A stretch of DNA of 55,154 bases, counting the filler, from Bipalium vagum (lineage: Eukaryota): assembly GCA_037834085.1 (NCBI GenBank). It is 3 parts of 3 records of this genome, joined end to end, with 100 filler letters (N's around TTAATTAATTAA, not from the genome) between each part and the next. Parts side by side here need not be neighbours in the genome. Positions count along the whole stretch, not along the records: positions 37,418 to 55,154 come from JBBMKC010053156.1; 2 more parts are not named here. One strand, written 5' to 3'. The position numbers were made by a program, and so were the translations under genes. This document shows positions 1-55,154 of the stretch, piece by piece. How positions within the stretch are numbered: position 1 is the first letter of the stretch; each line of letters begins with the position of its first letter. The notes under the pieces are model-generated. The model searched no databases. It was not told where the DNA came from and was given only the letters and a program-made list of their open reading frames with translations.

Positions 1-14760: not shown

Positions 14761-16081
14761 TTACAATTTATAATTTATTGATCCATCTGAAGATCGATGT
14801 TGTTTTAGAGACCTTTCAGGTTCGGCGCCCGTTGAATTTCTCCGTTCAAAATTGGGAACTGTGAAAATTCTTGACAGCTCCCTTCCTTTGGTGTGGGTTT
14901 TTACGTGTCTCGATTTCTCATCGGAACGAGCGAACGTTTTCTGACAGATGTCACACTCAAACGGTCTCTCTCCTGTATGGGTTCTGCGATGGGTCTTTAA
15001 GTGATCACTGCGTGCGAATTTCTTGAAACAAAATTCACATGTATATGGTTTGATTCCGGAATGAACTCGCGAATGGCGATTCAACTCGTCAGATCGATTG
15101 AATTTCCGATTACACGATTCATGTGTACATATGAATTGCTTTTTCGGCTTCAAAACCGATTCAATTTCTGGACAGTCACCGGGATCGGGATTAGAAACTG
15201 ACTTCGACGTACCGGGATTATTACCGTCCCAGGAATGGAAATGTAACAATTGAAAATCGCTTATTTCCATTGATTTTGCTGGATAGTTTTTCAATCCACC
15301 GGTATCAATGTTAACATGCTCATTATGTATGATGGGTAAGATGTCATCCAAACAGATACTGGAGAATTGGGAAGAATATCCTCCGTTAAACGTATTGGTT
15401 TTCAATTGAAAATGGGAGCTGCCAAGAGAAAGCTGTCTGTACTCTGAATCTTTGATTTTTCTTATCCCGATTTCTGAATGACAAAAGAAAATGAAAGAAA
15501 TTTTGTTTCGACCAAAAAAGGAAAGGAAGCTTCAATTGTCAAATTAAAAATTCTATAGAATCATAAATAAATGGAATAAATCCACGCGGCAATCCCACCT
15601 ACACATGAATCAGCAACACCAAACAAAATTAGTTCAGTATTCACTACTTCGCTGATTTGTGAGTAGTGAACATTGCCGATGACTGTGACTCCGAAATGAT
15701 TGTCGTAGACAAAAATTAATAACAGTGCATTCTGTTCTTTATTTTAATAAATCTTGATAATTAAAAAACATTCTCTCAAACAAAAGGCAAAAAACACGTT
15801 ATATTTCCCTTACCAGCGTCAGATGAATAAGTTTTGTTATCAAAGTCGAAATATTGGTTTTGACATTCCAGCTGATTTGGCACATTGTCTTCTTCATCAA
15901 AGCGCATCGGAGTTCCAATACTGTCCACGCTACATTGATTGTCGAAAAATCCAAAACTATTGCTGGGAGGTGTTAATCCGGTTGTCACGTTGTCCAATTC
16001 CGTTCCATCAAGCCGATCCGTTCCAACCAAAGCGATCAATTGTTTTGGATCAACATCACTTGCGCAATTATGTGAACTCAT
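14761..16081 (-). CDS. egr: EGR-family (early growth response) C2H2 zinc-finger transcription factor, 2 exons (16081-15814, 15473-14761), 326 aa
   Basis: Three C2H2 fingers with EGR recognition helices RSDELNR / RSDHLKT / RSDEKSR and linkers HSGIKPY, HTGERPF. Donor G|GTAAGG (15813) and acceptor ttcag|AA (15473) join in phase 1 and keep the frame open to TAA. The paralogue cannot be assigned. Confidence 0.92.
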
Positions 16082-16420
16082 TTTGATGAATAACCCGGTG
16101 AAAGTTTTAATTCGTACTGCTTATTGGTAACCACATTCATAAAATATAATGTAGTATTTGTTACTATTTTAAGAACGTTATTGACTTAATTAAGACAAAT
16201 AATTTCACAATAATGCGTTGAGAAGACCAATCGTTTTGCAAGATGTCATTTCTCAGGAACCAATCAGATTGAGGCTTGAAAAATACTTGAAAAATTAGGC
16301 GTGTGTACTAAAATCTATTTCATGTTCTCTATGTTAAAATAAATCGTTAAATAAAATAAAATAAAATAAAAAAAAGCCCATTAATGATGATAATGTTTAT
16401 TTATATGGTAATTTCAATCA

Positions 16421-16900
16421 TTATAATGGTTTAACTTTACATGTTGAACAAGCAGGTTTATTAAGATAGCTGTCTCGCAGCATAACCCACGGAGTGTTTT
16501 CGAGAGTTGCATTATCAACTTGACAGTCATTGCAAACTGGCTTCGGAAAATGTTTGATATCCGGCACGGCTAGATGAGGTTGTGATGGAATCATCAGTCC
16601 TCCACCCTTTAGATTGATATCTGTGCATTCATCCCGATATTCTCGAAAGTTGGAATGATAGTCTGGAATCCGCCAAAACGCTTTGGGGCTTTTGAGAATA
16701 CTGTCATCGAGTAAGTTTTGCTTTCGAATTATTTTATTGTAGATCTCTGCTGGTCCCGGAACTCGGTTGGCAGGCATTTCATAAAATGAACAGAATGTTT
16801 GACAAGTGGGAAATCTATTATCACAATGCATTCCATTATATCCTAGTGGACCTTCCGTGTGGCGATCATCCCAATGAACCGACGTAAGAGGGTGATTCAT
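16421..16900 (-). CDS. Single-exon 159-aa protein of unknown function (Cys pairs CNDC, CSTC)
   Basis: ATG-initiated ORF with coding-like GC content inside very AT-rich flanks. AATAAA lies ~20 nt after the stop. No family recognised. Confidence 0.65.
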   Translation of the reverse strand: MNHPLTSVHWDDRHTEGPLGYNGMHCDNRFPTCQTFCSFYEMPANRVPGPAEIYNKIIRKQNLLDDSILKSPKAFWRIPDYHSNFREYRDECTDINLKGGGLMIPSQPHLAVPDIKHFPKPVCNDCQVDNATLENTPWVMLRDSYLNKPACSTCKVKPL

Positions 16901-17311
16901 GTTTCAGAATTTAAAATTATGATCAATAAATCAATAATAAAATCAAAATCATCCATAAACGTTTAATATTATTTTTCTGAAAATTTAAATGAAAATTATT
17001 TTACGTAGATTTTCTGAAAACCTTTGGTTTGGCTTTTAATAAAAATTTAAAAATTGAATATTTTAGATCAAAAAATTTCAAAAAAAATTAAAAAAAATAT
17101 TTTTTAGTTTAAATTCAAAAAATTTATATTTCTTATTTTTTAATTTCATGCCAAAATTAAAAAAGTTAAAGAAATGAAAAAAAAATGTCAAAATGTTTGA
17201 AATTTGATCCCATAATAAAATTTTCTATTTTCCGAAAATCCTGAAATTTTTGCTTTCTATGAACCCATGCTCTCTGGCTTGTCAAGAATGCTAACATATC
17301 ACCTGATTGTC

Positions 17312-17548
17312 TTAAGGATTTACCATCGTTTGATACTTTTGACAGTCAGAATTGATCATCGATGAGTTTTTGCCGGTTGCTGTTCCTGGTTGATGAATAG
17401 GATATCTCTTTGATATTGGCACCAGACTTTGTGCTTCAATAGCGTGGATGTTAGTTATTAGATCGGAGCCGCTAGCCACTTCATGGATTGGTGTCGACGT
17501 ACTTCGTCGATTGGTCGACCGGATTGGAAAGTTTATTGATAACATTTC
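17312..17548 (-). CDS. Probable terminal exon of an unidentified gene
   Basis: GC-richer open frame (EMLSINFPIRSTNRRSTSTP...TMVNP*) preceded by acceptor accag|GAA. Upstream exons are uncertain and an assembly spacer lies 0.8 kb upstream. Confidence 0.4.
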   Translation of the reverse strand, partial: EMLSINFPIRSTNRRSTSTPIHEVASGSDLITNIHAIEAQSLVPISKRYPIHQPGTATGKNSSMINSDCQKYQTMVNP

Positions 17549-18333
17549 CTGGTCATCAGGAAGTTATTATTATACATTTTGCATTGACAGTTATAAATAT
17601 TTTACCCTTTTATATAAAGTCCACGATACAAAGATGGTTACATGTATATATCGTGGACTCACAAATCTATAAAATCTAAAACGTTAATACTAGAAATTTT
17701 ATCTATTTGATAATATCTGAAATTTAATTCTCCATCTGCTGATATGATTTTTATTTTGATCCAATCATTATTTCCGATTGATTTATTGATTTTTTATATC
17801 TCAAAAAGTAAATCGATAACATTTTTTATTTTATGATAATTATAATCATACGATTCCCTATCTTTCGTCACTTTCAACTAATTTTCAATTTACCTAACAA
17901 TAACAATAATAATAAATAACAATAGTAAAAATAAATAATAATATATATAATAATATATATATATATATAATAAAATAAATAATAGTAATAATATCAGACA
18001 TAGTTTTAAAATATAATAATGTATTAAAACATAATAATAATATTCAAAAATATTTTCAATATTTAATATTTCTATATAAAATTCCACAAAATTTTTAATT
18101 ACATGTAAAAATTTTAAACTAAACTTTTTAAAAAATTTAAATATTGATATTTAATTTAATATTAAATATAATATTTGGCACTTTATAAAATTTTTTCCAT
18201 ATTCCTTTTAATTGTATTTCCTTCTTTATTTTCGGTTAACAGTGCATGGTCTTTTAAATTAAAATTTCTTTAATTTATTTACAAATATTGGATTTAAAAT
18301 GTTTGTTAGAAAAACTTATTCAAAAATCATTTT

Positions 18334-18433
18334 NNNNNNNNNNNNNNNNNNNNNNNNNNNNNNNNNNNNNNNNNNNNTTAATTAATTAANNNNNNNNNNN
18401 NNNNNNNNNNNNNNNNNNNNNNNNNNNNNNNNN
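18334..18433. other. Artificial contig-join spacer N44-TTAATTAATTAA-N44
   Basis: Exactly 100 bp with a six-frame-stop 12-mer at the centre. An identical copy lies at 37318. Confidence 0.95.
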
Positions 18434-20319
18434 TTTTTTATTTTAATTATATTTTATTATTATGAATTATTATGTATTATAGTATTATTTATTATTAGTT
18501 TTTATTATTATATTTATTATTATAATTATTATTTATTGATATTATAAAATTGTTGTATAATTTTTTATTATTATTACTTTATTGATTACATTTTAAAAAT
18601 CATGTATAATTGATAATCAGTTGATTTGTGTTATCCAATAGTAATTTTCTACCTTTTGTCTATATATATTATCTAAATCGAGACTCTGTTGTGTTTGGGT
18701 TTTTCGTGTTTTTTGTTGATTCAAATGGCAAAGTTTTATTATTACCTTTGTTACCGAATTTCTCTAGTTATTATTATATTTATTTGTATATACATTGCAA
18801 TTTTGTGTCATTGATTTGTTGGTTTTATGGATTTTTAATTGTCAATTTATGAATCAATTCTCAAATTGATCGGTCACAATTTTTCGATTATAAATTAATT
18901 ATTGATTTATCAATTAATTATCGATTTATTGATTGATTGTGTTAAAATAGTGAATGTTAATTAATTTATGGATTTGTTTTATCCATATATACATATATAT
19001 TTTTTGTGCATTATCATTCCATGTTTGTTCATTTACGTTATTATATTACTATTATTACTATTACTATTACTATTTAATATTAAATTGAGTTTTTTATTTG
19101 AATTGATTTATTGGAGTTGATATTATTGATGGTCTTGAATGTTTTTTTATTTTCATAATCTCTCATTGTTTTACAAGATTCCGTTACGATTTGATTTTTT
19201 TTCAAAATTGATTTAAACAGTCTTTCTCTCATTTCGATGAAAAGATTGCGAAAGCAGTGGACGGAAACCATTGTACACATTAGAGGGAGGGAGATTGGGG
19301 TTTTAATATGTTTCAACGAGAAGGGTTCGGTTTATATTTTGACTGTATTGATAATCGACAGAAAGAATCGAAATGTTCTTTTAAATCAGCATAACATTTA
19401 AAATAAACCGATTTTACAAATTCAGGAAATGTTTAAACATAGATGAAAGTTTAGATCATTTTGAACATTGATTTACTGAATTAAAGATGTAAATAATTTA
19501 TGAAGTGTTTCACAGAAATAGGTAACGGTTGGAGTATTTTCATAGGTACAGAAAGTACAATTTGATTCTTTGTTTGAAAGATTGTTGAAATATTGGAAAA
19601 ATTGAGGGTAATGTTTTCATCAGGATTTTGTCTACCTATGCTTACTTAGGCTTCATTATTAAGAGATTATGTTATTGAATTGTTTGACAATGGTTGCAAT
19701 ATCGGATAAGAATTTGGAACCATAGCGAAGCTCAAATCAATTTTATTTCTTGGATAATAATTTTAATAATCGGTTGGACTCCTCTTAGTCGTTGTTAAAT
19801 TATTGAATTTTACTTGAAAATGTCATTATATTACATTGGAGATATTTTAGTAGGTAAAAAAACCTAAATTCTAATGGTGAAGGATGTGGGTTAACCCTCC
19901 ATCTTAAACAAGACTAAGTAATATTTATTTTTAGAATAAATGTATTGATCGTTTAAAAAATATTTTAAAATTTATGATCAGGGTTGAGAATTATTAATAT
20001 TTCACGAGCAGAAGAATTTTACGTTAGGAAATGTTCTTTTAAAGATTTAATTTGCCCATGTTCAGTGGCTCCATGAATTATTACCGCAGTGAAAGTGACG
20101 GTTTGTTAAGAAATGTAGGAAACATTTAAAATATATGATGTACGTATACATAGCAAACTGCATACAGTAAAATATTTTTATAATTTTACTTGTGTACATA
20201 ATATCAAAAATATAATAATCCGTTAATTATTCGTGTTCCATATAATCTTGATTGATACATAATAATAAGTAAAAGAAATTAATGTCACATTGAATAATAA
20301 GTGCAAAATTAGAGATTTC

Positions 20320-20670
20320 TTAAATGAGAAAGGAACTCAATTTATTACAGTACATGGAATAGGAAAAGTTACACTCACTTTAAAAAGGTTATTATTCCCT
20401 TTTATTGAAAAGTAGGAAAGTGAAATCTTATCACTATTATGCAACGTACAGGTAGTCATCATTTTAAATATTAGAGACAAATATCTAATATTACGAAACG
20501 TTAAATAAAAATCCATTCTTAAGTGCACAAAGTATAGAAAATGATATCTTTCTCTATAAAAGAATTGTAGGATCTGAGACTGTGAGAAAATCTATCAATA
20601 TTAGAAACTGTGGTATCAATGGTTCAGTTGCGAGAAAAAACATCATATATTAGTGAAAAAATCCATAATG
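20320..20670 (+). mobile_element. Tc1-like transposase HTH fragment
   Basis: SETVRK..RNCGINGSVARKK resembles Tc1 S.ETVRR.L...G.NGRVARKKP. Confidence 0.5.
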
Positions 20671-20949
20671 CAATAGAAAATTTTTTATTCTAGCTCCAAA
20701 AGCATCTGAGAAAACAAAATTTTAAGTAAAATAATCTAAATATTGTCTTAGAAAGAGTGTGGTATAGTATATTAAAATCATATATTCAAGGGTTGATTGC
20801 TCAAGCCCGAGACGCGTGCAAGCTTTATTATAGATATGCAACGAACTATTGATCCTGTTGGTTTCAGTGTTTCCTTTATAATATTGTAACGGTACTTTAT
20901 TGATAGCTGTTTTCTTAATTTTAGTATGAGATACATATTAATAAAGGTA

Positions 20950-22230
20950 CAGTCTACTCTCTACGTTTAACCACCTCTAATCTTTTCCTATAAATAAAAA
21001 ATCATACACATTTTTAAGGTTTTATTCTAATTTTTACCACTTTTATATCACATTTTTAAATATTTGTTTTAATAATATCGAAATTTTATAGTGGGTTTGA
21101 GTAAAAATCTATTTATTTCTAAATTTTAATAAATTTATTTTTTAGTCTAATAATGAAAACCAAAATCATATCTTTAAAAGAAAAAATAAAAATATTAGAA
21201 TAATTTAAGAAAATGTCTAGTATAAAGATAATGAAATGAAAATTAGAGAAGCCTTTTCATCCAATGATAAATTGAAATCCATTCCAAAAAATATTAAATT
21301 TAAAGAAATTGATTGCAGATTAAAGGAATGGATTGATATGGTCGAAATCGGTGGAGGGATTTATACCCATGCTATATTACAAACAAAAGCATTAAAAATA
21401 TACTCAGACATTAACGTTTCTGTTGAGATTGCTGATAATTCAGAACTGGTATTTAAGGCATCAAATGGATGGTTACAAAAATTTTAAAATAATCAAATAG
21501 ATTTATTGAAATTTTTTTTCAATTTTTTAAAGCAAAATATTATCATCATCTTCAATCATATATTGTCAATAAAATAACACCAGAAAACATGTTGAATGGT
21601 TGTTTAAAGAAATAACTCTGAAAGATGCTATTATTTACCTGTCATATGGTTGGAAAGAATTTCTCAATCAACAATTGTAAATTGTTGGGCGAAAACAGGA
21701 TTGGTAAAATCAAAAGAAACTATTGAAAATCTGGAAAGTGATAACCTTGAATTAATACAGAGATTAGAAATTATCGATCCAATTAATCAAAAAGAAATGA
21801 TTGAGTTGGATTTAAAACCACAAGACCACTTTGTGATCCAATTTTATGTTTAGATGATAATGATTTAGTTGAAGAAATAGAAACTAATGAAGACAAGAAT
21901 GAAGTAATTACAAAATTAAGTTTGCAAACAGTTTTGAATTATTTTCATGAATTAAAATCATACGTAGTAAGTTTAGATAATCTTACAAATGATGAATTTG
22001 TTTCCCTAATGAATATTGAAAAACTCATTAATAAGCAAACGTTATACAGCAAGCAGAAGACAATTATGCATTTTTTTTCGAACCAATGAAAAAATTGTAT
22101 TATAAATAAATATTTATGGATTTTTAAAGAATTTTGATTTCTTTATTAGTGTGTCATATTTATTATGTAATCATTTCCCATCTAATTTTTTCAAGGTTCC
22201 CCATTGTGGTAAATATTAGAGGGTAGACTG
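20950..22230 (+). mobile_element. Internally deleted pogo/Tigger DNA transposon with TIRs and TA TSD
   Basis: Left TA|CAGTCTACTCTCTACGTTTAACCAC pairs with right GTGGTAAATATTAGAGGGTAGACTG|TA. Encodes a CENP-B HTH (EIDCRLKEWI...FKASNGWLQKF) and a DDE_1 C-terminal piece (W.RISQSTIVNCWAKTG). Confidence 0.9.
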
Positions 22231-22980
22231 TATTTAGTTTTTTGTCCAAGTTCTGCTTTTTATTAGAAATGTAAATGTTTACATTACATTAAAGTTGTTT
22301 ATCAAAGACCTTTTCGGAAATATGGCAATTTTAATGCGGTACGAATGCTTGAAATATACTCTATTTATCTTCGCTTAATCTTGAGAAAATAATCTTCATA
22401 AAACACCCACCCAATGGTTAAAAATTCACAATCAATAAGAGAAATGAGTAAAAAGGGACATTATCAAGAAATATTAGATTAAGAATGGCGTCATAATATC
22501 AGAAGTCAAATTACGCTGACAATTATTGCAGAATCAGTTCCGATTCTAATGACCCGGTAGACTGAGTTAGAATCCAAATCTATTTCGATCTCTTTGAAAA
22601 CATATCCTAATGAACACCGAAAAACAAGGCCACAATCACATTAAGAATAACCTGAAAATTATCGATAATTTGTTTAACACAAAATCTGGTAAAAAATGTA
22701 TTTGTCGATACGAACCACTTCAAAATATTTCCTGAGGGACACACTTCATCAAGATGATTTTATCGGGAATTTTCCATAAAATATTGATGTATTGATTGTG
22801 TAATATCAAAATATTAACAACAGAACTCATATATTTAATTTGGCATGCTTGTTTTTTTCCAAAAATATAAACATTCATCGTGCAAGTTGACATGGAATAA
22901 AATTTTACATTTTTTTTAAAATAAATTTCTGAGATCACAAATTTTACTCTAACCACAACCACTTTTTTATCAGTCGAATA

Positions 22981-23202
22981 TTATTGATTCTTTTTCACAC
23001 TGTTCTTTTTGCGACTAGCACTGAAATCATCGACATCGTGAATTTTTATATAATGAGACAAAACGTAGGCACCAACAAATGTGGCAACTGTCAAAACAGC
23101 AAAAAATATATAAAACGACTCTTCATCAAACACATCTGTAAATGCTGGAATATACGATGAAGCTTTACTAACAAACTGTTCGGAAAGCCTTTGTTTGCGT
23201 TC
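22981..23202 (-). CDS. Terminal exon of a small single-pass membrane protein
   Basis: Acceptor tttttcttccag|GAA opens 73 codons: ERKQRLSEQFVSKASSYIPAFTDVFDEESFYIFFAVLTVATFVGAYVLSHYIKIHDVDDFSASRKKNSVKKNQ*. It has one hydrophobic helix. The IPAFTD.F.EE.FY motif recalls an uncharacterised invertebrate microprotein family. First exon not identified. Absent from the ORF track. Confidence 0.75.
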   Translation of the reverse strand, partial: ERKQRLSEQFVSKASSYIPAFTDVFDEESFYIFFAVLTVATFVGAYVLSHYIKIHDVDDFSASRKKNSVKKNQ

Positions 23203-23744
23203 CTGGAAGAAAAATTGTGTTAATCTATAAGTTAAATATGAGAAATCAATAAATTGAAAAATTGATCATTATTTATTAAACATTTTGTAATCAATAATTT
23301 ATCAATAGCACAAGAAATTATTTATTAAAACAAATCGTGAATTTTGTTATTTTCTAGAAAAATGTCATTTAAAGGCTGATCTGAGAAATTTAAAGAATTT
23401 TTTACATTAAATAATTTTTTTCCGACTTTTAAGACACTCATAAAATTATTATTTTATTATTTTAATTTTTACAATTAAATTTGAAAGGTAAATAATAAAG
23501 TAATAATAATGAAAGGTAAAGAAGGACGATAAATTGTAATTTAACTATTTCAAAAAAGATAAATTTGACAAAGAATAGAGTAATACATGCTCCAATGTAT
23601 ACTAAAAATATATAATTAAAATATAGTACAATACGGTGTTTCATAATTAGCACAAAACTCTAAACTTATTTTAAGAAGTCAGAGTAGTGACCAATAATAT
23701 TTTTTCACATACAATAACAAATGAACAGGGGGATTTAACCTTAT

Positions 23745-25060
23745 GTTATAATAGGTGTTCAATCAACTCACCGTCTTCCTGCACAACATGTTGAAAACGA
23801 AATGACAAATTTGATAGTATAGTTCATATTTCTTCATATGTGACTTTATCACAATCCTGTGTACGCATTTTTAAATGTTGCGCTAATTATAAAATATCTT
23901 GTATAATGATAATTATTATGATAATAATAATGATAATAACAATGGTAACAAATATAAAATTAGTATAGAGAAAAATATATTTTCAGTATTTTATTTTTCC
24001 AAGATGCGCTTTTTCCTCAGCTTATTTCCAAATGGACTTAAAGACATATTTTTTCATCATGGACAATTTTCCTAATTAGACCTGAAAACTTTCGGAGTCC
24101 CTGCTGGGCGGCAGCAGAGAAGGAGTGATTTTGTCCTCAGTATAGGCTGCTACTATGTTTGGATCAAAGAAATATCTGATAGAGTTTCTATTGGCTGTCG
24201 TATGACATAAATACGGTCCTCATAAAGATAATAGAAAAGTAATGCAGATCTGTTTAGCAACAAATTTAAATGTAATCTAAGTGTGAATATTTTAATATTT
24301 CAGGTAACCTGAAAGTAATTTGAAAAATCAACTTGGCAACTTGGTAACTTGGTCATTTTGACAGCAACTTAAAGACAGAAGATCAACTCTTAAAGATAAT
24401 CATAGATTCTGATTAGTTATATCCACATTCCATTGTGTTTGAATGACTGTCATTCCATATCGATGGGTATCATACTTTTAAAGAAAGTCAACTGTCTGGT
24501 GGAAAAAATTCTAATTATCGCATAACAGTTTTGATCTGTGCTAACATGAGTGGTGAAAAATACCTTCTTTTGGTGATTTGTATATCAAAAAACCCACACT
24601 GTTTTCCTGAATTTTCTATTTATTACCATAATAATGGTAATGCATGGATAACTTCTGATTTGATTTTCTTTTCCTCACAAAACTCCACTCGCTTGTCAAA
24701 ATTATCTTCTGTCAGCGGCTGAATCAATCTGTGAATGTAAGGCTTAAAATGCACTCTTCGTCGTTTTACGGCCTATTTCATATAAATCATTGCATTCATT
24801 GAAAAGCAGCATCAGTGTTTGGTTTTTCTTGCAACAGCTGTTTAATCTTTTTGTCCAAAAATTTCCAACTCCAGTTTGGTTGATGTCCACCTTTTGGTGC
24901 ATCCACGACACTCCTAGTTTTGAGAAATTTGTTAAAGATTGCGTGATCATTGGTCAACTTTGTGGATCATTATTCATTTGCTGTTTATGTTCTTTGAATT
25001 TTATGGGTTTGTAAAATTTGTATTTCAATTCAACGATTTTCCTCGCTCTTTAATACCATG
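23745..25060 (-). mobile_element. Fragmented Tc1/mariner (DUF4817-type HTH) element
   Basis: IFNKFLKTRSVVDAPKGG (~24900), PYIHRLIQPLTEDNFDKRVEFCE (~24670-24740) and the C-terminal LSFRFQHVVQEDGELIEHLL* (~23750-23870) lie in collinear order, interrupted by other sequence. Confidence 0.7.
24480..24660 (+). mobile_element. pogo/Tigger DDE_1 fragment nested in the DUF4817-type element
   Basis: GGKNSNYRITVLICANMSGEKYLLLVICISKNPHCF...NGNAWITS matches Tigger GGK.SK.RITV..CAN.SG.EK..LLVIGKSK.PRCF...N.KAWMTS. Confidence 0.8.
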
Positions 25061-25106
25061 TCTGTATTTGCACATTAATCTGTGCATAATCTAGAATGAA
25101 AATAAT

Positions 25107-26000
25107 TACTAGGTGATGCAAAAGTTCGTACCTAAAATATTTCTTAAAGAAATTTTACATTCCAAATAAATTTTTGCCGTTACTTTCAAAATTTAATAGG
25201 GACATCATTTTATCTTTAAAATGTAGAATTTTATTTAAGTAGCAATTTATCATTTGTTTAAATATTGAATTATTGACTATTAGTTTTTGATTTTCAATAA
25301 ATATTTTTTTTCAAATCTTGTGATTAAGATGACTTCTACAAAAATTGAGATAAGAGTGTTGTTACGCCACTATTGGAAAGAAGACTTGAGAACGAGGGAT
25401 GCTTGCAAGGGGATATGCGAGTTTGAAAGTGAAGAAATTGCTGCTCAGAGGACTGCTGCTAAGCAATTCAAGCGCCTCAATAATGAAGATTTGAACCTTG
25501 AAGACAAGTCACATTTAGGTCGATCTTCTCTGCAAGTAGATGATGAATTGATTACAGCCTTGAAAAACAATCCTTCTTCAGATTCATACGATTTAGCTGT
25601 AAATGTTGGTGTACATCAAACAACTGTCCTGAGATATTTTCATCATCATAAAAACCACGACAAGATGCACACTACTTATGTGATGAGCAAGAGAGCAACA
25701 TAGTTGATATTTGCAAAATGATGCTTGAGAACCGTTAGTTCTAGCTGTGTGTCTGGTGTAATTTTGAAGGAATTCATCATTATGAACTGGTTTCAAACGG
25801 TAAAGCCATAAATGCAGAGCTTGTTTATGATGCACTTCAGCTAAAGTATCCTGTCCTTTTTCGTCGAAAGCGAGCATTGTTTCATCAGGACAATGCCAAG
25901 CCACAGATTGCTCGGACAACCAAAAAAATTGAAAACTTAGTAGTTGAGATCCTGCCTCATCCTTATTACAGTCCTGTGGCTGCACCATTTTATTATAATA
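25107..26000 (+). mobile_element. mariner element remnant
   Basis: HTH MTSTKIEIRVLLRHYWK...FKRLNNEDLNLEDKSHLGR, then LFHQDNAKP and LPHPYYSP. TIR-like TACTAGGTGATGCAAAAGTTCG at the 5' end. Confidence 0.8.
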
Positions 26001-26877
26001 TATTATGTTTAATTTGAACATTTAAAACAAAAACAATCGTTATTTGTTATTTGGAGAGGCTACATTCGATATTTGAAGAAAACGATATTATTATAGGTAT
26101 ATTATGAACTTTTCCTGGAGATTGTTCTATCGCAAAATTCTTGTAATGTATTTTCTTTCATTATCTGTTTTTTTATTGATAACAATTTTTTCTTTTATTT
26201 ATAAATTTAACATAATTATTGATGAATTGATTTTTGGTTATTATCTTTGACATATTACATTTGACTGTTGTTTTTTGTTCGAATGTAATTATTGAACCAT
26301 TTTGTACTTGGGGATATAAATACACGTTATTGCTTTACTGATTGTTGGAAATTGCACCACCTAACAGAAAATAGAGTCAGTTTTAAATTTGAAATATTAC
26401 ATATTGGAACAATATTATAAAACACTACAGTAAGTGGACCTTTCTTTTTTGTTATTTCATGAATTTTAGAAAGATAACAATTATTTTATAGCTTACTGTA
26501 CAATACATAATAAAAGTCACCCAGTGATAATCATGTTGAGGATCTTTTTCGAAGAGAGCTATGCATATTCAAAACTGCGAGAACTTGCACAAAACACACA
26601 ATGGATTTTCCTCATTATAAACGGAATTTAATTTGACACTTTTGGGGGGATTTTAACTTTATATTTTGATCTTTTCGTACTGATATTTTATACCAACAGA
26701 ATTTAATGAAATTCCATGTAGACATGAAGAAATAAATAACTAAATTAAGAATATAATTTCCTAATATAAACTACATGCTTGGATTTACTTTTTGAAAATG
26801 CACAAAAATGCCATCTATTTTTTACTAATAGTTCTAATCAAGTATAAAAACTATAAAGTTACAAATTAAAACAAAAT

Positions 26878-27594
26878 TTAGAAAACATCTTCAAATTTCG
26901 TATAAGTTCCTACTGTTTGAGGAATTTCTCCTTTGTAGTCTGCATGTTTTGCCAAAAACCCCAAGGTTTCGGAAGGTCGTTTCGATTCATTGACTTTAAT
27001 GGATCGGAAAGGATGACCATCCTTATAAAATGTTCTAAACTTTCTATTCCACTTCTCTAAGTTCAAGGTGACGTCCATTAACACAATTTAAAGCTCACCT
27101 GCACATTCATCCAACGAATCCCCCTTACCGCCATATTCCTTCAGCAGGATATTTTCCAGTCCTGGTATCACATTTTTCAATTTTGTTATATCATGTTTAA
27201 GAGAATTTGTCTGAAGGTATTTATAATTTATAATGAATATATATTTCCCAAAATTGCAAAAAAAAATTCAGTCGACAAAAAGTGAAAATTTGTCATCAGA
27301 TCTTAATTTTAAAGTAATTATTATTTTGTGACATTACTATATATTATATGAAGCCAATTTTTTAATATTTGTTATGAAAATTATATACTAGGGTATATCA
27401 AATGTCTTTTTCTATAATGATATCTATATCTCAGTTTACGTATTTCAAATAGATAATAATTAAATCAATACATTTAATATATCATTTAATGGTGTTTTAC
27501 TGCAAAATTTATTTTCATATATAAATCAACGTTTTATTTATTTATAGTTAATATTTGTGAAAAAAGCAAAAATTCGAATCATTTTGTTGGGTTT

Positions 27595-27626
<32 letters not shown>

Positions 27627-30600
27627 TTTAATTTTAATTAATAATAATAAAATTTTTTTACAAATATTAAGAATTTTTTTGTTAATAGCAAAATCACACC
27701 ATGGGGATTTTTCGGGAGATTAGGCTAATGGATTTCATGTCAGGAATCCATTAGCCTCGACAGGAGACTATCTCGGCGTAGAGATAGTGAGTGGCTATTA
27801 AGGAAAAATAGCCGTCTCCTTGTATAGTCTCTACGACTATAAAAGGAGATGGCTATTCCCGTTAATAGCGAGGAAACAAAACCAGAAAAGCCGTTAGAAA
27901 TCGTTATTGATTCGATTTCAGCATTAACGTAATCCTTGAACGTGATTTTATTTTACCCTTAATAAAGTTTTTTTGTGATTTGAATCGATTTAGCAATTGT
28001 AATTGTTGTGTTAGTGCAAATAAAGTTTTATTTCGAATTGGTTCTTAAGGGTGCGAATACAGTATTGTGGACGGTGATTTAAATACAAAAATGTTGAGAG
28101 GAATTACGAACACAACGAGTTATTAAAAATGAGAAGTCACGAGCAGACGAACACACTTTGCTACGTTTTAGTATAATAGTAACAATTTTAAGATACCCAG
28201 AGAAAAAGATCTGTAGGTGAAAATGCAGTAGAACGTAATGAATTGATTGATAGATACACAATGCTTAATTTGTTTAAACATTTCAAAGAGATAGATATGT
28301 ACATTTTTCGATGGACCTCGTTCCGGTCGGTAATTCTTGGTGAACAATAAAACTTTACAGAAAATGGTGATAAATAATCTACATAAAAGCACGAAAAGTT
28401 TATCAGTAGCACTTGGGCAATCCAAATATACTATAAATAGATCCTTACATAAGCTTGGATTTTCTGGGAAAGTACCAAAAGAAGATTCACATAAAGTAAC
28501 AATTTAGAGATGATCGCAGGATATTTATTTGCACTAAATTGCTAGAAAGTTATCTTAATGGTCATTTCTGGAAACAGATTATAATTCGGAATGAGAAAAG
28601 GATATTCTTCCAAAATTATGAAAGATTTAACGCCTTCAGACTACAACTTATTTCTCTCTATGTCTGCATTTTTCGGGATTGGCGGTTTGTTCATTGATAA
28701 AGAAGGAATAAATTTCAAATATTAATCATCTTTTTTTCTTTTATGTATATTTAAATAAATGTTGTTCTGTGGGAAAAGACTTTTGATACACCCTAACAGT
28801 TAAATTTAAAAACAAGCATAATAATACAATAAAACGAAAATGAGAATTAAATAATGTTAAACTAAGGATATTTATTCAGTAAAAGTAATTTCCATTACAT
28901 TTATTGCATTGTTGCCAACGCGAGGGTAATTTATAAATTCCAATTTTCCCATTTCCTGTAAAAGAAAATCTTTACAACATCAATGCTATTCAAAATGCTT
29001 TCAGTGAGTTTATCAATTACAGAAAGCCGGATTTTCATGTAATTGGAATAAATATACTTATTTCGCGTTGGCAGAAATGCATTGCTTGTTATTGATCATA
29101 TTTACAATTAATGGATATTTGATTAATTTAATAATAATTATTAATCTTTAATTTATTAATTATTTATAATTAATAAATTATTTATTTATTTATAAATATT
29201 TATGGATCACATATTATAACAGATAAATTAAATGAGTTTAACAATCCACCAATCTTAAAACTTTCAACAATATCTACCACCACATCCCACTGGTAAAGAA
29301 TTTAGAAATGGTTGATAATATTATTGAGATCCTCCAATGGCAGATTTTACATGAATTACACAATTAAAATTACATTAATATATTTATTTTCAAAACTTAC
29401 TCTTTGTTTTATTTTCTCATTCAAAAAAAATAAAACTATTTGAAAAAACACATCAAATACGGTCGAGTCGCTCAGAAAAATTTGTCCTTTAAACCTCATG
29501 GGATAGGAATCCTAGCAAATATTACGATCATTAATAAGCATACATTAGACAACCTGAAAAGATATATAACCGTATTTAAGCATTTTCGTATCACAAAGGG
29601 CTTCCAGAATTCGTTTATTTATTCCGTGGAAGTTGAAGAGAAATTTGTAGCCAAATATTTGACAGTCCTCATCCGATATTATCGCATCTAAGCTCATGTA
29701 AAATAATCTGATCACATTTAGAAGGGGAATCTTATCAAGATCCCAATCACCTGAAAGAAGCAAGATTATAAAAAGTATTTTTGGCATTTTTGTATATTTC
29801 CATATTATTTTATATTATCTTATAAATTATATATATATATATATTATATTTCCACCCGGTCTTCTGAAATCGATGAACTCTTGGAAGGCATTCCGAAAAG
29901 CATTGGAAGATTTTTCTCTTGCAGGAACTGGAAAAGATGATAAAATGATTGTGATTAGGCGACAGGTCCGTTAAATATTATGGATTAGGCAGACATTCAT
30001 ATCTAAATCATTCAACTTATGTAGGCATTGTTTGGCAATGTGTGAACAATATTGTCGCAAAGAATTATTGGAGGTTACAATGCGATGAAGAAATAGGGCT
30101 TTGTTGTTATAAAATAAAATGACAGACCGAATTTCATAACGACGATTTTTCTGAAAATCGTTCAATCCATGAGGCATCCATTTACAGAGCGTCGATGTTT
30201 TCACAAGATGGTGGAAATGTTGAGTGACTGACTCATGGCTTTTGGTAAGTCTCCCTCCGTTGTACATAAAAATGTCCTCGCTAATATCTTTAATTTACCA
30301 TTTTTGAACTGCTGAGGAACGTCCACGACTTGCATAACTTTGGAACCTTTTATTTCCACTCCTAAGAGTTTTGAACCAGTTTTGCACGGTGTTCTATTTT
30401 ACAATATTACACATATATGATTCTTCTCTTTCCTTCCCATCAGTTTTGATCTTCCCGGAATTCTCTTTAACCAACCTAAATCTAGAGATTTATTCCGCCG
30501 ATTAAATCCGGTGTGACTTTCTCTACTACTGTAAAGTTCACCAGTTTTGACTCATTTGCTACTCTCACCAAAATTGAGCATTTTCCTACTATTTTCAATT

Positions 30601-32578
30601 GGCTATTGTTCGCACACCTTAATCTGTCATTACTTCTCACTACTTCCACGTCTTTAAACTTATTCAAAATTTTCCTTCTCATCACACTGACCCCAGCTCA
30701 GTATCTAATAAGCATTCGAATCTTTGTTCTTGAATCTCTACCGTTATACTTGGTCTTCCGTTCATCACTCTGTCTATTATAAAGAAATATCCTCCTTCAG
30801 TCACAGCTCCCACATCTTCATCATTCTCCACATCACTAAAGTCTTTCTTCATGAATTTCCACACTTTTGCCCACATTCTTCTTTGCACCGGGCGCCCCTT
30901 TGGTAATCATCGCTGACGACGTTTAATATAAGGCTCCTACTAACTCCCCAACTAGCGGAGTCCTGTCTTTTGGGTACTGACTTTTCTCTTCTTCGCACTC
31001 GACCAGTCTATCACCGTCAACTTCCTCTTCTAATGCATTTAAATTATTCCTTCTATAAACTTTCTCTGGACCTCTGATCCTCTGTAATTGAAAACGTCTA
31101 CCATCATGAAGGTTCGTATAACATTCTCTTTTACTTTGCCCGTTCCTGTTGCACCACCTACACTTCATATTAGGACAATTTCTCCTAATATGACCCTCCC
31201 ATAGATCTTCATGTAACAGCGCAAAAATCGCTGCTTCTCTTTTCTTTATTGGGGTCTCCTTAATGTCAAAGTATCTTTGACATGTTTTTGACACCCTTTT
31301 CTAAGAACATCAGGAGCTATTCTGTCTGCGATCGAGTCCGACAGTGTTGATGCCGCAAAGTTATATTCTTGTGTAGTCATTTTTAAATAATAATTCAAAG
31401 TCGAAGCAATAATCATATATTTCATTAAATCCGATTAACCAAATAAACTTTTCAAACTTGGACCTCACCTTTTATTAAAATTAAATTATTTACTTTTTTA
31501 AAATTAACCAACATTTATTTGAAATATTTATTTTAAAATTTAAAAAACGTAACATTATAATTTTTAAAAACTTTAAATTAAAAACATTTAATAATTGTTA
31601 ATTATGGCGCGAGGTCCTTATTTAAAAAAATTCAAACAGACTAATTCTTCGAATCACTCCTTATAATATTAAAATATAATTAACTCATTTAAAGGTTTTT
31701 AGTATTCAAATGGCGTGCAGAAATTTAATCATTCCTTCCTTTTTACTGTATGAATATGGATACATATTAATATAAATTAATCATAATTAATAATCACATA
31801 TGAAAATGCAAAAAAACAATTTTTGTGCTTTCAAACTGTATATAAATTAATGCGTTCAAACAAATATTTTCCAAAGAGTCTGTTGTCAAGTGTGTATACT
31901 TAAAACACGCAATTATTTTCTTAGCAACCTAATGATATAATACAACGTAAAATATTATGAAAAAAAGAAAACGTATACAATAAAATAATAAATCTCTCAA
32001 TAATAGAAGTTCTAGAAAGTCATTTCACAGAGATTTAGAAATCGAAACAATTAATTCAGGTTATAAAGCGCAAGTGTAAAGTAATAAAGAAATTAAAACT
32101 AACTATATCTAAGTAGTATAATTCTCTCACCAGAGTCGATATTCCCAAGAGGGAGAAAAAATCTATAATATAAAGTCAGGTGGGTTTTTTCAACGTAATA
32201 ATAAATACTTCACCTAATATTTAAATATTCTTCAAACATAGGATCATTGATACTATAGGGTTTGAAGTAGCTTGGAATACCTCTTTCTGATGCCCTCACT
32301 GTACAAAAATTGTCGATTCTTTTCTGCGCCTTGATGTGATCAAACTTTGATACTCTCAGAAATCTTAGCAAAAATTCTGCATCTAAATCATGATAATAAT
32401 TTTAAGTGAGAGAAAAACACATGTTTGTACCAGTAGGACATTGGAGGTGGGGCATCGATTGAACCCACCTTCGCAGACTTTCAATGTGAGCATTAATTTG
32501 ATCAGGATTTTCACCTAATTCTTTGACTGTAAACTCTTTCGTCTTCTCATCGACTTTGTATTCGTATCTATTGGACAT
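26878..32578 (-). CDS. CRAL-TRIO domain lipid-transfer protein (alpha-tocopherol transfer protein/clavesin-like), 7 exons, 324 aa
   Basis: Exons 32578-32431, 32382-32214, 32162-32104, 29750-29554, 29511-29401, 27210-27099 and 27056-26878. All introns are GT-AG with matching phases (1,2,1,0,0,1), giving 975 nt open. Motifs: KELGENP, WVQSMPHL, DAEFLLRFLRVSKFD, DEDCQIFG, QDSYPMRFKG, ILLKEYGG, VNESKRP...GTYTKFE. Confidence 0.92.
27389..28795 (+). mobile_element. mariner element remnant with TIRs, inside CRAL-TRIO intron 5
   Basis: TAGGGTATATCAAATGTCTTTT versus the reverse complement of the right end TAGGGTGTATCAAAAGTCTTTT. Peptides DGPRSGR, LHKLGF, FWKQIIIRNEKRIFFQN, DLTPSDYNLF. Confidence 0.75.
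27702..28061 (+). mobile_element. Hairpin-rich LTR-like insertion inside the mariner
   Basis: GC-richer block with three inverted repeats, TATAAAAG (27838) and two AATAAA (27961, 28019). The TG...CA ends are tentative and no TSD was found. Confidence 0.45.
28900..29110 (+). mobile_element. mariner C-terminal remnant
   Basis: AFSEFINYRKPDFHVIGINILISRWQKCI matches the Hsmar-type C-terminus. Confidence 0.7.
29850..30410 (-). mobile_element. mariner transposase remnant (CRAL-TRIO intron 3)
   Basis: TVQNWFKTLRSG, KWMPHGLNDFQKNRRYEI...FLHRIVT, DLSP. Confidence 0.75.
30410..31470 (-). mobile_element. Gypsy LTR retrotransposon fragment: gag (central deletion), zinc knuckles, protease
   Basis: ATG at 31380 gives MTTQEY...DRIAPDVLRKG and CQRYFD. 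Knuckles GHIRRNC and CRWCNRNG..KREC, gag end GELVGALY*, protease GRPSIT...CLLDT and LRCANNSQL. Homologous to the element at 50500. Confidence 0.85.
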
Positions 32579-33124
32579 TTAAGTTCTATTACAATGAATA
32601 AATATTCCGATGCACAGATATTTATACAAATCTTGTTTGCTGTGATGAAGTCCAGCACATGGAAGTTTTGTTCATTAAGATAAACTTTCGTCATATTATT
32701 ATTACCAATTAACGATAACATAAACTTATTATTATGCTTAATAAATAAATAATAAATTTGAGGAATATTTAAAACTTTTATTGAAAAATTAGAGGCAAAT
32801 TAAAGACCTTTTGAACGAGTGGTTGTCATGGACATAGAATAAACGAAGCTTTAAAACGTTAAATTCAAATATTGAAAGAAATTAGCCAGTTGAATCAAAC
32901 AACTGGCAAAAAAATTTCATTGGTTAATGTTTTTTGTTGCCAAGTAACAAATACGATAATTTTTAAAATGGTAAATCTGCCAATGGACTAAAAAGAAAAA
33001 TTGAAAAAATCATTGGTTTTCCGAAAATTAATTCGTATTATTAGGTCAGTACAAAAATAATGGTCGTTTTTAAGGAAATAATTTAAAATTCAAAGACTCA
33101 ATTCGAACTAAACTTTTTAATCAA

Positions 33125-33810
33125 GGACTGATCAGAGCCATGAAGTAATATAGGGCCTCTCACATTGACAAATGATTGTTGTGTGGTAGAACTTTTCTTG
33201 AATTATATCTAGTTCTCGGATGTATATCTCTCGGCAGTAATGGTAACAACAGATTTCAGAAACCTCAAATTAATGAGACCAGAGGTATATCACCAAACGC
33301 TCACCATAACATTTTTCAGATGTATCATTGGCTATGGAAATTGTCTTGGACACTTACATGATCCAACCATCGATCAGATCGTTGTTGATTTTTGAACAGC
33401 AACCATTTCTCAACACAGGTTACTATACAATCAAGAAACGCTTATGTAGAAGTCTAAAACAGACATTATATCGATGGTTTCTTGGATAGTCGGTCAACTT
33501 ATGGGTTACCAATTTTTTCATCTTCTTGACCTTTTCAATTGTGTTCAGGTGGGTCAGAACTGTTATTTGATGAACTTTGGCGTTTTACTCTACTTTCCCT
33601 CTGATTATCCTAGGGTCTGCTTTGATCATCATTTAAAACAAAGCATCTTTAACATCTGATGAACGTCTACGACTCTTTTCATCCTGAAAACTGGTATTGT
33701 CGGTCCTAAATTTTGCAAACCAATTGGATGTGCTAGGTTCAGAAACTGATTGATCATTCTATGATTTTATTTTATTTCTGGTCACTTCCGACCAAATTTG
33801 ATTTGGTGCA
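33125..33810 (-). mobile_element. mariner transposase remnant
   Basis: NWFAKFRTD, FLDCIVTCVEKWLLFKN, VMVSVW, ITAERY and GPILLH appear in mariner order. Confidence 0.8.
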
Positions 33811-36388
33811 AAAAAAATTATACGAATTTTTGGTTTTGAAAGTATTTCTAAAATGGCTAACAAATAAATTTATACACTAAAACAAATAACTATTTCCTCA
33901 TTAAGCAGAAAACACACTTTAAAATTATATATGTAACAATATTAAATTTATTCTAAAAATATTGATACAGACAATGTAAACTAATAAAAGGACAAGCGGC
34001 CATTTAATTTTCACCAATCGAATAATTACTTTAGATCGTGGGTTCGTCTTGAAAACTCGAATGAAAGCAAAATAATATTATAATAATACTAGTACCAATG
34101 TTAAAGTTGTTTACCTTTAAGCTCTTTACTATTCCTACCAAAGTCTCAAGATTTCGTTAACATCTAAAATTGTACTTTCGATTTTAAGATTATTTACCCC
34201 GAAAATATTTATTCCAAATAATCATAGGAATATTAATCAAATAAGTAAACATTAAATGTCTGGTAATGTCTGAAGTTTAAAGGTATTTATTACAAAGTCT
34301 AAAAACTCCAAAGCTTCTTCATTGAAAGCTTCTTCAAGTTTATTGAAACACGAAGTATTTATAAATTCACAACTTTTACTAATTTTCATGTTTTACTGTT
34401 CTCTTTAATATTTCCTATAGATTTGAAAGTACTTTTTCGAGAACCAAAAGAAAAATAAATGTCTGTTTTGTTTTTGATAATTTTTCCATAAACAATCCAT
34501 AAAACTGTTAGCTTGTTTGGGGATATAATAGTTTAGTTTTGTGGCCTCGACTTTAATGTTATTGACCCTTTTATATAATTTTTTCACTGAACATTAATAT
34601 CAATAAGATTTCGTTACTGAAAATTAGTAAGCTTCTGTTGCTTAATAAAAATTTACTTTAAATTTTATTTATTTAATTATATTTTTAAGAAAAATAAAAT
34701 AAAATAAATATTTAAGTAACACAATCACAGTTTCATTTTTCAAATCACTCTCATTGCAAATATGAGCGTTAGTTTCAATATCTCTTTCAGTTATTCCTCC
34801 ATATAAGCTATTCCTTGAGAACTTCAGAAAATTATTTTTATTTTCTGCTAATTCATCTATGTAATATTTCATTTTTCTTCAAATATTCAAAATCTTCTTA
34901 ATAAAAAATTCTTAATATTTTCCACTTACATCTTATAATTTCTTGTATCAGTTGTAGCAGTTAATTCTGTGGATTATTTTGTTTTATATTTATGTCAAAC
35001 ATCAGATTGTTTTATTGGTTTAATTGATTTTATTTTTAAAACTTTAATATTTAAGCTTTTAAATTAACAACAAATATAAATTATTACATTGAAATTTCAT
35101 ATTTTGGCAATTAAACTTGGCATTATATGAGCCAACAAAAGAACATTGGTGATGTTCCATATTTTAATTATTCAATTCAAAGAAAACTCCAGTTGAAATT
35201 AGATTCCAGTTAGAATTTAGCCTATTATTAATAAAATTTTTATTGTGATAATTTAACTGTTGTGAATACTTTGATAAAGGTTATTAAAATCTTTATTATC
35301 AATGCAAGCTTATCATAAGAGACAAAAATTTTGACAGATTTTCTATGAGTCAATTGAAATAATTTGATAAAATGGACAGAGATATTGATTATGAATTATT
35401 CGACTGAGACTTGTTCAAATCTATTGTTCTTAATAAAATATGGTAAGACGTGGGTCCAATGATTCGATCCAGTGAACAAGTGAGATTGATTTGATCATAT
35501 ATTCAAGCACGATCTACAAAAACCGTAATATCATTTCTTAAGAAAAACCATCCATGGTCCATCATCTCTTTCATACATATGGCACATCCAACATTTTCAG
35601 TGAAAAGCATCTTAATTAATGTTCTACTTTTTAATTGAACCATACACAAAATAATTATTTAATGAGGTAAACAAATATTTTTATCTTAAGATGTCCCATT
35701 AGTTCATTTTATCAGAATAAGTGTTATTAAAAATATAATTATAATATAATATTCATTAATTTTTAAATTAAATTTACTTTCAAAAAATTCTGAATTTATT
35801 AATATGATATGTAAATAAAATTCGGTTTACCTTTTTAATGATGACATAAATTCTGATATTTTAAATTTTAAATTAATAATATTTATTAAATTAATAAATT
35901 GAAAATTAAACTTTATTAAAAAAATAATTAGCGTAATAAATTAATTTTCCTAAAATGAAAAATGTTTCAGCATTTTTAAATAAATTATTTTTTAAAAAAT
36001 TTGAGTGAAAATGTATTAAATTTAAAATTTATTTACAATTAAAATAAATAATTATGTTAATTATTACCTTGAAAGTTTTTTTAATAAAGTAATATATTTA
36101 AATAATGTTTTAATTTTGCTGAATAATAATTTTGTTAAATATTAAATAATATTGTGTTTGTTTAAACAAATCAATTGAAATTTCAGGAAACCGAAAATTT
36201 TAAATTTAATAATATATTAACATTAAGAGGAATTTAGTTTATAATATGTTTTTCTCTATAAAAATAAAATTACCTTATTTAAAAAAAGCATTTAAGTTGC
36301 TATTTATTGTAAATATTAATCCGGTTTCATAGTTCATAATTTATTACAAAACGCATTGGTTTTTTCTAATAGTTTCCATAGTTTACCA

Positions 36389-37317
36389 CAGTGCTACGCA
36401 ACCTTTTCACCCACGACACACCAAAAGTTAAAAGATATAGGTATGAAATTGATACGCAAATTTTACAATAAATTTTGTTTTGTTATTCGAAAAATATACG
36501 CAAAACTATAACATATTTATTCTATAACATATTTATTTTACACAATTTTAATAATTAATGTGACACCGGCGCTTGTTTCAATGAACACAAAAGTTTTATA
36601 TTCGGCTCGATATTTGACAGCGCAACCCGGAGTTCTTGATCAAGATCTTTTAAGCATGAACGTTTATCATTTTTAATTAATACAAGAGTTGAAAAAGTTT
36701 GCTCACACACATATGTCGTCGAGAATGGAAGCAGTGTTAAGATTGCTTTGTCTGAAATGCGAGGATATTCTTTTTTAACGTAAATCCAGAAAACATCTAA
36801 TGGAACTTCGGAGAAGTGAAGTTTTAATGTCATGTCGTTACTTAAATCTATGAATTCATCTCGAATTTGCAGAGGCAGTGCTTCCGTAGAATTTATTGCA
36901 TTGATTGCAAATGGATTTCGAATCCAATCGTATATTTCCGTATTAATGGAATAAAAATATTGTTCAAATTTCTGCTGAAGCATACTTAAATGTTCTTGGG
37001 CCAAATCCAAAATTAATTGTTTGCTTTTAATTGTACTATGGTTGATCCTTTGGAACATCTCCAAGCATCCTTTTTGCAACTCTTTCTGCCAAAGTTCAAG
37101 TTTTATTTTCAGCCCCTGTAATTTGTCGGCGCTCGTCAATATATTCTCATTGCTACCTTGCATTTTTTTTATTAAGTTCGTTCAAATGTTCAAATATATC
37201 AGCCATGTATGCAAGCTTGGTTATCCAGTAATCATCATCAAGGTATTGGTATAGTTCGGGCATATTTTGAATTAAAAGAAACTCACGTACTTCGTGACGA
37301 AGCTCAAACAATCTAGC
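36389..37317 (-). mobile_element. hAT (Buster-type) transposon, 3' part truncated by the assembly spacer
   Basis: Transposase C-terminus KLAYMADIFEHLNELNK-MQG...WIRNPF...LLPFSTTYVCEQTFS...ELRVALSNIEPNI (hATC dimerisation domain). TIR CAGTGCTACGCAACCTTTT at 36389 is flanked by the 8-mer GTTTACCA, which fits the Buster nnnTAnnn target. Confidence 0.92.
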
Positions 37318-37417
37318 NNNNNNNNNNNNNNNNNNNNNNNNNNNNNNNNNNNNNNNNNNNNTTAATTAATTAANNNNNNNNNNNNNNNNNNNNNNNNNNN
37401 NNNNNNNNNNNNNNNNN
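37318..37417. other. Artificial contig-join spacer N44-TTAATTAATTAA-N44
   Basis: Identical to 18334-18433. Confidence 0.95.
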
Positions 37418-39174
37418 TTGATTCATTCTATTGCGTACACGTATAGGAACAAGTGAAGGGGTCAGTAACGTTACGAGCTAAGGTTACGACTGGGATTATT
37501 AGTGAATTAATATCGTAACAATCGTAACAAATAAAATAAAATCTAAAAATAATCCTGTGTTATGATTGGTCTGCTTATAACATGGGGTTGTTAAAGTAAA
37601 ATAGTACCGAGTTTTTATATAATTTTCTCCCAATCATGATATTTCCTCCGGAATTTTGCTCAGGCTCAAACCCTACTTGTTGAATAACAAGTGATTGATA
37701 TCATAAGCTGGAACTGAACTGAAACATAAATATCACAATCTTAGATATTAGTTTAAAAAGGAAAATCGATTCATTTTTCTTTTATTACTTTAAATTCATT
37801 CAAAACTACATTTTATTATATTACCTATCATCGAGTTTGATATTATCACAATTATATTTTAGCGTGACGTTGACTTGCGTTGATCGTTGAAACAAAAATA
37901 ACGCTCTATTGACACGATTTGACTAATCAGTTTTGTTTTTCGAATAATAAAGTTTGTCTTACACATGTATTATAATCATATTATTTATATTATAAATATA
38001 ATAATTTCTTAAAAGATTTGATTGGATAAATAAATAAATTGGATTGATTCATAAATGAGAACTTCAAAAAGTAAATTTAGTTAATAATCTGTCCAAAATT
38101 ACTAATACAAGTAATAAAATTATGATAAAAATACCAAAACGAATTCAATGTTTTACCATGGCACATTTCAAATCTCGATTTTGATCCTTTATATACCTCT
38201 GCCCCACAAAACATTCAAAATACATGACAATTTTAACTAAAAACGACTCAACACTTAATCCATTGCTAAAGCATTCCAAGTAAAAATTGATTATCACCAT
38301 TTGTGAAACAAATTTTAATAAATCGAGCAAACTAAGTTTTTGATTTCCAAAAAATATTTAAATACGTTATAAATGAAATTTGGTCGATAAAATTTTTTTA
38401 AGGTACCAAATTTTAACAAAAACGTAAATATTTCATCGAAATTGAAAAAAACATTGACAATGTTATACGGCCTGATGAATATTAGTTCGAAAAAAAAAAT
38501 ATCCAACAAAACAAATCTTGTTTATTTATGACAGAAAAATTCCATTTCGACCTCATTTCAACATAAACGCGATCTGTCACTGACAAGAGTGATATATTCT
38601 GTAATATTTGAATTGTTGAACTAGTTCAGTAGGAAAAAAAATTAGCTCGTTTTTCTCTTCATATAATCACAGAAAATTCACTGACAAATGAAATTTGTTG
38701 CTAAAAAAATAACATAAATAACGATTTTTGTCGATATTTCAATTTATAAATAGAGGAAGTTTACATTTTGAAAAATTGCACAATTAAACGTTTTTTTAAT
38801 ATAAATTTAATAATAATATGGTTTTAACATTGTTTTTGCTTAATAAATTCATTTATCATTCCATTTCCGATGAAATTTGTGAATAGATACGATTTAACCA
38901 AACTATATGGACACATGGCTTCTATATAGTCATTAAACTGAAGATCAATATTTCCGGAAGATATATTTCATTCTGGATCAAGATCAATGAAAATTGTAAT
39001 TCAATTCCGTTGTATTATTGGATTTATACCTGGCAAATGGTTACTTGACAACATTCCACAATGGACTACATAGTGAACTTTGGTCTTCGTTCCAGACTTT
39101 CTATTATTATTAAGCTAAATCAGTTTCGAAATGGACATTATTGTAATAACTAATGAAAAGTAAGCTTGATCAAC

Positions 39175-41945
39175 ATGTCGGAATCTAAGGAAGAAATCGA
39201 TTTATTAAGGTAGTAACTGGAAATTTATCAAACCCTTTACCGTATTTTATTACTGTTGCAAGCTAAAAATTCAATATATATTTTCATACCTTACTCTTTA
39301 ACAATTTACTTCGGTATTGCAAAACGTTTCTACTATGATAAAGTGGTGTTATTTTTTATTTTTGATTTTTTTGTTTAATTTAATTTATTTTTATAATAAT
39401 TTTCAGTAATTAATTTTTCTATTTAATAAATTTAATTCAGTTTTTAAATTAAACAATGGACAATGTATATATATGTGTATATGTGAGACGCGTGTTCAGT
39501 TCGTGCAAGATTTTGTTATTTTGCATTTTGTCGAATCTGTCGTGCACGCGGTTTTCATTATATTTCTCTTTCAGTGAAAAAGAGTTAGAAGATGGTGAGA
39601 TTGAAGATGGTGAATTAGATGAGCCTGAGTTGAAAACGACCATTGTTATTGAGCCTGAACCTATTGTTACTATTGATAACTATGGTGGCTCTGATGTTGA
39701 TTTTGATGATAAGTACGTTGTGTGTAATGATTGAAATGGATTTTACGAAATTGGTTTTTTTAGGACGTTTCTTAAAAACAAGAAACATAAACATCATAAA
39801 AAAGGCTTCCATAGGAAACGACATAATACTTCCGAGGAAACCAGTGATAATGTTTGGAAAAAAATTAGAAATAGTAATGATGAATTTGATGATTATCAGA
39901 CCGATATCAGTGGTCCTGTGATAAATAATATAAATATAAATAATATAATGGACAGTGAAATCGGTCCATCTGAAAATCGTTTTAATGATAATCCACAACA
40001 TTTTAAATCTAAATCTGATCACGAATTTCGTGAATGGCGTAAATCTGATTCTTTTGATAAATGGGGAGATTACGAAAGCGATGAAGATGATAAAAATATA
40101 TCTAAAATCGGCCATAAACAAAATTTTTCTTCTGAAATAATAAATAAACACAGTGAGGTCGTCTTGTCTCCGGTTTATGAGCCTAGTTCCATTGATAATA
40201 ATATTGAACAACATGAGGTTAGCAAATGGAATTATGATAGTGAAGATGAGACCGAATCATCTACCTTTAATAAAGATAATGTAGAAAGAAAAACATTTGA
40301 TGAATGTAATGTCAATGATAATAACAAATGGTATTCTAATAATAATAACAATAAAGACTGGAACGATTTTTCATACCAAAATAAAGATGATTTAAATTTG
40401 CCTAAGAACCTTACTACTGATATGCAAGATTTAAAAGATAATTCACCAATTGTTAAAACGGGTTGGGGTTCTTATGACAGTCCTTGTGATGATAATGATG
40501 ATGTATATAAAAAGCCTGAATTGCCCGATAGTCCTCAAAAAACGATAAACGAAAGTTTTGGTAAGTGGAGTTCTTATGAGAGTCCTGAAAAGGCAACTGA
40601 TGAAAATCCGAAATGGGATTCTAATCAAATTAATGACAATGATCATGATCATGAATGGAATACTAGAAGAAATGATGATGGTAGTCAGAAATGGAGTTCT
40701 AGGGATAGTCCAAGAAGAAACGATGATGATTCGCAGCGATGGGGTTCAAGAGATGGTTATCGTAGAAATAATTTTCGTAGATGGGGCTCACGTGATGGCT
40801 TGCGCAGAAATAATAATAATAATTTTAGACGCTGGGGTTCACGTAATGGACCACAAAGAGGAAATAATCAAAGATGGGGCTCTTTTAGTAATAATAATAA
40901 TGATAATAAACCATGGGACTCTTCTAACAAAGATAGTTCACAGTATAATAATGATAATAAAAGATGGGAATCAAATAATGGAAGTCCTCAAAATATCAAC
41001 GAAAATGAGAATTCATCTTGGAGTCCCCAAGCTTTAAGCACTACACAAGTCAATGATAATCAAGATATTGAAGCTCCCGAAAAAGCTAAATGGGGTGTTT
41101 ATGATAGTGATGATAATCAAGATCAACTGACAACTTCAAATGATCCAATAAATGAGACCGATGGAACTACCAGCTTTGGATTTGAAGTTAATCCTGATAA
41201 AAATAGATGGGAATCTCAAAGTAATACAAAAAAAGACGATGATGTTGAACCTGGTTCGGGTTTTAATAAGTGGGGTTGTTTTGATAGTGACGAAGAAGAA
41301 GCATCAATAAAAAGAAACACTAGCAGCATGGATAATGCTAACAGCTCAAAATGGAAGTCATTTAACAATGATGGCGAAGGGAGGTCCGATTCATTCTTTG
41401 AAGCGAGAAATCCGTCAAATTACAACAATAATTGCAGCTGGAATCGAAATGATATGGATGACTTCCAGAATGAAAGAAATGATTTTAAGAATGATAAAAG
41501 CAAACGTTGGGCAAATCGTAACGATGGAGATAAACGAAGTGTCTGTAAATATTTTAGTATGGGGTCATGTAGGCATGGAGATCGGTGTACATTTTTGCAT
41601 TCGTCTCCACCAAAACCCGTTAATCAGGAAAATAAAAAAAAAGAACTTTGCAAATTCTACGAGCATCAACAGTGCTACAAACGTACAAATTGTATATATT
41701 TGCACGAAGAATTTCCTTGTAAATTGTTTCATGCTGGCTCGAAAATGTGTCCATCGGGTGACAGTTGCAAATATTCTCATGCTCCATTGAATCAGGAAAC
41801 GAAAACTCTGTTAGAAAAATATCTGGATGAAAAGGTAGATTTTATATTTGGATTTTTTTTGATTTTGATGTTTATATTATCAATTGAGGAACCTATGATG
41901 TGGATATTGTCGATTATTAAATCTTAATTAAATTTCATTTAAAGC

Positions 41946-41982
<37 letters not shown>

Positions 41983-44900
41983 GTTAATTAAAATGTCATC
42001 TTAATTAGTTAGGATATTATGAAAACTGAATCTGATTGGTATATAAATAAACAGCGGTTCTTAAAATATTTAGGATAAGAAATTTTATGTTGCCCCATAA
42101 AATATGACGCTTTTCTTAACAAGTTTCAACTGATATTTTTTTATTTTACAAAATTCAAAAACAAAATTAACATCCGTCGTTTTGAAGGAGCAGAACCCAA
42201 TACTGGGGTAACCAAATCTTTTGGATTTCACCTTTATATCATTTTGCAGGTCTTGAGTAAAAAAAACTTAATCATTAAGACCTTTATTTTCAAAGCGCAG
42301 TGGTCGGAGAAAATGTGACATTGAGAGAAAAAAAAAAGAAAGTCAGAAGCTGCAATATCTGGCGAGAACGACGGTTAAGGCTGTTAATAATTGTTATTGA
42401 TTTTCGTGAAGTATGAGGCATTATCTGCTTGTAGTAAAATCTTTGCCCGATTGATTTAAGAAGGATATATCGTTGTTATATTTTCGTGCAATCTCTCCAG
42501 TTGAACTGAATAAATGTCCGAGTTTAAAGTATTACAGAAGTTCAAATATGAGAATTCCATCGCAGTTCCAAAAGATTGTCAATGGTGAAACTTTGCAGAA
42601 TAATTCAGTGGTTAATTGATGAATTAATTGAGTCAGATTGGATTGAACAAATTCTTTCAAGATTTATTCATCAAACACGGATACCCTTCCAAAAATAAAT
42701 TGAAATTGGAAGATGGTGTCACTCGATTTGAACTTTGCAAACCACGGTATGTCCTCTTGTTTATCTTGTCTGCACTTTCAATTTCTATAATAAAATGAAC
42801 GGCTTCCAGCGTAGCAAATTTTTTCTGGTATCTATCGTAAAATTAGTAAAATATTAGTGTTTGGCGATGAAAAAGATTATTAAAACAAACATTTCTCATT
42901 ATTATATTTAAATGGTTAAGCGAATTTTAACACAACAATAAATTATCTCTTCATACACAAATGTTATGTTTCATTTAAGTCTCAATAACAAAAAGCGACA
43001 TTTTTATAGGACAACATAATGCAAATAATGGTTTTGTAAAAATATTTTTATACTACTTAAAAAGAAAAAGAATCATTGATTTCTGTTTGGACTTCTTTAT
43101 TTACTCTTATATGGAAAATATTGACACTTTAATTTAGGTTGATGAACGAATAGATAAAAACAGTTCAGAATGGAGTTCAAGTAAAACTTCATATTTTCTT
43201 TTGTTATTCTGTCATGATTTCGGTTAGTAATTAAAAAAGCCGCAGAAGAGGATATTGATGAAGACGGACCGTAACATTAATTATTTTTAATTTATCAAAT
43301 AAAAATTAATATTATAGTGTTGGGTTTGATCAACCAGACGGAATGTTATCTGATCCACTGGGATATAGATATTCTGGTGTTCAGGATTTGATGCGGTTCC
43401 CCGTTCGACCATGGAATGCAATGATGCGTTACAATATGTCAATGCAAGTTCCTCATCAAATGGATTTCATGCACAGACAAAGATTTCTTTGTCAATATCC
43501 TATGAACACTGGTCGAATGTTCCCAAGAGGTTTTCGGAGTATGGTTCCTTCAAATTTACATGAAGGTTTTTCAAAAGGGTATTCTTGTGTGATATTCTTA
43601 AATTTTAATTTTGTCAAAACATTTTCATAATCGTCAATTAGATAATACAATTATTTTTACATATATTATTAATTGGTCAATGTTTTCAATAAACACCTAT
43701 ATTATATTATTGCTTATTCTACCGTATTATTTTTGTTTTTCTCTTACAAAAAATCAATTGTTTCTATCTAAATTAATAAAAAATAATTACTTGTTAAAAT
43801 ACTTTGTCATTTGATTGGTTAAAAATGTGATCAGTTACAAAAATAAAAAAATTATTTAACAAATAACAATTGAAATCTTGTAAGCCTAAAGGAGAATTAA
43901 TATGAAATTCTAAACTTTTTTTTATCTGATAATCTTTTATTTTTGAAACTTGAGATATCAACATTCGAAAAACAAAGAAGAGTTTAACTTTCAGATTATG
44001 AAAAGTGGTATTTCTTTTTCACTTCAGCAAGCTTCGTTTTCAAATGATTAATAATTTCATGATCTTTGCATTTGATTTCGGATCAATTACCAATTTTACA
44101 CCTAGGGAAATCATATATCTTTTGTTTTAAAACACCTTTCGATAAAAGGTAATTAAAAATTTCTTCGGTTTTATTATTAAAAATTGGTTCTACAATTTTG
44201 GACAAATTAAATCTGACAACCTCAAACCCGGTCAATTAAATCTCACAACCCCGTCACACAACCAGTTAAATCTGACAACACCTTGAAAAAGTGTTTTGAG
44301 AACTTTATTTGAATTTAATCTTTAGAAATTAATAAAGAGTTTATTCAATATATGGGTCACAATTGTCCTTACAAAGCAAGAGATGAAGATGTAGATTTTA
44401 GGTTACTTTACCCAGAATAGATTCACTTATCTCATTACAGATTTGCACAATTCTCTGTGTTGAGTAATCAATAATGGCTGTTGAATCACGTTAAAAAAAG
44501 ATTCTTCAGATTTCCACGAAAAAAGAAGTCCATGGATAGATTTGGACTCTTGTAGTAAACTAATGGAACTTCATTATCAAATCATTTTTTCAGAAAACTA
44601 TCAGAAAATGATGAACTGCTAAACCGTTGTACAACGCTATATTATTTTTTTTAAAATGATTTCCTTTACAAATCTGATTTCTTACGGATGAAAAAAAAAT
44701 TAGTGTTATAGTATCATACTCAAAATATTAGGTATCAATAGACTTTTTGAATATCATAACCATTACAACTTTGTATAGTAACAATTTCGTTGGAATTTAA
44801 CTTGTATTTCTCATATTTCCAGAAGTTCATATAATTTAGTTATCGAAAGCTTGCTTTATCGGACTAATAAACATTTCCAATAACAATTTTATCACCCGTG

Positions 44901-46466
44901 TATAGACAGTCATTCTTCACAAATCATTTTTCCAGCTACAGTGTTCTTCAATTGTGCAAGATATTGAGGGTGAAAAGACGAATAAAATGTTTGACATTCG
45001 ACTGATTGATATTTTTAATTTGATTACAGGAATCTGTGAGAAAGCAGTTTTTTCGCGATTTTCTAATAGATCCACATTCTGGTCTTTTGGTATCCAGAAC
45101 AGTCTGTTTCTAAAAAATTCTTAAATGCTAGAAATAGATTTATATGTTTTCATGATTGCTCTTTACTTTCTCTTTTATCTTTGCCATAATTCTCAATCAT
45201 ATAAAATAAAAATGTATGATCAATATAAGTTTAAACTCTTGTACGAATGTTGTATTTATTTTCACCATAAAAAGCACTGTGTTCCACAATCAGGGGTTTG
45301 AGGGTAATTAAATTGCCTAAATTAGATAGTTTACTTAAGAAATCAATGACCTTTGCTATTCTAATTACACTTAAACAATTATGAATAAACATTTTTGTTT
45401 CAAAGTAAATTTTGAATATTCAGATAAATTCTTCTTTTTATAAATTTATTTATATTAAGTTCTGAAAATTCCAGAATGCCAATATATTCAATGCCAACTA
45501 TGACAGGAGCAAATCAAAAATTACATTCTGGAAACCTGTCGGATTTGAATGATAATTTCATCGTTTCAGATCCATATATTGATAATCTGGCTCAACTTGT
45601 GGTCAGCAGAGACTCTACTGGTTCTCCAAAACGACTGGTTGATATGCTTGATCCAAACTTGCAATGTGAAGATATTGACGATTTCTCACTAGAAATAGAA
45701 ACTAATAATTCAAAAACTAATTTATCTTCTCCCGTTGTTCTAAAATCGCCAGAAATTCCTCCAGGTGCATACGTTCCAAGAACAAGTATGAATATGGTTC
45801 AGCCTAATGTAAGATTGGTAAGAAATATTTTTTTTAGATGATAAATAAATGCTTAACTTTTAGGGACCAGGACCTGGATTTGGAGAACAACCTATGCTCT
45901 ATGGTGGATATCCAGGGCATCCTAACGAAACAGCCATGATGGATTATATCAATCTGTCGGCAATTCATTACTTTCATAACCACGGGGACCATATTGGCTA
46001 CGATTTTCCGTGGAAACTACTACTCCTTGAAGTTCCTGTTAAGGTTCCTTATCCATTAATGGTCATTGAAACTCAAGATTTACCACATAAATATACTGAT
46101 CCACGATTGAAGGGACATCCTAGTGTCTTTAATTCAAATAACACTAATAATAACTTTAATAAATCAATAACTCAGTCATATGATTTCAACAGTATTTCAA
46201 CTTTTGGATCACAGTTGTCATCACCGAATTTAGGAACAGGGAACTCTGAAACTTCTGATACATTAACACCAATAAATGATTTTCTGTCAAGATCTGATGA
46301 TCCAGAATCGCCATTATTTTCAATTGGAGAAGACTTGTTCAATTTTAAACAAAAAATTGAATCGCATCAAACGAGTGATCGATCTTATTTACAAGATCCT
46401 CGTTTTAAAAGGAAAAAGGTTAATGTAAATAGTACTGTTATTGAACAATCGGGTATGATGGAATGA
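39175..46466 (+). CDS. ZC3H4: ZC3H4/ZC3H6/Su(s)-family triple CCCH zinc-finger protein, 8 exons, ~1183 aa
   Basis: Exons 39175-39209, 39575-39712, 39764-41834, 43138-43180, 43228-43270, 43318-43578, 45460(or 45475)-45817 and 45864-46466. All introns are GT-AG and phase-consistent. Features: N-terminal EDGEIEDGEL, fingers VCKYF..G.C..GD.C.F.H / KKELCKFY...C....NCIYLHEEFPCKLFH...C..GD.CKYSH.PL, and C-terminal DPR motifs (TDPRL, QDPRF). ZC3H4 versus ZC3H6 cannot be resolved; it is probably a co-orthologue. Confidence 0.88.
41947..41982. repeat. (TTA)n microsatellite
   Basis: Direct repeat run. Confidence 0.9.
42086..43018 (-). mobile_element. mariner remnant with TIRs in ZC3H intron 3
   Basis: TATGTTGCCCCATAAAATATGACGCTTTT versus the reverse complement of the right end TATGTTGTCCTATAAAAATGTCGCTTTT. 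Peptides WFAKFKS, LTIFWNCDGILIFELL, FSPDIAASDF. Confidence 0.75.
44200..45320. mobile_element. Possible MULE/foldback-like remnant in ZC3H intron 6
   Basis: Three tandem TTAAATCT(G/C)ACAAC units at 44207-44279. CCTCAAACCC at the left has its inverse GGGTTTGAGG at ~45295. Internal coding is decayed. Confidence 0.4.
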
Positions 46467-46689
46467 GATGATATCTCTATTGTCTCTATCTCTTTCTCTC
46501 ACTCTTGTTACTTTTTTTGATGATAAACATTTTGTAAAAAATATTTTGTTTTAGATTTAGCACGTTTTTTGTAATACAATAAATTTGTATAAAAGGAATA
46601 ATGGAAGCTTAAGTTTATTACTGTTTTATATTTTTCATTATCAATAAAATATAACATTTTTCTTGAAAATGAAATAATATCATAGAGAC

Positions 46690-46900
46690 GCAATCCGATG
46701 ACCCACTCGTGAATGATGGTAGATCCAGTGACCCCAAACTGAATGTTTGAGTCAGTATCTTAGAGTTCCCTTTCAAGGTTGATAGTCACTTTAAGATAGC
46801 GTGCCAGGAAAAGGTCATCTTTGGTGAACACTCGCTTAAGCCAGAGCTTTCGTAATATCTGTGCTTCCACATTCTTTTCCTCAGAAGGTATTATTGGTTT
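46690..46900 (-). mobile_element. Possible PIF/Harbinger transposase HTH fragment
   Basis: TKDDLFL...INL...QFGVTGSTI..HEW resembles the HTH_Tnp_4 pattern (EDQLFL.L.KLR.N...DLA.RFGVS.STV..IF..W). Confidence 0.4.
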
Positions 46901-47289
46901 TGGTTATTGATATTATGACCAACCTGTTACCATTTGCGAGGTATTTTCATGAATCTTTTTGTTATACTTTTTAAATTTATTCGCTACAGTATTTTACTTA
47001 GTTTCTAAATTTTAAATACATTCAATACATCAAGATTATTCATAGAAATTCCTACATCATTATTTTACGTAAAGAATTTTTCATTGTAAGAAGTAATTTT
47101 CTCATTAATTAAACTCTTTACATCATAGTTATTATTTTTAATTAATTCCACAAGTAATGTGTAAAGATTAAAGCTTTCTCGACAACATATGGTTAATATA
47201 CACCATTTTCACCTCTATTTTGACAAAATGTTAATCACAACATGTATATCTACATGTTAAAAAATCAAAAACTTAATATATAAATACAT

Positions 47290-47620
47290 TTATTCATTAA
47301 TAATTTCCTTGTTCAAACATCTTTAATGTATGAAACCGTTTTCCTCTATCAATTTCCTTATTCGTGTAGTTTCTTAGTAGTACGAAAAGAAACATTGTCC
47401 ATTATTAAAAAAGCTAATGGTTTTTCTATTTATTCAAAAAGAGTCACCAAGATTGACCTCTCTTAGCTCTCATGCGTATATTACAGCCAACTTTGTCAAC
47501 AAAAAATACGTTACTTTCAGAAAATTAAGGAAGTTTAATAAATTCTTGTGCATAGCAAAATCTTGATTGTATATTGGAGGTATCATTTCTTTTTCTGGAA
47601 TATTAAACACTCGTTTCAAG
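47290..47620 (-). mobile_element. Possible IS630/Tc1 DDE fragment
   Basis: AFLIMDNVSFRT corresponds to the second-Asp motif IMDN..FH. Confidence 0.4.
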
Positions 47621-48139
47621 GTATATTTGTGTGTGTATTCTTCAATGTTTTAATCTAATTAATAAATAAATAAAAATGGAAGAATCATAACAAAACTTAG
47701 TAAATATTTTATCACAAAAATATTAATGATCTTTTATAATAAAAAGTAAGAAATCAGATATTATTACCAAATTACAAATTCAATTAATATTAAATCCAAA
47801 TTTTAATTATGAATTTGATTTATTACATTTTTCTTCATTTAATTCTATTTTTAATATTAAAGAAAATAATAAAATTATTATAGAAGTTACAAAGAAAAAG
47901 AATTTATATAAAAATAAAACTGACTCCGATTTCATTTAATTATATAATGATATTATCAAAAGACTGTGCAGTTATATTTTCAGAAAAAATGGTTAAGGAA
48001 ATATTTAGGATTTGAAACTATAAAAAAGATATTTAGAAAGAATTCATTATTCAAAACCAACAAATATTACAAGTTTAAATAGAATTAAGGTTTAATGTAA
48101 TATTGTTAAAGGAACTTTTTATATATAGCTTTTGTAGAG

Positions 48140-49290
48140 ATGCAAAATATAGTCGAATTTAAACCCTTACCAGCTATTAATGAAAGAGGAATATACTCCC
48201 CTGAAGATATTGACCGAGCCAAGGAAATAATACTCTTTCCTCAGGCACAAGAGAGAGGGATAATATAAATGATCACAAAAATCTACAATGCCCAACAAGG
48301 AAAGATGGATTATAATTTATTATTCGGAGCAGACCATTACATTCACGCAGCAAAAAGTGTCTTAACATATATTTGGGGAGGTTTTAATACATTCGCAACA
48401 TGGGTAGCCGGATTCTCTGGAATATATTTTATCTGTCAAATAATAAGAGGAATTGGTAGTAGTTTTATGTCAGGTTGCAGTTTACATCACGCACTAGGAT
48501 GCTCATGGACATTAGTTTTAGCCCTATGTCCACCAGTCGCCAACCGCGAATTACATAAAAGACATAGAAAAGATATTGATTTATTGAGAAAGCAATGTCA
48601 TTATAGGTACAGACCTATCACTAGAACTTCAAAGCACCGGCATCACCATAGGAAACATAATAATAGTAATGACGACAACGGATCAACACTGCCAAAACCT
48701 GCAATCACAGAACCAAAAGATTACTGGCCAAATTGGGATATAGAGGAACCGAAAGACATTTATAGTACCACCACACCCTTGATCTTATTTCACTCTCAGA
48801 TAAAATTCCAAGTCCTCTACCATCGCCCAAATCGAAGAAAAACCGGAAGCGCAAGAGTGTTCCGAGTTTGGTTCGATGGGCTAAGGAATTATTCTTTCCA
48901 TCCGATCCACACACTGAAGACTGAAGTAGTACAGAAGTAAACAGTACACAAGTTTTTCGCGCTCTACCAATAACTCACCCATTGGATATAGATGCACCTT
49001 TAACAAAATTTAGAGGAAAGAAAATTAAACAGGAGGTACAAATTACCCACAACCATGCTATTCCAAAATCCATACTATCCCCAAAGGGGAAACCATTCGA
49101 AGTAGTGGCAGTTATTGCTCGTGGTCCCAAAGGTGAGCATGTTATCTTACACATGCCTCAACCTTCTTTGGAGGACAAAAGTTTTGAATCCACCGGAGAA
49201 ATGTGGAGACTACAACTAGGTCAAGCCCCTAGTCAAGCGCAGAATTCAAATCAACCAAACCAAGAGCAACCAGTCCAAACCAAAAACTGA
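48140..49290 (+). pseudogene. Decayed chuvirus-like glycoprotein (env-like), C-terminal part with membrane anchor and long tail
   Basis: In frame from 48140: EFKPLPAINERGIYSPEDIDRAKEIILFP..*...IWGGFNTFATWVAGFSGIYFICQIIRGIGSSFMSGCSLHHALGCSWTLVLALCPPV. This matches the recalled chuviral-type G pattern GIY...DL......IMFP ... W.GF..FG...AG..GI......I..I...G..LH...G.S..L..A. Lesions: stop at 48266-48268, frameshift at ~48775, stop at ~48922. Confidence 0.7.
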
Positions 49291-49672
49291 TCGCTAATAT
49301 TGTGTTTATATTTACATGAACATTATTATCCTAAGAGTGTGCTTATTCTTACATTAACATTATTTCTCATATTGTGTGATTAGTATTTCCTTCAATTTTA
49401 TTTGATCCTCTCATTGTAAAAATATTAACATTATTTTCTTTGTTTCTATGTATAATTTGATATTTTCAGCGTAAAAATATACACGTGTCTTGTAAAATCG
49501 TTCTTGATAGATTTGTATAAATAAAAATAAGTAATAAATTAATAAATTAAGCAATAATAAATAATTAAAAAGGAGAATAGGAAATATCATAGTAAATAAT
49601 ATATTGATAATAAGATAATGTATATACAAATAATATCTTGCGGAATAGCATTAACAGTAGTATTATTTATGT

Positions 49673-50466
49673 GTAAGCGTAGAGTAATATATATTATTAT
49701 TAATGATTATAGTATTTATTTATCTATTTATTTATTAAAGTAAAATATGGAAAAATTAGGAAAAATTATAATAAAGTAACATAAATTTACTAATAATAGA
49801 AAATTGGTAAGAATTTTTATATTGGAAAATAAGAAAGTGGTAAAAATAGAAAAGAGAAGAACAAAAGAATTTTAATAAGGAAAAGAAAATTACTATTTAT
49901 GGAAAAGAGAGTAAAAAGAACAGTATAAAATAAAACAAAAAACTACAAGAAGTCGCACAAAAATAAATAAAAACAATAACAAAATAAAAATAATTGATAT
50001 TTGATATTCCCTTTTATTTAATTAAGCAGGCGTGTCTTGTTAGACAAGACACATTTTGTCCATAAAAAATAAGTAAATACTCAGGCCAGGACCTGAGGAT
50101 TATCTAACTTTTTCACTTTTCCGCTCCTTATAACTTTTTCTTATTACTGTTCATATTTCACACCCTAAGTAGGACGGTGAGATATATTTTTCTTCTTAAT
50201 TGAGGTCCTCTGAGCCTAAGAGCAAGAGGATTTTTCCTAAATAATAAATACAATTAATAAAATCAAATAAATCAGTCAAGATCGATATCACTTATTTGTA
50301 ATCTTAAACTTTATTTTGGACAAAATAAAATTATTAAAGTCGATTCTTTCTCTCAGTTAATTTAACTAATTATAACCGAATACCATAGTAAGCAACCTTC
50401 ACTCGTTATGACCTAAGCATAATAACCTCCACCTTTAACATCAACCCAATTTTTAGGATCTTAACA
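49673..50466 (+). mobile_element. LTR-like segment downstream of the env-like ORF
   Basis: TGTAAG...CTTAACA ends, an A-rich 5' half, a hairpin cluster at 50030-50230 and AATAAA at ~50256 and ~50323. No convincing PPT or TSD. Confidence 0.4.
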
Positions 50467-50499
50467 TAATTTATAAATAATATTAAATAATAATAATTT

Positions 50500-53400
50500 C
50501 CGATGACTACGAGATGCACCAAAAAGGAAGAGCTCCGACAGATGGGGAGCTAGTCGGAGCTGTGTACTAGGAAAAAGCAGTAAATCTCCTCTTATCTCGT
50601 ATTATAATATCAGGAGTTTATCTCCTATTATATTTCATGGAAAGGTAGAAGAAAGGCAAGAAGAAGAGAATCGAATGAATGATAAAGTATATAAATTTTT
50701 AAAGAAGGACAATATGAATGGTACGAGTACTTTAAGCGGAATTGAGGAAGAGATGAACTCGGTGAAGATAATGTCGATAGGTGAGTTGAAAAATGCAGAT
50801 ATAGTTTACCATAAGATGCAAGGACGTCCAAGTATCACATTGAAGATACGAGGTATAGAAATTGATTGTCTCCTGGACACAGGAGTGAGAATGAATGTGA
50901 TGAGTGCAGATCTATTTCACAGATTCCAAAATACGAAGATGATTGAAAGCAATGAAAAATTAAGATGCGCAAATGAGAGCAAGTTAGAATTGATAGGAAA
51001 AGCTGAGTTAGAAGTGGAGATCCGTGACAAAACGAGAAACATTACTTTCAGGATAGTGGATCACATCACGCCAAATGTTCCTTATAATCTCTAACAGCCT
51101 TTGGTGATTTGATATATTCAAAATTTCTGTGGTCTTTTGAAATCTTTCAGCATCTGATATCATTCTTCCAAACTTTGCTTTAATATTGCATACGTCATTT
51201 TCCATCTCTTATGGTTGTTTACACTCCCATTGTGAAGCCAATGTCTTTATGGCAGATAAATGGGATATTGGGTGCAATGACCTGTTGAAACATAAGATTG
51301 TGACGAAAGGAAATCCCATTAATGTGAAACCTTGGAGACAACCGGTTCATTTAAAAAATAAAATAGTCGAGGCTATTTTAAACTTGTATAAAAATAAAGT
51401 CATTAAAAGATGCAATTCTCCTTGGAGAAGGATATTCGACTCTTTTTAGACTTCAGAAGATTGAACGCAATCACAGAGAGATAGGATTTCTAAATGCACA
51501 ACATAGAAGAAATGTTAGATAAACTCGCGGGAGCTCGGTATTTTAGCTCTATTGATTTAGGGAATGAGTACTATAAGGTAGAATTGGAAGAAGAATCGAA
51601 GGAGAAAACAGCATTCTCTACAAAATCAGGTCAATATAGTTTTAACAGAATGCCTTTCGGAATAGGAGCGGCACCGGGATTCTTTCAAGAATTAATGACT
51701 AAGGTACTCAACAGAATGGAATGTGCATGTGTATATCTGAATGACATATTGGTGTTCACCGAAAACATAAAGAAGCATTACAAAATTTTAAATCATGTTT
51801 TAAGAAGCATTCGTGAAGCAGGACTACGCATAAGCCCAGAAAAGTGTCACATTATCACACTTACATTAAGGGTTACATTATCAGCAAAGATGGAATCGAA
51901 ACGGATCCAATGAAAATAGAAACGATTAAATCGTAGGAAAGACCAAAGTGTGTAAAAAGTCTTCACAACTTTCTTGGCATCTGTAACTATTACAGAAGGT
52001 TCATCAAAGGATATTCGGAAAAATCAAGATCACTAGAAATAATGTGTGGGAAAACAAACAGGAAATTAATCTGGTAAGATAACTGTGAAAAGGCGTTTGG
52101 GGAGATGAAAGAAGCCCTGACAAGGTCACCGATATTATGTTTTCCAGATGTAACCAAAGAATTCATCCTGGAAACATATGCCAGTTTTGATTCTATAGGA
52201 GCTGTGTTATTGCAGAAAGACGGATACGGAAAGGAAAGAGTAATAGCTTGTGGATCACACGCGATGAGTCCTCATGAGAAGGGATATAGCATCAAGAGGA
52301 AGGAATTAATCGCCATTTACTTCTTCTGTAATCACTTCAATCACTATTTATATGGAAAAAGATTCACACTGAGAACGGACCACAAGGTTATAACGTTCAT
52401 GCTAACAACAAAAAAGCCAATTACAGCACAGTTCCAAACCTGGATAAATTACTTGAGTAGTTTGGTCATAAATTTAGAATATCGGAAAGGCACAGAACAT
52501 TCTAACGCTGACATGTTGTCGAGAAGATCCTGTGTCTTATGTCACACACAGATGCTAAAGTGTGGAAGATGAAAATGAGAATTTTAAATGTGTTGACTGA
52601 AGACAGTGAAGAACATTGGCAAAGAAATAGCCCGGAGATTCGGAAAATCAAAGAAAACATTACTCATGGCAGGGATAAAACTTCATAATATCCGACAATA
52701 TTATATTCACTAAGAACAATAAAATATGAATATTGCAGGAGAAGAAATAAGAGTTTATCAGACATCATCACAAGCTGTTATCACATGCGGGGTCAGAGAA
52801 AGTAAAGAAATATATTTCCCAAAATTTTGACATCGAAAGCTTGAGTAGTACGGTTGCGGAAAATATAAGACAGTACGAAACGTGTCAAAGAGTCAAGACG
52901 GTTACAACACACATGAAGGAAAAACCAGTGAAAATCTCATCGGTAGAGCCATTTGAAAAAGTATACGTGGATATTTGTGGACCTTTAAAAGAAACATTTC
53001 ACAAAAAACGATATATCCTGGCAATTATAGATCATTTTAGTAAGTAAATAGTACTTTTGACCATTGCAAGACAAGACAATAATACAGTCGTCAAGGTGTT
53101 CCGAAATAATTAGATCCTAAAGTTTGGCGCTCCGAAAGAGATACATGCGGATTGCGGGAAATGTTTTGAGTCCCAAGAATTTAAAAAGCTAGCAGTGGAC
53201 ATAGGGGCAGGCTTGATCGTCTCTAGTCCGTACCACCATAATACAAATGGAGTCGTTGAACGACAATTTCGTACCATTAGAGAGTATGTAAACACAACTT
53301 TAAAAGATAGAAAGAAAACCGATTGAGCAGAAATTTTACCAGAAATCGAGTATACTCTAAACGCATCTGTACAGAAGACAACACGTATGAGTCCGGCAGA

Positions 53401-54467
53401 GCTACTGTAAAATCCCGAGTATAAGCTGCAGCGCGTATTAGCTGCACCATTTATGTTGAAAACACATGATTTTAAAATCAGCAACCTATCATTAAAAAAC
53501 AAATTTCACCGTGACAATAACAATTTTGTTTTAATCGTTTATATCGTTTACATTGTTTATTGCACTGTTTTGAATCCTTGATTAAAATGAATAACGATTC
53601 TGAACAAAAACAAAAAAAACAACGAAGATCTTTTAGTTCAGCAAAGAAAAAAGAAATTATTGAATTAGCTCGTCAGTTAGGAAGCATACGGAAGTTGCAA
53701 GACGATATGATATTAATGAAACTGTTATTCGACGATGGATAGCCCAAGAGTCTGTTATCAAAGCAATGAATCCAAATCGAAGATCTTTGCGTGGTGGTAA
53801 CGCTAGATATCCGGAATTGGAAACGAAATTACACGAATGGATCCTAATTCAACGTGAACGAGAACTTCAAGTGTCGGTTGTTCGAATTCGTTTACAAGCA
53901 CAAGTAATTGTCAAAGAGATGAAGATTGAAGGATTTGTCGCGAGCTCTCAATGAACTGATAGTTTCATGACACGCAAGAATATTTGTGTTCTAGAAAATT
54001 TCAGTTTTATTGACAATGAAAAGTGTGATGGTTTTGAGGAGTATGATGTTGAAAATTGAAATAAATAATCTTATCTTGGATTTGAATTGTTTTTTAGTTG
54101 TATAAGCTGCACATCATATTAGCTGCAATTCAAAAATGTTGCCTTTATGTACATATTAGCTGCAGCTTATACTCGGGGTTTTACGGTAATTTTGGGCCGG
54201 AGAATAAATAGAGAAAGATGGTTCAGTAGGAATCAAATACCTAGAGAGGAGGCTATTGAGAAAATCAGACAAGAATCACGGAAGTTTGTAAATCAAGAAA
54301 CCAGAAGGAACTTTACAGAAGTTAGAACCAAAGATTAAGATAGATACGAGGGGCCATACGAAATTAAGAAAAATATCCATGACAGATGTTACGAAATGAC
54401 AGATACGAATGGGAAGAAAGTGGCCAGAAACATTGAAAAGATCAAGAAATTCTTTAAAAACGGTGGA
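50500..54467 (+). mobile_element. Degenerate Gypsy LTR retrotransposon, internal region (gag end, PR, RT, RNase H, IN, PPT)
   Basis: gag end GELVGAVY*; protease CLLDTG; RT FSSIDLG..Y, KTAFST, RMPFG, YLND (from YLDD); RH IGAVL.Q, KEL.AI, FTLRTDH, NADMLSR; IN H..L.H.G/C..C, YVDICGP, IIDHFSK, SPYHHNTNGVVER, GPY. Domain order is PR-RT-RH-IN. PPT-like AAAAACGGTGGA precedes TGT at 54468. Confidence 0.93.
53405..54186 (+). mobile_element. Non-autonomous pogo-type (BrkDBD + CENP-B HTH) transposon inserted in the Gypsy integrase
   Basis: 28-bp TIRs CTGTAAAATCCCGAGTATAAGCTGCAGC / CCGTAAAACCCCGAGTATAAGCTGCAGC (2 mismatches) with TA TSD at 53403 and 54187. Removing the element restores integrase SPAEL|ILGRR. 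Encodes RRSFSSAKKKEIIE... and RYPELETKLHEWI...; the DDE is missing. Confidence 0.93.
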
Positions 54468-55154
54468 TGTGAGGATTGTAATGGAAATAATTAAATTTAT
54501 TAATGATTATTTGTTTAAATAATTAAAACGGGACGGATATTATTGTTTTTGAAATATATCTTAGTATTATGGATTTTCTTGATAATACTGAACAGATTAA
54601 CATAGTGACCACACCAGTAGACCCACTGGCTGGAAGACTGTTACCCAAAATTCTGCAAAGAGGTGACAACATCGAAAAATTTATTGGCCAATGTCGAAGG
54701 TATTTTGATTTATTAGAAAAATCAAGAAAGGCCAGAGAAAGGATGATCTATGCCATCATTGACGAAGACCTCATCGAAGATTATGAAAAACAGCTTCAAA
54801 AGCAGATGGCTTTGAAGCTAGATTGCGACTAGCTTTTGCAGAACCGGTAAACATGATATCAGATTGGGAAAACCTATTACAATATTGAAGAGGAAACGAA
54901 GATATCCAATCATTTGTGAAGATAATAAAGGAGAAAGTGAAGAAGGCGTTGGTGCACCAAATCACAGAAGAAAATGTAATATCAAGAATGTTAGTACACT
55001 GCGTGAATGACGAAGAAATTGTTCGAGAAGTAGAAATGAGAGAACTAAAAAATATAGATGATATTGAAGCTCTGATGAAAAAATGGAAGTAATTAATAAA
55101 AAGAGAAACGAGAAAGTCAATGTTGTCCGAAACTACAGTGATGCTGTCAAGAAG
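54468..55154 (+). mobile_element. Gypsy 3' LTR start and gag-like ORF (ATG 54569), running off the window end
   Basis: TGTGAGG follows the PPT. LAGRLLPKILQRGDNIEKFIGQCRRYFDLLEKSRKARERMIYAIIDEDL aligns with the gag at 31380 (IADRIAPDVLRKG..CQRYFDIKETPIKKREAAIFALLHEDL). Confidence 0.8.

Follow-up and report, generated by a model that had tools for sequence, protein, structure and literature searches.

What kind of element left part of a viral fusion-protein gene at positions 48134 to 48772 of the window (the whole stretch of DNA analysed, 55,154 nucleotides in length, filler included), a short way upstream of a Gypsy retroelement? The initial annotation had read the locus as a chuvirus-type fusion glycoprotein followed by an LTR-like segment, and had offered both a retroelement with a captured env at its 3' end and a stand-alone viral insert as explanations. 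At a probability of roughly 0.87, we judge that the fragment derives from a Ty3/Gypsy retroelement of Burro-like type, whose env would lie between gag and pol in the same reading frame; for this host's copies, that linkage is inferred from relatives 66% alike. Features from the repeated DNA ahead of the fragment to the end of the Gypsy are as follows.

47309..48133, no strand assigned: AT-rich, moderately repeated DNA abutting the 5' break of env (read depth 1,586-3,453, 50-100 times that of the flank)
48134..48772, plus strand: C-terminal quarter of env (PF24664, E = 5.5e-21; alignment with the relative L007 reaches 48772)
48773..48939, plus strand: candidate frameshifted rest of the env-to-protease linker, up to a probable junction (weak)
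48925..49290, plus strand: 121-codon end of an orphan ORF, repeated in the host (depth 12,518)
49291..49990, plus strand: AT-rich untranslated stretch (19% GC)
49991..50466, plus strand: LTR-like end with hairpins and a terminal ACA (depth 68,623; fold z -2.41)
50500..54467, plus strand: decayed, env-less Gypsy with gag end, PR, RT, RH and IN (Pfam)
54468..54602, plus strand: short TG...CA LTR of that Gypsy, 135 nt, directly after the end of integrase

With its stop codon read as X, the fragment matches Pfam model PF24664 (Monjiviricetes_fusion) at 74.6 bits over profile positions 463 to 630 of 653, above the curated cut-off of 27 bits. The match continues in register on both sides of the stop (profile positions 463-498 and 512-631), and the unbroken ORF at 48269-48937 alone still scores 45.5 bits (E = 3.7e-12). 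An Atlas similarity of 0.93 between the env piece and a PF24664 cluster is counted only as agreement with Pfam. The identification as a chuvirus-type class III fusion glycoprotein fragment is therefore upheld, with a Pfam match far beyond chance and a gB-like fold predicted for the relative L007. What is left comprises the end of the ectodomain, membrane-proximal and membrane segments (the latter only moderately hydrophobic, with a 19-residue mean of 1.47) and the start of a cytoplasmic linker. Several searches around and with this piece returned nothing further: no Pfam family was found in six frames upstream of env as far as 46600, nor any protease after env within the window; searching the PDB by sequence with nothing but the fragment yielded chance matches only; and word-index protein searches with env (longer and near) gave no match. 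A viral-contig match, L001, was rejected as spurious, covering 25 residues on a contig of 60% GC, and further viral-contig scans gave no match.

The fragment is truncated at its 5' side: three quarters of the protein are missing, and no complete ectodomain stands in an open frame. A single decayed frame from 48140 to 49290 had been described earlier; the three motifs then quoted do share one frame from 48140, but a stop codon at 48266-48268 interrupts that frame, which closes at 48940. The ORF at 48925-49290 is distinct and read in a different frame, so the extension of a single frame to 49290 is wrong. With its start, its signal and three quarters of its ectodomain gone and a stop codon gained, the window copy is unable to encode a fusogen. 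It is a decayed, non-coding remnant of a class III (gB-type) viral fusogen gene. The 5' break of env (48130-48137) coincides with a pyrimidine run plus AG resembling a splice acceptor, which may be chance in AT-rich DNA.

The nearest relatives of the fragment, 52-67% identical to it in amino acids, come from a metagenome scan. Identity is 67% to the env of locus L008 and 66% over 152 residues (72% in nucleotides over 437 nt) to that of L007, where the alignment, to polyprotein residues 1366-1575, runs on into the linker between env and protease. L007 has one stop-free ORF of 3,184 aa on a contig of 11.9 kb, with domains in the order zf-CCHC, UBX, Bcl-2-like, PF24664, protease, RVT_1, RNase H and integrase. 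The UBX match is weak (E = 8.7e-4, 19.9 bits against a cut-off of 21). A profile of five hand-picked segments that precede env, taken from L007, L002, P0018, P0001 and P0030, matches Bcl-xL with E = 2.5e-5; L007 alone gave no Bcl-2 match. The PR, RT, RH and IN of L007 all belong to Gypsy-type Pfam families, and its pol contains none of what we take to be the Pao-type families. At its 5' end an ACA end is followed, ahead of gag, by a TGG primer-site-like motif; the contig stops before a 3' LTR. A hydrophobic segment lies near residues 884-896, ahead of env. The roughly 400 residues after integrase (L007:8701-9954) are strongly hydrophobic at two places, around residues 2851 and 3134, and resemble a second membrane protein; the C-termini of P0008, P0014 and P0113 are similar by eye, and no real Pfam match was obtained for this extension. 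Directly after the polyprotein stop stands a 607-aa ORF2 (L007:9958-11781) with no Pfam or PDB match, and its candidacy as a DEDDh exonuclease found no support in those searches.

Folding of the L007 env from a 57-row alignment gave pLDDT 83.8 and pTM 0.57, against pLDDT 32.7 from the single sequence. Among PDB entries the L007 env model matches herpesvirus gB (E = 5e-14, TM 0.34-0.40), in BFVD it matches a chu-like G (E = 1e-39, TM 0.61), and the PF24664 family profile matches gB by sequence too (E = 5e-4). The model, which was made for the relative and not for the window fragment, points to a gB-like class III fusogen fold for the L007 env. The likeness to Chuviridae/Jingchuvirales G and herpesvirus gB lies in the PF24664 match of the fragment and in the predicted fold of the L007 env. 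Unlike those glycoproteins, this env is borne by a retroelement as part of a polyprotein, and the window copy is a non-coding remnant.

Gene order among relatives was surveyed more widely. A phmmer search with env against 1.84 billion representatives returned 111 matches at E <= 1e-3, 16 of them at E <= 1e-10. By motif screen, env is followed by a protease motif in nine of those 16, and the other seven are six short fragments plus P0002, whose contig has a protease just past a stop; at phmmer ranks 17-111 the motif follows env in only five of 95. Pfam scanning of 17 matches, picked by length or rank, found an aspartyl protease after env in ten, with RT and RNase H too in three; six showed env only, and P0020 proved a false match. 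The metagenome scan yielded eight env loci, all from one assembly. Protease comes after env in five of these (L007 and L002, which also have gag before env, and L004, L006 and L009) and RT in one, while two end too early; env after integrase was found in none of the eight. Stand-alone glycoproteins of about 650 aa have lower phmmer scores and are placed elsewhere in the env tree.

Several of these relatives have peculiarities of their own. In P0001, P0007, P0008, P0011, P0012, P0013 and P0113, env is apparently followed by at least two tandem aspartyl protease repeats. P0014, a 2,627-aa Env-PR-RT-RH-IN polyprotein, carries the NCBI label of hypothetical protein under a Flavobacteriaceae MAG, where animal retroelement DNA has probably been binned with bacterial sequence. 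P0030 (1,963 aa) and P0023 (1,352 aa) are Gag-Env proteins in which further cargo separates gag from env; env is the only Pfam family found in them.

The env tree, a quick maximum-likelihood search over 121 rows and 155 columns that left out six of 127 matching rows as too short or weak (P0002 among them), groups the window with L004, L006, L007 and L008 in a set of five rows with SH-aLRT 99. Polyprotein envs and named chuviruses fall on opposite sides of a branch with support of 88. Identity to eight named chuviral glycoproteins is 23-29%, a range that also covers the beetle EVE tested, against 66-67% to the closest retroelement envs. An env nested among chuviral glycoproteins is contradicted by both comparisons. 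Between window and L007, pN is 0.19 and pS 0.64, for dN/dS of about 0.15; the ratio to L008 is about 0.2. Substitutions being mostly silent, purifying selection evidently acted on the lineage while it still coded for env, ahead of the decay of the window copy.

Two read runs contain the stretch, of which run X1 is identical to the window over 45000-47308 and may come from the source sample. Read depth, which as taken here from contigs gives no copy number, is 27-56 in the unique flank at 45000-47308, 1,586-3,453 at 47034-48050, 17,858 in env (48051-48389), 12,518 in the tail ORF (49068-49406), 400 at 49407-49745 and 68,623, the highest of the region, at 50085-50423. The unique contig stops at 47308; the repeated DNA that follows, at 47309-48133, has loose ends near 47840 and 47872 and shows no Pfam family in six frames. 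Depth in env is several hundred-fold that of the unique flank and is spread over many divergent contigs, up to 31 per site: the env stretch is highly repeated in the host. Such repetition indicates that env is borne by a transposon and is not a lone viral insert. At the stop codon, 48266-48268, nearly all of the depth reads a sense codon, and the stop is therefore peculiar to the window copy or to a minority. An LTR retroelement as carrier of the fusogen, proposed from the outset, is borne out by this repetition together with the Gag-Env-Pol ORF in which the nearest env, that of L007, is found.

The Gypsy that follows begins with only the last 20 or so codons of gag, recognised by a by-eye likeness to the gag end at 30923-31300, and no env stands between its integrase and its LTR at 54468-54602. 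Its identity to L007 is 42% in RT, 38% in RH and 30% in IN, and its RT is 40-42% identical to the RTs of six env polyproteins, which share 53-80% with one another. RT is more conserved than env in the polyproteins, where env identities of 33-38% go with RT identities of 54-60%, and about 60% in env with 79% in RT. Because RT is always the more conserved, an env at 66% cannot pair with an RT at 42%, and the two must be separate elements. The truncated gag noted earlier upstream of this pol is real, and the nested insertion drawn from it is one of two arrangements that would suit an unrelated env, simple adjacency being the other. Two further observations concern this Gypsy: at 54468-55154 two tandem copies share the 135-nt LTR, after which come a primer-site-like motif and a further gag; and its integrase contains the remnant of a pogo/Tc5-like DNA transposon (53403-54188) with 30-nt terminal inverted repeats that are 93% identical.

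Three other origins for the env fragment can be weighed on this evidence. The window itself, where an ORF end, AT-rich DNA and an LTR-like end come after the env piece and no protease does, would suit an env at the 3' end of a BEL/Pao element of Anakin type, or of a GAG-POL-ENV Gypsy, followed by its own 3' UTR and 3' LTR, and such elements exist (PMC7642597 and PMC13524379, in the parts drawn on here). This arrangement is nevertheless improbable: in all six informative loci among relatives of 52-67% identity env lies ahead of protease or RT, homology extends past the membrane segment into the env-to-protease linker, the pol of L007 is Gypsy-type without a Pao-type family, and the stand-alone glycoproteins of about 650 aa score lower and sit elsewhere in the tree. 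The BEL/Pao parallel and the 3'-terminal env of the initial annotation accordingly give way to a Gypsy-type pol with env between gag and pol. That env and the following pol form one element with env upstream of pol is more improbable still. The two share a strand, lie 2.3 kb apart and have similar depth (16,000-28,000 for the Gypsy, 18,000 for env), and orders with env before pol are published (PMC13524379, in the part drawn on); against this, the adjacent RT is equally remote, at 40-42%, from all six env-polyprotein RTs, and a gag end and an LTR-like end intervene between env and pol, which has its own, unlike 135-nt LTR. We give least credence of all to a stand-alone endogenous fragment of a chuvirus glycoprotein mRNA, which would be hard to credit despite the naming of PF24664 for Monjiviricetes, the survival of a fragment only, and the closest likeness of the L007 fold being to a chu-like G. 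Set against those points are identities of 66-67% to retroelement env and 23-29% to named chuviruses, depth several hundred-fold over the unique flank in many divergent contigs, and placement in the tree with the polyprotein envs; repetition and placement likewise disfavour the stand-alone EVE that had been kept as an option in the initial annotation.

The best frame of 48773-48939 compares with the L008 linker at z 1.58, a value reached by 77 of 1000 shuffles. In four read contigs the sequence ahead of 48939 is a different one, which suggests a junction at that point. The tail ORF at 48925-49290, with which the last ORF of the element may end, had no usable match in Pfam, viral contigs or the Atlas; against L007 ORF2 it reached z 0.33 over the whole and 1.85 over the last 130 aa, chosen by eye, neither of them significant. 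A 37-nt tandem duplication (49294-49378) follows its stop. The AT-rich 3' region that had been reported is present, at 19% GC over 49291-49990. So are the parts of the hairpin-containing TG...CA segment, with TG at 49673, CA at 50465-50466 and a hairpin of 9 bp spanning 50032-50052. A start of the LTR at 49673, in turn, finds no favour, with no purine tract before it, no second copy in the window and the low depth of 400 at 49407-49745. The LTR-like segment folds somewhat better than shuffles (z -2.41) and is unlike the LTR of the adjacent Gypsy; no TGG primer-site motif was found after 50466. Its likeness to the L007 5' LTR end has z 2.32, and since three of 23 other pairings scored higher, it is not counted; control pairs in the L007/L008 likeness tests reached 2.55-2.64.

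That the tail ORF and the LTR-like end are the 3' end of the same element, joined on after deletion of pol, is in our estimation a shade better than an even bet. The alternative, that 48940-50466 belongs to a third, unrelated element inserted into or next to the env fragment, is a serious contender at somewhat short of even odds. The junction signal at 48939 speaks for a third element, as do a GC content of 42-43% at 48773-49290 against 37% in env and the lack of significant likeness between the 3' part and either ORF2 or LTR of L007. On the other side, the tail depth is of the same order as that of env, and the three weak likenesses (linker, end of the last ORF, LTR end) occur in the expected order, each of them non-significant and all chosen after the fact.

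If the parent was organised like L007, the following course of events may be proposed, with a topology drawn from the L007 layout and general knowledge of membrane polyproteins. An intact parent would make a single Gag-Env-Pol polyprotein. The hydrophobic segment that precedes env would serve as an internal signal, directing the ectodomain to the ER; the membrane segment still kept in the window would stop transfer and anchor env. PR-RT-RH-IN would form the cytoplasmic tail, to be cut free by the protease, and the product would be enveloped particles, predicted to be able to fuse with other cells. The window copy would subsequently have lost gag and three quarters of env at its 5' side and gained a stop, and probably a frameshift too.

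Both the layout and the env type are already known from the literature, to which the window copy adds a decayed relative. Planarian Burro has a single ORF with Gag, ubiquitin-like and BCL2 domains, an in-frame env and PR-RT-RH-IN; its env matches mononegavirus fusion proteins, its copy number is high, and decayed fragments occur in Dugesia japonica. Burro, or GYPSM1, is one of the giant Gypsy elements of planarians (Arkhipova and Yushenova 2019, PMC6431247, also citing Grohme et al. 2018; here and below, statements follow the portions of the papers drawn on). L007 repeats the order Gag CCHC, a weakly matched ubiquitin-like segment, BCL2-like, Env and PR-RT-RH-IN in a single ORF. It differs from Burro in ORF length (3,184 aa against 4,873-5,140 aa), in extent (a contig of 11.9 kb against an element of more than 30 kb) and in having no MATH, BIR, ankyrin or dUTPase-like match by Pfam, and the window holds only the env remnant. 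On account of size and cargo, L007 is filed as a Burro-like GAG-ENV-POL errantivirus, not as Burro proper.

GAG-ENV-POL elements with gB-type env are described from Nematoda, Bryozoa and Platyhelminthes, nine of them from flatworms (Chary and Hayashi 2026, PMC13524379). By eye, the N-terminal env of L007 resembles the Platyhelminthes_C1a rows of that study, Smed_errantivirus_4 most, and is unlike the Nematoda_c2 rows. The broken window copy would not pass the study's intactness filter, and a single fused ORF is not discussed in the portion of its text covered here. Anakin BEL/Pao elements and Jingchuvirales glycoprotein EVEs of arthropods (Dezordi et al. 2020, PMC7642597; 2023, PMC10084718) tie the same Pfam fusion-protein family to LTR retroelements; they differ in their BEL/Pao pol and arthropod hosts, whereas every pol linked to env among the present relatives is Gypsy-type. 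With the layout in print (PMC6431247, PMC13524379), the suggestion of a new env-bearing retroelement lineage is withdrawn.

With this locus a further host is recorded for Gypsy families with gB-type env, in what seems to be a high copy number, and the fragment led to an intact, compact Burro-like ORF in L007 and to about ten related metagenome polyproteins. This set eases study of how one polyprotein supplies cytoplasmic Gag/Pol and a lumenal fusogen, and of the role of the Bcl-2-like domain. A more far-reaching scenario would combine a young, very high-copy, compact Burro-like family; a window copy from a non-autonomous sub-family (env anchor, last-ORF end and LTR) moved in trans; a host outside the three phyla with reported GAG-ENV-POL elements; and production of enveloped particles by one Gag-ubiquitin-like-Bcl2-Env-Pol polyprotein that ends in a second membrane protein. 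We consider it unlikely that all of these hold together.

Elsewhere the window is AT-rich DNA with animal genes (DBINO, C2H2 EGR-like and CCCH), along with transposon remnants. A word-index protein search with the CCCH protein gave no match. The flatworm host that the initial annotation thought probable would accord with the published elements closest to this one.

1096-1620, minus strand: INO80-like DBINO exon (Pfam)
14761-15531, minus strand: EGR-like triple zinc finger (Pfam)
25284-26017, plus strand: mariner-like transposase remnant
about 29400-32550, minus strand: gene with short introns, presumably of a CRAL-TRIO-like family, with a Gypsy fragment at about 30400-31400 (by eye)
36555-37181, minus strand: hAT transposase remnant
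39735-41927, plus strand: CCCH protein (Pfam)
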